From: an uncultured Solirubrobacterales bacterium
Lineage (GTDB): Bacteria; Actinomycetota; Thermoleophilia; Solirubrobacterales; JBBDJG01
Assembly (NCBI GenBank): GCA_963785085.1
Contig: CAWAUD010000007.1
Location: 132,506 to 196,505 of the forward strand
Direction: 5' to 3'
Length of the DNA stretch: 64,000 bases
Positions within the stretch are counted from its first letter, which is position 1, and every line of letters starts with the position of its first letter. A program made the translations under genes and the position numbers. Positions 1-64,000 of the stretch are shown in pieces. The notes beneath the pieces are model-generated. The model was not told the origin of the DNA. It made no database searches and worked only from the letters and a program-made list of their open reading frames with translations.

Positions 1-21
1 TGCGCGCGGTTCCCGAAAGGA

Positions 22-147
22 GCAGGTAGGGAGGCGGTCCTTCTCCGTGCGTCCGCGGTGCGTTTCCACGCGCACCGTTCCGCCCGCGTCACTGATCGGC
101 GGGGCGCCAGGGGGTGCGCAATGTTTTGCCACCTATACGGTGGCGAA
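22..147 (+). other. Leader-like module, copy A: GCAGGTAGGGAGG box, 12-nt spacer, GTG47, conserved sORF head, hairpin with TATAC loop (126-147)
   Basis: nt 22-94 align by eye to 38021-38083 and to the reverse complement of 61425-61475. Hairpin TTGCCACC/TATAC/GGTGGCGAA lies about 90 nt after the start codon, as in the other copies. Confidence 0.35.
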
Positions 148-442
148 CTTCGCTCACGTCTCGCCACTACGGGACGTCTCGACTTTCGGCGGTCGGGCGA
201 ATCGCAACGAGAGACGCGACGAATCGCGCGACTCCAACGCCGCTCCCCTACATGCCGGTTTTCGTAGCTCGGTTGCGTTGTGGAGTTGGGCTGACTCGGC
301 TTTCCACGCGCCCAAGCTGCATTTTGGGCGCTTTTTGCTTCACTCGGCCCCGGAAGCGTTACACCGCCCCCGCTTATCCTTTGCAGGTCGCTGGCCATGG
401 GCCGGCTTCGCCCCTGCTCGTCTCAGAACCGGAAAGTCCAAC

Positions 443-2572
443 TTGGCCAAGGACACAGAGAAGCTCATCCGCCAGCTGTCGCTGATCTCATTCCTGATGG
501 CGGAACGGCGCCCCGTTTCGGCGCTCGAGATCAAGCAGGATGTCGAGGGCTACAGCGAGATGAACGACGACGCTTTCGCTCGGCGCTTCTACGCCGACCG
601 CGCGGAGCTGGAGGCGCTCGGCATCTCGCTCAAGGTCGAGAAGCCGCCGGAGGGCTACTTCGAGGCCGAGCTGTACACGCTGCCGCCGGAGAACTTCTAT
701 CTGCCGCCGATCGAGTTCTCGGACGGCGAGCTGGCCGCGCTCCAGACTTCGCTCGCCCTGCTTGACGGGCGCTTCGCCTACGCCGAGCCGCTGCGGCTCG
801 CTCTGCAACAGCTTTCCTGGGGCCGTCCCAGTCCGCTGGGCGCGGCCGAGCAGCGCTCCGTTGCCGTGGCCGTCACGGCGTCCGCCGGCGGGCGCGAGCT
901 CTCGCAACGGCTGTCCAAGGTCGAGACGGCGATCTCGCGCCGCAAGACGATCGAGTTCTCCTACTACTCGATCGAGCGCGACGAGGTCTCTCGCCGCAAG
1001 GTCGATCCCTACCACCTGCTCTACCAGGGCGGCCAGTTCTACCTCGTCGGGCTGGCACACGAGCGCGAGGACCTGCGCGTCTTCCGGCTCTCCCGGATCC
1101 GGGAGAAGATCTCCTACGCGACCAAGGCCGAGCACGACTTCAACACGCCGGAGGACTTCGATCCCTGGCGCTACGCGCACCGCGCCGACTGGCAGCTCGG
1201 CGATCCCGAGGGAACGGCCGAGGTCTGGATCTCCGACCGCATCGCCTGGCTGGTCGAGCGCGACTTCGGACGCTACGGCACCGCGCAGAAGGTGAAGAAC
1301 TCGCGGAACAAGTGGCGCGCCGGCTCTCGGCGCGTGCCCGGTCCCGGCGTCGTCTTCACGACCGAGTACGCGCAGCCGCGCCAGCTCGCCGCCTGGGTCC
1401 TCGGCATGGGCGAGAACGCGCGCGTCCTGTCCCCCGCCGAGGTCGTCGACGAGGCCGCGGAGCGCCTTGCCACCATCGTCGAGCGCCACGAGGGCGAGCC
1501 GGACTTCGTCGCCGCCCGGTCGCGGAAGCGCACCCCGGTCGCCGACAGCGGCCGCAACGGCGGCGGGGACTACGCCAACGGAGTGGGAGGCGACACCCCC
1601 ATCCGGCCCGAGCGCTTCGCACGGCTGGTCGCGCTGGCGGGCATCCTGATCCAGTCGGCCCGCGCCGGCGGGCGGCCGAAGCTCAGCGAGGTGTGCGAGC
1701 GGCTCCAGATCGACGAGCAGGAGCTGCGTGACGACGTCGACGTCCTGAACGTCGTCAACTTCGGCGGCGGCAGCTACGTGCTCTACGCGGAGGTCCAGGG
1801 CGACGAGATCGACGTCGACCCCGAGCCCTACAGCGACAACTTCGCGCGCCCGGCGCGCCTGCTGCCGCTCGAGGCCAAGGCGCTGGTGGCCGCGATCGAC
1901 CTGCTCGGCGACCACCTGCCCGAGGGCAGCCTCGCCTCCGCCCGCGGCAAGATCATCGAGGCGCTGGGCGAGGACCCCGCACAGGAGGGCCTGCAGATCG
2001 CCCACACCACCAAGGACGACTCGGGTGTCGCGGCGACGATCAACGAGGGGATCTCCTCACGCCGCCTGCTGACGCTCGACTACTACAAGGAGAACGAGGA
2101 CGAGTTCACCAAGCGCACGGTCGAGCCATATGCGCTGATGAACGGGCGCGAGGGCTGGTACCTGTTCAGCTACGACCTCGAGCGCGACGACACGCGTCAC
2201 TTCCGCCTCGACCGGATCCGCGACGTGCGGGTCTCCGACCGCGAGTTCGAGCCGCGGCCCGAGATCGACCCGACGGCGGACCTGGAAGGCTGGCCCGTCA
2301 CGGGCGCGGTGCCCTCATCACGGGTCGCGCGCGTCTGGATCGCCCCCGAGCGCGCCCGCTGGGAGCGCGAGCGCCGCTCGATCGTCGGGGAGCTGGAGGA
2401 CGGCGCCTTGATCGCCGAGCTGCCCTTCGCCGGTGTCGAGTGGCTGGTCCGCGAGGTGCTGCGGGAGGCCGGCGACGCGGCCGTGCTGGAGCCCGACGAC
2501 GCCCGCGAGGCCGTGCTCGAGCGAGCCCGCCAGCTGACCGACAAGCGCCCGCGGGCGAAAGCCGCCGCCTAG
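443..2572 (+). CDS. PafBC-like transcriptional regulator with two tandem HTH-WYL halves in one polypeptide
   Basis: Part of ORF 47..2572. First wHTH 'KLIRQLSLISFLMAERRPVSALEIKQDVEGY' with WYL-type core 'VDPYHLLYQGGQFYLVG'. Second wHTH 'RFARLVALAGILIQSARAGGRPKLSEVCERLQI' with 'VEPYALMNGREGWYLFS'. Start placed at in-frame TTG 443 just before the first HTH; ATG 497 would truncate the HTH. Confidence 0.75.
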   Translation: MAKDTEKLIRQLSLISFLMAERRPVSALEIKQDVEGYSEMNDDAFARRFYADRAELEALGISLKVEKPPEGYFEAELYTLPPENFYLPPIEFSDGELAALQTSLALLDGRFAYAEPLRLALQQLSWGRPSPLGAAEQRSVAVAVTASAGGRELSQRLSKVETAISRRKTIEFSYYSIERDEVSRRKVDPYHLLYQGGQFYLVGLAHEREDLRVFRLSRIREKISYATKAEHDFNTPEDFDPWRYAHRADWQLGDPEGTAEVWISDRIAWLVERDFGRYGTAQKVKNSRNKWRAGSRRVPGPGVVFTTEYAQPRQLAAWVLGMGENARVLSPAEVVDEAAERLATIVERHEGEPDFVAARSRKRTPVADSGRNGGGDYANGVGGDTPIRPERFARLVALAGILIQSARAGGRPKLSEVCERLQIDEQELRDDVDVLNVVNFGGGSYVLYAEVQGDEIDVDPEPYSDNFARPARLLPLEAKALVAAIDLLGDHLPEGSLASARGKIIEALGEDPAQEGLQIAHTTKDDSGVAATINEGISSRRLLTLDYYKENEDEFTKRTVEPYALMNGREGWYLFSYDLERDDTRHFRLDRIRDVRVSDREFEPRPEIDPTADLEGWPVTGAVPSSRVARVWIAPERARWERERRSIVGELEDGALIAELPFAGVEWLVREVLREAGDAAVLEPDDAREAVLERARQLTDKRPRAKAAA

Positions 2573-2595
2573 CCTCTCTGAGACAATCGGGCCGT

Positions 2596-5014
2596 ATGGG
2601 TCCGGCGCTCGGGAAGAGCTTGTTGCGGGGAGCGCTCCCCACCGCGCTGCTGGGCGCGGCGGCCGCCGGTTGGTACCAGTTCCTCAAGCGGCCATTACCC
2701 AAGACGTCGGGCCGGCTGTTCGTCTCGGGCCTGGAATCGACCGTCGACGTGCTGCGCGACCGCTACGGCGTTCCCCACATCCGGGCGCGCAGCGAGGCGG
2801 ACATGATCTTCGCGCTCGGCTTCTGCCACGGGCAGGACCGGCTGTGGCAGCTGGAGTTCTTCCGGCGCGCCACCTCGGGGCGGCTCTCCGAGTTCGCGGG
2901 GAAGCAGACGCTGGACGCCGACCGCGCGATGCGCACGCTCGGCATGCGCAGGGCAGCGGAGCGCGAGGCGGGCAGCATCTCGCCCCGGCTGCGGGACCAG
3001 CTGGGCGCCTACGCGGCAGGCATCAACGCCGGGGCCGAGAGCGCCCGGGCGCTGCCGCTCGAGTTCCAGCTCCTGCGGATCGGATTCGAGCCCTGGTCGG
3101 TGACCGACCTGCTCGCGTCCGCGAAGCTGCTGGCGTTCGGGCTCTCCACCAACTGGGAGATGGAGCTGCTGCGGGCGGAGCTGATCAAGGCCGCCGGCCC
3201 CGAGCGGGCCGCGAAGCTGGAGCCGCAGTATCCGCGTGGCCACCCGATCGTCACCGCGCCGGGCGTCGGCTTCGCGGGCGAGGGCAACGACCTGATGGCC
3301 CAGATCGCCCGCGTGCGGGAAACGCTCGGCCTGCCGCTTCCCGCGACCGGGTCCAACAACTGGGTCGTCTCGGCCGACCGCACGACCACCGGTGCGCCGC
3401 TGCTCGCCTGCGACCCGCACCTGACGTTCACGATCCCGGACCTCTGGTACGAGGCCGATCTGGTCTGCGACGACTTCCGCGTCCGCGGTGCGACGCTGCC
3501 GACCAGTCCCTATCCCGCCTTCGGGCAGACCGAGCACTGTGCGTGGGGCTTCACGAACGTGATGGCCGACGTGCAGGACCTGTTCGCCGAGCGGCTCGAC
3601 CCGGCCGGCGATGCGCTACGAGTTCGACGGCGGCTGGCGCGACCTCGAGGTGACGCGCGAGGAGATCGGCGTGAAGGGCCGCGCGGCCGAGGTGCTCGAG
3701 GTGCGCACCACGCACCACGGGCCGATCGTCAACGACGTGCTCGGGGCGCCGGCCGACCCGCCGCTGGCCCTCTCGTGGACCGGCCTTCAGCACCCGTGCA
3801 TCTCCGACGCCGGCCACCTGAGCGCGCGGGCGCGCTCCGGCGACGAGCTGGTGGGCGCCATGGCCGAGCATGCGGTGCCTCCGCTCAACATGCTGTGGGC
3901 CGACTCCGCCGGGAACATCGGCTACCAGTGCGCCGGCCGGATCCCGATCCGCCGCGGTGAGTCGCCGGACCTCCCGCGCCCCGGGTGGGACGCCGGCTCC
4001 GAATGGGACGGGACGATCCCCTATGACGAGCTGCCGCGCGTGGTGAACCCCGACTCGGGATACATCGTCACCGCCAACAACCGGATCGTCGACGACGACT
4101 ACCCGCACCACATCACCTCCGAATGGATGACGGGATACCGCGCCCGCCGCATCGAGCAGATGCTCCGCGCCCAGGACCGCCACTCGATCGAGGACTTCGA
4201 GCGGATGCAGCTCGACTTCCTGTCGCTGCCGGGCATCGAGACCGTGCATCGCCTCTCGCGCCTGCAGCCCCGTAGCCAGCGCGCCGTGCGGGCGATCGAG
4301 CGGCTCAAGAGCTGGGACGGGCGGCTTGACTCCGAGACCGTGGCCGGGACGATCTTCCATGCCTTCACGATCCGGTTCGCGCGCGCGGTCGTGACCGCCG
4401 CCGTCGACGATCCGCGCCTGATCGACCTCTACCTCAACAAGTCCGCGGTCGGCCTGCTCGACGTGGTGTCCTCGCCGTGGCGCTTCCAGGAGCGGCTGAT
4501 CGCGCTCTGGGACGAAGGCGACCGCACGTGGTTCGCCTCCGCACAGCATCCGGAGGGCCGGTCCTGGGACGACGTCGCGCTGGAGTCCCTGGAGGCCGGC
4601 CTCGACCTGCTCGAGCAGACCTTTGGCCGCGACCCCGGCCGCTGGCGCTGGGGGCAGGTGCACGAGATCGAGTTCTCGCACCCGCTGGGAACCGCGAACG
4701 AGCTATTGCGCAGGGTCTTCAACCGCCGGACGCCAGGGGCGGGCGCCAGCGAGACCGTCACGCAGGTCGGGTACGCCCCGACGGAGCCCTTCCGCGGCGA
4801 GTGGGGGCCCGTCTACCGGATGATCGCCGACCTCGGAGACCAGCGCCGTTCGCGGTGGCAGCTGACCACCGGCCAGTCCGGCCACCCCGGCTCGAAGCAC
4901 TACGACGACATGATCGACGCCTGGCGGCAGGGCACGACCAACCCCGTGCTGATGGAAGAGCAAGACGTCCGCGCCGCCGGCGGCGCCCGCCACCTGCGGC
5001 TCGACCACGACTGA
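2596..5014 (+). pseudogene. Penicillin amidase / acyl-homoserine-lactone acylase family Ntn hydrolase; frame break near 3605
   Basis: ORF frames 2440..3960 and 3611..5014 read as one protein of about 805 aa. It has an N-terminal TM/signal, 'VPHIRA..GFCHGQDRLWQLEF' and the nucleophile motif 'TGSNNWVV'. Span length is 1 mod 3. Confidence 0.8.
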
Positions 5015-5029
5015 GAAGGAGGCTCCCGG

Positions 5030-5497
5030 GTGGCAAGCAAGCGCGACCAGATCAAGATGACCGACGCCGAGATCGCCGAGTTCCTCGGCCACGAGCGCGT
5101 TGCCACCGTCAGCTCCAACGGCCTCGACGGCTGGCCGCACGTGACCGCGCTCTGGTACGTGATGCGCGACTCCGAGCCTTGGTCCTGGACGTACGCGAAG
5201 TCCCAGAAGGTCAAGAACCTCGAGCGGGACGATCGCGTCACCGTGCTGGTCGAGAGCGGCCACCAGTACAACGAGCTGCGCGGCGTGATGATCAAGGCGC
5301 GCGCGGAGCTGCACCGCGACGTCGACGACGTCGCCCCGCTCGGCGAGGAGATCTTCGCGAAGTACCAGGGCGGCCACGAGATCGACGAGACGGGCCGCGA
5401 GGCGCTCCGCGCTCAGGCGGCCAAGCGCGTCGGGATCCACTTTCGCGTCGAGGAGATCGTGACCTGGGACCACTCCAAGCTCGGCGGCGTGTACTAG
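5030..5497 (+). CDS. Pyridoxamine 5'-phosphate oxidase-family (PPOX class, probably F420-dependent) protein
   Basis: 155-aa ORF. 'ERVATVSSNGLDGWPHVTALWYV...DDRVTVLVESG..ELRGVMIKARAEL' matches the split-barrel PPOX pattern. High GC3. Confidence 0.7.
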   Translation: MASKRDQIKMTDAEIAEFLGHERVATVSSNGLDGWPHVTALWYVMRDSEPWSWTYAKSQKVKNLERDDRVTVLVESGHQYNELRGVMIKARAELHRDVDDVAPLGEEIFAKYQGGHEIDETGREALRAQAAKRVGIHFRVEEIVTWDHSKLGGVY

Positions 5498-5545
5498 ATC
5501 GCGTATCTGGCCGCTCGGGCCAGGTCTCTAGATAGGCTTGCGCCT

Positions 5546-6619
5546 GTGAAGCAGCTCAAGGGCCTTGTCCTCTCGGGCGGGCGCGGCACTCGCCTGCGCC
5601 CGCTTACGCATACCAGCGCGAAGCAGCTGGTCCCGGTCGCGAACAAGCCGGTCCTGTTCTACGGGCTGGAGGCGATGGCCGGCGCCGGGATCGTGGAGGT
5701 CGGCATCATCATCGCGCCGGAGACCGGTGACGACATCCGGGACGCCGCCGGCGACGGCTCGCAGTTCGGCCTGGAAATCACCTATATCGAGCAGGACGAG
5801 CCGCGCGGGCTCGCGCACGCCGTCCTGACCGCGGAGCCCTACCTCGAGGGCTCGCCGTTCGTGATGTACCTCGGCGACAACCTGCTCAAGGACGGAATCG
5901 CGGACCTCGTGGAGGCCTTTCGCCGCAGCGCGCCGGACGCCCTGATCCTGCTGACCGCGGTTCCGGACCCGGAGAACTACGGCGTCGCTGAGCTGGACGG
6001 GGAGCGCATCGTGCGGCTGATCGAGAAGCCCACCGAGCCGCCTTCGAACCTCGCGCTGGTCGGCGTCTACATGTTCAACCCCGTGATCTTCGACGCGGCG
6101 CGCAGCATCGAGCCTTCCTGGCGCGACGAGCTGGAGATCACCGACGCCATCCAAATGCTGATCGATCGGGGGCTGCGGGTCGAGTCCCACACCGTCACCG
6201 GCTGGTGGAAGGACACCGGGCAGGTCGAGGACCTGCTGGAGGCCAACCGCCTGATCCTCGAGGACCTGGAGCCAGTCGAGGACGGCAAGCTGGTCGAGTC
6301 GCGCATCGAGGGCCGCGTCTCGATCGGGAAGGGAGCGGTCCTGGAGCGCTCGACCGTCCGCGGGCCGGCGATCATCGGCCCGGGCACCCGCATCGTGGAT
6401 TCCTACGTCGGGCCGTACTCGGCGATCGGCTCCGAGGTGCTGATCGAGCGGTCCGAGGTCGAGCACTCCATCGTGCTCGGGGGATCGCGCATCTCAGATC
6501 TCGCGGACCGGATGGAGGCCAGCCTGATCGGCCGCGACGTGGTGGTCGAGCGGACCAACTCGCGCCCGCGCGCCTATCGCTTCGTGGTCGGCGACCACTC
6601 GGAGATCAAGATCCATTGA
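5546..6619 (+). CDS. rmlA: Glucose-1-phosphate thymidylyltransferase (long form)
   Basis: 'LVLSGGRGTRLRPLTHTSAKQLVPVANKPVLFY' nucleotidyltransferase motif plus a C-terminal left-handed beta-helix region. First gene of the rml cluster. Confidence 0.9.
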   Translation: MKQLKGLVLSGGRGTRLRPLTHTSAKQLVPVANKPVLFYGLEAMAGAGIVEVGIIIAPETGDDIRDAAGDGSQFGLEITYIEQDEPRGLAHAVLTAEPYLEGSPFVMYLGDNLLKDGIADLVEAFRRSAPDALILLTAVPDPENYGVAELDGERIVRLIEKPTEPPSNLALVGVYMFNPVIFDAARSIEPSWRDELEITDAIQMLIDRGLRVESHTVTGWWKDTGQVEDLLEANRLILEDLEPVEDGKLVESRIEGRVSIGKGAVLERSTVRGPAIIGPGTRIVDSYVGPYSAIGSEVLIERSEVEHSIVLGGSRISDLADRMEASLIGRDVVVERTNSRPRAYRFVVGDHSEIKIH

Positions 6620-6629
6620 AGGTCCCGGA

Positions 6630-7480
6630 TTGAAGGTCCTGGTCACCGGGGCGGCCGGCATGCTCGGCAGCGACGTCATGCGGGTCGGCGAGGAGGCGGG
6701 CCACGAGATGACCGGCTTCGCGCGGTCGGAGCTCGACATCGCTGACGCGACCGGCGGTCGGCGAGGCGCTCGCCGAAGTAGGGCCCGGCGCGGTGATCAA
6801 CTGCGCCGCGTGGACCGACGTGGACGGCGCCGAGGACCACCCCGACGAGGCGCTCGCGGTGAACGGAGCCGGCGCCGGGAACGTCGCCGCCGCGGCCGCG
6901 CGCGTCCAGGCGATGGTGATCCATCCATCGACCGACTACGTCTTCGACGGCTCCCGGGCGGAGGGCTACGTCGAGTCCGACGCGGTCGGGCCGCTGTCGT
7001 CCTATGGGCGCTCGAAGCTCGAGGGCGAGCGCCAGGTGGCCGCCGCCAACGAGCACCACTTCATCGTCCGCTCGTCGTGGCTGTTCGGCATCGCCGGACG
7101 CAACTTCGTGGACACCATGCTGCGCCTGTCGGAGGACATGGAGCAGGTCGTGGTGGTCCGCGACCAGATCGGATGCCCGACGTACACCGGGCACCTGGCC
7201 GAGGGCCTCGTGCGGCTGCTCGACGGCGAGTTCTACGGGATCCACCACATGGCCGGCGGCGGGCGCTGCTCCTGGTACGAGTTCGCGGTCGAGATCTTCA
7301 AGCAGGCGGGCTCGAGCTGCCAGGTGATGTCTTCCACGAGCGACATGCTCGACCGCAAGGCGCCGCGCCCGCCGTTCTCGGTGCTGGTGAGCGAGCGCGA
7401 CGCATCCGATCGAGCTGCCGCCCTGGGAAGAGGGCCTCGCCGCGTATCTCAAGGAAAGGTCGGAGGTGCCCACTTCATGA
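6630..7480 (+). pseudogene. rmlD: dTDP-4-dehydrorhamnose reductase; two frame breaks (about 6745 and 7395)
   Basis: 'MKVLVTGAAGMLGSDV' (frame 6630), then 'VINCAAWTDVDGAED...STDYVFDG..YGRSKLEGE' (frame 6793). A third frame gives 'HPIELPPWEEGLAAYLKERSEVPTS*' ending in TGA 7478-7480, which overlaps the rmlB ATG. Confidence 0.8.
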
Positions 7481-8481
7481 AGGTGCTCGTAACCGGCGGC
7501 GCCGGGTTCATCGGCTCCAACTTCGCCCGCTATCTGCTCGGCGCTCACGACGACGATTCCGTCGTGGTGCTCGACAAGCTGACCTACGCCGGCCGGGTCG
7601 AGACGATCCAGGACCTGATCGACGGCGGGCGCCTGGAGTTCGTCCAGGGCGACATCAGCGATCCCGACGCGGTGCGCGGCGCGCTCGAGGGCTGCGATGC
7701 CGTCGTCAACTTCGCCGCCGAGTCGCACGTCGACCGGTCGATCGAGGAGCCGGGCCACTTCATCCAGACCGACGTCTACGGCACCTACGTGCTGCTCGAG
7801 GAGTCGCGGCGCGCGGGAATCGGCCGCTACCTGCAGGTGTCCACCGACGAGGTCTATGGGTCCATCGACGAGGGCTCCTTCACCGAGCAGAGCCCGCTCG
7901 ACCCTTCCTCCCCCTATTCCGCATCGAAGAGCGGCGGCGACCTGGTCGTGTCCGCCTACCACCACACCTACGGGATGGACGCCGTCGTGTGCCGGGCGTC
8001 GAACAACTACGGGCCTTACCAGTACCCCGAGAAGCTGATTCCGCTCTGCGTCCTGAACGCGCTCCATGGAGACCCGCTGCCGGTCTACGGCGACGGGATG
8101 CAGGTGCGCAACTGGCTCCACGTCACCGATCACGCGCGGGCTCTCGATCTCGTGCTGCGCGAGGGGAAGGCCGGCGAGGTCTACAACATCGGCGGGCCCG
8201 ACGAGCTCCCCAACCTCGACGTCGTGCGCCGGATCCTCGAGCTCACCGACCGCGACGAGTCGCTGATCCAGTACGTCACCGACCGGCTCGGCCATGACCG
8301 CCGCTACTCGCTCGGCTCGGAGAAGGTCCGCGCGCTCGGCTGGGAGGCGCAGACGCGATTCGAGGAGGGGCTGGCGGAGACGGTGGCCTGGTACCGCGAC
8401 AACGCCTGGTGGTGGGAGCCGATCCGCTCCGGCGACTACCGCGAGTACTACCAGCGCCAGTACGGCCAACAGCTGCGTTAG
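7477..8481 (+). CDS. rmlB: dTDP-glucose 4,6-dehydratase
   Basis: 'MKVLVTGGAGFIGSNF', 'FAAESHVDRS', 'STDEVYG', 'YSASKSGGD'. 334 aa, start at the ATGA overlap with rmlD. Confidence 0.92.
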   Translation: MKVLVTGGAGFIGSNFARYLLGAHDDDSVVVLDKLTYAGRVETIQDLIDGGRLEFVQGDISDPDAVRGALEGCDAVVNFAAESHVDRSIEEPGHFIQTDVYGTYVLLEESRRAGIGRYLQVSTDEVYGSIDEGSFTEQSPLDPSSPYSASKSGGDLVVSAYHHTYGMDAVVCRASNNYGPYQYPEKLIPLCVLNALHGDPLPVYGDGMQVRNWLHVTDHARALDLVLREGKAGEVYNIGGPDELPNLDVVRRILELTDRDESLIQYVTDRLGHDRRYSLGSEKVRALGWEAQTRFEEGLAETVAWYRDNAWWWEPIRSGDYREYYQRQYGQQLR

Positions 8482-8490
8482 GCATCGACG

Positions 8491-9042
8491 GTGAGCTTCC
8501 GCCGGATCGATACGCGCATCGAGGGCCTCGTGCTGGTCGAGCCCACGGTGCACCGCGACGACCGGGGTTTCTTCGTCGAGACCTTCCGCGCGGCGGACTT
8601 CCCTGAGATGGGAATCGACGGCCCGTTCGTTCAGGAGAATCAGTCGCGCTCGGCTCTGGGGACGATCCGGGCCCTGCACTTCCAGCTCCAGCCCGGGCAG
8701 GCGAAGCTGGTCCGCGCGGCGCGCGGCTCGGTGTACGACGTGGCCGTCGACCTGCGCCGCGACTCCCCCACCTTCGGCGAGCACGAGGCGTTCGATTTGA
8801 CCGACGAGAACTGCCGGCAGCTCTTCGTGCCGGTCGGCTTCGCCCACGGCTTCTGCGTCACGAGCGAGGTGGCCGACGTGACCTACAAGGTGTCGAGCTA
8901 CTACGACGGCGCCCAGGAGCGCGGAATCGCCTGGGACGATCCGGCGATCGGCGTCGAGTGGCCCGTGAGCGAGCCGATCGTCTCGGACCGGGACCGATCG
9001 AACCCACGGCTCGCGGAGATCGCCGGCCAGCTGCCCTGGTGA
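8491..9042 (+). CDS. rmlC: dTDP-4-dehydrorhamnose 3,5-epimerase
   Basis: 'DDRGFFVETF', 'QENQSRS..GTIRALHFQ', 'KLVRAARGSVYDVAVDLR', 'VPVGFAHGF' cupin motifs. Confidence 0.9.
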   Translation: MSFRRIDTRIEGLVLVEPTVHRDDRGFFVETFRAADFPEMGIDGPFVQENQSRSALGTIRALHFQLQPGQAKLVRAARGSVYDVAVDLRRDSPTFGEHEAFDLTDENCRQLFVPVGFAHGFCVTSEVADVTYKVSSYYDGAQERGIAWDDPAIGVEWPVSEPIVSDRDRSNPRLAEIAGQLPW

Positions 9043-9443
9043 CCGAGAACGAGGAGCTCGCGAAGCGCACCTGGGAGGCGTTCAACCGCGGCGACTACGA
9101 GACCGTCCTCGGAAACATGCACCCCGACCTCGAATGGCGGCCGGCGCAGGGCCCAGGGGGAATCGAGGGCCAGGTCTACCGCGGTCGCGACGCCTACAGG
9201 AAGTGGATCTACAACGAGGTGCCCGAGGTGTGGGAGGACTTCCACGCCGAGGAGCTCGAGTACGCAGACATGGGCGACGGGCGCGTGGTCATCACCGGAT
9301 ACATCGCCGGGAAGGGCCGCGGCAGCGGCGCTGAGATTCGCGTCCCTTTCTCGCAGCTCGGATGGACCCGAGACGGGAAGGTGATCCGGCTCGACGGCTT
9401 CATGAGCCGCGAGGGAGCACGGGAGGCGGCCGACCGGCAATAA
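9039..9443 (+). CDS. SnoaL/NTF2-like (ketosteroid-isomerase-fold) protein
   Basis: Tail of ORF 8958..9443. 'NEELAKRTWEAFNRGDYETVLGNMHPDLEW' is a typical SnoaL_2 N-terminus. GTG 9039 overlaps the rmlC stop (GTGA). Confidence 0.55.
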   Translation: MTENEELAKRTWEAFNRGDYETVLGNMHPDLEWRPAQGPGGIEGQVYRGRDAYRKWIYNEVPEVWEDFHAEELEYADMGDGRVVITGYIAGKGRGSGAEIRVPFSQLGWTRDGKVIRLDGFMSREGAREAADRQ

Positions 9444-9466
9444 GTTGCCTATGCAATGCTTAGGCA

Positions 9467-9873
9467 ATGGCCAGGCGCAACACCAAGAACGACCTGACCC
9501 TCGGCGAGGCCGCGACGCGCCCTCGGGGTGAGCGCAGACACGCTGCGGCGCTGGGAGCGAGCGGGCAAGCTTCGCGCCGCGCGTGACGCACAGGGCAGGC
9601 GGCGGGTCTCGCAGGCGGAGATCGAGCGCCTCTCCAAGGGGCCGCGCCGCCACCGCACCGGCGACCGGCTCTCCGCCCGCAACCGGTTCCCGGGCGTCGT
9701 CACCTCGGTGGAGGTGGGCTCGGTGATGGCGCTGGTGGAGATCGAGGCCGGCCCGCACCGGATCAGCGCCGCCGATCACCAAGGACTCCGTCGAGGAGCT
9801 GGGCCTGGCGCCCGGCGTGCAAGCGACGGCCACCGTGAAGGCGACCTCCGTGATGGTGGAGCGGGACAAGTGA
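9467..9873 (+). pseudogene. MerR-type HTH plus Mop/TOBE (molybdate-binding) regulator; two frame breaks (about 9520 and 9775)
   Basis: ATG 9467 'MARRNTKNDLTLGEAATR', then 'LGVSADTLRRWERAGKLRAARDAQGRRRVSQAEI' (frame 9528). Then 'LSARNRFPGVVTSVEVGSVMALVEIEAG', and a third frame gives '..SVEELGLAPGVQATATVKATSVMVERDK*'. An extra C in the run at 9520-9522 explains the first break. Confidence 0.65.
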
Positions 9874-10639
9874 TGCGCGCCCGGGTCCTGTCCGTCTTGC
9901 TGCTGTGCGTGGCCGTCGCGATGCTCGGCGCCTGCGGCGACGACTCGAACGACAAGCCGACCATCAAGGTCTCGGCCGCCGCATCCCTGAAGGACGCCTT
10001 CGAGGCCTACGCGAAGGACTTCGATGCTGCGAACGTGAGCTACAGCTTCGCCGGCTCCGACGAGCTGGCGGCCCAGATCAAGGCGGGCGCGCGGCCGGAC
10101 GTGTACGCGGCGGCCAACACGAAGCTCCCCGACGAGCTTTACTCGGACGGCCTCGTCGAGAAGCCGGTGCCGTTCGCGACCAACACGCTCGTGATCGCCG
10201 TGCCGGCCGATGCGAAGGACAAGGTCAAGTCGCTCGACGATCTGGCGCAGCCTGGAGTCGACGATCGCCGCCGGCAGCGAGACCGTCCCGGTCGGCTCCT
10301 ACACGCGCAAGGTCCTCGCGAAGCTGCCACCCGCTCAAGAGCAGGCCATCCTGGACAACATCAAGTCGAACGAGCCGGACGTTGCCGGGGTGGTGGGGAA
10401 GGTCTCGCAGGGAGCGGTGGATGCGGGTTCGTCTACATCACCGACGTCAAGGGCGCGAGCGGCAAGCTGAGCTCGGTGTCGATTCCCACCGACCTCCAGC
10501 CGACCGTCGTGTATGCCGCCGCGGTGGTGAAGGACACGAAGCATCACGATCAGGCGCCCAGTTCGTCCAGGGCCTCACGAGCGGCGCCGGAGCGGACGCC
10601 CTGCGCGCCGCGGGCTTCGGGCCACCGCCGAAGAGCTGA
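9873..10639 (+). pseudogene. modA: Molybdate ABC transporter substrate-binding lipoprotein; about 3 frame breaks
   Basis: Lipoprotein signal 'MRARVLSVLLLCVAVAMLGACG', then 'IKVSAAASLKDAFEAYAKDF'. The reading continues as 'VPVGSYTRKVLAKL' (frame 10210), 'GFVYITDVKG' (frame 9528) and 'FVQGLTSGAGADALRAAGFGPPPKS*' (frame 9905). Confidence 0.8.
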
Positions 10640-10658
10640 CGCCGGCCCAGGCGAAGGC

Positions 10659-11416
10659 GTGCTCTTCCGTGCGCTCCTGATCGTCGCCCTGGCCCTCGTG
10701 GTCGGGTTCCTGTTCCTGCCCGTGCTCGCGATCTTCGTGGACGTCGGGCTCGGCGAGCTGATCTCGAGCATCGGCGATCCCGTCGCGGTCGACGCGCTCA
10801 AGCTCAGCCTGCTCACGACCGGCATCGCCCTCGGGATCATCCTGCTGGTCGGGACACCCGCCGCATGGTTCCTCGGCCGGCGCGAGTTCCGGGGACGCGC
10901 GGCGATCCTGACGGTGATCGAGCTGCCGCTGGTCCTGCCTCCGGCCGCAGCGGGGATCGGGCTGCTGGCCGCGCTCGGGCCGTCCGGGATCCTGGGCGAC
11001 GAGCTGAACGCATCGGGATCGTGCTCCCGCTCAGCACGGCGGGCGTGGTGGTCGCGCTCGTCTTCGTCGCGAGCCCCTTCTTCATACGCCAGGCGGAGGC
11101 GGCCTTCCGCGCCCTCGACGAGTCGTTACTGGCGGCGTCCCGCACGCTGGGGGCCTCGGAGGCGCGCACCTTCGCCCGCGTCGCGATTCCGGTCACCCTT
11201 CCCGCGCTCGGCACCGGCGCGGCGCTCGCCTGGGGTCGCGCCCTGGGCGAATTCGGCGCCACCCTGATGTTCGCCGGCTCGTTTCGCGGCGTCACGCAGA
11301 CAGCCCCGCTCGCGATCTACGGGCGGTTCTCGACCGACTTCACCGGCCGCGCTGGCGCTGTCGGCGGTGCTGGTGTGCCTCAGCGCCGCCGTCCTGCTGT
11401 CGGTGAAGCTGGCTGA
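10659..11416 (+). pseudogene. modB: Molybdate ABC transporter permease; at least 2 frame breaks
   Basis: 'LFRALLIVALALVVGFLFLPVLAIF..LKLSLLTTGIALGIILLVGTPAAWFL', then (frame 10865) 'PFFIRQAEAAFRALDESLLAASRTLGASEARTFARVAIP' (EAA loop). Start (GTG 10659) and stop (TGA 11414-11416) are approximate. Confidence 0.7.
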
Positions 11417-11430
11417 CGGCGGAGGTAGGC

Positions 11431-12500
11431 GTGCTCGCGATCCAGGCGCGCATGCCGCTGCGGGAGTTCGCGCTCGACGTCGCGCTCGACGTCGAGGCGG
11501 GCTGCCTCGCGCTGGCCGGTCCCTCGGGCGCGGGCAAGACGACCGTGCTGCGCATCGCGCCGGGCTGATGCGGCCGGCCGCGGGCCACGTGCGTTGCGAC
11601 GGCGAGATCTGGCTCGACGCCGCCGCGGGAATCGACCTGCCGCCAGAGCGGCGCAGCTGCGGCTACGTCTTCCAGGACTACGCCCTGTTCCCTCACATGA
11701 CGGCCTGGCAGAACGTCGCCTACGGACTCGCGGCCGGCCGGCCGGCGAGAGCGGCGCGCCGGGCCGAGGAGCTGCTGGCGCGGTTCGGCGCCGAGTCGCT
11801 CGCCGCGGCGCGGCCGGCGAGAGCTCTCGGGCGGCGAGCGCCAGCGCGTCGCGCTGGCCCGCGCGCTGGCGCCGGCCCCGCGCGCGCTGCTGCTGGACGA
11901 GCCGCTGGCCGCGCTCGACGCGCGCACGCGCGCGGCGGCGCACGCGCGAGCTCGGCACCGTCCTCCGGGAGGCGGAGGTCCCGGCCCTGCTCGTGACCCA
12001 CGACTTCGCCGAGGCGGCGGCGCTGGCCGACGAGGTCGCCGTCATGGACCGCGGCCGGATCGATGCAGCGCGGCGCCGGCCGGAGCCGCTCGACGCGCGC
12101 CCGGCGTCGGCGTTCGTGGCCGAGTTCGCCGGCGCGAGCGTGCTGCCGGCACGGCCCGAGCCGGGGCCGGACGGCCTGACCGCGGTCGGCGCTCGACGGC
12201 GGCGGCGACGGTCGTCAGCACCGACTCGGCCGAGGGCCGCGTGGCGGCGACCGTCTATCCCTGGGAGGTGACGCTCGAGCCGCCGGGCGGCGGCGCCGCG
12301 CCGGCTCGGCGCAGAACCGCCTCGCGGTCGCGGTCACCTCGCTGCCGCGGGTCGGCAACCGGCTGCGGGTCGGCCTCGCCGCGCCCCAGCCGCTGTCCGC
12401 CGAGGTCACCGAGCCCGCGCTGCGCCGCCTCGTACTCGAGCCCGGATCGACGGTGGAGGCCCACTGGAAGGCCACCGCGACCCGGCTGACTCCCCTTTGA
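11431..12500 (+). pseudogene. modC: Molybdate ABC transporter ATP-binding protein with C-terminal TOBE domain; many frame breaks
   Basis: GTG 11431 preceded by GGAGG. Walker A '[14 protein letters not shown]', '[13 protein letters not shown]', signature '[15 protein letters not shown]', Walker B '[11 protein letters not shown]' and TOBE-like '[14 protein letters not shown] ... [17 protein letters not shown]' are spread over three frames. Confidence 0.75.
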
Positions 12501-12536
12501 TTGCGATACTTCAGTGAATGCTTGTAAAGGGGAGAG

Positions 12537-13235
12537 ATGCCCGACACGGCTGCACTGCTGCGTGGCGTTCCGCTATTCAATGAGCTGACAGAGCACGACC
12601 TGGAGCGGATCGCGCGTGTAGCCGTGCCGCGCAGCTATCCGGCCGGAACGGTGATCCTGCGCGAGGGCGACCCCGGGGACACGTGTTACGTCCTGCGCAG
12701 CGGGCGGGCACGCGTAACGCGCCAGCACGCGGACGGGCGCAGCATCACCCTCACGAACCTCGGGCCGGGCGAGATCTTCGGCGAGCTTGCGATGTTCGGC
12801 GGCGAGGTTCGCTCCGCGACGGTCGAAGCCGTGGACGAGGTGCGCGCCGTGGCCCTGCTCGCCGCCGACCTCAAGCGGCTGCTGAGCGAGCACCCCGAGA
12901 TCGCCGTGAAGCTGCTCGGCGCGCTCAGCGGCAGGCTGCGGGAGGCCAACGCCCGCATCTCGCGCCAGTCCTTCCAGAAGGTGTCGAGCCGGGTGGCGGG
13001 GGTCCTTGCGGAGCTGGCGGAGACCGGCGCCCCGCGGGACTCGAACGGCGCCGTGGCCCGATCCGACGACGTCGTCGTGCGATCCACCCAGGCGGACATC
13101 GCGCAGCTGGCCGGCACGTCGCGTGAGGCGGCGAGCCGCTTCCTGGCCACCCTGCAGCGGGCCGGCGTGGTCACGTGCAAACGCGGTCGGGTGATCGTCC
13201 ACGACCCGCCTGCGCTTCATCGCTACATCTACTAG
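12537..13235 (+). CDS. Crp/Fnr-family transcriptional regulator (cNMP-binding plus HTH)
   Basis: 'LRGVPLFNELTEHDLERIA..YPAGTVILREGDPGDTCYVLRSGRARV..GEIFGELAMF' cNMP domain. C-terminal HTH 'STQADIAQLAGTSREAASRFLATLQRAGVV'. Confidence 0.87.
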   Translation: MPDTAALLRGVPLFNELTEHDLERIARVAVPRSYPAGTVILREGDPGDTCYVLRSGRARVTRQHADGRSITLTNLGPGEIFGELAMFGGEVRSATVEAVDEVRAVALLAADLKRLLSEHPEIAVKLLGALSGRLREANARISRQSFQKVSSRVAGVLAELAETGAPRDSNGAVARSDDVVVRSTQADIAQLAGTSREAASRFLATLQRAGVVTCKRGRVIVHDPPALHRYIY

Positions 13236-13297
13236 CCTGGGGCCGGCGCCCCGCTCTAATATGCCGCCGGGCACCCCGCCCCGCCTCCTCCAACTAC

Positions 13298-13696
13298 GTG
13301 TACGTCCTCAACTTCTACTCGCCGGTCTTCGTGGACCAGCTCAAGCGCGGCCGCAAGACCGCGACGATCAGGCTGGGCGACAAGAGCGGGAAGTACCGCC
13401 GCGGCCAGCTGGTCTGGGTGACGGTCGGATACAGCCACGAGCCGCGCGAGAAGGTCTTCACCGCCGTCATCGACGACGTCGAGGTGAAGCGCGTGCGAGA
13501 GCTCTCGCCCCGCGACATCGAGCACGACAACCCGGAATTCCGCCGTGTGGAGGACACCGTCCACTTCCTGGGCCAGATCTACGGCCGTGAGGTGCAGCAC
13601 GAGGACCTCGTCACCGTGATCCGCTTCTCGCAGGTGATCGAGAGCACGCAGCACCATGGGCCGCCCGGCAACGGGCAGAGCCCGCGCCGACCCTAG
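13298..13696 (+). CDS. ASCH (PUA-like) domain protein
   Basis: Tail of ORF 13175..13696. 'YVLNFYSPVFVDQLKRGRKTATIRLGD' is a typical ASCH N-terminus. Start set at in-frame GTG 13298. Confidence 0.55.
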   Translation: MYVLNFYSPVFVDQLKRGRKTATIRLGDKSGKYRRGQLVWVTVGYSHEPREKVFTAVIDDVEVKRVRELSPRDIEHDNPEFRRVEDTVHFLGQIYGREVQHEDLVTVIRFSQVIESTQHHGPPGNGQSPRRP

Positions 13697-13723
13697 GCGG
13701 CAGACCGCAGACGGCAGACCGCA
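13696..13723 (+). repeat. Heptamer array GGCGGCA GACCGCA GACGGCA GACCGCA, starting on the last base of the ASCH stop codon
   Basis: Read directly from the sequence. Member of the (GNCGGCA)n family listed in the findings. Confidence 0.9.
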
Positions 13724-13757
13724 AAAACCCCGTCACCTCGGAGCACCCCTCTCAGTT

Positions 13758-13784
13758 TTGGCACTCTTGTTGCTAGAGTGCCAG
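13758..13784 (+). promoter_or_regulatory. CIRCE operator (HrcA binding site) upstream of groES
   Basis: TTGGCACTC-N9-GAGTGCCAG versus consensus TTAGCACTC-N9-GAGTGCTAA. It lies 93 nt upstream of the groES ATG. Confidence 0.8.
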
Positions 13785-13876
13785 GCGTAGGGCTGCGCCC
13801 CCGCATGCAGGGACTTGCCTCCTCGGGGACGCGCCCTAAGAACCCTTACGGAAGCTTCGTTTTCAGGAGGTAGCGC

Positions 13877-14170
13877 ATGAATCTCAAGCCTCTCGGCGAC
13901 CGGCTGCTGGTCAGACCGGTTGAAGAGGAGGAAACGACCGCGAGCGGCATCGTCCTGCCGGACACCGCCAAGGAAAAGCCCCAGAAGGGCAAGGTCCTCG
14001 CAGTCGGCGACGGCAAGTACGACGAGGACGGCGACAAGCGGATCCCGCTGGACGTGGCCGAGGGCGACGAGGTCCTCTACAGCAAGTACGGCGGCACAGA
14101 GATAGTCGTGGACGGCGAGGACCTGCTGGTCCTGCGCGAGTCCGACGTGCTGGCCAAGGTCCTCGCCTAG
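13877..14170 (+). CDS. groES: Co-chaperonin GroES
   Basis: '[42 protein letters not shown]'. AGGAGG RBS 7 nt upstream. Confidence 0.96.
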
Positions 14171-14205
14171 CCCGCCCCATATTCGTGAAGCAAGGAGAAC
14201 TCTGA

Positions 14206-15825
<1,620 letters not shown>

Positions 15826-15881
15826 GTCGGCAGTCGGCATGGCAGTCGGCAGTCGGCAGACTCGGCAGACCGCAGACGGCA
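15826..15881 (+). repeat. Heptamer array (GTCGGCA)2 T GGCA (GTCGGCA)2 GACTCGGCA GACCGCA GACGGCA, starting immediately after the groEL TAA
   Basis: Read directly from the sequence. Longest intergenic member of the family. Confidence 0.92.
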
Positions 15882-15889
15882 GATTCGAG

Positions 15890-15909
15890 GGCCCGGCATA
15901 CGCCGGGCC
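15890..15909 (+). terminator. Probable groESL terminator hairpin
   Basis: GGCCCGGC-ATAC-GCCGGGCC (8-bp GC stem) followed by TTCGTCGTTCT. Confidence 0.5.
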
Positions 15910-15986
15910 TTCGTCGTTCTGGGAGGATCCCCGCCGTGCGGCCGGGACTCAAGGCACAGAATCCGATCGAGCGGGTTGCTATTGGA

Positions 15987-17000
15987 ATGAACCTCGCGCC
16001 GGTTCCGGCCGGGGAGGCGCTGTTCGAGCCGGCGGCTGCGCGGATCCTCGTCGCCGGCGTGCGGCTCGGAGTCTTCGAGCGGCTGGCCGGTCGCAGCGCA
16101 AGCGTCGCGGAGCTCGCGGCCGAGCTCGGCACCGAGACGCGCGCCACCGCGCTGCTGGTCGACGCGCTTGCCGGGCTCGACTACCTGACCGCTTCGAACG
16201 GCGGCTTCACGCTCACCAAGCGTGCGCGGAAGTGGCTCGACCCGGCGTCCGAGACCTACATCGGGACGTACATCGACAACACGGGCGACTACGGAGACTG
16301 GTGGATGCAGCTCGAGGAGGTCATCCGCACCGGCCACGGCGTCGAGATCCACGAGTTCCCGCCCGACCACCCGCACTGGGGCCGCTACATCCGCGGCCAG
16401 TTCGAGCTGGCGCGTCTGTCGGCCGGCGAGGTCGCGAGCAAGCTGCGGATTCCGCCGCAGCCGAAGTCGCTGCTCGACATCGCCGGCGGCCACGGCTGGT
16501 ATGCCGCGGCGCTCTGCGAGAAGCACCCGGGCCTCCGTGCGCGGGTGCTGGACCTCGAGCCGAGCGCGCGCGTCGGGCGCGAGATCATCGCCGAGCACGG
16601 GCTGAGCGATCGTGTCGAGCACGAGGTCGGCGACCTGTTCACCTCGGACCTCGGCGGACCGCACGACGTCGTGCTGACCTTCAACATCGTCCACCACCTC
16701 GACGGCGAGCAGATCGCCGATCTGGCCCGGAGGATCCACGCGTCGCTACGCCCCGGCGGCACCTGGGCGGTGCTGGACTACTTCAAGCCCGAGGGCGGCC
16801 GCGGCTCGGGCGCCCACGCGCTGCTCGGCCTGTTCTTCTTCCTGACGTCCTCCGCGGCGACCTACCGCGAGAGCGAGATCCGCGGGTGGATGACCGGCGC
16901 CGGCTTTGCCTCGACCCGGCGCGTGCCGATCAGGCGCCTGCCGGACTTCCAGCTCTGGAGGCGGGCGGAGCGCGAGGCAGCGGGAAGCCGCCTGAGTTAG
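15987..17000 (+). CDS. SAM-dependent O-methyltransferase (class I, with N-terminal dimerisation/wHTH domain)
   Basis: Part of ORF 15756..17000. 'ARILVAGVRLGVFERLAG..ASVAELAAELG', SAM motif 'SLLDIAGGHGWYAAAL', 'DVVLTFNIVHHL'. Start at ATG 15987. Confidence 0.75.
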   Translation: MNLAPVPAGEALFEPAAARILVAGVRLGVFERLAGRSASVAELAAELGTETRATALLVDALAGLDYLTASNGGFTLTKRARKWLDPASETYIGTYIDNTGDYGDWWMQLEEVIRTGHGVEIHEFPPDHPHWGRYIRGQFELARLSAGEVASKLRIPPQPKSLLDIAGGHGWYAAALCEKHPGLRARVLDLEPSARVGREIIAEHGLSDRVEHEVGDLFTSDLGGPHDVVLTFNIVHHLDGEQIADLARRIHASLRPGGTWAVLDYFKPEGGRGSGAHALLGLFFFLTSSAATYRESEIRGWMTGAGFASTRRVPIRRLPDFQLWRRAEREAAGSRLS

Positions 17001-17813
17001 CTACTCGCCGATGGCTTTGCGGTAGGCACTCGCCATCGGGCCGAGCACCAGTGCGCGGGGCGCATGCTGACCGAGCGACGCCATCAGCCGGTTGCTGACA
17101 CCGGGGATCACGATCCGGTGACCTTTGTCGGCGGCCTCGATCGCAGCCTTTGCGACCTGCTCCGGTGTGGACCAGGACACGTACGAGGGCATGTCGTCCT
17201 CGCCTTTCTTGAAGCCGCCGGTCTCGACGAACTCTGTCGCAACGGGTCCGGGGCAGAGCGCCGTCGCGGTCACGCCTGTCCCCTTCAGCTCCGTGGAGAT
17301 GCCCTCGGTGAAGCTGCGCACGAACGCCTTCGTCGCCGCGTAGACGGTCTGGACCGGGATCGGCTGGAATGCCGCCACCGAGGCGACGTTGATGACCGCG
17401 CCCTCTCCGCGATCGACCATGCCGGGCAGGAACTTGGTCGTCAGGGCGAGCAGTGCCTCGACGTTGACCCGGACCATGCCCAGCTGGTCGTCGGGGTTCT
17501 GGTGCACGTCGCCGACCGTCGTGAAGCCGGCGTTGTTCACGAGGATCGCGACTTCGAGGCCCCGTTCCGCGACGACTCCCGGAAGCGCCTCCCAGGCTGC
17601 CGAGTCGGACAGGTCGCCGGCCCAGACCTCGGCTCGCACGCCGTGGTTTCGCTCGATCTCCGCGGCCAGCTCACGCAGGCGGTCCTCGCGCCGCGCGACC
17701 AGGAACACGCCGTGCCCGCGGGCAGCCAGCTGGCGCGCGAACTCGGCGCCGATGCCGCTCGAGGCTCCAGTGACGAGGGCTGTTCTGTCCGGGCTCGGAC
17801 TGGGCAGGGCCAT
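17001..17813 (-). CDS. Short-chain dehydrogenase/reductase (SDR)
   Basis: Last 270 codons of ORF 17001..19028. 'TALVTGASSGIGAEFARQLAARG', 'NNAG', 'YAATKAFVRSF'. Start is ATG at 17813. Confidence 0.87.
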   Translation of the reverse strand: MALPSPSPDRTALVTGASSGIGAEFARQLAARGHGVFLVARREDRLRELAAEIERNHGVRAEVWAGDLSDSAAWEALPGVVAERGLEVAILVNNAGFTTVGDVHQNPDDQLGMVRVNVEALLALTTKFLPGMVDRGEGAVINVASVAAFQPIPVQTVYAATKAFVRSFTEGISTELKGTGVTATALCPGPVATEFVETGGFKKGEDDMPSYVSWSTPEQVAKAAIEAADKGHRIVIPGVSNRLMASLGQHAPRALVLGPMASAYRKAIGE

Positions 17814-17852
17814 GCGCCGACCAACCCTATCGCCGTCCCTACAATTGACGCA

Positions 17853-18131
17853 ATGGACGACGATCCCAATCCCTTCGGTGGCATGTTCGGCGACCCGGAC
17901 GACCTCCAGCGCAGGCTGGGCGAGTTCGCGGAGCAGATGCAGGGCGCACAGCGCGTGGCCTGGGCGGACAACGCGATCAAGCTCGCGGTCGACATGACCG
18001 TCGCGGCGATCCACTCGCTCGAGCTGTCGGGCCCGGCGGACCAGCAGTCCCAGCAGGTCCGCGACGCGATCCGGATGATCTTCCCCGAGGCCGTGACGCT
18101 CGTGCGCGAGGCCCGCGAGGGTCTTGCTTAA
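17853..18131 (+). CDS. Hypothetical small protein (92 aa)
   Basis: In-frame tail of ORF 17064..18131 beginning 'MDDDPNPFGGMFGDPDDLQRRLGEF'. Divergent from the SDR gene, high GC3, no family recognised. Confidence 0.4.
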   Translation: MDDDPNPFGGMFGDPDDLQRRLGEFAEQMQGAQRVAWADNAIKLAVDMTVAAIHSLELSGPADQQSQQVRDAIRMIFPEAVTLVREAREGLA

Positions 18132-19144
18132 GCCGGTCCTCCCGCCTCCGCCTCTTTCTCCTCCCTCCCCATCCGCACGATCTTGCGGAAGTCCGCCGTG
18201 CCTGCCATCAGGATCAGCGCGACGACTGCCGCGGCCGCGTTGAACGCGGCGATCGCGATCTGCTGGCCGACGCTGTAGGCGAGGACCGTCGCCTTCGGCG
18301 CGACGCCGCGGAAGACGTAGACCAGGAGCGCCTGCTGCGCGCCCGCTCCGCCGGGCGTGAACGGCGTCAGTGTCGATAGCGCCTGCACGCTCATCACCAG
18401 CAGGGCGTTCTCGGCCGAGCCGCCGACGTTGAACGCCTCGAGGAAGAAGTAGAAGGCGAAGAACCGCATCACCCATGCCACCGCCTGGACGGAGGCGACC
18501 TCGCGCAGGTACCGCCGCCGGTCCGTCAGGATCACGACGCCCTGGCGCACACGCTGCCAGAAGACGACCGCCCGGACCGACAGGAGCGCGAACAGCACCA
18601 GCAGGCCGATGGTCAGCGCCGTCAGCGTCCACAGCGCGAACTGCGGATTGTCCGCCCAGAACGCGAGGTCGAAGGCCGGAAGGTTCGGAAGCTGCGGAAG
18701 ACTCGGAAGCACGCCGCGGCTGATCGCGAACAGCATCACGAACGACCCCACAGCTATGTCGAAGATCGACTCGACGAAGAACGAGGAAGTGACGGTCGCG
18801 TAGCGGGAGTTCGGTATCCCCGACTTCGCCAGATAGACCTTCACGACGTCGCCGCCGCGTACCGGCACCACGCTGTTGACTCCCACTCCGGCGACGTAGG
18901 CGCCGAGGATCCAGCGCCAGGCGAAGCGGTCGTCCGGATAGGCGGCGCGCAGCGTGTTGAACCACGCCCGGCTGCGCAGCGCGATGTTGCCGAAGTGGAA
19001 CAGCAACGCCAGCGCGAGGGTGCCCCACTGAACCGCCGCGAGGCTCGAGAAGAAGGCGTCCACCCCGTCGAGAAACGCGACGAGGCTGCGGCCGAGGTCG
19101 GCGGCGACCAGCGGCAGCTGTGCCGTAGCCAGCGAAGGGGGCAT
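18128..19144 (-). CDS. Lysylphosphatidylglycerol-synthase-TM-region / UPF0104 family integral membrane protein
   Basis: 338 aa with about 8 hydrophobic segments. 'VVPVRGGDVVKVYLA' and 'LTPFTPGGAGAQQALLVYV' resemble the flippase-like family. Start at ATG 19144. Confidence 0.65.
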   Translation of the reverse strand: MPPSLATAQLPLVAADLGRSLVAFLDGVDAFFSSLAAVQWGTLALALLFHFGNIALRSRAWFNTLRAAYPDDRFAWRWILGAYVAGVGVNSVVPVRGGDVVKVYLAKSGIPNSRYATVTSSFFVESIFDIAVGSFVMLFAISRGVLPSLPQLPNLPAFDLAFWADNPQFALWTLTALTIGLLVLFALLSVRAVVFWQRVRQGVVILTDRRRYLREVASVQAVAWVMRFFAFYFFLEAFNVGGSAENALLVMSVQALSTLTPFTPGGAGAQQALLVYVFRGVAPKATVLAYSVGQQIAIAAFNAAAAVVALILMAGTADFRKIVRMGREEKEAEAGGPA

Positions 19145-19189
19145 GGCGTCTAAGCTACCCACCCGCGATCGCAGGAGGTGCCGATCCAC

Positions 19190-19483
19190 ATGAAGCTCTA
19201 CGTCTGCTGGGGAACGTTTCGCTCGCCGCGTCCCGGCGGGCATCCATGCGGCAACGCCTACCGGGCGCTACAAGCCGCCGGCTACGAGCCCGAGGTCGAG
19301 AAGGTCTACGGCCTTGGATTGCTGCCCGATGCCCTCAACCCGTCCGGGCGCAAGAAGCTCAAGGAGATGACCGGCAGCTCCTGGGCGCCGGTGCTCGAGA
19401 CCGAGGAGGGCGAGGTGGTCGCAGGATCGAAGGAGATCGCCGCCTGGGCGCAAGCGCACCCGGCGACCGCCGCGACGGCCTAG
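19190..19483 (+). CDS. Glutaredoxin/thioredoxin-fold small protein
   Basis: 'MKLYVCWGTFRSPRPGGHPCGNAYRALQAAGYEPEVEKV...PVLETEEGEVVAGSKEI' resembles a glutaredoxin-like fold. Start at ATG 19190. Confidence 0.5.
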   Translation: MKLYVCWGTFRSPRPGGHPCGNAYRALQAAGYEPEVEKVYGLGLLPDALNPSGRKKLKEMTGSSWAPVLETEEGEVVAGSKEIAAWAQAHPATAATA

Positions 19484-19500
19484 ACAGCGCTGCCGGAGCT

Positions 19501-19529
19501 AGGAGGGGCCGCCCGGAGGCGGCCCTCCT
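19501..19529. terminator. Bidirectional terminator hairpin between convergent genes
   Basis: AGGAGGGGCCGCC-CGGA-GGCGGCCCTCCT (12-13 bp stem, one bulge). Confidence 0.5.
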
Positions 19530-19542
19530 AGAGCAGTAGCGG

Positions 19543-20154
19543 TCAGTTGAAGATGATGAAGAAGCGGTTGTTGACCAGGGAACCTGTGTTGTCGAAGACG
19601 AAGACACCCGCATCCTGGTAGCCGGCCGGACACACCGCCGTGATGGTCGCGGTCACCGCAGGCTGTGCAACGACGCTGTTCGACGCACCAACGAAGCGCT
19701 CAGCTGAAGCCACCATGTTGTGGGGCGTGAAGCCGAGCTTGAAGCAGTAGCGTCCAGGCGGCGTCGTCATCGTCGAATCGATCACGCCCTTGGAGTTCGC
19801 CGTGTCGAGCGTTCCGTCGTCGTTCACCTTGGCGTACGCGAGCGGCGGCGCCGACTCTCCCTTGCGCGCCAGAGCGGACGAATCCACTCCGTCGACCGTA
19901 TCCGCATTTCCGGCCGTGTCAGCCTTCGACGCCGACGGCACCTTGCCGAGCTTGGACTCCTTCACCTGTGTTCCGGTGATGGTGTTGTTCTTGAGCTTGC
20001 TGCCGGTGATGCTCTTGCTCTTGAGGTTCTTGCCGTTGATCTTCTTGGCGATCGACGCTGCCTGATCGGCGAGCGCCGGCCCTGTGAAGGCCATCACCAA
20101 AGCCGTCATCGCGACGATCATCGAAGCGGACGGCCGTCTAAAGCGCTTCCTCAT
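19543..20154 (-). CDS. Secreted hypothetical protein with Lys-rich 'ITG' repeats
   Basis: Last 203 codons of ORF 19543..20523. Signal peptide 'MRKRFRRPSASMIVAMTALVMAFTGPALA', then 'NGKNLKSKSITGSKLKNNTITGTQVKESKL'. Visibly lower GC than its neighbours. Confidence 0.55.
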   Translation of the reverse strand: MRKRFRRPSASMIVAMTALVMAFTGPALADQAASIAKKINGKNLKSKSITGSKLKNNTITGTQVKESKLGKVPSASKADTAGNADTVDGVDSSALARKGESAPPLAYAKVNDDGTLDTANSKGVIDSTMTTPPGRYCFKLGFTPHNMVASAERFVGASNSVVAQPAVTATITAVCPAGYQDAGVFVFDNTGSLVNNRFFIIFN

Positions 20155-20263
20155 CCTGCACGTACCTCCTGTTGTTGGACAGCCAAGGCTGCCGACGCTG
20201 GCGGACGTCTCGGCCGAGGATGACGGCCGCGGGCCCGGCTGGAGGCGGCGCTGGACGGAGGTA

Positions 20264-21223
20264 CTACTGCGGCGCGGGAGCCGCCACCTTCGAGACCACG
20301 GCCAGCACCTCGTCGGCCAGCCGGGCGCCGTCCTCGTCGAGGATCGGGGCGGCGGTGATGCGGACGATGGCGCCGTCGGAGTAGATCTCCTCCAGCGATA
20401 TGTCGGGCTGGTCGCGCATCGGCGTCTGGATTTGGGAGAGCATCTGCTGGAGGTCGCCTGGCCGCACGCCCTCGCGCAGCCGCGCGCGGAGGTTGACCCC
20501 GGCCGGATCGCGCAGCGGAACAATCGTCGCGGCGATCACCGCGTTGTTGGGCACCAGCAGGGTTCCCTCGCCGCGCGCGACGATCGTGTAGATCAGGCCG
20601 AGGCTGGCGATCGTTCCCTCGACCTCCTTGCCGAGCGCCCCACCCTGAAGGCGCACGCGATCGCCGGCTCGGAACGGGCGCGACGCGAGCAGCACCAGGC
20701 CCGCGATCACGTTCCCGATCGTGCTCTGGGCCGCGAGTCCCAGGACGATGGCGGTCACCGCGCCGCCGACCGCGATCGCACGCGGATCGAGGTCGACGAT
20801 CCGCAGGGCGACGACGATCACGACGACCAGGGCGAGCAGCTGGACGAGGAAGCTGATCGTCGTAGCGGTGCCCGGGTCGAAGCGCTCCAGCAGGCGGGGA
20901 CCCATCGCCCTGCCGATGTCGCGTGCCAAGCGCCATCCGATCGCCGCCAGCAGGATCGCGGCGGCGATCCTGATCGGGACGTCGGTGCCGAACAGGTCCT
21001 CGCGGTACTGCCAGAGCAGGATCAGCGCGATCGCCAGCGGGATCAGCACCATCGCCTCGCGGCGGGCCTTCCGCGCCCGCCGTGCCGCCTCGATCGTCAC
21101 CAGCCGGCCGAGCGCGGTCTGCCGGTAGTACGAGATGTCCGTGAAGCGGGTGGGGTCGCCCTCGCGAACGTCGGCGGCGTCGCGCTCGGGCGGCAGCTCC
21201 TGAGTGTCGGGTGCTTCGTTCAC
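20264..21223 (-). CDS. Small-conductance mechanosensitive channel (MscS family)
   Basis: 'LGLAAQSTIGNVIAGLVLLASRPFRAGDRVRL..G.VEGTIASLGLIYT' is the MscS pore-helix/beta-domain signature. Confidence 0.85.
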   Translation of the reverse strand: MNEAPDTQELPPERDAADVREGDPTRFTDISYYRQTALGRLVTIEAARRARKARREAMVLIPLAIALILLWQYREDLFGTDVPIRIAAAILLAAIGWRLARDIGRAMGPRLLERFDPGTATTISFLVQLLALVVVIVVALRIVDLDPRAIAVGGAVTAIVLGLAAQSTIGNVIAGLVLLASRPFRAGDRVRLQGGALGKEVEGTIASLGLIYTIVARGEGTLLVPNNAVIAATIVPLRDPAGVNLRARLREGVRPGDLQQMLSQIQTPMRDQPDISLEEIYSDGAIVRITAAPILDEDGARLADEVLAVVSKVAAPAPQ

Positions 21224-21247
21224 GGCGCGCGGAGCGCCGTCAGTGTT

Positions 21248-21767
21248 TCAGAGGCGGTGGCCCGACCGCGTGCTGCGCCGGCTGAGAGGCAGTGCGATCC
21301 ACAGCGCTCCGAACAGGACCGCGGTCCCGCCGGTGGTTATGGCGCACGCCACCACTCCGAACAGCACGTCCGTTATCAGCATCACGGCCCCAATAATCGC
21401 CAGCGCGAGGGCCGCCAGCCCCGCGATGGCGAGGCGGTTGGAGTCGCTGCACGATCACCGCCTTCATCTCCATGTGGAACAGCAGGCGGTGGAGAGCCGT
21501 CGGCGCGATCAGCAGCGCGGTTGCGATGGTCGTCAGCAGCAGTACGACGAAGTAGAGATCCTTCTGGAACTCGGTGACGTCCGCGAACCGCCCTGTGAAC
21601 GGCACGATCAGGAGGAAGCCGAACAGGAGTTGAACGCCGGGCAGCGCCACGCGCAGCTCGTTGAGCAATTCGAGCAGATTGCGGTCCGAGCGCTCCTGCG
21701 GCGTCTCGTCGCGTCCGTCCGCGCGCAGGTCGACGGATGCAGGGCCCGTTGCCGGATCTTCGTTCAC
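21248..21767 (-). pseudogene. DUF6328-like membrane protein; frame break near 21455
   Basis: 'ETPQERSDRNLLELLNELRVALPGVQLLFGFLLIVPF' head. After 'EMKAVIV' the hydrophobic continuation 'SNRLAIAGLAALALAIIGAVMLITDVLFGVVACAITTGGTAVLFGALWIALPL' is in another frame and ends at 21248. Confidence 0.55.
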
Positions 21768-22132
21768 TACGCGGAGCCGGTTTCGACCGTCAGCACCACG
21801 TAGTCACCACCCTCGCCCCTGCGGACCTCGGCCCGGTTCGATCCTCCGTTCCGGGCGGATTCGAGCGTCTCCCCCGATGTCGCGGGATCGAGCGGTCCGA
21901 ACTCGAGCGTCAGCGAGCCGTCGCCGTCGCGCATGGTCACTTCGAGGCGGTCCTGGACCACGTGCCGGGAGGCGGCTTGCGCGATCGCCTCGGCCATCAG
22001 GATCACCTCGTCCACGCGGTCGACCGGCATCTCGGCTCTCGCAGCGAGGATCCCGACGACACGCCGCATGACCGGGCCCACCAGAGGACCGGGTGCGACG
22101 GCCAGCGTCATGGCGGGCACAGGCGGCTTCAC
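21767..22132 (-). CDS. Small RsbW-like protein with degenerate HATPase motifs
   Basis: 121 aa whose layout parallels the RsbW at 24667. 'VDEVILMAEAIAQAASRH' sits where RsbW has 'INMAVTEACTNVILHAY'. 'LTLEFGPLD' sits where RsbW has 'VIVSDSGAGF'. Start and stop overlap the neighbouring genes. Confidence 0.4.
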   Translation of the reverse strand: MKPPVPAMTLAVAPGPLVGPVMRRVVGILAARAEMPVDRVDEVILMAEAIAQAASRHVVQDRLEVTMRDGDGSLTLEFGPLDPATSGETLESARNGGSNRAEVRRGEGGDYVVLTVETGSA

Positions 22133-23298
22133 GATGCGGCGCGCGTTGCCTCGAGGAAGCGGTCACGGATCAAGGCGAAGCCGATCGGCCCGAGGACGAT
22201 GTCTAGAAAGCGCCGTGCGTCACCACTCACATCCATTCGATTCCCGAACAGGATCATGACCATTCCGACCGTCTCACCGGAGACCAGCACGGGAGCCGCC
22301 AGGCAATGCGTGCCGGACGGCGCACCGAAAGCGCGCACCGGCTCCCCCTCGAGCCATGCCGGCCGGCTCTCGCGGAGCACGCGGCCAAGCTGCTCATGGG
22401 CGGCTACCAGCACCATCGAAGGACCCATCATCCCGGCGGTCGAGGTCCCGAGCACGAGCTCGCCTGCCATATAGAGAGCGAGCCCGGCATCCAGGGCGCC
22501 GAGATGCTCGCGGACCGCGGCCATCGCGGCACGGAGGACGGCGGGCCCGTCGTCGGACTTCAGCCGCTCCATGACCTGGGCCGCCGATCGCATCAGCTCG
22601 CCGCGCAGCATTGCCGCCGCCGTCTCCCGCTCGTGCTCGCGGACCAGCACCCCGAGCTCCTCTCGCTCACGGCGCTCCCGCTCGGCGTCGATCGACACGA
22701 ACGCACACGCCGGAGCACGCCCGGGCGTGCTCGGCAGGCGGAAGACGAGACTGCGCTGCAGACCCTCGCGCGGCCCGCTCCAGGGCGGGTGCTCGACCTC
22801 GACCGGCCCGCGGCGCCCGGCGAACGCCCGCTGGAGCGCGTTGTGCAGCGGGCCATCGGCGAGCTGGGGAGCCGCCTCGAGCAGGGTGGCGCCGGCGTGC
22901 AGCTGCGAGCCCGAGGCGGCGGCGTTGACGTACTCCACCACCAGTGGCTCTGGCCCCGTCACCGTCGCGAGCGGCAGAGGAAGGTCGGAGACCAGCGACC
23001 CTGCAGTGTCCGGGTCGATGCCGGCCCGATCGGCCACAGGCGCCGTGCGCGCCTGCGAGATCGCGTGGGCGACCGGAACGCCTCCCTCCGTGGCCTCCCG
23101 CACCGCGACCACCCGCGCGGCGTCAGAGGCCCGGTACCGGCGCGGCCCGCCCGCCGCGCGAACAGGCAGTGGAAAGCCGTGCCGGCGCTCCCACGTCCGA
23201 AGCCGCTCGCGAGAGACTCCCGTCATGGCGGCGAAGCTGCCGGCGCTGATGGTGGGCTCATCGCTCGTCGCTCTCCGCGACTGACCAGCTTTGTCCAC
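22129..23298 (-). CDS. MerR-type HTH regulator with central sensor region and C-terminal GAF-like domain
   Basis: 'ISAGSFAAMTGVSRERLRTWERRHGFPLPVRAAGGPRRY' is a MerR HTH. C-terminal 'ALDAGLALYMAGELVLGTS...THCLAAPVLVSGETVGMVMILFGN' resembles GAF. Confidence 0.6.
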   Translation of the reverse strand: MDKAGQSRRATSDEPTISAGSFAAMTGVSRERLRTWERRHGFPLPVRAAGGPRRYRASDAARVVAVREATEGGVPVAHAISQARTAPVADRAGIDPDTAGSLVSDLPLPLATVTGPEPLVVEYVNAAASGSQLHAGATLLEAAPQLADGPLHNALQRAFAGRRGPVEVEHPPWSGPREGLQRSLVFRLPSTPGRAPACAFVSIDAERERREREELGVLVREHERETAAAMLRGELMRSAAQVMERLKSDDGPAVLRAAMAAVREHLGALDAGLALYMAGELVLGTSTAGMMGPSMVLVAAHEQLGRVLRESRPAWLEGEPVRAFGAPSGTHCLAAPVLVSGETVGMVMILFGNRMDVSGDARRFLDIVLGPIGFALIRDRFLEATRAAS

Positions 23299-23445
23299 CC
23301 AACCTTTGTACTAGAAAAGGCGGCTGTTGTGAAATGACCACCTTTGCCCACCTCCCATCGGCCCTTGACAAGGGCGACAGTCCGGCTAGTTCAAACGGCA
23401 CTGCCCAATCCCGGGCATCGCACGCGGACCCGCAGGGAGGACAAA

Positions 23446-24231
23446 ATGCAGACCACCACTTCACCGAGCAAGACCGACCCACTGGGCCGGCTCGACGAGC
23501 AGGCACTTCTGAAGTGCTACCACCTCCACGGCGACCGGCGCGCGCGCCAGGAGCTCGTGGAGCGGCTGCTGCCGCTCGTGCGGACCATCGCGCGGCGCTA
23601 CCACCACCGCGGCGAGCCGCTCGAGGACCTGGTCCAGGTCGGGTGCATCGGCCTGATGAAGGCAGTCGACCGGTTCGACCTCGAGCGCGGCGTCAAGCTG
23701 TCCACGTTCGCCGTCCCGAACATCGCGGGCGAGATCAAGCGCTACTTCCGTGACCGCAGTTCCGCCATGCGGATCCCGCGTGACGTTCAGGACCTGTCCG
23801 CCGACATCGGCACCGCGACCGAGCGGCTGACGGCGCGACTGCAGCGCACTCCGAGCATCACCGAGATCGCGGAGGCCGTCGATGCCGACATCGAAACCGT
23901 GATGGAGGCGCTCCACAGCGTCCACGCACACCGTGCGATGTCACTCGACGAGCCGCTCGGCGACGACGACGAGCACTCGGAGCGCGTCGGCTCGGAGGAT
24001 GAGAACTTCTCCCTCGCCGACATCCGGCTTCTCCTCGGCAGCTGCGACCACGTCCTTGACGAGCGCGACCGCGCGATCCTGCGCATGCGCTTCGCGGAGG
24101 ACATGACCCAGAGTGAGATCGCCGACCACATCGGCGTCTCGCAGATGCAGGTCTCGCGGCTGATCCGGCGTTCGCTGAAGCGCATGCGCGACTCGATGGA
24201 CGTCGGCGACGAGGTCGTCCTGGCGGCCTGA
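23446..24231 (+). CDS. Group-3 RNA polymerase sigma factor (SigB/SigF type)
   Basis: 'LEDLVQVGCIGLMKAVDRFDLERGVKLSTFAVPNIAGEIKRYFRD' (regions 2.x), 'ILRMRFAEDMTQSEIADHIGVSQMQVSRLIRRSL' (region 4.2). GGGAGG RBS before ATG 23446. Confidence 0.88.
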   Translation: MQTTTSPSKTDPLGRLDEQALLKCYHLHGDRRARQELVERLLPLVRTIARRYHHRGEPLEDLVQVGCIGLMKAVDRFDLERGVKLSTFAVPNIAGEIKRYFRDRSSAMRIPRDVQDLSADIGTATERLTARLQRTPSITEIAEAVDADIETVMEALHSVHAHRAMSLDEPLGDDDEHSERVGSEDENFSLADIRLLLGSCDHVLDERDRAILRMRFAEDMTQSEIADHIGVSQMQVSRLIRRSLKRMRDSMDVGDEVVLAA

Positions 24232-24311
24232 CGGGCGCTCCTGCGGTAACAGTGAGCGCCGCTCGAGCAGGGGAGGGCGCCGGGTATGATCGCCGGGTGG
24301 CAACCGGCGAG

Positions 24312-24689
24312 ATGCGGTCCGGCGTCTCGGACACGGGGGTCGCGATCCTCGACCTCCAGGGCGAGCACGACATCTACACGGCGCCCAAGCTGCGGGACCG
24401 GCTGAGTGAGCTGCTGGAAGCCGGCCCGGGCGTCGTGATCGACCTGTCCGGCGCATCGTTCGTCGACTCGTCGATCCTGGGCGCGCTGCTCAACGCGCGC
24501 CAGCGCGCCGTCGACGGGAAGAAGGGGTTTGCGGTTTGCCTGTCGCCCGGATCCGACCCGGCCGTACGGCGAGTGTTCGAGATGACCGGACTGTTGGAGA
24601 CCCTTCCGGTCCTGCCCGATCTGGACCGGGCCGTCGAGACGGCGACGTCGGGACCACCTCCTGCGCATGACAGCGTCAGCCGCAACTGA
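24312..24689 (+). CDS. Anti-sigma-factor antagonist (STAS domain)
   Basis: 'VAILDLQGEHDIYTAPKLRDRL..VVIDLSGASFVDSSILGALL..RVFEMTGL'. Start uncertain (ATG 24312, GTG 24297 or GTG 24252). Confidence 0.78.
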   Translation: MRSGVSDTGVAILDLQGEHDIYTAPKLRDRLSELLEAGPGVVIDLSGASFVDSSILGALLNARQRAVDGKKGFAVCLSPGSDPAVRRVFEMTGLLETLPVLPDLDRAVETATSGPPPAHDSVSRN

Positions 24690-25086
24690 GCGGGCCACGC
24701 CCGCCCTCTCGCTGTCCCTCCCGGCACAGCCGGTCAACGTCGCGGTCATAAGGCAGGCGCTGACGGGCGTGGCGGAGTCGCTGGAGATCTCCGCCGCGGT
24801 CCTCGCCGACATCAACATGGCCGTGACCGAGGCCTGCACCAACGTGATCCTCCACGCATATCCCGACGGCGCGGGACGCGTCGAGGTGGACGTCTTCCCC
24901 AACGGCCGCCAGGTGGACGTGATCGTCAGCGACAGCGGCGCGGGGTTCATGCCGCGCCCGGTGCAGAAGGACACGTCGTGGCGGCTCGGGCTGCCGCTGA
25001 TCGCGGCCCTCTCGGACGGCCTGGAGGTCACCAGCGGCCCCGAAGGGAACGGGACCGTCGTGCGGATGACCTTCGACCTGCGTTAG
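24667..25086 (+). CDS. Anti-sigma factor / serine kinase (RsbW-type HATPase)
   Basis: 'NVAVIRQALTGVAE...NMAVTEACTNVILHAY...VIVSDSGAGF...GLPLIAALSD'. Overlaps the STAS gene by 23 nt. Confidence 0.8.
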   Translation: MTASAATERATPALSLSLPAQPVNVAVIRQALTGVAESLEISAAVLADINMAVTEACTNVILHAYPDGAGRVEVDVFPNGRQVDVIVSDSGAGFMPRPVQKDTSWRLGLPLIAALSDGLEVTSGPEGNGTVVRMTFDLR

Positions 25087-25141
25087 CCGCCGGCCGGCAG
25101 CCGCACCATCCAGGCGAGGTCCGCGAATATGCTGCGGCATC

Positions 25142-25593
25142 GTGCGGATCTCGGTCTCGAGCGACATGGACACGCCCACGGCCAGGGCGCTCGTGGACGA
25201 CCTGCGCCGGCGTGGCCACGACGTGGCCGCGCACGGCGCTCTGGCCGGCGACGAGCGCGACGACTGGGCCTGGGCCAGCGAGCGCGCCGCCCGCGACGTC
25301 GCCGAAGGCCGCGCCGACCAGGCGGTCGTGTGCTGCTGGACGGGAACCGGGGCATCGATCGCCGCCAACAAGGTGCCGTGGTGTCCGAGCCGCGCTGTGC
25401 GCGCGACGCCGAGACGGCGCGTGGAGCGCGCGCCTGGAACGACGCGAACGTGCTGGCGCTGTCAGCCTGCGCTCGACCAGCGGAGGCCGCTGCTCGGCGA
25501 GATCCTCGACGCCTGGTTCGAGGGCGAGCCGAGCGATGACGCCGGGGACCGCGCGAACGTCGACCACTCTCGGAGATCGAGGCGCCCGCCTGA
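25142..25593 (+). pseudogene. rpiB: Ribose-5-phosphate isomerase B; about 3 frame breaks
   Basis: 'MRISVSSDMDTPTARALVDDLRRRGHDV...QAVVCCWTGTGASIAANKVP' (frame 25142), 'DAETARGARAWNDANVLAL' (frame 25129), 'EILDAWFEGEPSDD' (frame 25142 again). TGA at 25591-25593 is in the third frame. Confidence 0.72.
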
Positions 25594-25594
25594 C

Positions 25595-26701
25595 ATGTCC
25601 GTAGGAACCGGCGACATCGTCGGCGACGCCGCGAGGAGGCGCAGCAGATGGAGCTGCGCGCCGCTGATCGTGCGCCAGCCGCTCGAGGCGCTTCCTGGAC
25701 GAGCACCTGCCCGGCGAGTCGGGGAGATCGAGCTCGAGCGGATCGGCGAGGGGCATTCGAACGTCACCTACCTCGTCACGCCGCGGTGACGAGCGCTTCG
25801 TCCTGCGCCGGCCGCCGCGGCCTCCGCTGCCGCCGAGCGCACACGACGTGCTGCGCGAGTGCGCGCTTGCTGGACGCGATCAAGGACGCCGACGTGCGCG
25901 CGCCCCGGACGCTGCTGGCCTGCGCCGACGAGTCGGCTGCTCGGCGCGCCCTTCTACATCATGGAGTACGTCGAGGGAGCGGTGATCACCTCGCGAGGTT
26001 CCCGAGCCGCTCGACACGACCGAGGAGCGGCGCCGAATCGGCCTCGACCTGATCGACGCGCTGGTCGAGATGCACGCCGTCGACTGGCAGCGCGTGCGGC
26101 CTCGAGGGCTTCGGCAAGCCGACCGGCTACCTGGAGCGCCAGCTGCGCCGCTTCAACGGGCTGTGGGAGATCAACAAGACGCGGGAGCTGCCGCGCGTGC
26201 AGGAGGTGGGCGACTGGCTGGCCGCCAACATGCCGGAGTCGCCCGAGGCGACGATCGTCCACGGCGACTACCGCCTGGGGAACACGATGGTCGCCGACGA
26301 GCCGCCCGGCGCGGCTGATCGCGATCTTCGACTGGGAGTTGGCGACGATCGGCGACCCGCTCGCCGACATCGGCTACCTGACCGTCACCTGGGCGCAGCA
26401 GGGCGACGCGCCCAGGACACGATGTTCAGCGCCCTCGGCGCGGTCACCCGCCAGCGAGGGATTCCCGACTCGCGACGAGCTGATCGCCCGCTACGAGGAG
26501 CGCAGCGGGCGCTCGATGTCGGACCTGCGCTGGTACCAGGCGCTCGCGCTCTGGAAGGCGGCCGTGTTCATGGAGGGCAACTACAAGCGCTCGCTCGCCG
26601 GCACCACCGACGACCCCTACCTGAAGCTGTTCGACGAGGGCGTGCCGCAGCTGGCCGAGGCCGCGCTCAGGAGATCACCCAGCGCTGCATGCGGCTCGTG
26701 A
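25595..26701 (+). pseudogene. Phosphotransferase (APH/choline-kinase-like, FadE-associated type) family protein; at least 5 frame breaks
   Basis: 'IELERIGEGHSNVTYLV', 'LLDAIKDADVRAP', 'FYIMEYVEGAVI', 'IVHGDYRLGNTMV', 'IFDWELATIGDPLADIGY' and 'RWYQALALWKAAVFMEGNYKR' are scattered over all three frames. Confidence 0.7.
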
Positions 26702-27317
26702 AGGGCCTGCTCATCGACTTCGGCGGCGTGCTGACCACCAACGTGTTGGACTCCTTCCGCGCGTTCTGCCGTGTCGGAGGGGCTCGACCCGGACGCGGTG
26801 CGCAAGGCTGTTCCGCGAGCGAGCCCGAGGCGCTGGCGCTGCTGCGCCGGCTGGAGGTCGGCGAGCTGACCGAGGAGAGTTCGCGCGCCGAGTTCGGCCC
26901 GCTGCTCGGCGTGCCATCGAGCGCCACGCCGGGCTCGTGGACCGGCTGTTCGCCGGCATGCAGCCGGAGCGAGCTGATGCTGGACGCGCTGCGCCGCGCG
27001 CGCGCCGCGGGGCTCGCACAGCGGTGGTCTCGAACTCGTGGGGCGACGGCGCGCTACGACCGCGGACTCGTTCGACGAGCCTGTTCGACGGAGTGCGTGA
27101 TCTCCGGCGAGGTCGGCCTGCACAAGCCCAGCCGGAGATCTTCGAGCTCGGCTGCCGAGCGCGTCGGGCTGCGCCGGCATCGGAGTGCGTGTTCGTCGAC
27201 GACCTGCGCGAGAACTGCGCCGGCGCCGAGGCGGTCGGCATGACGGCGGTGCTGCACCGCGACCCGGAGGAGACGGTCAGCCTGCTGGAGCGCCTGCTGG
27301 ACGTCGAGCTCCGCTGA
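26689..27317 (+). pseudogene. HAD-superfamily hydrolase (subfamily IA); several frame breaks
   Basis: 'MRLVKGLLIDFGGVLTTNVLDSF' (motif I), 'VVSNSWG', 'GLHKP', 'ECVFVDDLRENCAGAEAVGMTAVLH' are in different frames. Confidence 0.62.
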
Positions 27318-29107
27318 CGGGCGGACCTACGGCTGCGTCGATGGCCTCGGCGACCGACCACAGCGTCACGCCCGCGTCGCGCCCCTCCACTGCGGACTCG
27401 CGCACGTAGATCAGGTCGTCGTCTTGCCCGACCAGCAGTTCGCGGGTGGATCCGGACATGAGCAGCTGGTACGGGGTCGCCTTCGTCATCCGCTCGAGCC
27501 GCGCAGCCGTGTTCGTCGTGTCGCCGACCGCGGTGTATTCGAGACGCCTCGAGGACCCCACGTTGCCCGACATGACGTAACCGCTGTTGAGGCCGATGCC
27601 GAGCCGGAACCCCTCTTCGCTCAGCCCCTCCTCGCGCAGGTAGCGGTTGAACTCCGGCAGCCGCACGGTCAGCATCTCCCGTGCCGCCGCGACCGCGCGG
27701 TCGGCGTGGTCGGCCTGCTCGATGGGGGCTCCGAAGACCGCCATCACGCCATCGCCCATGTACGCGACCAATGTTCCGCCGTGGCCGAGGATCGCCTCGC
27801 TCATCCCCTCGAGGTAGCGATTCAGGACCCGGATCACCGCGTCGGGCGGCAAAGACTCGCTGAACGACGTGAAGTTGCGCAGGTCGGCGAACATCACCGT
27901 CCCGAGAAGGCGAGTCCCGCCAAGCCGCAGATCGTCCTCGGTGCGCTCCAGCACGTCCTCGACCACCGCCTCGGGAACGAACCGGGCGAAGACCGAGCGC
28001 ATGCGGCGGCGCTCCCGCGTCTCGGTGAGGTACTGGACCGCGAGCGTGCCGGCGGCCGCGAGCGCGAAGGCAATCAGCGGAGCGGCGACCTGCACCACGA
28101 GACCATGGTCGAAGCCGATCTGAGCGGCCACCGCGAAGGCGGCGGCCAGAGCCGCTCCAATGGTGAGCGCCCGGAACGCCCTCATCCGGAGGCTCAACAG
28201 CGGCGCCGCCATCGCGAGCACCAGGATCGCGAGCAGGGTGATCGCGAACGGCGCGCTGCGCAGCGGGAAGCCCCGCAGCACGGTGGCGACGGTGTTCGCC
28301 TGCAGCTCGGCGCCCGACATCAGATCGCCACGCGCCATCGGGGTCGAGTGAACGTCCTGTAGTCCACCGGCCGAGGGACCCACCACCACCAGCCGGCCCC
28401 GGAAGGCCGAGGCGGCGACGTTACCGCGCAGCACGTCGATGAACGAGTAGGTCCGGAAGGTGCCCGGCGGTCCGTAGAAGTCGATCCACGGGTGCCGCTC
28501 GGGGAAGTCGACCGCCCCGGCGGGCCGGCCCGTGTAGCGCTCCGCGGCGGCGGCCGCGAACGTCTCGAGGCCGTTCGCCGTCCGCTCGAAGCGGCGCACT
28601 ACGCCTGCGTCGGTCGAGACGACCGCACTTGCGGCCCGGGCATGCACCGAGCGCAGCACTTCCTCTCCGCCGAACACGTTCGTGCGCCCGCGCGCGGTCG
28701 GCCAGCGTCGTCGCGAGCACCGCTCCGCCAGCATCGCCGACGGCGCCGATCAGCCGGTTGTCCTGCTGCGGGACGGTCGGCTCGGTGAACTGCACGTCGT
28801 AGGCGATCGTCCTGGCCCCGGACTCGTGGAGGCGGTCGATCACGCGCCCATGCAGCGAACGCGGAAAGCCCAGCAGCGCCAGCTCCGGCTCGAACCGCAG
28901 GCCCGCGAGGGTGCGGTCGTCGATCGCGACGACGACCACGTCGTCAGGCGCGGCACGGTCGCCGCGCACCGAATAGCGCAGGTCCACCGTCTGCAGCTCC
29001 GGGGCGGTCAACGCACCGGCATGCTGCAGGAGTATCGCCAGCACCGCGGCGGCGATGCCGGTCGCGACGAAGAGCCGCGCGCGCAGGTGCCGCCGGCGTC
29101 CCGTCAC
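27277..29107 (-). pseudogene. CHASE2-domain membrane adenylate/guanylate cyclase (class III); frame break near 28690
   Basis: ORF 28421..29107 (TM helix, 'VVVVAIDDRTL..FPRSLHGRVIDRL..GARTIAYDVQF') continues in ORF 27277..28734. That part has three TM helices, then 'GTVMFADLRNFTSFSE...GGTLVAYMGDGVMAVFGAP...GLNSGYVMSGNVGS..RLEYTAVGDTTNTAARLE'. Confidence 0.82.
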
Positions 29108-29108
29108 T

Positions 29109-30203
29109 TCAGGCCGAGTGGTCGATCAGCGCCCGGAGCTCGTCGAAGTTCTCGAAGAAGATCGCCACGATCCGCGGGTCGAAATGGGTGCCGGACTCGG
29201 CGGAGATCTCCGCGAGCGCCTCCTCGATCGACCAGGCGTGCTTGTACGGACGCTCCGAGATCAGCGCATCGAACACGTCGCAGACCGAGCAGATCCGGCC
29301 GACGAGAGGGATCTGCTCCCCGGCCAGGCCCTTTGGATACCCGGAGCCGTCCCACCGCTCCTGGTGGGTGAGAGCGATCACCTCCGCCATCCGCACGACG
29401 GGCGAGCGGCTCCCAGAGAGCAGGTTCGCGCCGATGGTCGTGTGGGTCTTCATCAGCTCCCACTCGGCCGGGTTGAGCCTGCCCGGCTTCATCAGGATGC
29501 TCTCGGGAATCGCGATCTTCCCTATGTCGTGCATGGCAGCCGCGTGGAGCAGCAGCTCCGCGTCCTCCGCGTCAAGCCCGGCGTGCCGGCCGAGAGTCGA
29601 GGCGAGGCGGCTCATGCGGGTGATGTGAAGGCCCATGTCGCTGTCACGCGACTCCGCGAGCGAGCTCAGCCGACGGACGACCTCCAGCTGAGCATCGCGC
29701 AGATCCTTGGTTCGCTCCTCCACCTTGCGTTCGAGCAGGTCGTTCTGGAGCGTCAGCTGCTCCTTGGTCGCGGTCAACGCCGCGCCCAGGGAGCCGAGCA
29801 TCTTGCGGGCGGCGGAAGGGTGCTGGTCGAAAACCGCGTCCAGGCTCGACTTCGTGATCTCGACGGCGGACGACTCTTGGACCGCGATGACCGACGCGGA
29901 GCGCCGGCACTCGTTCACAGCGGCGAGCTCACCGAAGACCTGGTCGGCCTCGAGCCGGTCGAGGACCACATCGGGGTCGACCGATGGACGCACGACGTGC
30001 AGGAGGCCCGAGCGCACGATGTAGAGGGAATCTCCGAGATCCCCCTCGCTGAAGACCACTTCGCCACGATCGAAAGCGCGGCGGCTGGCGCGCGCGCAGA
30101 CCTCCTCCAGGGCGGGGCCCGGGAGGGACGAAATCATCTCGACGGAGGAGAGCTCCTCCATGCGCACGGGCTCTCCGAGCAGGCTCGGACCGTGGCCTCT
30201 CAT
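29109..30203 (-). CDS. Cyclic-nucleotide-binding domain fused to HD-GYP phosphodiesterase domain
   Basis: 'FDRGEVVFSEGDLGDSLYIVRSGLL...QVFGELAAV' (CAP_ED), then 'HAAAMHDIGKIAIP...HTTIGANLL...HQERWDGSGYPKGL' (HD-GYP). Alternative start at ATG 30161. Confidence 0.85.
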   Translation of the reverse strand: MRGHGPSLLGEPVRMEELSSVEMISSLPGPALEEVCARASRRAFDRGEVVFSEGDLGDSLYIVRSGLLHVVRPSVDPDVVLDRLEADQVFGELAAVNECRRSASVIAVQESSAVEITKSSLDAVFDQHPSAARKMLGSLGAALTATKEQLTLQNDLLERKVEERTKDLRDAQLEVVRRLSSLAESRDSDMGLHITRMSRLASTLGRHAGLDAEDAELLLHAAAMHDIGKIAIPESILMKPGRLNPAEWELMKTHTTIGANLLSGSRSPVVRMAEVIALTHQERWDGSGYPKGLAGEQIPLVGRICSVCDVFDALISERPYKHAWSIEEALAEISAESGTHFDPRIVAIFFENFDELRALIDHSA

Positions 30204-30244
30204 TGCGAAAAGATCGGCAGTGCAGAGGGGACGCTTGAGAAGCG

Positions 30245-31066
30245 CTAGCCGGCTGCCACCTCGGCACGGACCAGCTCGGAGAAGGCGGCCGCGAGCTTCT
30301 GTGTCACGGGCCCGGGCTCACCGGTCCCGACCGGGTCCCCGTCGAGGCGCACGAGCGGCTGGATCTCGCGTGTCGAGGACGTCAGGAAGATCTCCTCGGC
30401 CGCCTTCAGCGCCAGCGGCCGGATCGGGGGCTGGACGGCGGGCATTCCGATGTCGTGGGAGAGGGCGATGACCCGTTCGCGCGTGATCCCCAGCAGGCAG
30501 CCCGAGCCCGGCGGCGGCGTCTCCAGGCGCCCGTCCAGCACGATGAAGACGTTGGCGGTCGTCGCCTCGACGATCTCCCCGGCGGTGTTGAGCAGCAGCG
30601 CCTCGTCGGCTCCACGCTCGTGCGCTTCCCGCTGGGCCATCAGCGAGTCGGCGAGGCCGATGGTCTTCACGGCGGCCAGCGGCCCCGACTCGTCGTGCCT
30701 GACGGTGCCGGAGATGATGGCCGAGGCCGTCGGAGGCCACGGGACCATCTGGCGCGCGGTGACCAGGAAGGTCGGCGGTCCGGGGCCACGCGTGAGGCCC
30801 GGCGGCCCGGGCCCGCTCGTCAGGGTCGCGCGGACGCGCGCGTCAGCGAGGCCGTTTGCCTCGAGGACTGCTCGCACCGCCTCCTCGAAGCGCTCCACCG
30901 GCGGGGCTTCTATCCCAAGAGTCGCCGCTCCGGCGGCCAGCCGCTCGCCATGCTCGCCCACGGCGAACGGAACGCCGTCGTAGGAGCGCAGCGTCTCGAA
31001 TACTCCGTCTCCGGCCAGGAAGCCGTGATCCCCGGGTGCGATGCAGGCCTCGTCCTCCTCCACCAC
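30245..31066 (-). CDS. pabC: Class IV aminotransferase / aminodeoxychorismate lyase
   Basis: 'DHGFLAGDGVFETLRSY', 'EALLLNTAGEIVEATTANVFIV', 'LLGITRERV'. Immediately downstream of pabB. Confidence 0.7.
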   Translation of the reverse strand: MVEEDEACIAPGDHGFLAGDGVFETLRSYDGVPFAVGEHGERLAAGAATLGIEAPPVERFEEAVRAVLEANGLADARVRATLTSGPGPPGLTRGPGPPTFLVTARQMVPWPPTASAIISGTVRHDESGPLAAVKTIGLADSLMAQREAHERGADEALLLNTAGEIVEATTANVFIVLDGRLETPPPGSGCLLGITRERVIALSHDIGMPAVQPPIRPLALKAAEEIFLTSSTREIQPLVRLDGDPVGTGEPGPVTQKLAAAFSELVRAEVAAG

Positions 31067-31107
31067 CCGGCCGTTGAGCCACGCCCGGGCCCGGCCGCCC
31101 GAGGCGC

Positions 31108-32419
31108 TCAGCGCGCCGCTCCGGCCGGCTCGGGTGAGCGTCCCCGGGGCCCGCGGATCAGTACCTCCGGGCGCTCGAGGCTCGCGGCTCCGGCCGCTGC
31201 CAGCAACCGCGCGGCCTTATGCTCGGTCTCGGCCCATTCCGCGGCGGGGTCCGAATCGGCCACGACCGCGCCGCCGGCGTGCAGGTGCAGGCGCCCGCGC
31301 TCGGCGACGAACGTCCTGATCGCGACCGACAGCTCGAGCCGCGGACCGGGCCCGAAGTGCCCGATGGCGCCGCAGTAGGGGCCACGCCGGACCGGCTCCA
31401 GCTCGTCGATCAGCTCGAGGGCGCGGATCTTGGGAGCGCCGGTCACCGAGCCCGGCGGGAACGTCGCCCGCACGACGTCCTGGACGGAGACCGACTCGTC
31501 GACCTCCGCTCGCACCTCGGAGACCAGGTGGTGCAGCCCCGGGTGGCGCTCCACGTCCCAGAGGCCGGTGACCTCGACGGTCCCGAACCGCGCCACGCGT
31601 CCGAGATCGTTCCGCGCCAGGTCCACGATCATCACGTTCTCGGCCTTGTCCTTCGCGCTGGCGCGCAGCTCACGGGCAAGCGCCTCGTCGAGCGCGGGGT
31701 CGGGGTTGCGCGGCCGCGTGCCCTTGATCGGCCGCGTCTCGAGGACCTTGCCGGTGCGCCGCAGGAACCGCTCCGGCGAGGCGGAGACCAGGTCTGCGCC
31801 GCCGAGCCGCACGAGCGCGGCGAACGGCGCCGGGCTTGACCGGCGCAGCCGCGAATACAGCGCGAACGGATCGTCGTCCCAGGCTGCGGAGAGGCGACGC
31901 GAGAGGTTCACCTGGAACACGTCTCCGGCGCGGATGTACTCGATGGCGCGCTCGACCGCGCTCTCGTATGCGTCACGCTCGAGGGAGCTGTCCCACCCGG
32001 CCACCGGTGTGTGCGGACCAGGCTGCTGGGCTTCGTCGCGCTGCTCGCGCGAGCGCCCGCTCGAGGTGCCGGGCGGAGCTGTCGCCGCAGAGGGTCACTC
32101 GCCGGGCGGCGTGGTCGAACTCGAGCCAGGCCTCGTAACGGCCGAGCGCCAGCGGCGGCAGGCCGGTGTCGTCGCCGGCGATCCGCGGGAGCCGCTCGAT
32201 CTGGCGCCCGAGGTCATATGAGAGCCATCCGGCCCACCATCCGTCGCCGGCAGAGTCCAGATCGGCGAGGCCGGTCGTGCGGACCTCGGACGGCGCGGCG
32301 GACAGGTAGGACCGGCGGCCGAGATCGCCGAAGCCGGGCCCGCTCTCGAGCAGCACCAGGCCGGGCTCGTCTCGCAGAGCCAGGGCGACGGACAGGGGCT
32401 CCCGCCACGACAGGGACAT
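31108..32419 (-). pseudogene. pabB: Aminodeoxychorismate synthase component I; frame break near 32020
   Basis: ORF 31973..32419 gives the N-terminal domain. ORF 31108..32004 gives 'DVFQVNLSRRL', 'SASPERFL', 'TRPIKGTRPR', 'AENVMIVDLARNDL', 'PPGSVTGAPKIRA', 'RGPYCGAIG'. Confidence 0.8.
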
Positions 32420-32426
32420 GCCCCGA

Positions 32427-33263
32427 TTATCCCGCAGCGATCAGGACGACTCCGGTCAGCGCCACCGCCACGCCGACCTGTGCCAGCCTGTGCGGGCGCT
32501 CGTGCAGGACGAGAGCCGCGAGTGTGACGGTAGTCAGCGGATACAGCGACGCCACCACCGAGACGAGGCTCACGAGTCCCTGTGTCGCGGCCAGCCCGAA
32601 GAGGAGGTTGGCGCCGACGTCCAGTGTCCCGACCAGGAGCAGAGCCGGCACGTCCCGGCGCCCGGCCCGCACGGGCGTCCGCAACGCCAGAGCCGCGGCG
32701 GTCAGAAGGGTCACGCCGGTGATCCGGTTGACCAGCAGCGCCCATCCGATGTCCGCGTCCACGGCGCGGTCGATCCCGACGAAGAAGAAGCCGAAGCCGA
32801 GTGCCGAGATCACGGCGAGGCCGGCGCCGCGGGCCGAGGGGCCCGAGATTGCCGCGCCCTCCTCGCGCGAGGCCAGCACCACGCCGCCCAGCGCGAGGAT
32901 GAGCCCGGCCATCTGGATCGCCGCCGGCCGGTCCCCCGTCGCCAGGCCGACCAGCACGGGCACCACCGCCGCGCACGCCGAGATCGGCGCGACCACGCCC
33001 ATGTTCCCCACGGCGAGCCCGCGGTAGAAGGCGGCCAGCCCGATCACGCCGGCGACCCCCGAGAGGGCGGCGAACACCGCGAAGTCGCCCCCGGGCGGCC
33101 CCTCGCCCCTGATCGCCACGAACAGCGCGGTCAGAGTCAGGCCCGTGAGCTGTGTCGCCACGAGCACGTTCAGCAGTGGCAGCGAGCGGCTCTTGAGGCC
33201 GCCGATGAAGTCCGCCGTTCCCCAGGCGACGCTGGAGGTCAGGCCAAGGGCGAGCGCGAACAT
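32427..33263 (-). CDS. EamA/DMT-family transporter
   Basis: Last 278 codons of ORF 32427..34388. Ten hydrophobic segments forming two EamA repeats. Start at ATG 33263. Confidence 0.8.
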   Translation of the reverse strand: MFALALGLTSSVAWGTADFIGGLKSRSLPLLNVLVATQLTGLTLTALFVAIRGEGPPGGDFAVFAALSGVAGVIGLAAFYRGLAVGNMGVVAPISACAAVVPVLVGLATGDRPAAIQMAGLILALGGVVLASREEGAAISGPSARGAGLAVISALGFGFFFVGIDRAVDADIGWALLVNRITGVTLLTAAALALRTPVRAGRRDVPALLLVGTLDVGANLLFGLAATQGLVSLVSVVASLYPLTTVTLAALVLHERPHRLAQVGVAVALTGVVLIAAG

Positions 33264-33350
33264 CCCCGAATAATTAGGCCCTTCGGGCCTCGCATGCTGG
33301 TGGCGTCGTCTGACGCCTCCACCCCGGACTAATTTAGGGTGTGCGCCTTC

Positions 33351-34283
33351 ATGAGCCTCGTAGTGGTCGGATCGATCGCCTTTGACGCCGTGCGCACGCC
33401 CTTTGGCGAGCGCGACCGGATGCTGGGCGGATCTGCCACCCACTTCTCGCTGGCGGCCAGCTTCTTCACCGACGTGCGCGTCGTCGGCCCGGTGGGTGAC
33501 GACTTCACAGAGGCGGAGTACGAGGTCCTGCGTGGCCGCGGCGTGAACACCGACGACATCGAGCACATCGCCGGCGGCAAGACGTTCTTCTGGCGCGGCC
33601 ACTACGACTACGACCTCAACACGGCTCACACCGACGACACGCAGCTGAACGTCTTCGGGGACTTCGAGCCGAAGCTCTCGGAGGATTCGCGCTCGAGCCG
33701 CGCACTGTTCCTCGCCAACATCCAGCCCCAGCTCCAGATCCAGGTGCGCGAGCAGTGCAACGGAGCCGGCCTGAGCGGCCTCGACTCGATGAACCTCTGG
33801 ATCGACACGGCGCGGGACGCGCTGCTCGCCGCGATCGGCTCCGTCGACGTCGTCCTGATGAACGACGCCGAGCTGCGGCAGCTGACGAAGGAGCCCAACC
33901 TGCTGCGCGCAGCGCGCAAGGTGATGGAGAACGGGCCTCGCATGGTCGTCGCCAAGCAGGGCGAATACGGCGCCGCCCTCTATACACCTGACGGATTCTT
34001 CGCCCTCCCCGCCTATCCCCTGGAGGACGTCCGCGACCCGACCGGCGCGGGCGACAGCTTCGCCGGAGGCTTCCTCGGCTACCTCGACGCGCGCCACGAC
34101 CAGGAGCTGAGCGAGCCCATCCTGCGCCGCGCGATGGCCTACGGATCCGTGATGGCCTCGTTCAACGTGGAAGAGTTCGGCACCGAGCGGGTGCAGCGCC
34201 TGACGCACGAAGAGGTGAACGACCGCTTCGAGGAGTTCCGCCGCATGACACACCTGGAGGGCGCACCCATCGCGGCGCGGTAG
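33351..34283 (+). CDS. PfkB-family carbohydrate/nucleoside kinase
   Basis: 'SLVVVGSIAFDAV', 'VVLMNDAELRQL', 'DPTGAGDSFAGGFLGYL' (PfkB signature 2). Confidence 0.8.
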   Translation: MSLVVVGSIAFDAVRTPFGERDRMLGGSATHFSLAASFFTDVRVVGPVGDDFTEAEYEVLRGRGVNTDDIEHIAGGKTFFWRGHYDYDLNTAHTDDTQLNVFGDFEPKLSEDSRSSRALFLANIQPQLQIQVREQCNGAGLSGLDSMNLWIDTARDALLAAIGSVDVVLMNDAELRQLTKEPNLLRAARKVMENGPRMVVAKQGEYGAALYTPDGFFALPAYPLEDVRDPTGAGDSFAGGFLGYLDARHDQELSEPILRRAMAYGSVMASFNVEEFGTERVQRLTHEEVNDRFEEFRRMTHLEGAPIAAR

Positions 34284-34293
34284 GCTTTGCCCG

Positions 34294-35631
<1,338 letters not shown>

Positions 35632-35643
35632 GCGGTGGAGTTC

Positions 35644-35678
35644 TGCGGTCTGCCGTCTCCGGTCTCCGGTCTCCGGTC
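35644..35678 (-). repeat. Heptamer array; on the minus strand it reads TAG-ACCGGA (GACCGGA)2 GACGGCA GACCGCA from the gdh stop codon
   Basis: Plus strand reads TGCGGTC TGCCGTC (TCCGGTC)3. It fills most of the 46-nt spacer between the convergent gltA and gdh genes. Confidence 0.9.
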
Positions 35679-37000
35679 TAGATATACCCGCGCGTTTGCG
35701 CTGCCTCGACCACCCGGTTGATTCCCACCTCGTAGGCCGCCTGGCGCATCGTGAGGTCGCGCTCGCGGGCCAGGGCGTCGACCTCGCGGAAGGCGCGGCG
35801 CATGATCGTGCCGAGCTTGTCGTTGATCTCGCGCTCCTCCCAGCGGAAGTGCTGCATGTTCTGCACCCACTCGAAGTAGGAGACGACCACGCCGCCGGCG
35901 TTCGCCATCACGTCGGGGATCACGTAGATCCCGCGCTCGTTCAGCATGTCGTCGGCGCCGGGCGTGGTCGGGCTGTTTGCGCCCTCGAGCAGCATCCGGC
36001 ACTGGAGCTTGTCGACGTTCCCCTCGTGGATCATTCCCCCCAGCGCGGCGGGCAGGAATACGTCGCAGGGGATCTCCATGAGCTCGTCGGCGCTGATGGC
36101 CTCGGTACCGGGGAACTCCGGCAGCCGCCCGCCCTCCTGGATGAACTCCGCCAGCTTGTTCGTGTCGATGCCGGCGTCGCTGCGGATCGCGCCGTGCTGG
36201 TCCGAGACGCCGATGATCGTGACGCCGAGCTGCTGCAGGATGCGCGCCGCCCAAGCTCCGACGTTGCCGAATCCCTGGACGACGGCGGTGCAGTCCGGAG
36301 GTGAGAGCCCGATCTTCGGAGCGGCCTCGCGGAACATGAACACGAGTCCCCGCCCGGTCGCCGACTCGCGCCCGTAGGAGCCTTCGAGGGAGATCGGCTT
36401 GCCGGTGACGATCGCCGGCGTGTTGCCGTTGAGGCGGCCGTACTCGTCCATCAGCCACGCCATCACCTGCGCGTTGGTGTTGACGTCGGGCGCCATGATG
36501 TCGCGGTTCGGCCCGAGGATCTTGTGGATCTTGCTCATGAAGGAGCGGGTGATCTTCTGCAGCTCGTCCTTGCCGATCTTGTCGCCCGGGCAGTCGACAC
36601 CGCCCTTCGCGCCGCCGTAGGGGATACCGACGATCGCGGTCTTCCAGGTCATCAGCATCGCGAGCGCCCGCACGGAGTCCAGGTCGACCTCCGGGTGGTA
36701 GCGCAGGCCACCCTTGTATGGACCGCGCGCGCCGTTGTGCTGCACGCGGTACCCGGAGAAGACGTGGATCTTCCCGTCCGGGAACCGGACCGGGATCTGC
36801 ACGCGGATCTCGCGATAGGAGGTGCGGAGAACCTCGCGCACGTCGTCGGGAATGCCGCCCCGCTCGCAGACGTCGTCGAAGTAGTGCTGGACGATCTCGA
36901 TGTCCGAGACCGCCGAGCGGCCCCCTGCGCCGTTGGCGGCTGCCGCCGCGGCCGGGGCCTCGCCGCCGCCCACGCGCTGTCCTGTCCTCAGCTCCGCCAC
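35678..37000 (-). CDS. gdhA: NAD(P)-specific glutamate dehydrogenase
   Basis: 'GYRVQHNGARGPYKGGLRYHP', 'KTAIVGIPYGGAKGGV', 'VVQGFGNVGAWAA'. ORF 35678..37252 runs over the tRNA, so the start is set at GTG 37000, preceded by GGGAGG. Confidence 0.9.
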   Translation of the reverse strand: MAELRTGQRVGGGEAPAAAAAANGAGGRSAVSDIEIVQHYFDDVCERGGIPDDVREVLRTSYREIRVQIPVRFPDGKIHVFSGYRVQHNGARGPYKGGLRYHPEVDLDSVRALAMLMTWKTAIVGIPYGGAKGGVDCPGDKIGKDELQKITRSFMSKIHKILGPNRDIMAPDVNTNAQVMAWLMDEYGRLNGNTPAIVTGKPISLEGSYGRESATGRGLVFMFREAAPKIGLSPPDCTAVVQGFGNVGAWAARILQQLGVTIIGVSDQHGAIRSDAGIDTNKLAEFIQEGGRLPEFPGTEAISADELMEIPCDVFLPAALGGMIHEGNVDKLQCRMLLEGANSPTTPGADDMLNERGIYVIPDVMANAGGVVVSYFEWVQNMQHFRWEEREINDKLGTIMRRAFREVDALARERDLTMRQAAYEVGINRVVEAAQTRGYI

Positions 37001-37065
37001 GTTCCTCCCGCGGCCAGTCTCCCACAGATCCAGGGATGTGGAAGGGAATCCGACACGGAAAGAGA

Positions 37066-37138
37066 TGGAGCATGCCGGGCTCGAACCGGCGACCTCCGCG
37101 TTGCAAACGCGGCGCTCTCCCAACTGAGCTAATGCCCC
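37066..37138 (-). tRNA. tRNA-Ala (anticodon UGC)
   Basis: Minus strand reads GGGGCATTAGCTCAGTTGGGAGAGCGCCGCGTTTGCAACGCGGAGGTCGCCGGTTCGAGCCCGGCATGCTCCA. Cloverleaf fits, the G3:U70 identity pair is present, the anticodon loop is TTTGCAA, and no CCA is encoded. Confidence 0.93.
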
Positions 37139-37226
37139 GTGCGTCGATTCTAGGGCTAGCCCCTCCCCGAGCCGGATGGCGAACTGAACTAGAGTCCAAC
37201 TCGTCCATCCGACAGCAGGGGGAGAG

Positions 37227-37985
37227 ATGAGCGCGACCACGACGCTGAGCACCGAGCAGCGCCAGAAGTTCGACCGCGACGGCTATCTGGTCCTCGAGGA
37301 CATCGGGGTGTCCGAGGACGTGATCGATTCGATCGTCAGCGATCTGGACGGCATGTACCGGGACGACATCGAGCTGTACACCGACGAGCACGGGGTCGTC
37401 TACGGAGTCGGGCGGATCCTGCAGGCATTCCTGGTCAACGAGAACATCAAGCGCCTCGCGCTCAACCCGTCGGTGCTCTCGGCGCTCCAGGAGCTCTACG
37501 GCCGCAAGCCGCTTCCGTTTCAGACGATCAACTTCCCGCGCGGCACGCAGCAGGCTCCGCACTCCGACACGATCCACTTCAACTCGGACCCGCCCGGTCT
37601 CATGGCCGGCGTGTGGGTGGCGTTCGAGGACATCGACATGGACAACGGGCCGCTCGTGTACTACCCGGGCAGCCACAAGCTCCCTGAGCTGCGCATGCAG
37701 GACCTCGGCCTTGCTCCGGGCGGGGAGCACTATCCCGAGTACGAGGCAAAGCTGACCGAGTACGTCCAGGAGAAGGGGCTCGAGCCGGAATACGGCACGA
37801 TCGCCAAGGGCCAAACCCTGATCTGGCATGCCAACCTGCTCCACGGCGGCGCCCCCCAGCGCGACATGTCACGCACGCGCAACAGCCAGGTGACGCACTA
37901 CTTCTTCGAGGGCTGCCGGTACTGGACGCCGCTGCTGAGCGACGACGAGCACACGCAGTGGCGCGATCCCCAGTGGATCGAGTAG
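37227..37985 (+). CDS. Phytanoyl-CoA dioxygenase (PhyH) family Fe(II)/2-oxoglutarate oxygenase
   Basis: 'QRQKFDRDGYLVLEDI', 'QAPHSDTIHF' (HxD), 'GPLVYYPGSHKL', 'LIWHANLLHGG'. Confidence 0.78.
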   Translation: MSATTTLSTEQRQKFDRDGYLVLEDIGVSEDVIDSIVSDLDGMYRDDIELYTDEHGVVYGVGRILQAFLVNENIKRLALNPSVLSALQELYGRKPLPFQTINFPRGTQQAPHSDTIHFNSDPPGLMAGVWVAFEDIDMDNGPLVYYPGSHKLPELRMQDLGLAPGGEHYPEYEAKLTEYVQEKGLEPEYGTIAKGQTLIWHANLLHGGAPQRDMSRTRNSQVTHYFFEGCRYWTPLLSDDEHTQWRDPQWIE

Positions 37986-38020
37986 CGCTGCCGGCGGCGC
38001 GAGCGACGCGGCAGGACAGG

Positions 38021-38161
38021 GCAGGCAGGGAGGTCGTGCCGTTTCGTGCGTCATCGGTGCGTCTCCCACGCACTTCGTGACGCTTGCGGCACCGCTTCGC
38101 ACCCGCCGGTGGACGTGGCGTGACTTGAGCCCGTTATACGGGTCGAAGTGACACCACGTCC
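38021..38161 (+). other. Leader-like module, copy B: GCAGGCAGGGAGG box, GTG 38046, 25-codon sORF 'MRHRCVSHALRDACGTASHPPVDVA' (stop 38121-38123), long hairpin 38111-38161
   Basis: Aligns to copies A and C. The imperfect 19-bp outer stem GGACGTGGCGTGACTTGAG / TCGAAGTGACACCACGTCC encloses CCCG-TTATA-CGGG. The sORF stop lies in the 5' arm. Confidence 0.35.
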
Positions 38162-38328
38162 GGGCGCCTCCGGCTGCGTGCTGTCGGGGCCGATCCGCTC
38201 CTAAACCGCATATTTGCAGGGCTTTTCTGATCCCTGGCGATCGGGGTCAGGCGGCGCGTGCGCCGCTATAGTGGGCAGCAGTGGATTGGTGGCGCGGAGC
38301 GCCTGGCGACAAGGATGGGCAACACCTG

Positions 38329-39334
38329 ATGGCCATCGTCGGACCTCCTCGACGGGCAACGCAACTCGCCGCAATGGCGGCAACGATCACCGGGATCGCG
38401 GTCCTCGGCCTCTGCACGCCGGCGAACGCCGCGTCGCCGTCGTTCGACTACAGCCCTCAGCCGGCGCTGACGGGCCTCGAAATCACGTTCGAGTCCCACG
38501 ATGCCACCGGGCAGATCGACTGGGACTTCAACGGTGACGGAGTGGTCGACGCGACCGGCGCCAACCCTACTTTCACGTACATGCGGCCGGGCGTCGTACC
38601 ACGTAAAGATGTTCGCGGGCGCCGACCCCGCGGTCGAGCAGGACGTGATCGTCGGGCAGCTGCTGGCCCCGTTCGTCACGTTCCCCGCGGCTCCGCTCGC
38701 CGGGCAGGACGTCCTGCTGGTGTACGGAGGCCAGAGCAACCAGACGGTGCCGATCGAGCGCTACGACTGGGAGCTGGACGGCGACAACGACTTCAACGAC
38801 GCCAGCGGGATCGTGCTGCACCGGACCTTCCCCCTCCCGGGTGACTACCTCGTCGGGCTCAAGGTGACCGACAAGGAGGGCGCCTTCGGCAGCGAGTTTC
38901 GCGAGATCCACGTCCGCTCCGCCATCATCGGGCCGCCCATATCGCTGCGCCTGCTGAACCCCTTCCCGATCATCCGCATCACGGGCCGGGTCACGAAGGC
39001 GGGGGCGCACATCCGGCGGCTGACCGCTCAGGCCCCGATCGGCGCGCAGGTGACGGTCCTGTGCCGCGGCAGGGGCTGCCCGTTCAAGACCTCCACCAGA
39101 GTCGCCCGCCGGTCCAAGAAAGGGTCGTCCACGTCCACCACGGCAATGGTGCGCTTCCGCAAGATGGAGCGCCGGCTGCTGCGCGGCGGCTCGAAGGTCA
39201 CGGTCTCGGTCACTCGCCCGGGCTGGATCGGGAAATACACGCAGTGGACGATCCGCAAGTCCAAGCCGCCGAAGCGCCGCGATCTCTGCCTGACCCCGGG
39301 GGCGCCCTCGCCGGCCGCCTGCCCGACCTCGTGA
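38329..39334 (+). pseudogene. Secreted PKD-domain protein; frame break near 38592
   Basis: Signal 'ATQLAAMAATITGIAVLGLCTPANA'. PKD-like 'FDYSPQPALTGLEITFESHD..WDFNGDGVVDATGANPTFTYMRPG' continues as 'SYHVKMFAG' in the frame of ORF 38501..39334. A second PKD reads 'WELDGDNDFNDASGIVLHRTFPLPGDYLVGLKVTDKEG'. Confidence 0.7.
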
Positions 39335-39792
39335 ACCGGCTTTCGTGGAACGAGTACCCCGTGATGGCCGCTGTCGCGGCCGTTGCCGGCATCGCCATTT
39401 TCCTGCTGCTCCAGACCCTCGGTGGCGGACCGGCAGGCGAGCAGCCGCTGAGGCGGGCCGAGCCGGCGAGCGCCACCGTCGCTTCCCCGCCGCTGCCCTC
39501 CCAGGTCGAGGCCGCCCGCCAGGACCGCGCCCACCAGCGGGCGGTGGCAAAGCGCCGGGCCAGGGCGCGGGCGCGCCGCGCCGCCGCGGCAGCCGCAGCC
39601 GTGCCCGCGGCAACGCCGCGCGACTACTCGGCCGGGAACACCGAATCGCAGCAGCCATATGACAGTGGCCGGCAGCAGAGCACCGGCCAGCAGCAGCAGC
39701 CGGCGCCGAACCTCAACCCGGCGCCGACGCCCAAGTCGAAGCCGAAGCAACCCGCGCGCAGCCCCGGCCGCAGCTTCGACGACTCGGGCTGA
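39331..39792 (+). CDS. Hypothetical single-pass membrane protein with Arg/Ala- and Gln/Pro-rich tail
   Basis: In-frame tail of ORF 39061..39792. GTG 39331 overlaps the PKD stop (GTGA). TM helix 'VMAAVAAVAGIAIFLLLQTL'. The rest is low complexity. Confidence 0.45.
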   Translation: MNRLSWNEYPVMAAVAAVAGIAIFLLLQTLGGGPAGEQPLRRAEPASATVASPPLPSQVEAARQDRAHQRAVAKRRARARARRAAAAAAAVPAATPRDYSAGNTESQQPYDSGRQQSTGQQQQPAPNLNPAPTPKSKPKQPARSPGRSFDDSG

Positions 39793-39858
39793 CTCGCCGT
39801 CAGACTGGTCCAGGGACCTTAAGTCCGGGGGCTGCGCAGCCGATGCAAGCCACCGAAG

Positions 39859-42800
39859 ATGGATCTTCGCACGCGCATTCGTCCGTGGGCAGCTCGCCTG
39901 CTCGTCCTCGCCTGCGCGGTCGTGGCCCCGGCCGCGGTCGCGACGCCGTCTGCCCTCGCCGCCTTCAGCTTTCAGGCGAAATGGGGTGACCCGGGCGCCG
40001 GCGACGGCCAGCTGAGCAACCCCACCGGCCTCGACGTCGACGAGCTCGACGACGTCTACGTCGCCGACTTCGGCAACAACCGCATCCAGAAGTTCAGCTC
40101 CGACGGTGACCCTCTCGGCCTCCCCTGGGGGAGCACGGGCTCGGCCGGCGGCCAGTTCGTGAACCCCTACGACGTCGCCGTAGACGGCTCCGGAAACGTG
40201 TTCGTCGCGGACGGCGGAAACAACCGCGTGCAGGTATTCACGACGTCCGGCGGCTTGATCGGCGAGTTCGGCACGACCTGCCCTTCGCCCGACCCCGCCC
40301 AATGTGGGCCGGGAGAGTTCAACATCCCGACCGCGCTCGCAATCGACGGGTCCGGCAACGTGCTGGTCGCTGACTGGGGCAACAACCGGATCCAGAAGTT
40401 CCAGCCGGATGGCACGTTCCTCGACGAATGGGGAACCCCCGGCACTGGCGACGGCCAGTTCCAGAACCCCGCTGGAATCGAGGTCGACAGCACGGGCAAC
40501 ATCTACGTCGCGGACTACAACAACCACCGCGTCCAGAAGTTCGACTCCGCAGGCGGCTACCTCGGCCAGTGGGGCACTGAGGGCACGGCCAACGGCGAGT
40601 TCCAGAACCCGACCGGGATCAGCACGGACGGGTTCGACAACGTCTTCGTGGTGGACTCCCACAACAACCGTGTCCAGGAGTTCAACTCCGCGGGCACCTT
40701 CATCGCCAAGTTCGGCACCAGCGGCACCGGAAGCGGGCAGATGTCCGCACCCTGGGGCATCGCAGACGGCTCGCTGTCCACGCTCTTCGTGAGCGACTCG
40801 GGCAACAACCGCATCGAGCGCTTTGGCGACACGCTCGCCGGCGGCACGGTCCGCAAGAGCGGGTCGCGCCTGGTCTTCCAGGCACGCGCCGGGAAGGCCA
40901 ACAACGTCACGGTCACGCAGGCGGGCAGCATCTTCACCTTCACCGACACCGCCGACGCAGTGCTGGCCGGTGCTGGGTGCTCCATCACCGGCCCGACCAG
41001 CGCCACGTGCGCAGCGGCCGGCGTCAGCTCCATGCGGCTCAAGCTCGACGACATGGACGACACCGCGGTCAACACGACCTCCACCCCCGCGACGCTCGAC
41101 GGCGGGCTGGGCGACGATCACCTGACGGGCGGCAGCGACGACGACATCCTGATCGGTGACCTCGGCGACGACGCGCTCGGCGGCGGCGGAGGCCTCGGCG
41201 ATACGGCCAGCTACGCCGGCGCCCCCTCCGCGGTGACGGTCAGCCTCAGCGTCCCCGGCTCTCAGGACACCGGAGGCGCCGGCTCGGACACCCTGACCGG
41301 CGTGGAGAACCTGACCGGCTCCTCACAGGGCGACACGCTGACCGGCGACGCAGGAGACAACGTCCTCGACGGCGCGAGCGGCTCCGACACGCTGCGCGGC
41401 AACACCGGCAACGACACGCTCACCGGCGGGCAGGGCACGGCGGACCTCGCCACCTACGCGGGCGCCGCAAGTGCGGTCGACGTCGACCTCTCGGACACCA
41501 CCTCGCAGGCGACCGGCGGCGCGGGCAGCGACACGCTTTCGGGCGTCGAGGACCTGACCGGCTCCTCGCACGACGACATCCTCTCCGGCGACGGCGGATC
41601 GAACACTCTTGACGGAGCTGCGGGCAACGACCGGCTGTTCGGCGGCCAGGGCAGCGACGTGCTCGACGGCAGCGTCGGCACCGCGGACATCGTGACCTTC
41701 GCGGGCTCGAGCACCCCGATCACCGCGAATCTGACCGTCTCGGGAGCCCAGGCGACCGGAGCAGGATCGGACACCCTTGCAGCCGTCGAGGGGCTCACGG
41801 GCGGCTCGCAGAACGACACGCTGACCGGCGACGACGGCCCCAACCCGCTGAACGGCGGCCCGGGCGACGACACGCTGGCGGGAGGGCTCGGCGACGACAC
41901 CCTCACCGGCGGCTCGGGAGCGCACGACGTGGCCAACTACGCATCGGCTCCGGACGCGGTGACGGTCGACCTCTCGATCCTCACGCCTCAGGACACTGTC
42001 TCAGCCGGGACCGATACCCTCGCGACGGTCGAGGGTCTGCGTCGGCTCCGACGGGGACGACACGCTCGCCGGCGACGGCGGGTCCAACAGCCTGGACGGA
42101 GTGCTCGGCGACGACCTGCTGCGCGGCAACGGCGGCGACGACACCATCGACGGAGGAGCCGGCGAGGACACGGCCGACTACTCGACCGCCCCTTCGGGCG
42201 TGGCCGTGGACCTGTCCCGGCAGGGTGCCCAGCCCACGGGGGGCGCCGGCTCGGACTCGCTGGCCGCGATTCAGAACCTGATCGGCAGCCCACACGCCGA
42301 CACGCTCGTATCCGGGCCCGGATCGAACGTCATCGACGCCGGAGATGGAGACGACATCGTCCAGACGGTGGACAGCGACGCCGACGAGGCGATCTGCGGC
42401 GCGGGCAACGACTCTGCGAACGCCGACACCCTCGACTCCGTCGACCCGGACTGCGAGACCGTCACGCTCAGCACGCCCGGTGGTGGCGGTGGCGGTGGTG
42501 GTGGAGGCGGAGGCGGGAGCCCCGCCCCGGGCCCGCCGGACCGGACCGCTCCTTCGTTCTCGGGCCTCAGGGTGCCGAGCATGCGCGCCGGCGTGGGCGC
42601 GGCGATCACCTTCATCTCATCCGAGCCCGGACGGATCACGCTCAAGTTCGAGCGGGTCCAGATCGGCCGGCGCGTGCGCAGCAAGTGCGTGCGCGCGACG
42701 AAGCGCAACAAGACGAAGCCCACCTGCCGTCGTTATCTGAACGCCGGCACGCTCACCGCGACGATTGCAGCCGCCGGGCAGGGGGCGCTCATGTTCCCGG

Positions 42801-42916
42801 GCCGGATCAATGGCCGGCCGCTGAAGGCGGGCCCCTACCGGGTGACCGCTTACGTCAGCGACCTGGCGGGCAACCGGTCACGCCTGCTGAGCACGAAGTT
42901 CGCCATCCTGCGGTAG
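39859..42916 (+). pseudogene. Large secreted protein: six NHL repeats plus five RTX-type (hemolysin Ca-binding) modules of about 80 aa, a Gly13 spacer and a basic C-terminal domain; frame break near 42040
   Basis: Signal 'ARLLVLACAVVAPAAVATPSALA'. NHL cores 'YVADFGNNRIQKF', 'FVADGGNNRVQVF', 'LVADWGNNRIQKF', 'YVADYNNHRVQKF', 'FVVDSHNNRVQEF', 'FVSDSGNNRIERF'. 'GGxGxD' runs follow. The reading continues in ORF 42101..42916. Confidence 0.82.
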
Positions 42917-42922
42917 GCAGCA

Positions 42923-44582
42923 TTGGGCCGCTTCTCCCCCAGTAACCTCGCGACGCGAAGGCTGCAGCCGCTCCAGCGGTCAGTCGTGGTCGACGGAGCG
43001 ACCATCGCTCTGGCGGCGGGTGCCGTCTACGGGCTCCTCGTCGATCGCGCTGTCGCCGCGGTCGCGCAGGATCCCGGACCGCTAGCGGTCGCCCCCTGCG
43101 TCGCCGCCATCGCGATGCTCGCCTTTTGCGGCTGGATCGCCGCACTCACCGGCCGGCGTCCCGACGGAGGCATCTCGCTGGCGCTGACCGGCCTTGCGGT
43201 CGCCACGTTGGCCTCGACCTACGCGGCCCTGCTGGGCGCGCAGGGCAAGCCCGGTGCCGCGGTGGGGCTCGCCGGCGGCTGGCTCGTCGCAGCCGTGCTC
43301 GTCTGCGCGGGCGCATCGCTTCCCGCGGAAGCTCACCCAGCCTCGCTGGACGGCGCCAAGCGCCTCAGGTCGACTTCGTTCGCAGCCGGCGTGTCGCTCG
43401 CGGTGATGGCCGCCGCCGGGGCGATTCCGGTCGATGCGGCCTGCGTGGTCGCAGCCGCAGCCGCCGTCGTGACGGTCATCGTCCGCGCTCGTCTCTCCTA
43501 CGCGGAGAACGTCGACAGCTACATGCAGGCCCGGCACGAAGCCCAGACCGACGCGCTCACCGGGCTCGGCAACAGGCGGAAGCTGATGACCGACCTCCAG
43601 CACGAGCTGCGCGGAGCGACGACGCGGTCTCCCCGCGTGCTGGCGCTCTTCGACCTCGACGGGTTCAAGCGCTACAACGACACCTTCGGGCATCCGGCCG
43701 GTGACACGCTGCTGATCCGCCTCGGAGCCAACCTCGGCCGCGCCATCGGCCCGTATGGCAGCGGCTATCGCCTCGGCGGCGACGAGTTCTGCGTGCTCGT
43801 GACCCGTGGCGGCGCCTCCGCCAAGACGGTGATCGGCCTGGCCGCCGCAGCGCTGTCCGACCATGGCGGCGGATTCGCGGTGAAGGCCTCGCACGGCGCC
43901 GTGATGCTTCCGCACGAGGCTCGGGATGCGGCCGGCGCGATCCTGGTCGCGGACCAGCGCATGTACGCGCACAAGGAGAGCCGTCGCGCCTCGGCCACGC
44001 GCCAGACCCGCGACATCCTCCTGCAGGTGCTGAGCGAGCGCGCACCCGACCTCGGCGCCCACATCAAGGAGGTCGCGATGATGGCGCGCGGAGTCGGAAC
44101 ACGCCTGGCGCTCGAGTCGCGAGGAGCTGGACGAGGTCGTCCGCGCGGCGGAGCTGCACGACGTCGGCAAGATGGCGGTGCCCGACGAGGTGCTGAACAA
44201 GCCCGGCCCGCTGACCGACGAGGAATGGAACTTCATCCGCCAGCACACGATCGTCGGTGAGCGGATCCTGAGCGCCGCGCCGGCACTGACGCCGGTCGCC
44301 AAGCTCGTGCGCGCCAGCCACGAGCGCTGGGACGGCGCCGGCTACCCCGACGGGCTCGCCGGTGATGAGATTCCGCTCGGCGCCCGCATCGTTGCCGTCT
44401 GCGACGCGTTCCACGCGATGACCGCCGCACGTCCGTACCGGACGCCGCTTCCCGTCGATGAGGCGATCGGGGAGCTACAGCGCAACGCAGGCGTCCAGTT
44501 CGACCCCGAAGTCGTGAAGGCCTTCGTCGACGAGCTGTCGGCAATGGCGGTGCGCACCCGCGCCGCCGCCGCGGCCCGGTAG
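42923..44582 (+). pseudogene. Membrane-anchored GGDEF (diguanylate cyclase) plus HD-GYP protein; frame break near 44118
   Basis: About 6 TM segments. 'DALTGLGNRRKL..LFDLDGFKRYNDTFGHPAGD..YRLGGDEFCVL'. Then (frame 44172) 'AAELHDVGKMAVPD...HTIVGERIL...HERWDGAGYPDGL'. Confidence 0.82.
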
Positions 44583-44583
44583 G

Positions 44584-44618
44584 CCACCGCCTACCGCCTG
44601 CCGCCTACCGCCTACCTA
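44584..44618 (-). repeat. Variant heptamer array; minus strand reads TAG-GTA GGCGGTA GGCGGCA GGCGGTA GGCGGTG from the carboxypeptidase stop
   Basis: It fills the whole 33-nt spacer between the two convergent stop codons (TAG 44580-44582 and CTA 44616-44618). Confidence 0.85.
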
Positions 44619-45605
44619 CCTGACGGCGGCGAAGCCGCGATCGAGCACCCGCTCCGCCTGGTCCCCGGCGTCGTAGGAGTGCAGCAGCACGACTCCCAGC
44701 TCCGTCGAGCCGCGCCGGGCGGTGGCGACGATCGTCTGCCCGGCCCGGTCGGTGTATCCGGTCTTCAGTCCCGTCGCGCCACGGTAGTGCGTCCGCACGA
44801 GCGGATTGTGGTTGTAAAGGAACAGGCGGCCGCCCTTGATCGGGAACTTCAGGATCGCCTCATCCCGGCGAACGATGCGCCGGATCCGCCGGTGATGGAG
44901 ATCGGCTCTTGCGATCGCGGCGAGGTCTGCGGCGCAGGAATGATTCCCCTGGTCCTCGAGCCCGTGCGGGGTCGTGAACCGCGTGCACGAGAGCCCCATC
45001 TCCCTGGCTCGGCGATTCATGCCGGCGACGAACGCCGGCACGGTGCCCGAGACGTGCTGGGCGAGCGCGACGGCGGCGTCGTTGCCGGAGACCAGCAGCA
45101 GGCCGTTCATCAGCGCCTCGAGCTGGACCCGCTTCCCCTTCGGCAGCACACCCACGGCAGACCCCGGCGTGTGGGTCGCGCGCCTCGTGATCCGCACTCG
45201 CTCGTGAGCATCGTGCTCGACCGCCAGCAGCGCGGTCATCATCTTCGTGAGGCTGGCGATCGGGAGGCGTCGCTCCGGAGCCAGCCGCCAGAGGACGCGC
45301 CCGGTGCGTACGTCGAACAGCAGCCCGGCCCGTGGCGCGCGCCCGAAATGGACATGCATGATGTCCGGCTTGGAGAGGTCGACCGCGAAGCGGGTGCTGC
45401 CCTCCTCGGCGCGGACGGCCCGGCCGGCGCCTGCCGCCCCGTCGAGCAGGGGCTTCGGGGTCGCGGCTCCGGACTGCACCGGGCCCGAGCTGGTTCCCGA
45501 GTCATTGCCGAGCTCGCTTGCGAGTGCCAGAGGCACCCCGACCACGACGGCCAGGAGCGCGACGGTGAGAGCCGCCCGCCACGGCAACGCGCGGCGGCGG
45601 CTCAC
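44616..45605 (-). CDS. D-alanyl-D-alanine carboxypeptidase (peptidase S11, PBP5 type)
   Basis: 'IASLTKMMTA' (SxxK), 'VSGNDAA' (SxN), 'LKTGYT' (KTG). Start set at GTG 45605, giving signal peptide 'SRRRALPWRAALTVALLAVVVGVPLALA'. The longer ORF would overlap the rhomboid gene. Confidence 0.8.
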   Translation of the reverse strand: MSRRRALPWRAALTVALLAVVVGVPLALASELGNDSGTSSGPVQSGAATPKPLLDGAAGAGRAVRAEEGSTRFAVDLSKPDIMHVHFGRAPRAGLLFDVRTGRVLWRLAPERRLPIASLTKMMTALLAVEHDAHERVRITRRATHTPGSAVGVLPKGKRVQLEALMNGLLLVSGNDAAVALAQHVSGTVPAFVAGMNRRAREMGLSCTRFTTPHGLEDQGNHSCAADLAAIARADLHHRRIRRIVRRDEAILKFPIKGGRLFLYNHNPLVRTHYRGATGLKTGYTDRAGQTIVATARRGSTELGVVLLHSYDAGDQAERVLDRGFAAVR

Positions 45606-45708
45606 GCCGCTGGTCAGCAGCGGCGGCGCCTCGCGATCGAGGGTGCCGGTGCCGTTGCGCTGAGCGCGCCGGAGCTCGCGGGCCCTGCGGCGCCGTGCTC
45701 GCTCGCGT

Positions 45709-46539
45709 TCAGTAGACCGGATAGCGCGGTCCTCCTCCCGTGTACGTCCGGCTGCGTCGGGTTGCGAACAACTTGATCGTGGCGAGCCCGAACAGGAACC
45801 CGCCGATGTGAGCGTAGTATGCGACCCCGCCGCCACCGAGATCCCCCGGCGAGGAGAGCTGCTGCACGGCCGGCAGGAACTGCAGGAATATCCATATGCC
45901 GAGCAGGATCATGGCTGGAATCTCCACGATGAACACGAACAGCGCAAAGATCAGGGTAAGCACCCGGGCACGCGGATAAAGGAGCGCGTAGCCGCCGAGG
46001 ACCGCCGCGATGGCGCCGCTGGCCCCCACTGTGGGCGTCGTCGACCCCGCCGACAGAAGCACGTGCGTCAGCGTGGCGACCACTCCCCCGACCAGGTAGA
46101 AGATCACGAACCGGAAGCGGCCCATCGCGTCCTCGATGTTGTTCCCGAACACCCATAGGAACAGCATGTTGAAGGCGATGTGGAGCCAGCCGCCGTGCAT
46201 GAACATCGATGTCAGCAGGGTGAGATAGGCGGGCGCCTCGCGGACGTGCTTGACGGGAACGCCCTCCTGGCGGGCCTCTTGGGCGAGCGCCGTTCCCTGG
46301 CAGACCACGGTGTCGCCACCGCCCGTCGTGGGCGCCAGGCCGCAGTCACGGTCGGGGTGCTCGATCCGGTACGGGATCGCCCCGTAGCCCACCACGGGCG
46401 CCGAGGCGACGTTGTCCCCGGCCGACAGTGAGAACGACGGCCCCTGCAGGAACAGGAAGACGAACACGTTGATCGCGATGATCACCGCCGTCACCACCGG
46501 GAAGCGGTCGGTGGGAAGGTTGTCCCTGAGCGGGATCAA
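45709..46539 (-). CDS. Rhomboid-family intramembrane serine protease
   Basis: 'MFMHGGWLHIAFNMLFLWVFG', 'VGASGAIAAVLGGY' (GxSG), 'AHIGGFLFG'. Confidence 0.85.
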   Translation of the reverse strand: MIPLRDNLPTDRFPVVTAVIIAINVFVFLFLQGPSFSLSAGDNVASAPVVGYGAIPYRIEHPDRDCGLAPTTGGGDTVVCQGTALAQEARQEGVPVKHVREAPAYLTLLTSMFMHGGWLHIAFNMLFLWVFGNNIEDAMGRFRFVIFYLVGGVVATLTHVLLSAGSTTPTVGASGAIAAVLGGYALLYPRARVLTLIFALFVFIVEIPAMILLGIWIFLQFLPAVQQLSSPGDLGGGGVAYYAHIGGFLFGLATIKLFATRRSRTYTGGGPRYPVY

Positions 46540-46542
46540 GAA

Positions 46543-47563
46543 TTACTTCAGGGTGCGACGTAGGGAGCTCGCGACCGAGGAGCGCCAGGCACAGGCAGCG
46601 GCGAAGCCGCCGATATTCCCCAGACGCTGCGCGGACCGGTACCTGTTCGTCGGCGTGATACGAGCTGCGCACGAGCGCACCGGAGGCGACGGACTCGAAG
46701 CCCATGGCGTAGGCGGCCCGCTCGATCTCGGCGAACTCACCGGGCTCCCAGTAGCGGACCACCGGAAGGTGGTCGCGGGACGGCCGCAGATACTGCCCCA
46801 CCGTGAGAACCTGGACTTCGTGCTCGCGCAGGCGCTCCAGCGCGGCCAAGAGCTCGTCCATCGTCTCGCCGAGGCCGACCATCAGCCCCGATTTGGTTAT
46901 GACCTCGCTGTCCATCCCGCGGGCGTTCAGCAGGACCCGGCACGAGCGCAGGAAGTCCGAGCCGCGGCGCGCCAGCGGGTACAGTCGCGGCACGGTCTCG
47001 ACGTTGTGGTTGAAGACGTCCGGCCGCGCGTCGATCACGCGCGCCAGCGGCATCTCCTGGCCGCGGAAGTCGGGAGTCAACACCTCGACGGCGCAGGCGG
47101 GCGCCCGGTGGCGGATCGCACGGATCGTGTGGACGAAGGCGCCCGCGCCGTAGTCCGGCAGGTCGTCGCGGTCGACCGACGTCACGACGCAGTGCCGCAG
47201 GCCCATCTGCTTGACGGCATTGGCGACCCGCAGGGGCTCGGCGCGGTCCACCAGGCTCGGCACGCCCGACTTGACGTTGCAGAAGCCGCAGCGGCGCGTG
47301 CACACGTCCCCGAGGATCATGAACGTCGCGGTGCCGCGCTCCCAGCACTCACCGATGTTCGGGCAGTTGGCCTCCTCGCAGACCGTGTGGAGACCCTGGC
47401 TCCGCATCAGGTGCTTGAGGTTGCGATACACGGGGCCGCCGGGCGCCTTCACCTTCAGCCAGGGCGGCTTGCGCTCGCGGAAGTCGAGCGTTCCGCTGCC
47501 ATCGCCGCTCGAGCCGCCGGGGCGCGCACGCGAGCGCGTCACGTGTGACGTGGGAGCACTCAT
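46543..47563 (-). CDS. lipA: Lipoyl synthase; 3' end frame ambiguous (see findings)
   Basis: 'CEEANCPNIGECW', 'ILGDVCTRRCGFCNV' (radical-SAM CxxxCxxC), 'VRSSYHADEQ'. ATG 47563 is preceded by GGAGG. As read, the ORF runs on to 46346 across the rhomboid gene. The +1 frame stops at 46543. Confidence 0.88.
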
Positions 47564-48249
47564 GCGACCTCCGCCACCAGCCCCAGCTGCTCCGTCGGGA
47601 CCTCGACAAGCCGCCGCCCGAGCGCGTCCGCCAGCTCGCCGGCCGCTACCTGCGCGAACGGACCGACCTCCTGCATCGCACGCTTCTCGCGAGTCACCGA
47701 AGTAACGCGGCAATGCTCGATCCCGCAGGGAACGATCCACTCGAACGGCTGGAGGTCGTTGGAGACGTTGACGGCGAACCCGTGGGTCGTGATTCCGCGG
47801 CTGACGTGGATGCCGATCGAGCCGATCTTGCGCGGCTCCGGCGTCCACACGCCGGTCAGTCCCTCACGCGTGCCGGCCTCGACCCCGAAGCGGCCAAGCG
47901 CTGCCACCAGCGCCGACTCGAGCAGGCGCACATAGCGGTGCACGTCGTCGCGAAGAGGCCGCAGGCTGACGATCGGGTAGCCGACCAGCTGGCCCGGACC
48001 GTGGTAGGTCACCCGGCCGCCCCTGTCGGTCTCCCAGACCTCGATGCCCTGGGCGCGGTACCACTCCTCCCCCATCGGCAGCTCCGAGTCGTCCGAGCGA
48101 CGCCCGCGCGTGTAGGTGGGCGGGTGCTCCAGGCTGATCAGCACATCGGGGATGCGGCCGTCCTGCCGCGCGGCGTGCAGCTGCCGCTGAAGCGCGAGCG
48201 CCTCGCCGTACGGAACCTGGCCCAGCGCGCAGTGCCAGAGATCGGACAT
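47560..48249 (-). CDS. lipB: Lipoyl(octanoyl) transferase
   Basis: 'LISLEHPPTYTRGRR', 'TDRGGRVTYHGPGQLVGYPI', 'RKIGSIGIHVSRGITTHGFAVNV'. Confidence 0.9.
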   Translation of the reverse strand: MSDLWHCALGQVPYGEALALQRQLHAARQDGRIPDVLISLEHPPTYTRGRRSDDSELPMGEEWYRAQGIEVWETDRGGRVTYHGPGQLVGYPIVSLRPLRDDVHRYVRLLESALVAALGRFGVEAGTREGLTGVWTPEPRKIGSIGIHVSRGITTHGFAVNVSNDLQPFEWIVPCGIEHCRVTSVTREKRAMQEVGPFAQVAAGELADALGRRLVEVPTEQLGLVAEVA

Positions 48250-48978
48250 CCCGGAAGCCTAGAGCGCCATCGACAACGGCTGCTCGAGCAGCGTCCGGAC
48301 GCGGGCAAGGAACTGCGCGCCGTCGGCGCCGTAGAGAATCCGGTGGTCGCAGGCCAGCGTCACGCCCATCATCGGGCGGGCGACCACGCGGCCCGAATCG
48401 TCCACGACCGCCTTCTGCTGCAGCGCTCCGACCGATAGCAGGGCCGCCTGCGGAGGATTGATCACAGCGGAGAAGTTCGTGACGCCGTACATCCCGAGGT
48501 TCGACACCGTGAAGGTCCCCCCCGAGAGCTCCGGAGGCGTGACGGTCCCTTCGCGCACCTTGTTCGCGAGCTCGCGCGCAACGACGGCGATCTCGCCCAG
48601 CGACCTGCGGTCGGCATCGAAAATCGTGGGCACGACGAGCGCGTCGCGCGCCGCGACCGCGACCCCGACGTTGACGCGGGAGTACAGCTCGAAGTGGCCG
48701 TCGCGGTAGGAGCCGTTGGCACGGGGGAACTCCCGTAACGCGATCGCGCAGGCCTTCACCACCATGTCGTTGTAGGTCGGAGCGGGCCGCTCGTCGCCGG
48801 CGATCTTCTTCAGCTGCGAGCGCACGGCGACCGCTTCCGCCATGGCGATCTCGGTCTCCAGATAGAAGTGCGGGACGGTCGCTTTTGACTCGGCCATCCG
48901 CCGAGAGACCGTGGCCTGGAGGCGGGAAAGCTCAACAACCTGGACTTCGCCCTTGGCGCTTTCGGGTCCCGGTGGGGA

Positions 48979-49006
48979 GTCGGCAGTCGGCAGTCGGGAG
49001 TCGGCA
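48979..49006 (+). repeat. Heptamer array GTCGGCA GTCGGCA GTCGGGA GTCGGCA inside E2 linker 2, antisense to the gene
   Basis: Read directly from the sequence. Encodes 'SADSRLPTADSP' in the E2 frame. Confidence 0.9.
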
Positions 49007-49176
49007 GATTTTGCCGGCTGCGCCGTTTGAGCCGCCTGACCGGCGGCCGCTTCGACATCGGCTTTGACGATTCGCCCGCCCGGGCCGGTTCCACGTAGCG
49101 ACTCGAGCTGCACTCGCAATTCGCGCGCCATCCGGCGGGCAACGGGCGAAGCCTTGACACGCCCATCGGGCACGTC

Positions 49177-49250
49177 TGCCGTCTGCGGTCTGCGGTCTGC
49201 GGTCTTTTCTGCCGACTGCCGACTGCCGACTGCCGACTCTTTCTGCCGCC
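49177..49250 (-). repeat. Heptamer arrays inside E2 linker 1, in gene sense: GGCGGCA GAAAGA (GTCGGCA)4 GAAAA (GACCGCA)3 GACGGCA
   Basis: Read directly from the sequence. Both overlapping ORF frames translate it to the same cyclic peptides (VGSRQSA.., DRRPQTA..). Confidence 0.9.
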
Positions 49251-49544
49251 TCTTCCTTCGCGGGCGCTTCATCCTGCTGCGGCGCTGCTCCATTCATCTC
49301 ATCAGAGCTACCGATCCGCGCAATGACCTCGCCAATCGGCAGCGTGTCGCCCTCGGCCGCCACTACTTCCACGAGGACGCCGTCGTCGAGGGACTCGTAG
49401 GTCATGTTCGCCTTGTCCGTCTCGATCTCGACCAGCTCGTCGCCGCGGTGCACCTCCTCGCCGACCGACTTCAGCCAGCGCAGAATGGTGCCCTCCTCCA
49501 TCGAGTCCGACAGCCGCGGCATCGCGACGTCGAGCGGCCATCGG

Positions 49545-50529
49545 CTACACGTCCCGGATCGTCGCCAGCGCCGCCTTCACGACGTGCTCCTCGTGCGGCA
49601 TCGCCGCCTGCTCCAGGGCCTTGTGTAAGGCATCGGCACGTCCGCCCCGGTCACGCGCTGCACCGGTGCGTCGAGCCAGTCGAATGCCTGCTCCTGGATC
49701 AGCGCCGCGAGGTTGGCGCCGACGCCGCCGTGCGGCCAGCCCTCTTCGACGATCACGCAGCGGTTGGTCTTCTTGACCGAGTCGGTGATCGTGTCGAGGT
49801 CGAGCGGCCGCAGCGTGCGCGGGATCGATCACCTCCGCATCCACGTGCTCGTCGGCCGCGAGCCGCTCCGCCGCGCGCTCGGCGATCACTGCCATGCGAG
49901 AGATCCCGACGATGGTGACGTCGTCCCCTTCGCGCCGGATCGCGGCCTCGCCGAAGCGCATCGGCTCGCAGATCGTCCGGGACCTCGCCCCGCTGGCCGT
50001 AGAGACACTCGTGCTCGATGAAGATGACCGGGTTGTCGTCCCGGATCGCGGCCTTCAGCAGGCCCTTCGCGTCGGCCGCCGTCGAGGGCGCGGCGACGAG
50101 CAGGCCGGGGACCTGGAGGAACATCGCCTCGAGAGTGTGCGAGTGGGTCGGCCCGAGCTGGTGGCCTCCGCCCTGCGGGAAGCGGATCACCAGCGGCACG
50201 CGTGCCTGCCCGCCGAACATGTAGTGGATGTGCGCCGCGGAGTTGATGATCTGGTCCATCGCCAGCAGCGCGAAGTTGACGGTCATGATCTCGACGATCG
50301 GCCGCAGTCCCGCCATCGCGGCGCCGACTCCCATGCCGACGATCGTGTTCTCCGATATCGGCGTGTCGCGCACCCGCTTCTCGCCGAACTCCTCGAGCAG
50401 TCCCTCGGTGACCTTGAAGGCGCCCTGGAAGACGCCCACGTCCTCCCCCATCAGGAAGACCGACTCGTCCGCCTGCATCTCCTCGCGCATGGCCTGGTTG
50501 AGCGCCTCGCGGTAGCGGATCGTGCTCAA
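49545..50529 (-). pseudogene. 2-oxo acid dehydrogenase E1 component beta subunit; at least 3 frame breaks
   Basis: 'STIRYREALNQAMREEMQADESVFLMGEDVG..RVRDTPISENTIVGMGVGAAMAGLRPIVEIM' (frame 49753..50529). 'MRFGEAAIRREGDDVTIVGISRMAV' and the C-terminus '..ATIRDV*' are in other frames. The TTG start overlaps the E1-alpha stop. Confidence 0.8.
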
Positions 50530-51812
50530 CCTTCGTCCTCCCGCTGCGCCGCGTCCGACGGACCCGGGCCGGAAGCACCGGCCGCCTCGTCGTCACGCCG
50601 GCGCCGCTGGACGTCGCCTGCACGGCGTGCGCCGCGCCCGCCTCCGCCAGCTCGTGTGCGGTTCCGGTCTGGCCGACCTGCCGCTCGTCCTCGCCGCGGT
50701 GGACCTCGGGCGTCCGCTCGTCGATCGAGTACCAGCCACGCACCTGGTCGCCGAGCACGTAGACGTTGTCGTAGAGGCATTCGAGCGGCGGATCGGGGCT
50801 CGACTCAGCGAACTCGACCGCCTCGTCGACCTCCGCAATCGCGCGGCGGTCACCGCTCCTCGACGCCCTCCTGGTCGATGTAACCCGCCTCGATCAGACG
50901 GCGCGCGAACGACTCGATCGGGTCGCGCTCGCGCCACTGCTGCGACTTCCTCCTTGGTGCGGTAGACCTCGGGGTCCGCGGCGGAGTGCCCGCGGAACCG
51001 GTAGGTGAGGCTCTCGACCAGGGTCGGACGCCTGTCCTCGCGCGCGAGGCGCAGGTGCTCCGCGACGCACTCGCGTACGGCGAGCACGTCCATTCCGTCG
51101 ACGCGCTCGCCGGGGACGCCGAGACACTCCGCCTTGCTCGAGAGATCCGTGACGGCCGAGTGCCGCGAGAGCGCCGTCCCCATGCCGTACTGGTTGTTGA
51201 CGACCAGGAAGACGACCGGCAGCTTCCAGAGCGCCGCGAGGTTCATCGTCTCGCCGAACGTCCCCTGGTTCGAGGCGCCGTCGCCGAACATGCAGACCGT
51301 CACCGAATCATCGCCTCGGTAGTCGGAGGCGAGCGCGAGCCCGGCGGCGATCGGGAGGTTGCCGCCGACGATGCCGTAGCCGCCCATGAAGCGCCGCTCC
51401 GGGTCGAACAGGTGCATCGAGCCGCCGCGTCCCTTCGAAACACCGGTCGGCCTTGCCGAACAGCTCCGCCATCACGAGCTTCGGGTCGGTCCCGCGGCCG
51501 ATCGCCTGGCCGTGCTCGCGGTACGTGGTGATCAGGTAGTCCTGGTCCTGGAGCACCGACGTGACGCCGAAGATCGTCGCCTCCTCGCCGATCGCCAGGT
51601 GCAGGAAGCCGCCGATCCTTGGCCTTCATGTACATCTCCTGGGCCCGCTCCTCGAAGTGGCGGATCAGCTGCATCTTGTGCAGGACGCCGAGCGCCGTCT
51701 CGCGATCGGGAAGCTCGCGCGCGTCTTTGCCCTTGCCGTCCGGAGCCGGGCCGTTGGCCGCCTGCCTGGACTTGCGCGCTTTCGTCTGTTGGCTGGCCTT
51801 ATCGCTCGCCAT
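50526..51812 (-). pseudogene. 2-oxo acid dehydrogenase E1 component alpha subunit (TPP-binding); at least 4 frame breaks
   Basis: 'LHKMQLIRHFEERAQEMY', 'DYLITTYREHGQAIGRG', '[28 protein letters not shown]', '[40 protein letters not shown]' and '[15 protein letters not shown]' lie in several frames. Confidence 0.8.
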
Positions 51813-51829
51813 GCGTCCTCGATCTCACA

Positions 51830-52409
51830 TTACCCGGTAGCAGCCGCCGCCTTCGCAGCCTCGGGGAGGCGATCGTCACCCCAAAAGAGCTGATCGCCCA
51901 CCGCGAGGGTGGGAACTCCTATGACCCCGCGCCCCGCGGCCTCCTCGGTGGCCACGCGCAGGGCGGTCCTTCACCGATTCGCTCTCGATCGCCCCGAGCA
52001 CCGCGCGTGGGTGCAGCTCGCAGGCGGCGGCCGCGATCATGACGTTGTCGAGGTCGCTCAGGTCCCGGCCGGCGTTGAACGCCTGCCTGAAGGCCGCCAG
52101 CGAGAACGAGACCGCCTTCCCGATCTGAGCCGCGTAGGTCGCGGCTCGCATGGCCGCGAGCATGTTCCCGGGCCACGGATCGGGCCAGCGCACCTGCGGC
52201 AACCCGTATTCGGCCGCCCGCCGCTCGACTTCCTCCATGCCGGAGTCCCGCCCGTCCGTCTCGCTCCAGGAACGCCGGCCATGGATCTTGAACAGCCCGC
52301 CGAGCAGCACCGGCTGCCAGACCGGCGGCGAGGGCAACAGGGAGTTGACCCGCTCGGCCGCCAGCCACGAATAGGGCGAGCCGAGATCGAAGTAAAAGAC
52401 AGTCGGCAG
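51830..52409 (-). pseudogene. DsbA-like 2-hydroxychromene-2-carboxylate isomerase family protein; frame break near 51955 and no canonical start codon
   Basis: 'VFYFDLGSPYSWLAAERV..PVWQPVLLGGLFK' opens the protein. The end 'LRVATEEAAGRGVIGVPTLAVGDQLFWGDDRL..*' is in another frame (stop 51830-51832). Upstream the frame is open through the heptamer arrays with only a CTG (52407-52409) as a possible start. Confidence 0.55.
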
Positions 52410-52476
52410 TCCGGAGTCGGCAGTCCGGAGACTGTCGTTCGAGGACTCTGCCGACTGCCGACTGCCGACTGCCGAC
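52402..52476. repeat. Inverted heptamer arrays: GTCGGCA GTCCGGA GTCGGCA GTCCGGA, a 19-nt spacer, then (TGCCGAC)4
   Basis: Read directly from the sequence. The right array ends 3 nt before the lpdA stop codon (52480-52482). Confidence 0.9.
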
Positions 52477-52479
52477 TCT

Positions 52480-53850
52480 TTAGGCGTGGATGACCCAACC
52501 AGCCGTGGCTCTACCCGCTTCCATCACCGCTTCTGAGAATGTCGGGTGCGGGTGCACCGTGCGAGCGATCTCCTCGAAGCCACCCTCGAGCTGCTTGGCG
52601 ACCACCAGCTCGGCGATCATCTCGGTCGCGCGAGCACCGACGATGCTGGCGCCGAGCAGCTCGCCGTAGCGAGCGTCACCGATCATCTTGACCATGCCCT
52701 TGCGGTCGCCGTAGACGGTCGCCGCGCCGACGCCGCCCATCGGGAACTTCCCGACCACGACATCGGCTCCGCGCTCCTTGGCCTGCGCCTCGGTGAGGCC
52801 GAAGCTCGCGACCTGGGGCGAGCAGAACGTGGCGCTGGGGATGTCGTCGTAGTTGAGCGGGTGCGTCTCGAGCCCAGCCGCGTCCTCGACGGCGATGATG
52901 CCCTCGTCCGAGGCCTTGTGCGCGAGCGCCGGCCCGTGGACCATGTCGCCGATCGCGTAGATGCCCTGGGCCGTCGTCCGCAGGCGCTCGTCGACCGCGA
53001 CTCGCCCGCGCTCGTCGAGCTGCACGCCGGCGGCCTCGAGGCCAAGTCCCTCCACGTCGGGGGCACGGCCCGCGCAGATGCAGAGGTAGTCGAACTCCTC
53101 GGTGTTCCCGTCCCAGATCAAGGAGACGGACTGCTTGCCGGCCTCCACCTTCTCCAGCGGCTTGCCGGTCGAGATCTTGATGTTCTGCCGCTTGAACTCG
53201 CCGGCGACAACCTTCGCGATCTCAGGATCCTCGGCCGGCAGGATCTGGTCCAGCGCCTCCATCAGGAGCACCTCGGTGCCGAAGCGGCCGAAGGCCGAGG
53301 CGATCTCGGCGCCGGACGCGCCCGCGCCGACGACCGCGAGCCGCGCCGGCTGCTCGTTCATCAGCCAGGCGCCGGCGGTGTCGATCACCCGGCCGCCGAA
53401 CTCCGCGCCGGGGACGGGCAGCGGCAGCGAGCCGGTGGCGAGCAGGATCTTTCCCGCGTCGACGGTGTCGTCGCCGACGGCCACGCTGCCCGCCCCGGCG
53501 ACGCGGCCCTCGCCGTGGAGCACCTCGATCTTGTGCTTCTTGAAGAGGCCCGCCACGCCCCCCGTGAGGGTCTTGACGACCTTGTCACGGTGCTTCGCGG
53601 CGCCCTCGATGTCGAACGACACGCCGTCTGCGGTGATGCCGAACTCGGCGCCGTCGCGCACCTCGGAGAGCACGTCCGCGGCGCGCAGCATCGCCTTTGC
53701 GGGGATGCAGGCCTCGTTCAGGCACCGTCCGCCGACGGTGTCCGCCCGCTCGACGACGGCGGTCTTCATCCCCAGCTGGGCGGCTCGAATCGCGGCCACG
53801 TAGCCGCCGGGGCCCGAGCCGATCACGACCATGTCGTACGAACCTGGCAC
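52480..53850 (-). CDS. lpdA: Dihydrolipoyl dehydrogenase (E3)
   Basis: 'VVIGSGPGGYVAAIRAAQLG', redox-active 'GGRCLNEACIPAK', 'VVGAGASGAEIA', C-terminal 'HPHPTFSEA'. Confidence 0.94.
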   Translation of the reverse strand: MPGSYDMVVIGSGPGGYVAAIRAAQLGMKTAVVERADTVGGRCLNEACIPAKAMLRAADVLSEVRDGAEFGITADGVSFDIEGAAKHRDKVVKTLTGGVAGLFKKHKIEVLHGEGRVAGAGSVAVGDDTVDAGKILLATGSLPLPVPGAEFGGRVIDTAGAWLMNEQPARLAVVGAGASGAEIASAFGRFGTEVLLMEALDQILPAEDPEIAKVVAGEFKRQNIKISTGKPLEKVEAGKQSVSLIWDGNTEEFDYLCICAGRAPDVEGLGLEAAGVQLDERGRVAVDERLRTTAQGIYAIGDMVHGPALAHKASDEGIIAVEDAAGLETHPLNYDDIPSATFCSPQVASFGLTEAQAKERGADVVVGKFPMGGVGAATVYGDRKGMVKMIGDARYGELLGASIVGARATEMIAELVVAKQLEGGFEEIARTVHPHPTFSEAVMEAGRATAGWVIHA

Positions 53851-53883
53851 GAGTCTGATCCTACTTACCCGCTGTTGCGGGCC

Positions 53884-55380
53884 TCAGGCTGCCGCGGGTT
53901 CGGGGAGCGGCGCTTCAGTCAGGTAGTCGGCCGGGTTGACCCGCGCGGCGCGACGCTGGTACTCGGCCTGGGAGCCGGGCCAGTTGTTGGTGATGCGGCC
54001 CGATTTGGTCACGTACCAGCTCGAGCAAGAAGTCCAGACGCTGTCGGCCAGGCGCTCGCCGAGCTCGTACTGAAATGCGTCGTGCACCTCGGGCCTGACC
54101 TCCAGGCTCTGAGCGCTGCCGCTGCCGATCATCCGGACCGCGTCCGAGGCGTATTCCGCCTGGGTCTCGATCAGGTTGAGAGCGGAGCCCGTGCCGTGGT
54201 TCGTGTTCGGGCCGTACAGCAGGAACATGTTGGGGAAGCCGGGCACCGTGATGCCGAAGTACGCCTCGGCACCGTCCTTCCAGGCGTCCGTCAGCTCGAG
54301 CCCCTCTCGCCCACGGACCTCCATCGGCGCGAGGAACTCCGTCGCGGTGAAGCCGGTCCCGAAGACGATCGTGTCGACCTCGTGCCGCGTGCCGTCGGGG
54401 CCGATGACGGCGTCTGCCGTGATCTCGACTGGGCGGTCGCTCACGAGCTCGACGTTGTCGCGGCGCAGCGTCGGGTACCACTCGGAGGTCAGGAGCAGCC
54501 GCTTGCATCCGATCGGGTAGTCGGGCTTGGTCGCTTCGAGCAGGCGCTCGTCGCCGCGGAGCTGGGAGCGGCGCTGCATCTCCGACAGCACCCGGAACGG
54601 GATCGTTCCCGCCGTTGCCGCCCAGCGGGGCCGTCGGGTGAAGACCGGAACCGTCGCCTCCATCATCGTCCACATCGCCTGGCGCACAGCCTTCTGCAAC
54701 CAGGGCGCGCGCTCGTACAGTCGCCGTGTGCGATCGGAGTAGGGCTTGTCGGACTTCGGCACGACCCAGCCAGGCGTGCGCTGGAAGATCGTCATGTGCG
54801 CAACGTGCGGCGCGATCGCCGGCACGAACTGGATCGCGCTGGCGCCCGTGCCGATCACCGCGACGCGCCGCCCGTCGAGCATGTCGTCGCCGGGCCAGTG
54901 CGCCGAGTGGAACACCCGGCCCTTGAACTCGCCGAGGCCGGGAATCTCCGGAATCGCCGGCCGCGTCAGCTGCCCGCAGGCCGTGATCAGCACCTCCGCC
55001 TCGACGGTATCGCCGTTCGCGATCTCGAGCCGCCACCGGCCTGCCGTCTGGTCCCACGCGGCCCTGATGACGTCGGAGTTGAACCGCACGTGCCGCTCCA
55101 GGTCGAAGCGGCGGGCGACGTCCTGCAGGTAGGCCTGGATCTCCGCGCGCTGCGAGAAGCGCTGCGACCAGCGCGGGTTGGGCGCGAACGACAGGGAGTA
55201 CAGGTGCGACGGAACGTCACACGCGAGGCCCGGATAGGTGTTGGCCCGCCACACACCGCCGATGCTGTCGCCGCGCTCGAGAATCGTGATGTCGTCCTGC
55301 CCCTGGCGACGCAGATTCGCCGCGGCGGCGATCCCGCCGAAGCCGGCGCCGACGATCGCCGTGGTGACGGTGCGAGTCAT
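53884..55380 (-). CDS. Flavin-dependent (Baeyer-Villiger-type) monooxygenase
   Basis: 'AIVGAGFGGIAAA', BVMO fingerprint 'FKGRVFHSAHWP', second Rossmann 'VAVIGTGASAIQ'. Confidence 0.8.
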   Translation of the reverse strand: MTRTVTTAIVGAGFGGIAAAANLRRQGQDDITILERGDSIGGVWRANTYPGLACDVPSHLYSLSFAPNPRWSQRFSQRAEIQAYLQDVARRFDLERHVRFNSDVIRAAWDQTAGRWRLEIANGDTVEAEVLITACGQLTRPAIPEIPGLGEFKGRVFHSAHWPGDDMLDGRRVAVIGTGASAIQFVPAIAPHVAHMTIFQRTPGWVVPKSDKPYSDRTRRLYERAPWLQKAVRQAMWTMMEATVPVFTRRPRWAATAGTIPFRVLSEMQRRSQLRGDERLLEATKPDYPIGCKRLLLTSEWYPTLRRDNVELVSDRPVEITADAVIGPDGTRHEVDTIVFGTGFTATEFLAPMEVRGREGLELTDAWKDGAEAYFGITVPGFPNMFLLYGPNTNHGTGSALNLIETQAEYASDAVRMIGSGSAQSLEVRPEVHDAFQYELGERLADSVWTSCSSWYVTKSGRITNNWPGSQAEYQRRAARVNPADYLTEAPLPEPAAA

Positions 55381-55398
55381 CGGCCGCAGGATATGCCC

Positions 55399-55902
55399 TC
55401 AGCGCCGCTCGGGCATCTGGATCCGCGCGAGCGCCTTCACCAGGTACCAGAAGAGCGCCCCCGCGCCGGTGATCAGTGCCAGCGACACGACCACGGCGAG
55501 GGCGTTCGCCGCCTGCACGAGCAAACCGGAGGCGACCAGGATCAGGAACACGAGCAGCGTCTGGAAGCCGAGCACGGCCCAATAGCGCGCGTACCACATG
55601 CCGATCGACATCACCATCATCAACACGGCAGGCGGAAGCACCTCCCTGAGCTTGAATCCGTGGCCCCGGGGCTCGAAGCCAACCGCGAACGCGATCAGGT
55701 TCGACGTCGCGATCAGCGCGGCAATGACAGCGGCCACGGTTACGGCCGTGGGACGCTCGCCGGGACGCAGCGGCTCCAGCCGCTCGCGCGCGAGATCGTC
55801 CTTGGACGGGCGCGGCGCTTCCTCGGCCTCGGCGGTCGCCACCGGAGGCGGCACCGGCGGCCGCTCGCGGCGGCGGCGCTTGCGGCTTTGTCTCCCGGAC
55901 AC
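55399..55902 (-). CDS. Hypothetical membrane protein (Arg/Pro-rich N-terminus, 4 TM segments)
   Basis: 167-aa ORF with good GC3. No family recognised. Confidence 0.5.
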   Translation of the reverse strand: MSGRQSRKRRRRERPPVPPPVATAEAEEAPRPSKDDLARERLEPLRPGERPTAVTVAAVIAALIATSNLIAFAVGFEPRGHGFKLREVLPPAVLMMVMSIGMWYARYWAVLGFQTLLVFLILVASGLLVQAANALAVVVSLALITGAGALFWYLVKALARIQMPERR

Positions 55903-55911
55903 GCGTGCCGC

Positions 55912-56592
55912 TCAGCCGCGCGCGCCCGCGGCGAGCCGCTCCTCGATCCGGCTGCGCAGATCGCGAGCTGCGGTGCCGGGATCGTCGGCGTCGCGGATGG
56001 CGCGCACGACGGCCACGCGCTGCGCGCCGGCGTCCACCACCGTCGCGACGTTCGACGGGTGGACGCCCCCGATCGCGAAGAACGGAACCGTCGCGTTCTC
56101 AGCCGCGTAGCGGACGAGGTCGAGCCCGACGGGCGCGTAGTCCGGCTTCGTCGGAGTCGCGTGCACCGGGCCGACGGCGATGTAGTCCGCCGCGTCGGCG
56201 GCATCGACCTGCTCGGGGCTGTGGGTCGAGACGCCGATCAGCGAGTCGCGGCCGATCAGGCGCCTCACCTCGCCCGGGTCCGCGTCGTCCTGTCCGAGAT
56301 GCACGCCGTCAGCCGAGCAGGCGATCGCAAGCTCGGGCGAATCGTTCACGATGAACAGCGCGTCGTAAGCGTCGCAGAGCCGGCGGAACACACGACCCGC
56401 CTGCACGACGTCGCGCTCGCCGGCGTCCTTCTCTCGCAGCTGCACGATGTCGACTCCGGACCGCAGCGCGGGCCGCAGGAGGTCCTCCGGGTCGCGCCCG
56501 CCGGGCCGCGCTTCGCAGACGAGGTACAGGCGGGTGCGGGCGAGCCAGGCGCGGCGGCGCTCGGCGAGGCCTTCGGGATCGGCGACCGTCAT
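55912..56592 (-). CDS. thiE: Thiamine-phosphate synthase
   Basis: 'VDIVQLREKD', 'LFIVNDSPELA..ADGVHLGQDD', 'IGVSTHS', 'YIAVGPVHATPTK', 'FFAIGG'. Confidence 0.88.
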   Translation of the reverse strand: MTVADPEGLAERRRAWLARTRLYLVCEARPGGRDPEDLLRPALRSGVDIVQLREKDAGERDVVQAGRVFRRLCDAYDALFIVNDSPELAIACSADGVHLGQDDADPGEVRRLIGRDSLIGVSTHSPEQVDAADAADYIAVGPVHATPTKPDYAPVGLDLVRYAAENATVPFFAIGGVHPSNVATVVDAGAQRVAVVRAIRDADDPGTAARDLRSRIEERLAAGARG

Positions 56593-56601
56593 ATGCAGAA
56601 A

Positions 56602-58762
<2,161 letters not shown>

Positions 58763-58764
58763 CG

Positions 58765-58855
58765 CCTTCCTGCGCCGGCATTACCCGGATCAGGTTCGAC
58801 GGTCGGCGGCGCGCAGCCGCCCTCTCAGCCCGGTCTACCGGGCTCCCGTGCGAAT
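58765..58855 (-). promoter_or_regulatory. TPP (THI-box) riboswitch
   Basis: Minus strand reads CACGGGAGCCCGGTAGACCGGGCTGAGAGGGCGGC...CGACCGTCGAACCTGATCCGGGTAATGCCGGCGCAGGAAGG. It contains the CUGAGA and ACCUGAUC(C/U)GG.UAAUGCC.GCG core elements, directly 5' of thiO. Confidence 0.87.
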
Positions 58856-58885
58856 AAGTCTAGTGGCGCGAGAGCTGCCGGCCGC

Positions 58886-59782
58886 TCAGGTGAGCAGCAT
58901 CTCGAGCAGTGCCTTTTGGGCGTGCAGCCTGTTCTCCGCCTGGTCCCACACGGCCGAGCGCTCGCCGTAGAGCAGCTCCTCGGTGATCTCCTCGCCGGGA
59001 TGCGCGGGCAGGCAGTGCATGACGACCGCGTCGTCACGGGCAACGGCCAGGAGATCCGAGTCCAGGCGGTAGGGCGCGAGCAGGCGCCGCCGGTCCGCTG
59101 CCTCCGCCTCGTCGCCCATGCTCACCCAGACGTCCGTGTAGAGCGCGTGCGCGCCGGCGGCGGCTTCCGCCGGGTCGTCGGTCAACTCGGCCCAGGCGCG
59201 CGCCTGGCTGACGATCTCCGGGACCGGCCGTAGCTCCGGCGGCGTGGCCGCGGCGACCGTGACTCCGGCCGTGGCGCCCAGAAGCATCAGCGAGTGGCAG
59301 ACGTTGTTGCCGTCGCCGACGTAGGCGATCCGCAGTCCCTCGAGCCGGCCGAATCGCTCGTGCAGCGTCAGCAGGTCGGCCAGTGCCTGACACGGATGGT
59401 GCAGCGGCGTGAGCGAGTTGACGACTGGAACAGTGGCGTAGGCGGCCAGCTCCTCGATCAACGCGTGGTCGCCGACGCGGGCGACGATGGCATCGAGGTA
59501 CCGCGACAGCACCATGGCGGTGTCGCGGGGCGACTCCCCGCGGGAGACCTGCAGCTCATCACCGCGCAGCACGATGGGTGTGCCCCCCAACTGCGCCACC
59601 CCGACCTCGAACGACACGCGCGTGCGGGTCGAGGGCTTCTCGAAGATCATCCCGACGCTCATTCCGGCGAGCGGATGCGACACGCCGTTTGCCTGCTTCA
59701 GCTCGACGGCGCGGTCGATCAGCTCCTCCAGCTCCGCGCGCGTAAGCTCGGTTCCCGTGATCAGGTGCCTCGGCTTGCTCAC
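58886..59782 (-). CDS. argF: Ornithine carbamoyltransferase
   Basis: 'FEKPSTRTRVSFE', 'HPCQALADL', 'DVWVSMG', 'HCLPAHPGEE'. Confidence 0.92.
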   Translation of the reverse strand: MSKPRHLITGTELTRAELEELIDRAVELKQANGVSHPLAGMSVGMIFEKPSTRTRVSFEVGVAQLGGTPIVLRGDELQVSRGESPRDTAMVLSRYLDAIVARVGDHALIEELAAYATVPVVNSLTPLHHPCQALADLLTLHERFGRLEGLRIAYVGDGNNVCHSLMLLGATAGVTVAAATPPELRPVPEIVSQARAWAELTDDPAEAAAGAHALYTDVWVSMGDEAEAADRRRLLAPYRLDSDLLAVARDDAVVMHCLPAHPGEEITEELLYGERSAVWDQAENRLHAQKALLEMLLT

Positions 59783-59797
59783 GAATGGATCTTAAGA

Positions 59798-60676
59798 GTG
59801 CCCTCCCCCGCCCACCCGCCGGTGCAACTGCACGCTCTCACATGGAACCTCTTCCATGGCCGCGACTTCCCGCCCGATCCCGGGCTGTTCACGCGCCGGT
59901 CGCGGTGGCTTCGCCGCACGACCCTCAACGCGACGCACGTTCAGGTGAACCGGTCGCTGCTGCGCGAGTTCGCCCAGGTCCTGGCCGCGGCGCGCTGGTC
60001 GGTGTGCCTCCTCCAGGAGTGTCCGCCGGCGTGGGCGAGACGGCTGGCGGAAGCCAGCAACGCCAGCGCCTTCAGGACGCTCACCTCACGCAACCAGCTC
60101 AGGTTCGCGCGCAGACTCGCGGGCCGCTGCAACCCTGATCTCATGGGGGCGGCGGAGGGCGGCTCGAACGTGATTCTCCTCCGCCAGCCGTGGTCGCTGA
60201 TGGAGTCGCGCTCGATCCTGTTGAACCCGTTGCGTGAACGCGGCCTGCGCGAACGCCGCCGCATGGGCCTGGTCCGGCTCGGCGCTGGCCCCATCGCCGT
60301 ATGCGTCGGAAACGTCCACCTGTCCACCGGACCGCGTGCGCAGACCGAGCGGGAGCTGAACCGCGCCGCGGCAGCCGCCGTGACGTGGGCGGGGACGGAC
60401 CCCCTGCTGCTGGGCGGCGACTTCAACGTCCGTCCCTGGTCGAGCACCGTCTACGGCGACCTGGACCGGCGCTTCGGCCTCGAGGTGCCAACCGCGCCGG
60501 ACGCGATCGACCACCTGCTCGTGCGCGGCATGCGAATCGTGGAGTCGCCGCACGCATGGACCCCCGCCCGCAGGGAGCTGCAGGTGGACACGGCGGCCGG
60601 CCCGCGGCGCTTGCGGCTGTCCGACCATGCGCCTGTCCAGGCGGCGTTTGTCCTCGACTCGACGCGCATGCCATAG
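59798..60676 (+). CDS. Endonuclease/exonuclease/phosphatase (EEP) family protein
   Basis: Tail of ORF 59294..60676. 'LHALTWNLFHG', 'VCLLQEC', 'VGNVHL', 'LLLGGDFN', 'DHLLVRG', 'LSDHAPV'. Start is GTG 59798 or 59822. Confidence 0.7.
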   Translation: MPSPAHPPVQLHALTWNLFHGRDFPPDPGLFTRRSRWLRRTTLNATHVQVNRSLLREFAQVLAAARWSVCLLQECPPAWARRLAEASNASAFRTLTSRNQLRFARRLAGRCNPDLMGAAEGGSNVILLRQPWSLMESRSILLNPLRERGLRERRRMGLVRLGAGPIAVCVGNVHLSTGPRAQTERELNRAAAAAVTWAGTDPLLLGGDFNVRPWSSTVYGDLDRRFGLEVPTAPDAIDHLLVRGMRIVESPHAWTPARRELQVDTAAGPRRLRLSDHAPVQAAFVLDSTRMP

Positions 60677-60686
60677 TTACGAGGCG

Positions 60687-61139
60687 ATGCCGAGGAGAGG
60701 CGCCGCTTCGCCGGTTGCAACGGCCCGCGACAAGCTCGTGCGCGGCGTGCTCAGCCCGTTCAACGCTGTGGTGATCACTCGCCGCAACCTCGAGGAGGTC
60801 CTCGACGACGCCGTTCGCCGCGGGCGCATGACGCGCACCGACGCGCAGGACATGATCCAGACGCTGGTCACCCGGGGCGCACGCGTGACCGACGACATCC
60901 TGGCCGAGATCCAGCGGATGCTCGGCAATACCGAGGCGCTCGACACGGAGAGCCGCGCCGACGCGGCGACGGACACTCGCCGACTGCCGATCAGCGGCTA
61001 CGACGAGCTGTCGGCCCCCCAGGTCCAGGAGCAGCTCGACGGTCTCTCACACGTGCAACTGCGGAACCTGCGCGAGTACGAGCAACGCAACGCGAACCGC
61101 AAGACGGTCCTCGAGCGGATCGACCGCAAGCTGCGTTAG
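60687..61139 (+). CDS. Hypothetical protein (helical N-terminal part; C-terminal 'ISGYDELSAPQVQEQLDGLSHVQLRNLREYE' module)
   Basis: In-frame ATG within ORF 60627..61139. High GC3. No family named with confidence. Confidence 0.5.
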   Translation: MPRRGAASPVATARDKLVRGVLSPFNAVVITRRNLEEVLDDAVRRGRMTRTDAQDMIQTLVTRGARVTDDILAEIQRMLGNTEALDTESRADAATDTRRLPISGYDELSAPQVQEQLDGLSHVQLRNLREYEQRNANRKTVLERIDRKLR

Positions 61140-61300
61140 GGCGCGGCCGCCTCGGCCCCGCTCGACGCGCCGCGTGACTTCCTTCGTTCCGCCCGGCCGC
61201 CGCGCCGCTGCATACGTAAACCGGGACGTAGGAGCTACGAATCGCGCAGAAGTGCGTCACGTTTGCGTCGCCTTCTGCGCAGCGGCGGCTCGCCGTTCGA

Positions 61301-61475
61301 GGTGGGCTGCCTAACGGGCGTATAGCGCCCTCTTCATCGCCCACCTCGCTCCGGGTGGAGGTGGGCTACCTTTCCCGCCTGTGAGGGGGGTTTCATAGCC
61401 CACCCGGCGAGCGCCGGCACGTAGGCGTCACGATGCGCGTGGGACACGCACCGCGGACGCATGAAACTGCACGCG
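61301..61475 (-). other. Leader-like module, copy C (minus strand): ATG 61462, 42-codon sORF 'MRPRCVSHAHRDAYVPALAGWAMKPPSQAGKVAHLHPERGGR' (stop 61334-61336), two tandem 45-nt hairpins (61360-61404 and 61301-61345)
   Basis: The reverse complement of 61425-61462 matches copies A and B. Both hairpins have outer stem GGTGGGC..GCCCACC. The distal one encloses GGGCG-CTATA-CGCCC and contains the sORF stop in its 5' arm. Confidence 0.35.
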
Positions 61476-61524
61476 CCATCCTACGAGCCCGTCCCTGGTC
61501 CGCGCCGGCACCGCAGAGCCGGGC

Positions 61525-63021
61525 TTAGCCTGCGGAGACGTCGGCGACCATCACGCCGAAGTCGAGCTGCTCGCCGGTTACTGCCGCCGCGAGGTCGTCG
61601 CCGTCGAGCCGCTGACCCTCCCGCCACAGGCCGCGTAGGAAGTCACCCGCCTCTCGCTCCGCGAACCAGCGCTCGCCGAACCGCTCGCGCAGGTGGCGGC
61701 GCACGTTCGTCTCGAGCGCCCAGGCGCGCAGGTAGTTGGCGGCGTAGAAGCCATCGTCCACGTCGGCCAGGCAGGTCTCCCGCGGCCAGGAGAGCCCGAC
61801 CGCGTCTCCGAGCAGCTGCGCATAGAGGTCCGGCATCTCGTCCATGGACCGCTCGCCTCCGTGCAGCTGCATCTCGTATGAGAGCTTGGCCGCGTAACGG
61901 CGCAGGAACAGGAACTTGGAGGCACGCGCGTACTCGACGTATGCGGCGGTGTCCTCGGCCCCGAGCACCTCGCGCAGCCAGGTCGGGTCCTCGACCAGGT
62001 GCTCGAGGAGGAACGCGAAGCACTCGGTGACCGAGTTGTCACCGAGGTAGCGGAACTCGAAGGGAAGGTCGGCGGCGACATTGGCGTAGTGCTCCGTGTG
62101 CCCGCCCTCGTGAAACAGCGCGGAGAAGTCGTCACGGCCCCCTACGCGCGGTATGACCAGGTAGACCTCACCCGGCACGCCCACCGGGCAGCAGAACGCG
62201 CGCGGGCTCTTCTGAGGGCGCTGTTCGGTGTCGAGGTGCACGTTCGTCTGCGCGGCGAGGTCGATTCCAAGGCCGGCGAGCGTCCTTTCGAACGCGCCCA
62301 TCAGCTTCTCCTCGGGGAACAGCGCGTCCCATTCCGGGGCGCGGAAGAAGTACGACAGGTCGGAGCGCCGCAGTTGATCGAAGCCGAAGCCGAGCTGGCG
62401 CTGGAACTGCGGCTCCAGCGTCTCGCGGTACGTGGCGGACGTCGCCGCTGAAAAGGCGGCGGTCTGGCGCTCGAGCGCGGCGAGGTCGACGCATTTGAGG
62501 TCCGCGCACATCGCCCGATAGCTCTCCCAGCCCAGTTCGGTCGCGACGCCGTGGCTGCGCTCGATGGCGATCCGGTGCAGCGGGCTCAGCTCGGCATCCA
62601 GGACGTCGAGCCGTGCGCGCTCGATGGCGTAACGGCGCTCCGGGTCGGGCTCGTTCGCCTGCACGATCGAAGCCTGCCTGTAGGCCTCGCGACGGCCATC
62701 GACCTCGATCTCGAGCTGCGCCTCGCGCCGGGCGAGCTCCGCCTCCTGCTCCTTGGTCTCACGCCCGATCAGCCCCCCGGCGGCCAGCTCCAGCAGATAG
62801 CGCAGGCGCCGGTGCTCGTCCCCCGCAGGCGCGGCGTCACGCAGCTGGCGCAGGTGCTCCACGACGTCGCGGCTGAACAGCGACTCGTGCCGCTCGTAGA
62901 TCGCCTCGATCTCGAACTCGGTCTTGTGCCCCGCGAAGTGCTCGTAGTACTCGCGGTCCATCTCGCCGATGAAGGCTTCGGCCTGGGTGGCGTAGGAGTC
63001 GAGGTCGAGCGTCGTGGGCAT
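61525..63021 (-). CDS. M3-family oligoendopeptidase (PepF-like)
   Basis: Last 498 codons of ORF 61525..63522. Zinc motif 'LFHEGGHTEH'. Start at ATG 63021. Confidence 0.82.
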   Translation of the reverse strand: MPTTLDLDSYATQAEAFIGEMDREYYEHFAGHKTEFEIEAIYERHESLFSRDVVEHLRQLRDAAPAGDEHRRLRYLLELAAGGLIGRETKEQEAELARREAQLEIEVDGRREAYRQASIVQANEPDPERRYAIERARLDVLDAELSPLHRIAIERSHGVATELGWESYRAMCADLKCVDLAALERQTAAFSAATSATYRETLEPQFQRQLGFGFDQLRRSDLSYFFRAPEWDALFPEEKLMGAFERTLAGLGIDLAAQTNVHLDTEQRPQKSPRAFCCPVGVPGEVYLVIPRVGGRDDFSALFHEGGHTEHYANVAADLPFEFRYLGDNSVTECFAFLLEHLVEDPTWLREVLGAEDTAAYVEYARASKFLFLRRYAAKLSYEMQLHGGERSMDEMPDLYAQLLGDAVGLSWPRETCLADVDDGFYAANYLRAWALETNVRRHLRERFGERWFAEREAGDFLRGLWREGQRLDGDDLAAAVTGEQLDFGVMVADVSAG

Positions 63022-63027
63022 GGCAGG

Positions 63028-64000
63028 ATGGAGAAGATGAACGGCAGCCCCGGCCAGACGACCTCGGCGCCTCAGTCGGCGCGGCCCCGCCGCGGCGATC
63101 GGCTCGAGTTGAGCATCGAGAGCATCGCACAGGGCGGTGCGGGCCTGGCGCGCCGGGAGGGCTACGTCGTATTCGTCGAGGGCGGCTTCCCGGGCGACAC
63201 CGTGGTCGCGGAGGTGACCAAGTCCAAGCGCCACTTCGCCCACGCGCGGGCGGTCGAGGTGATCGAGCCGAGCCCCGACCGGGTGCCGATCCGCTGCGAC
63301 CACGACGGGGACGGCTGTCCGGGCTCTCCGTGGCAGGGCTTCCGCTACGAGCGTCAGCTGGAGCACAAGCAGCGGCTGGTCGAGGAGGCCCTCACCCGCC
63401 TCGGCGGGCTGGAGGGCTTCGCGATGGAGCCGATCATTGGATCCGAGGACCCCTGGCGCTATCGCAACAAGCTCGAGTACTCGTTCGGGGAGACCGACGG
63501 CCGGCTGGTGCTCGGCTTTCATGCCCGCGGCAGCTGGGAGCGGATCGAGGACGTGCGCGACTGCGTGCTGGCATCCGAGCAGAACAACGCGGCCCGCAAC
63601 CTGGTGCGGGACTGGTGCGCGGAAGAGGGGCTGTCCACCTACGACCGCCGCGAGAGCGCCGGCTTCCTGCGGAACCTCGTCGTGCGCGAGGGACGGCGCA
63701 CCGGTGATCTACAGCTGCGGCTCGTGACCAGCCCCGGCGACTTCCGCGCCGAGGCGCTCGCCGCAGCGGTGACCGAGCGGCTCCCGGAGGCGGGAGTCCT
63801 CTGGACCCGGATGGACACGGTCGCAGAGGTCTCACAGGGCGGCACGACCGCGATCGTGACCGGCCCTGAGCGGATCACGGAGGAGCTGTGCGGCCTGCGG
63901 TTCTCCATCTCCGCCGAAGCGTTCTTCCAGACGAACACGGACATGGCCGAGCGGCTCTACGGCCTGGCGGTCGACTACGCCGCCCTCGAGGGGCGCGAGC
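63028..64000 (+). CDS. TRAM-domain class I SAM-dependent RNA (uracil-5-)-methyltransferase, RumA/TrmA family; 3' end outside the window
   Basis: Open frame from ATG 63028 to the window edge (not in the ORF track because there is no stop). 'RLELSIESIAQGGAGLARREGYVVFVEGGFPGDTVVAEVTKSKRHFAHARAVEV' (TRAM), 'WRYRNKLEYSF', 'FFQTN'. Confidence 0.78.
   Translation, partial: MEKMNGSPGQTTSAPQSARPRRGDRLELSIESIAQGGAGLARREGYVVFVEGGFPGDTVVAEVTKSKRHFAHARAVEVIEPSPDRVPIRCDHDGDGCPGSPWQGFRYERQLEHKQRLVEEALTRLGGLEGFAMEPIIGSEDPWRYRNKLEYSFGETDGRLVLGFHARGSWERIEDVRDCVLASEQNNAARNLVRDWCAEEGLSTYDRRESAGFLRNLVVREGRRTGDLQLRLVTSPGDFRAEALAAAVTERLPEAGVLWTRMDTVAEVSQGGTTAIVTGPERITEELCGLRFSISAEAFFQTNTDMAERLYGLAVDYAALEGRE

Follow-up and report, generated by a model that had tools for sequence, protein, structure and literature searches.

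Heptamer arrays as interdomain linkers in an E2 acyltransferase of the Solirubrobacterales

Introduction

The linkers that join the E2 domains of 2-oxoacid dehydrogenases are normally flexible and rich in Ala and Pro, and essential genes are normally kept free of non-triplet microsatellites, in which a slip of one unit destroys the reading frame. A 64,000-nt stretch of DNA from an uncultured Solirubrobacterales bacterium, referred to here as the window, holds an E2 gene with two linkers that are both encoded by tandem 7-nt repeats and with a reading frame that is broken beside one of them. How did such repeats come to lie in this gene, what keeps them there, and is the frame break part of the same phenomenon?

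Results

The E2 gene and its domains

The gene (48259–49541, minus strand, as delimited from the ORF list, Pfam and intact homologues) is a normal PDH-type E2 (dihydrolipoamide acetyltransferase) with the Pfam domain order lipoyl–PSBD–catalytic. The lipoyl domain (PF00364, E = 1e-17) carries the lipoyl-lysine motif ETDKA, within VEIETDKANM, and the catalytic domain (PF00198, E = 8e-73) carries the DHRxxDG motif, within CDHRILYGADG; both stretches are invariant in the homologue alignment. The PSBD (PF02817, E = 1e-15, residues 120–155 of the repaired protein) lies between the two linkers, and its coding segment, placed by PF02817 and the homologue alignment, is 49036–49164 (minus strand). Intact homologues are 417–461 residues long and 70–84% identical, and the gene order lpdA, dsbA-like, E1a, E1b, E2, lipB, lipA is found in both the window and the relative L001.

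Compared with relatives, the N terminus reads MA.DV.MPRLS. The true start is probably the ATG at 49541–49539, and a further 1-nt insertion in the 5′ region, near 49532, is possible. Rather than forming a single uninterrupted ORF, the gene appears in the window as two, 48932–49522 and 48259–49293, which is judged here to be an error and not a feature. Counted from ATG 49522, there are 1264 nt to the stop at 48259, a length of 1 mod 3, as calculated in an earlier, sequence-only reading of this DNA.

Heptamer arrays in both linkers

In gene sense, linker 1 follows the lipoyl domain and reads GGCGGCA GAAAGA (GTCGGCA)4 GAAAA (GACCGCA)3 GACGGCA, with the two arrays at 49237–49210 and 49204–49177. 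Linker 2, after the PSBD, holds the units TGCCGAC TCCCGAC TGCCGAC TGCCGAC at 49006–48979, in inverted orientation. Both linker arrays are detected by TRF, in agreement with the sequence-only reading, which had described both linkers as heptamer-encoded and mutually inverted. With its flanking bases, the first array, GA(GTCGGCA)4GA (49208–49239, minus strand), encodes ESAVGSRQSAE and forms the 5′ arm of a predicted long-range stem (arm 1). Arm 2 (48977–49008, minus strand) is the linker 2 array flanked by TC on either side and encodes SADSRLPTADS. The second array of linker 1 (49177–49204, minus strand) encodes (K)TADRRPQTAD and has no complementarity to arm 1; DGRRQTA-like peptides akin to it occur in the homologues P0001–P0003.

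Each linker array comprises about four units, or about 30 nt. As 7 and 3 have no common factor, every array passes through all three reading phases and gives a hydrophilic, stop-free stretch with heptapeptide periodicity. Cyclic permutations of VGSRQSA and DRRPQTA are read in both frames, as expected from the earlier claim of cyclic heptapeptides in both. By their sequence, the stretches ESAVGSRQSAE, KTADRRPQTAD and SADSRLPTADS would be able to act as flexible linkers.

The 14-mer GTCGGCAGTCGGCA, allowing at most two mismatches, occurs at 16 sites compared with 1.8 expected, a count that none of 100 shuffles reached, and the 64 kb contain six near-perfect arrays of period 7 and none of any other period from 4 to 12.

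Complementary arms and a predicted stem

The arms, 49239–49208 and 49008–48977, are 32 nt each and are reverse complements at 31 of 32 positions (z = 17–22 against shuffles). The sole mismatch, C·C, gives arm 2 a Ser codon (TCC) in place of one for Cys (TGC). Complementarity was measured by an ungapped inverted-repeat score with shuffles and control windows; RNAduplex on 90-nt segments was dropped, as it returned whole-length pseudo-duplexes with uninformative z-scores. Folding of the E2 mRNA in silico, which had been proposed as a check, places the arm stem in the minimum-free-energy structure (z = −5.6). In the E2 transcript, a predicted stem of about 32 bp would close a 199-nt loop that contains the PSBD segment. 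The sequence-only reading had envisaged some 28 nt of pairing around a loop of roughly 170 nt; the pairing recurs in the fold, with the longer arms, and the loop size needed correction. A scan of 47500–53000 against Rfam 15 gave no match at the gathering score and only two sub-threshold chance hits. An invertible switch, in which recombination between the arms would flip the PSBD segment, was considered and rejected, since the inverted segment has stop codons in both the window and the close relative L082.

Arrays outside E2 in the window

Linker-type units also lie outside genes, at 13697–13723, 15826–15887, 35642–35680 and 52401–52479, in keeping with the earlier claim that the linker repeat is an intergenic heptamer. 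The GACCGCA/GACGGCA array at 13697–13723 (plus strand) starts at the first base past the stop of ORF 13175–13696, upstream of a CIRCE-like element and groES. At 15826–15887 (plus strand), GTCGGCA units followed by GACCGCA/GACGGCA arrays start at the first base past the groEL stop, and a separate terminator hairpin comes after them. A GACCGGA/GACGGCA/GACCGCA array (35642–35680, minus strand) fills the spacer between the convergent stops 35631 and 35678. Window arrays begin 0–3 nt past the stops at 13696, 15825, 35678, 44582 and 52480. The repeat has five sites beyond E2 in the 64 kb; in the loci examined from other lineages, the E2 units occur at no other site.

The fullest of these elements is found directly past the lpdA stop codon (52480–52482) and spans 52385–52482 (minus strand). 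It consists of the 35-nt module AAAGAGTCGGCA(GTCGGCA)3GA, which is identical in E2, a partly complementary array (52430–52401) and then UCUUUU, and it forms a heptamer-array hairpin with an RNA fold of −52 kcal/mol (z = −5.3). Modules of the E2 type are thus also predicted to form hairpins directly past stop codons within PDH operons. A suspected E2 paralogue at about 40 kb, suggested by weak tblastn matches, proved to be an NHL/RTX-like repeat protein.

Close relatives

L082, from a different metagenome, has an intact E2 ORF of 431 residues that is 88% identical and carries the same arrays. The inverted array, whose absence from independent assemblies had been named earlier as a sign of mis-assembly, is present in this relative. 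The arm 1 array is identical in L082 and is present there as three in-frame 33-nt modules, a triplication; arm 2 is identical, TCC variant included, and the second array of linker 1 differs at one position. Among identical residues, 31 of 32 codons are identical between the window and L082 in the arrays, compared with 72 of 110 in the lipoyl domain and PSBD (p = 2e-4). The two genes show no unit-number difference that would switch frame: what sets them apart in length is whole in-frame modules of 33 nt, and both read the arrays in one and the same frame. In L001, the period-7 linkers are degenerate and the complementary arms are 22 nt long.

Survey of E2 linkers across the order

The comparison with related genomes was made on 162 E2 orthologues of the Solirubrobacterales/Thermoleophilaceae, with TRF run over 161 loci (1.89 Mb). 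Detectable period-7 arrays are present at the same linker positions in 20 of the 162, so the feature that the sequence-only reading proposed to look for in relatives is there: period-7 E2 linkers are not peculiar to the window genome and occur in several clades. Across clades, the arrays sit immediately past the lipoyl domain and immediately ahead of the PSBD and of the catalytic domain. Linker regions, which make up 3.4% of the 1.89 Mb, contain 34 period-7 TRF rows as compared with 16 elsewhere (p ~1e-38). For the other non-triplet periods (8, 10, 11 and 13), 10 of 192 rows fall in linkers, and no non-triplet period other than 7 is enriched there. Array length is narrow (3.9–4.6 units in 19 of 34), and the arm 1 peptides are related across clades, with the pattern E-S/A-V/T-G-x-R-x-Q-x-S/T-E. 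The more distant homologues in the E2 alignment have ordinary P/E/A/K linkers.

Inverted repeats scoring at least 16 are found in 18 of 162 linkers and in 4 of 584 control windows (p = 2e-9), and long-range repeats scoring at least 18 in 13 of 162 linkers and none of the 584 controls; the frequency of long inverted repeats in E2 linkers is about 16 times that in control DNA. Since only 24 of the 162 orthologues have a strong inverted repeat and only 20 have period-7 arrays, the stem is not essential for E2.

Co-change and turnover of the arms

Each lineage has repeat units of its own, and the two arms, which are usually reverse complements, change in step, so that complementarity is kept. The unit pairs are GTCGGCA/TGCCGAC in the window and L082, GTCGCAG/CTGCGAC in L013, GTGTCGG/CCGACAC in L011, CCCGTTG/CAACGGG in L094, GCTCGTT/AACGAGC in L097, CGCTGGT/ACCAGCG in L096 and L020, and CGTTGAC/GTCAACG in L021. 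In a 25-bp helix compared across five genes, 87% of cells are paired and nine pairs have changed on both sides; none of 500 shuffles reaches the observed score, and slid controls are 23–41% paired. Arms score a mean of 17.8 with the partner of their own lineage and 8.6 with those of other lineages. An origin of the arms in compositional complementarity, between Gly/Arg and Pro/Ala codons, was tried and set aside: arms pair with the partner from the same lineage but not with those from other lineages, and controls taken from real sequence seldom reach the arm scores.

The pattern has exceptions. Arm 1 has no complementary partner in L024, L109, L089 and L088, and the arm mismatches show no excess of G·U over A·C (4 vs 8) and hence no specific sign of selection on the sense RNA. 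L094 and L097, which have mosaic arrays, share 98% nucleotide identity in the catalytic domain and 85–88% in the arms. Such faster arm evolution in some sister pairs fits rapid concerted turnover as well as it fits selection.

The site of the frame break

The break was placed at the A-run AAA (49240–49242, minus strand), the putative site, which has one A more than the module junction of the intact L082 gene (window, GGCAGAAAGAGTCGG; L082, GGCAGAAGAGTCGG). Replacing AAA by AA gives an uninterrupted E2 ORF of 420 residues. L082 reads the arrays as ESAVGSRQSAEKTADRRPQTADVPDGRV, which is the downstream (PSBD) frame of the window, and because both arrays are in the frame of L082, the break lies upstream of the perfect repeats. 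The sequence-only reading had put the break inside an array and had named a change of unit number or a plain 1-nt error as what would restore the frame; the break is found instead beside the first array, on its 5′ side, and the shared frame in L082 argues against a slippage event. About ten further single-base indels, eight of them 1-nt insertions in the window, are found in the neighbouring dsbA–E1a–E1b genes (the adjacent 2.8 kb), which makes an assembly or sequencing error the likeliest cause of the break. As judged by comparison with relatives, the E2 frame break is most probably one extra A of this kind.

Discussion

The locus is best read as a normal E2 with lineage-specific, paired heptamer linkers, in which the arrays turn over by slippage, any function most likely lies in the mRNA and the frame break is an error; a probability of about 0.7 is given to this reading. 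Either selection for an RNA stem or conversion of one arm by the other, templated by the hairpin, would keep the arms complementary. A function for the arrays, so far as we infer one, would act on the structure or stability of the mRNA or on pacing at domain boundaries. More tentatively, and with some doubt, the arrays might be a dual-coding element conserved across the Thermoleophilia, in which about 30 nt serve both as flexible linker and as arm of a selected mRNA stem, the stems at E2 domain boundaries and past stops in PDH operons forming one post-transcriptional system. Such stems could mask C-rich Rho-loading tracts, pace ribosomes at domain boundaries or control the access of RNases.

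Several other explanations of the frame break were weighed against error. If the heptamers were a slippage-prone contingency locus, a unit change (−1 or +2) would turn E2 off or yield a free lipoyl-domain protein. A non-triplet repeat within an ORF, a break that adjoins an array and a frame that −7 or +14 nt would repair are all compatible with such a switch, but the perfect arrays are in the same frame as in intact L082 with the break upstream of them, and the window and L082 differ in length by whole 33-nt in-frame modules. E2 is, in addition, a central metabolic and not a surface gene, the arrays have only about four units, which is too few for high slippage rates, and the ten 1-nt indels of the neighbouring genes have no link to repeats; a contingency locus is very improbable. 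Scarcely better is real decay, with the PDH operon (dsbA-like, E1a, E1b, E2) consisting of true pseudogenes. It would account for the 11 or 12 frame breaks between 49241 and 51967 in a window in which lpdA, lipB and most other genes are intact. Bacterial pseudogenes are, however, biased towards deletions; here 8 of the 10 indels in dsbA–E1a–E1b are 1-nt insertions, large deletions are absent and the protein segments are still 84–97% identical to the intact relative. The noisy stretch also starts exactly at the E2 copy of the 35-nt direct repeat and stops about 480 bp before it would reach the other copy (52446–52480), which suggests a segment that was resolved or gap-filled with error-prone reads. 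Least credible is a programmed +1 ribosomal frameshift at GAA-AGA, ahead of the stem: although AGA is rare in high-GC genomes and the strong predicted stem begins immediately downstream, the site (GCA GAA AGA G) has no slippery motif that would allow re-pairing, the closest relative is in frame at this spot, and similar indels are scattered over the neighbouring genes. Identical modules of 30–35 nt appear to upset assembly, and the resulting frame breaks should not be annotated as pseudogenes.

The origin of the arrays is a separate matter. According to the sequence-only reading, a micro-repeat had been recruited as, or had invaded, the linker; the shared intergenic units agree with this, but "invaded" is too simple in view of arrays in distant relatives. 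Recent invasion by a dispersed intergenic repeat (REP, MITE or RPE-like), inserted in frame into permissive E2 linkers of the window lineage, would explain the 35-nt module shared by E2 and the post-lpdA element and the same units past groEL and past another ORF, and the Rickettsia palindromic elements (PMC10969869) are a precedent for in-frame insertion. It is nevertheless unlikely. Distant clades have arrays of other units at the same linker positions and not elsewhere in their 13–21 kb loci, which indicates that the arrangement is old and E2-associated; the arm 1 peptides are recognizably related across clades, terminal inverted repeats and target duplications are missing, and the arms are split by host coding sequence, the 199-nt loop with the PSBD. 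A neutral by-product is possible, though we lean against it: a mutational bias of these genomes, slippage plus template switching, would generate heptamer arrays and inverted duplications, which would survive only in unconstrained spacers and linkers, with quasipalindrome correction and no function keeping them complementary. The patchy distribution over orthologues, the rapid concerted turnover with the mosaic arrays of L094 and L097, the absence of a G·U bias, the arms that lack a partner and the intergenic spacers filled wholly by arrays all favour it. Mutation alone sits less well with conserved domain-boundary positions and narrow array length, with E2 linkers that have, per nucleotide, far more period-7 arrays than all other DNA of the loci, intergenic DNA included, and with arrays that have changed less between the window and L082 than synonymous sites have; selection should, moreover, oppose a frameshift-prone repeat in an essential gene.

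Under the preferred reading of old, paired heptamer linkers, 7-nt arrays have been retained across the order, against the usual purging, at fixed boundaries between the domains of a central metabolic enzyme. Should selection maintain the arms, they would be a clear instance from nature of a protein code that overlaps with a code for nucleic-acid structure, and a starting point for explaining the over-representation of heptamer repeats in many bacteria. Should mutation alone maintain them, they would show cleanly how concerted evolution and hairpin-templated conversion can shape the linkers of a protein.

Comparison with known repeat systems

Heptameric SSRs are known in bacteria, among them the cyanobacterial STRR and GGGAATC of Xanthomonas and Nostoc (Rehm et al. 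2015, PMC4692102) and the TAACTGA repeats of Beggiatoaceae (PMC4679880). The arrays described here resemble them in their tandem 7-nt units, strong period-7 excess and preference for about four units, as well as in sense-strand sites a few bases from stop codons and occasional inverted stem-loop pairs. Unlike those SSRs, which are reported to be under-represented in coding regions, the present arrays are concentrated in a translated essential gene: three window arrays and 34 of the 50 period-7 TRF rows in the 161 loci lie in E2 linker-coding DNA. The window units have only GG and so differ from G3-tract (quadruplex-type) heptamers; (GGGNNNN)4 units are found in the relatives L011, L012, L014 and L089. 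Literature searches found no report of such repeats from Thermoleophilia, nor any of heptamers in E2 linkers.

Rickettsia palindromic elements are protein-coding palindromes inserted in frame (Ogata et al. 2000, 2002, as summarized in PMC10969869). Measured against that summary, the likeness is a hairpin-forming repeat translated in a housekeeping protein at a spot that the fold tolerates, with further copies outside genes; the E2 arrays are indeed translated in frame in their host ORF and have hairpin potential. Those elements are discrete units of about 100–150 bp that belong to sequence families and are scattered over many genes. Here, in contrast, arrays of about 30 nt are built of 7-nt units, and the arms lie 199 nt apart without terminal repeats or duplications, are split by a host domain, hold conserved positions and co-evolve across the order.

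Other in-ORF repeats offer partial parallels. In phase-variable genes, such as the opa genes of Neisseria with their CTCTT repeats, a non-triplet repeat lies within the coding sequence and a one-unit change shifts the frame, as it would here. The E2 arrays differ in being short, in belonging to a central metabolic gene and in that relatives differ by in-frame 33-nt modules; the comparison of the window with L082 gave no evidence of switching. In Borg proteins, rapidly evolving nucleotide tandem repeats within ORFs reportedly make disordered segments, with units that are multiples of three and arranged as direct repeats, unlike the 7-nt unit and inverted complementary arms of E2. Compared with the usual E2 linkers, finally, those described here occupy the same positions and are likewise about 30–50 residues long, hydrophilic, of low complexity and variable in length. 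Instead of being Ala/Pro-rich, they are rich in Ser, Arg, Gln, Gly, Asp and Thr, a composition set by a non-triplet DNA repeat that is read in three phases.

Heptamer Arrays Encode Both Inter-Domain Linkers of E2

The operon runs lpdA, a dsbA-like gene, E1a, E1b, E2, lipB, lipA, and its E2, a PDH-type dihydrolipoamide acetyltransferase, has the standard lipoyl–PSBD–catalytic architecture (Pfam); the affiliation of the organism is Solirubrobacterales/Thermoleophilia. [quoted passage not shown] The (GTCGGCA)4 array occupies 49237-49210, the second array of linker 1, (GACCGCA)3 GACGGCA, 49204-49177, and the inverted array of linker 2 49006-48979; all three were placed there by the sequence-only reading, in agreement with the sequence, and all are detected by TRF. 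A check of the reading frames bears out its remark that an array gives one cyclic heptapeptide in every frame, and the E2 span is 1264 nt, 1 mod 3 as it stated. The observation is real, and it is broader than was visible from the sequence alone. With up to two mismatches, the 14-mer GTCGGCAGTCGGCA occurs 16 times in the window (1.8 expected; 0 of 100 shuffles had as many), and among near-perfect arrays of periods 4-12 in the 64 kb, six have period 7 and none has any other period.

The (GTCGGCA)4 array of linker 1 (arm 1) and the array of linker 2 (arm 2) are complementary over 32 nt each (49239-49208 and 49008-48977), with 31 of 32 positions matching. The minimum-free-energy RNA fold of 48950-49300 includes this stem (-179 kcal/mol, z = -5.6), so that the proposed pairing of the arrays in the mRNA is upheld by prediction, with a loop of 199 nt instead of the suggested ~170 nt. 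The sole mismatch, C·C, reflects TCC (Ser) in arm 2 where a perfect repeat would have TGC (Cys). The same variant is found in L082 (L numbers denote E2 loci of relatives, from genomes or metagenomes), which suggests protein-level selection on the translated array.

Arrays Recur at Fixed Positions in Relatives

E2 loci were surveyed in 80 GTDB genomes and 80 metagenome contigs, together with L001. In 1.89 Mb, 34 period-7 TRF rows fall in the linker–PSBD–linker segment (3.4% of the DNA) versus 16 elsewhere, four of them immediately 5' of E2; of the 192 rows with the other non-triplet periods 8, 10, 11, and 13, just 10 are in linkers. Comparison with the linkers of relatives, which had been put forward as a check, found period-7 arrays in 20 of 162 E2 genes, at recurring positions: 11-15 nt past the lipoyl domain, and immediately ahead of the PSBD and of the catalytic domain. 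Nineteen of the 34 linker arrays are 3.9-4.6 units (~30 nt) long. Within the 13-21 kb loci examined, the E2 units of other lineages are confined to E2. Different clades have related arm-1 peptides (ESAVGSRQSAE, GSAVSRQASE, EASGVRPQASE, EATGDRPQATE, EEVAGGRSQ, EEVSGAGSR), a kinship suggestive of an old origin with unit turnover. Arm 1 of L082 (262-392) consists of three tandem copies of a 33-nt (11-codon) module, GAGTCGGCA(GTCGGCA)3GAA; this linker thus grows by in-frame higher-order units made of the 7-nt repeat. Arm 1 of L011, L012, L014, L089, and L016 is built of (GGGNNNN)4 or G5-tract repeats, which places a canonical G-quadruplex motif in the sense strand; the window unit has no more than GG.

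The Two Arms Co-Evolve

Complementarity was scored as the best ungapped inverted repeat, with 584 same-size windows from the flanks as controls. Scores of at least 16 are reached in the linkers of 18 of 162 genes versus 4 of 584 controls (p = 2e-9), and long-range repeats (loop >30 nt) with a score of 18 or more are present in 13 of 162 genes versus 0 of 584. The unit pairs vary by lineage yet stay complementary: GTCGGCA/TGCCGAC in the window and L082, GTCGCAG/CTGCGAC in L013, GTGTCGG/CCGACAC in L011, CCCGTTG/CAACGGG in L094, GCTCGTT/AACGAGC in L097, CGCTGGT/ACCAGCG in L096 and L020, and CGTTGAC/GTCAACG in L021. Arm 1 pairs with the 3' arm of its own or a sister lineage (mean 17.8) and not with others (mean 8.6), so composition by itself does not account for the arms. 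A 25-bp helix in five genes of one clade shows pairing in 87% of cells, in an alignment whose register was set from each sequence's own arms, a bias towards pairing; slid controls are 23-41% paired. Nine pairs are changed on both sides, and the covariation score is 0.38 versus 0.15 in shuffles (0 of 500 as high). Co-evolution of the arms is established.

Between the window and L082 the arrays hardly vary, with 31 of 32 codons identical; for the lipoyl domain and PSBD together the figure is 72 of 110 (p = 2e-4). L094 and L097 share 98% nucleotide identity in the catalytic domain and 85-88% in the arms; a single compensatory change of unit has propagated to most copies in each arm, and the arrays are mosaic. 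No excess of G·U was seen among the arm mismatches. In some lineages arm 1 is retained without a partner. Arm 1 of L012 (GTCTCGG) has no complement within L012 itself; its complement is the linker-1 3' array (CCCGAGA) of the sister L089 (score 26), where arm 1 reads GCAGGGA. Independent loss or replacement of arms is thus possible.

Linkers of other relatives contain hairpins that are not heptameric (L134/L156, linker 2; L017; L067/L128/L133; L122, linker 1), near-perfect over 17-27 nt and with apparent compensatory differences between related sequences. In linker 1 of L100, two 12-nt segments, GGGTCTGACCCC and GGGGTCAGACCC, are reverse complements of each other and encode one and the same peptide, GSDP.

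Intergenic Spacers Hold the Same Kind of Element

The intergenic arrays of the window begin 0-3 nt past stop codons. A GACCGCA/GACGGCA array starts at 13697 (region 13697-13785), the first base past an ORF ending at 13696; ~35 nt downstream of it, ahead of groES-groEL, is a CIRCE-like inverted repeat (TTGGCACTC-N9-GAGTGCCAG). Another starts at 15826, after groEL (end 15825), and one ends at 52479, next to the lpdA stop (52480-52482). Two spacers between convergent stops are almost wholly arrays, with no obvious terminator hairpin seen in either: 35632-35677 (stops 35631/35678; GACCGGA/GACGGCA/GACCGCA arrays at 35642-35680) and 44583-44615 (stops 44582/44616; CTACCGC array at 44586-44616). The post-lpdA element is predicted to form a hairpin (-52 kcal/mol, z = -5.3) that precedes UCUUUU, and L001 has a GACNGCA array immediately after its lpdA stop. 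The E1b-E2 spacers of L003 (9916-9974; arms GTTCGCC/AACGGCG) and L007 (9909-9972; arms TCGGCAG/ACTGCGA, plus a T-run) are hairpins with heptamer-array arms that start 1-2 nt past the E1b stop codon, that of L007 being built from the window's own unit. In every case with an assignable transcript, the GCAG-type strand is sense. These shared features indicate that the E2 linkers and the intergenic spacers of the operon hold one kind of element.

The Frame Break Lies Outside the Arrays

The break in E2 had been placed inside an array, with a change in unit number or a plain 1-nt error as possible remedies. L082, an intact 431-aa E2 ORF at 88% identity found by metagenome scan in a different sample, has the same arrays, read as ...ESAVGSRQSAEKTADRRPQTADVPDGRVKASP, exactly the downstream (PSBD) frame of the window; the break must therefore sit upstream of both perfect arrays. 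At the module junction L082 has GGCAGAAGAGTCGG and the window GGCAGAAAGAGTCGG, and deletion of one A from 49240-49242 gives an uninterrupted 420-aa ORF, so that no change in unit number is needed and the 1-nt alternative suffices.

The lesion is the same in kind as neighboring errors. Relative to intact L001, frame switches occur in the dsbA-like gene, E1a and E1b (several each), and E2, and none in lpdA or lipB. Nucleotide alignment places ~10 single-base indels at 49623-51967, eight of them 1-nt insertions in the window; over 49241-51967 there are ~11, mostly 1-nt insertions, which break the dsbA-like gene, E1a, E1b, and 5' E2. The 3' part of E2 is clean, like lpdA and lipB, and a GC3 phase plot shows long uninterrupted frames in most of the remaining window. 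The upstream ATG, at 49541, is offset by one base from the MPRLSD frame; from it the window reads M-A-A-(c)-D-V-A-M-P-R, where relatives have MA.DV.MPR (MA.DV.MPRLS). This ATG is probably the true start, in which case a further 1-nt insertion near 49532, in GCT-C-GAC, is likely. A 35-nt direct repeat, AAAGAGTCGGCA(GTCGGCA)3GA, is present at 49207-49241 in E2 and at 52446-52480 just after lpdA; the noisy stretch starts exactly at the E2 copy, and ~480 bp separate its last indel from the other. This placement would fit an assembly or gap-fill problem caused by the repeat, with the segment resolved by error-prone reads, and the likeliest account of the frame break is an artefact at the repeat edge.

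Comparison with Known Repeats

The biological finding is that the E2 linkers are encoded by inverted heptamer arrays, a pair (or trio) whose positions are conserved and which co-evolve. As to function, we infer that the arrays would be translated as flexible linkers and at once pair into a nucleic-acid stem, for which the mRNA is the most plausible site. Slippage, combined with either selection or hairpin-templated conversion between the arms, would maintain this stem. Rfam gave no match, and a literature search found no report of E2 linkers encoded by heptamers or of such repeats in Thermoleophilia. Heptameric repeats are over-represented in bacteria, and those of Xanthomonas and Nostoc favor arrays of four units, are found close to stop codons, and include some inverted ones (PMC4692102). 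Coding regions are reported to be poor in them (PMC4692102), whereas the arrays described here encode E2 linkers. Rickettsia palindromic elements are translated in frame within housekeeping genes (PMC10969869); unlike the E2 heptamer arrays, they are discrete elements of 100-150 bp.
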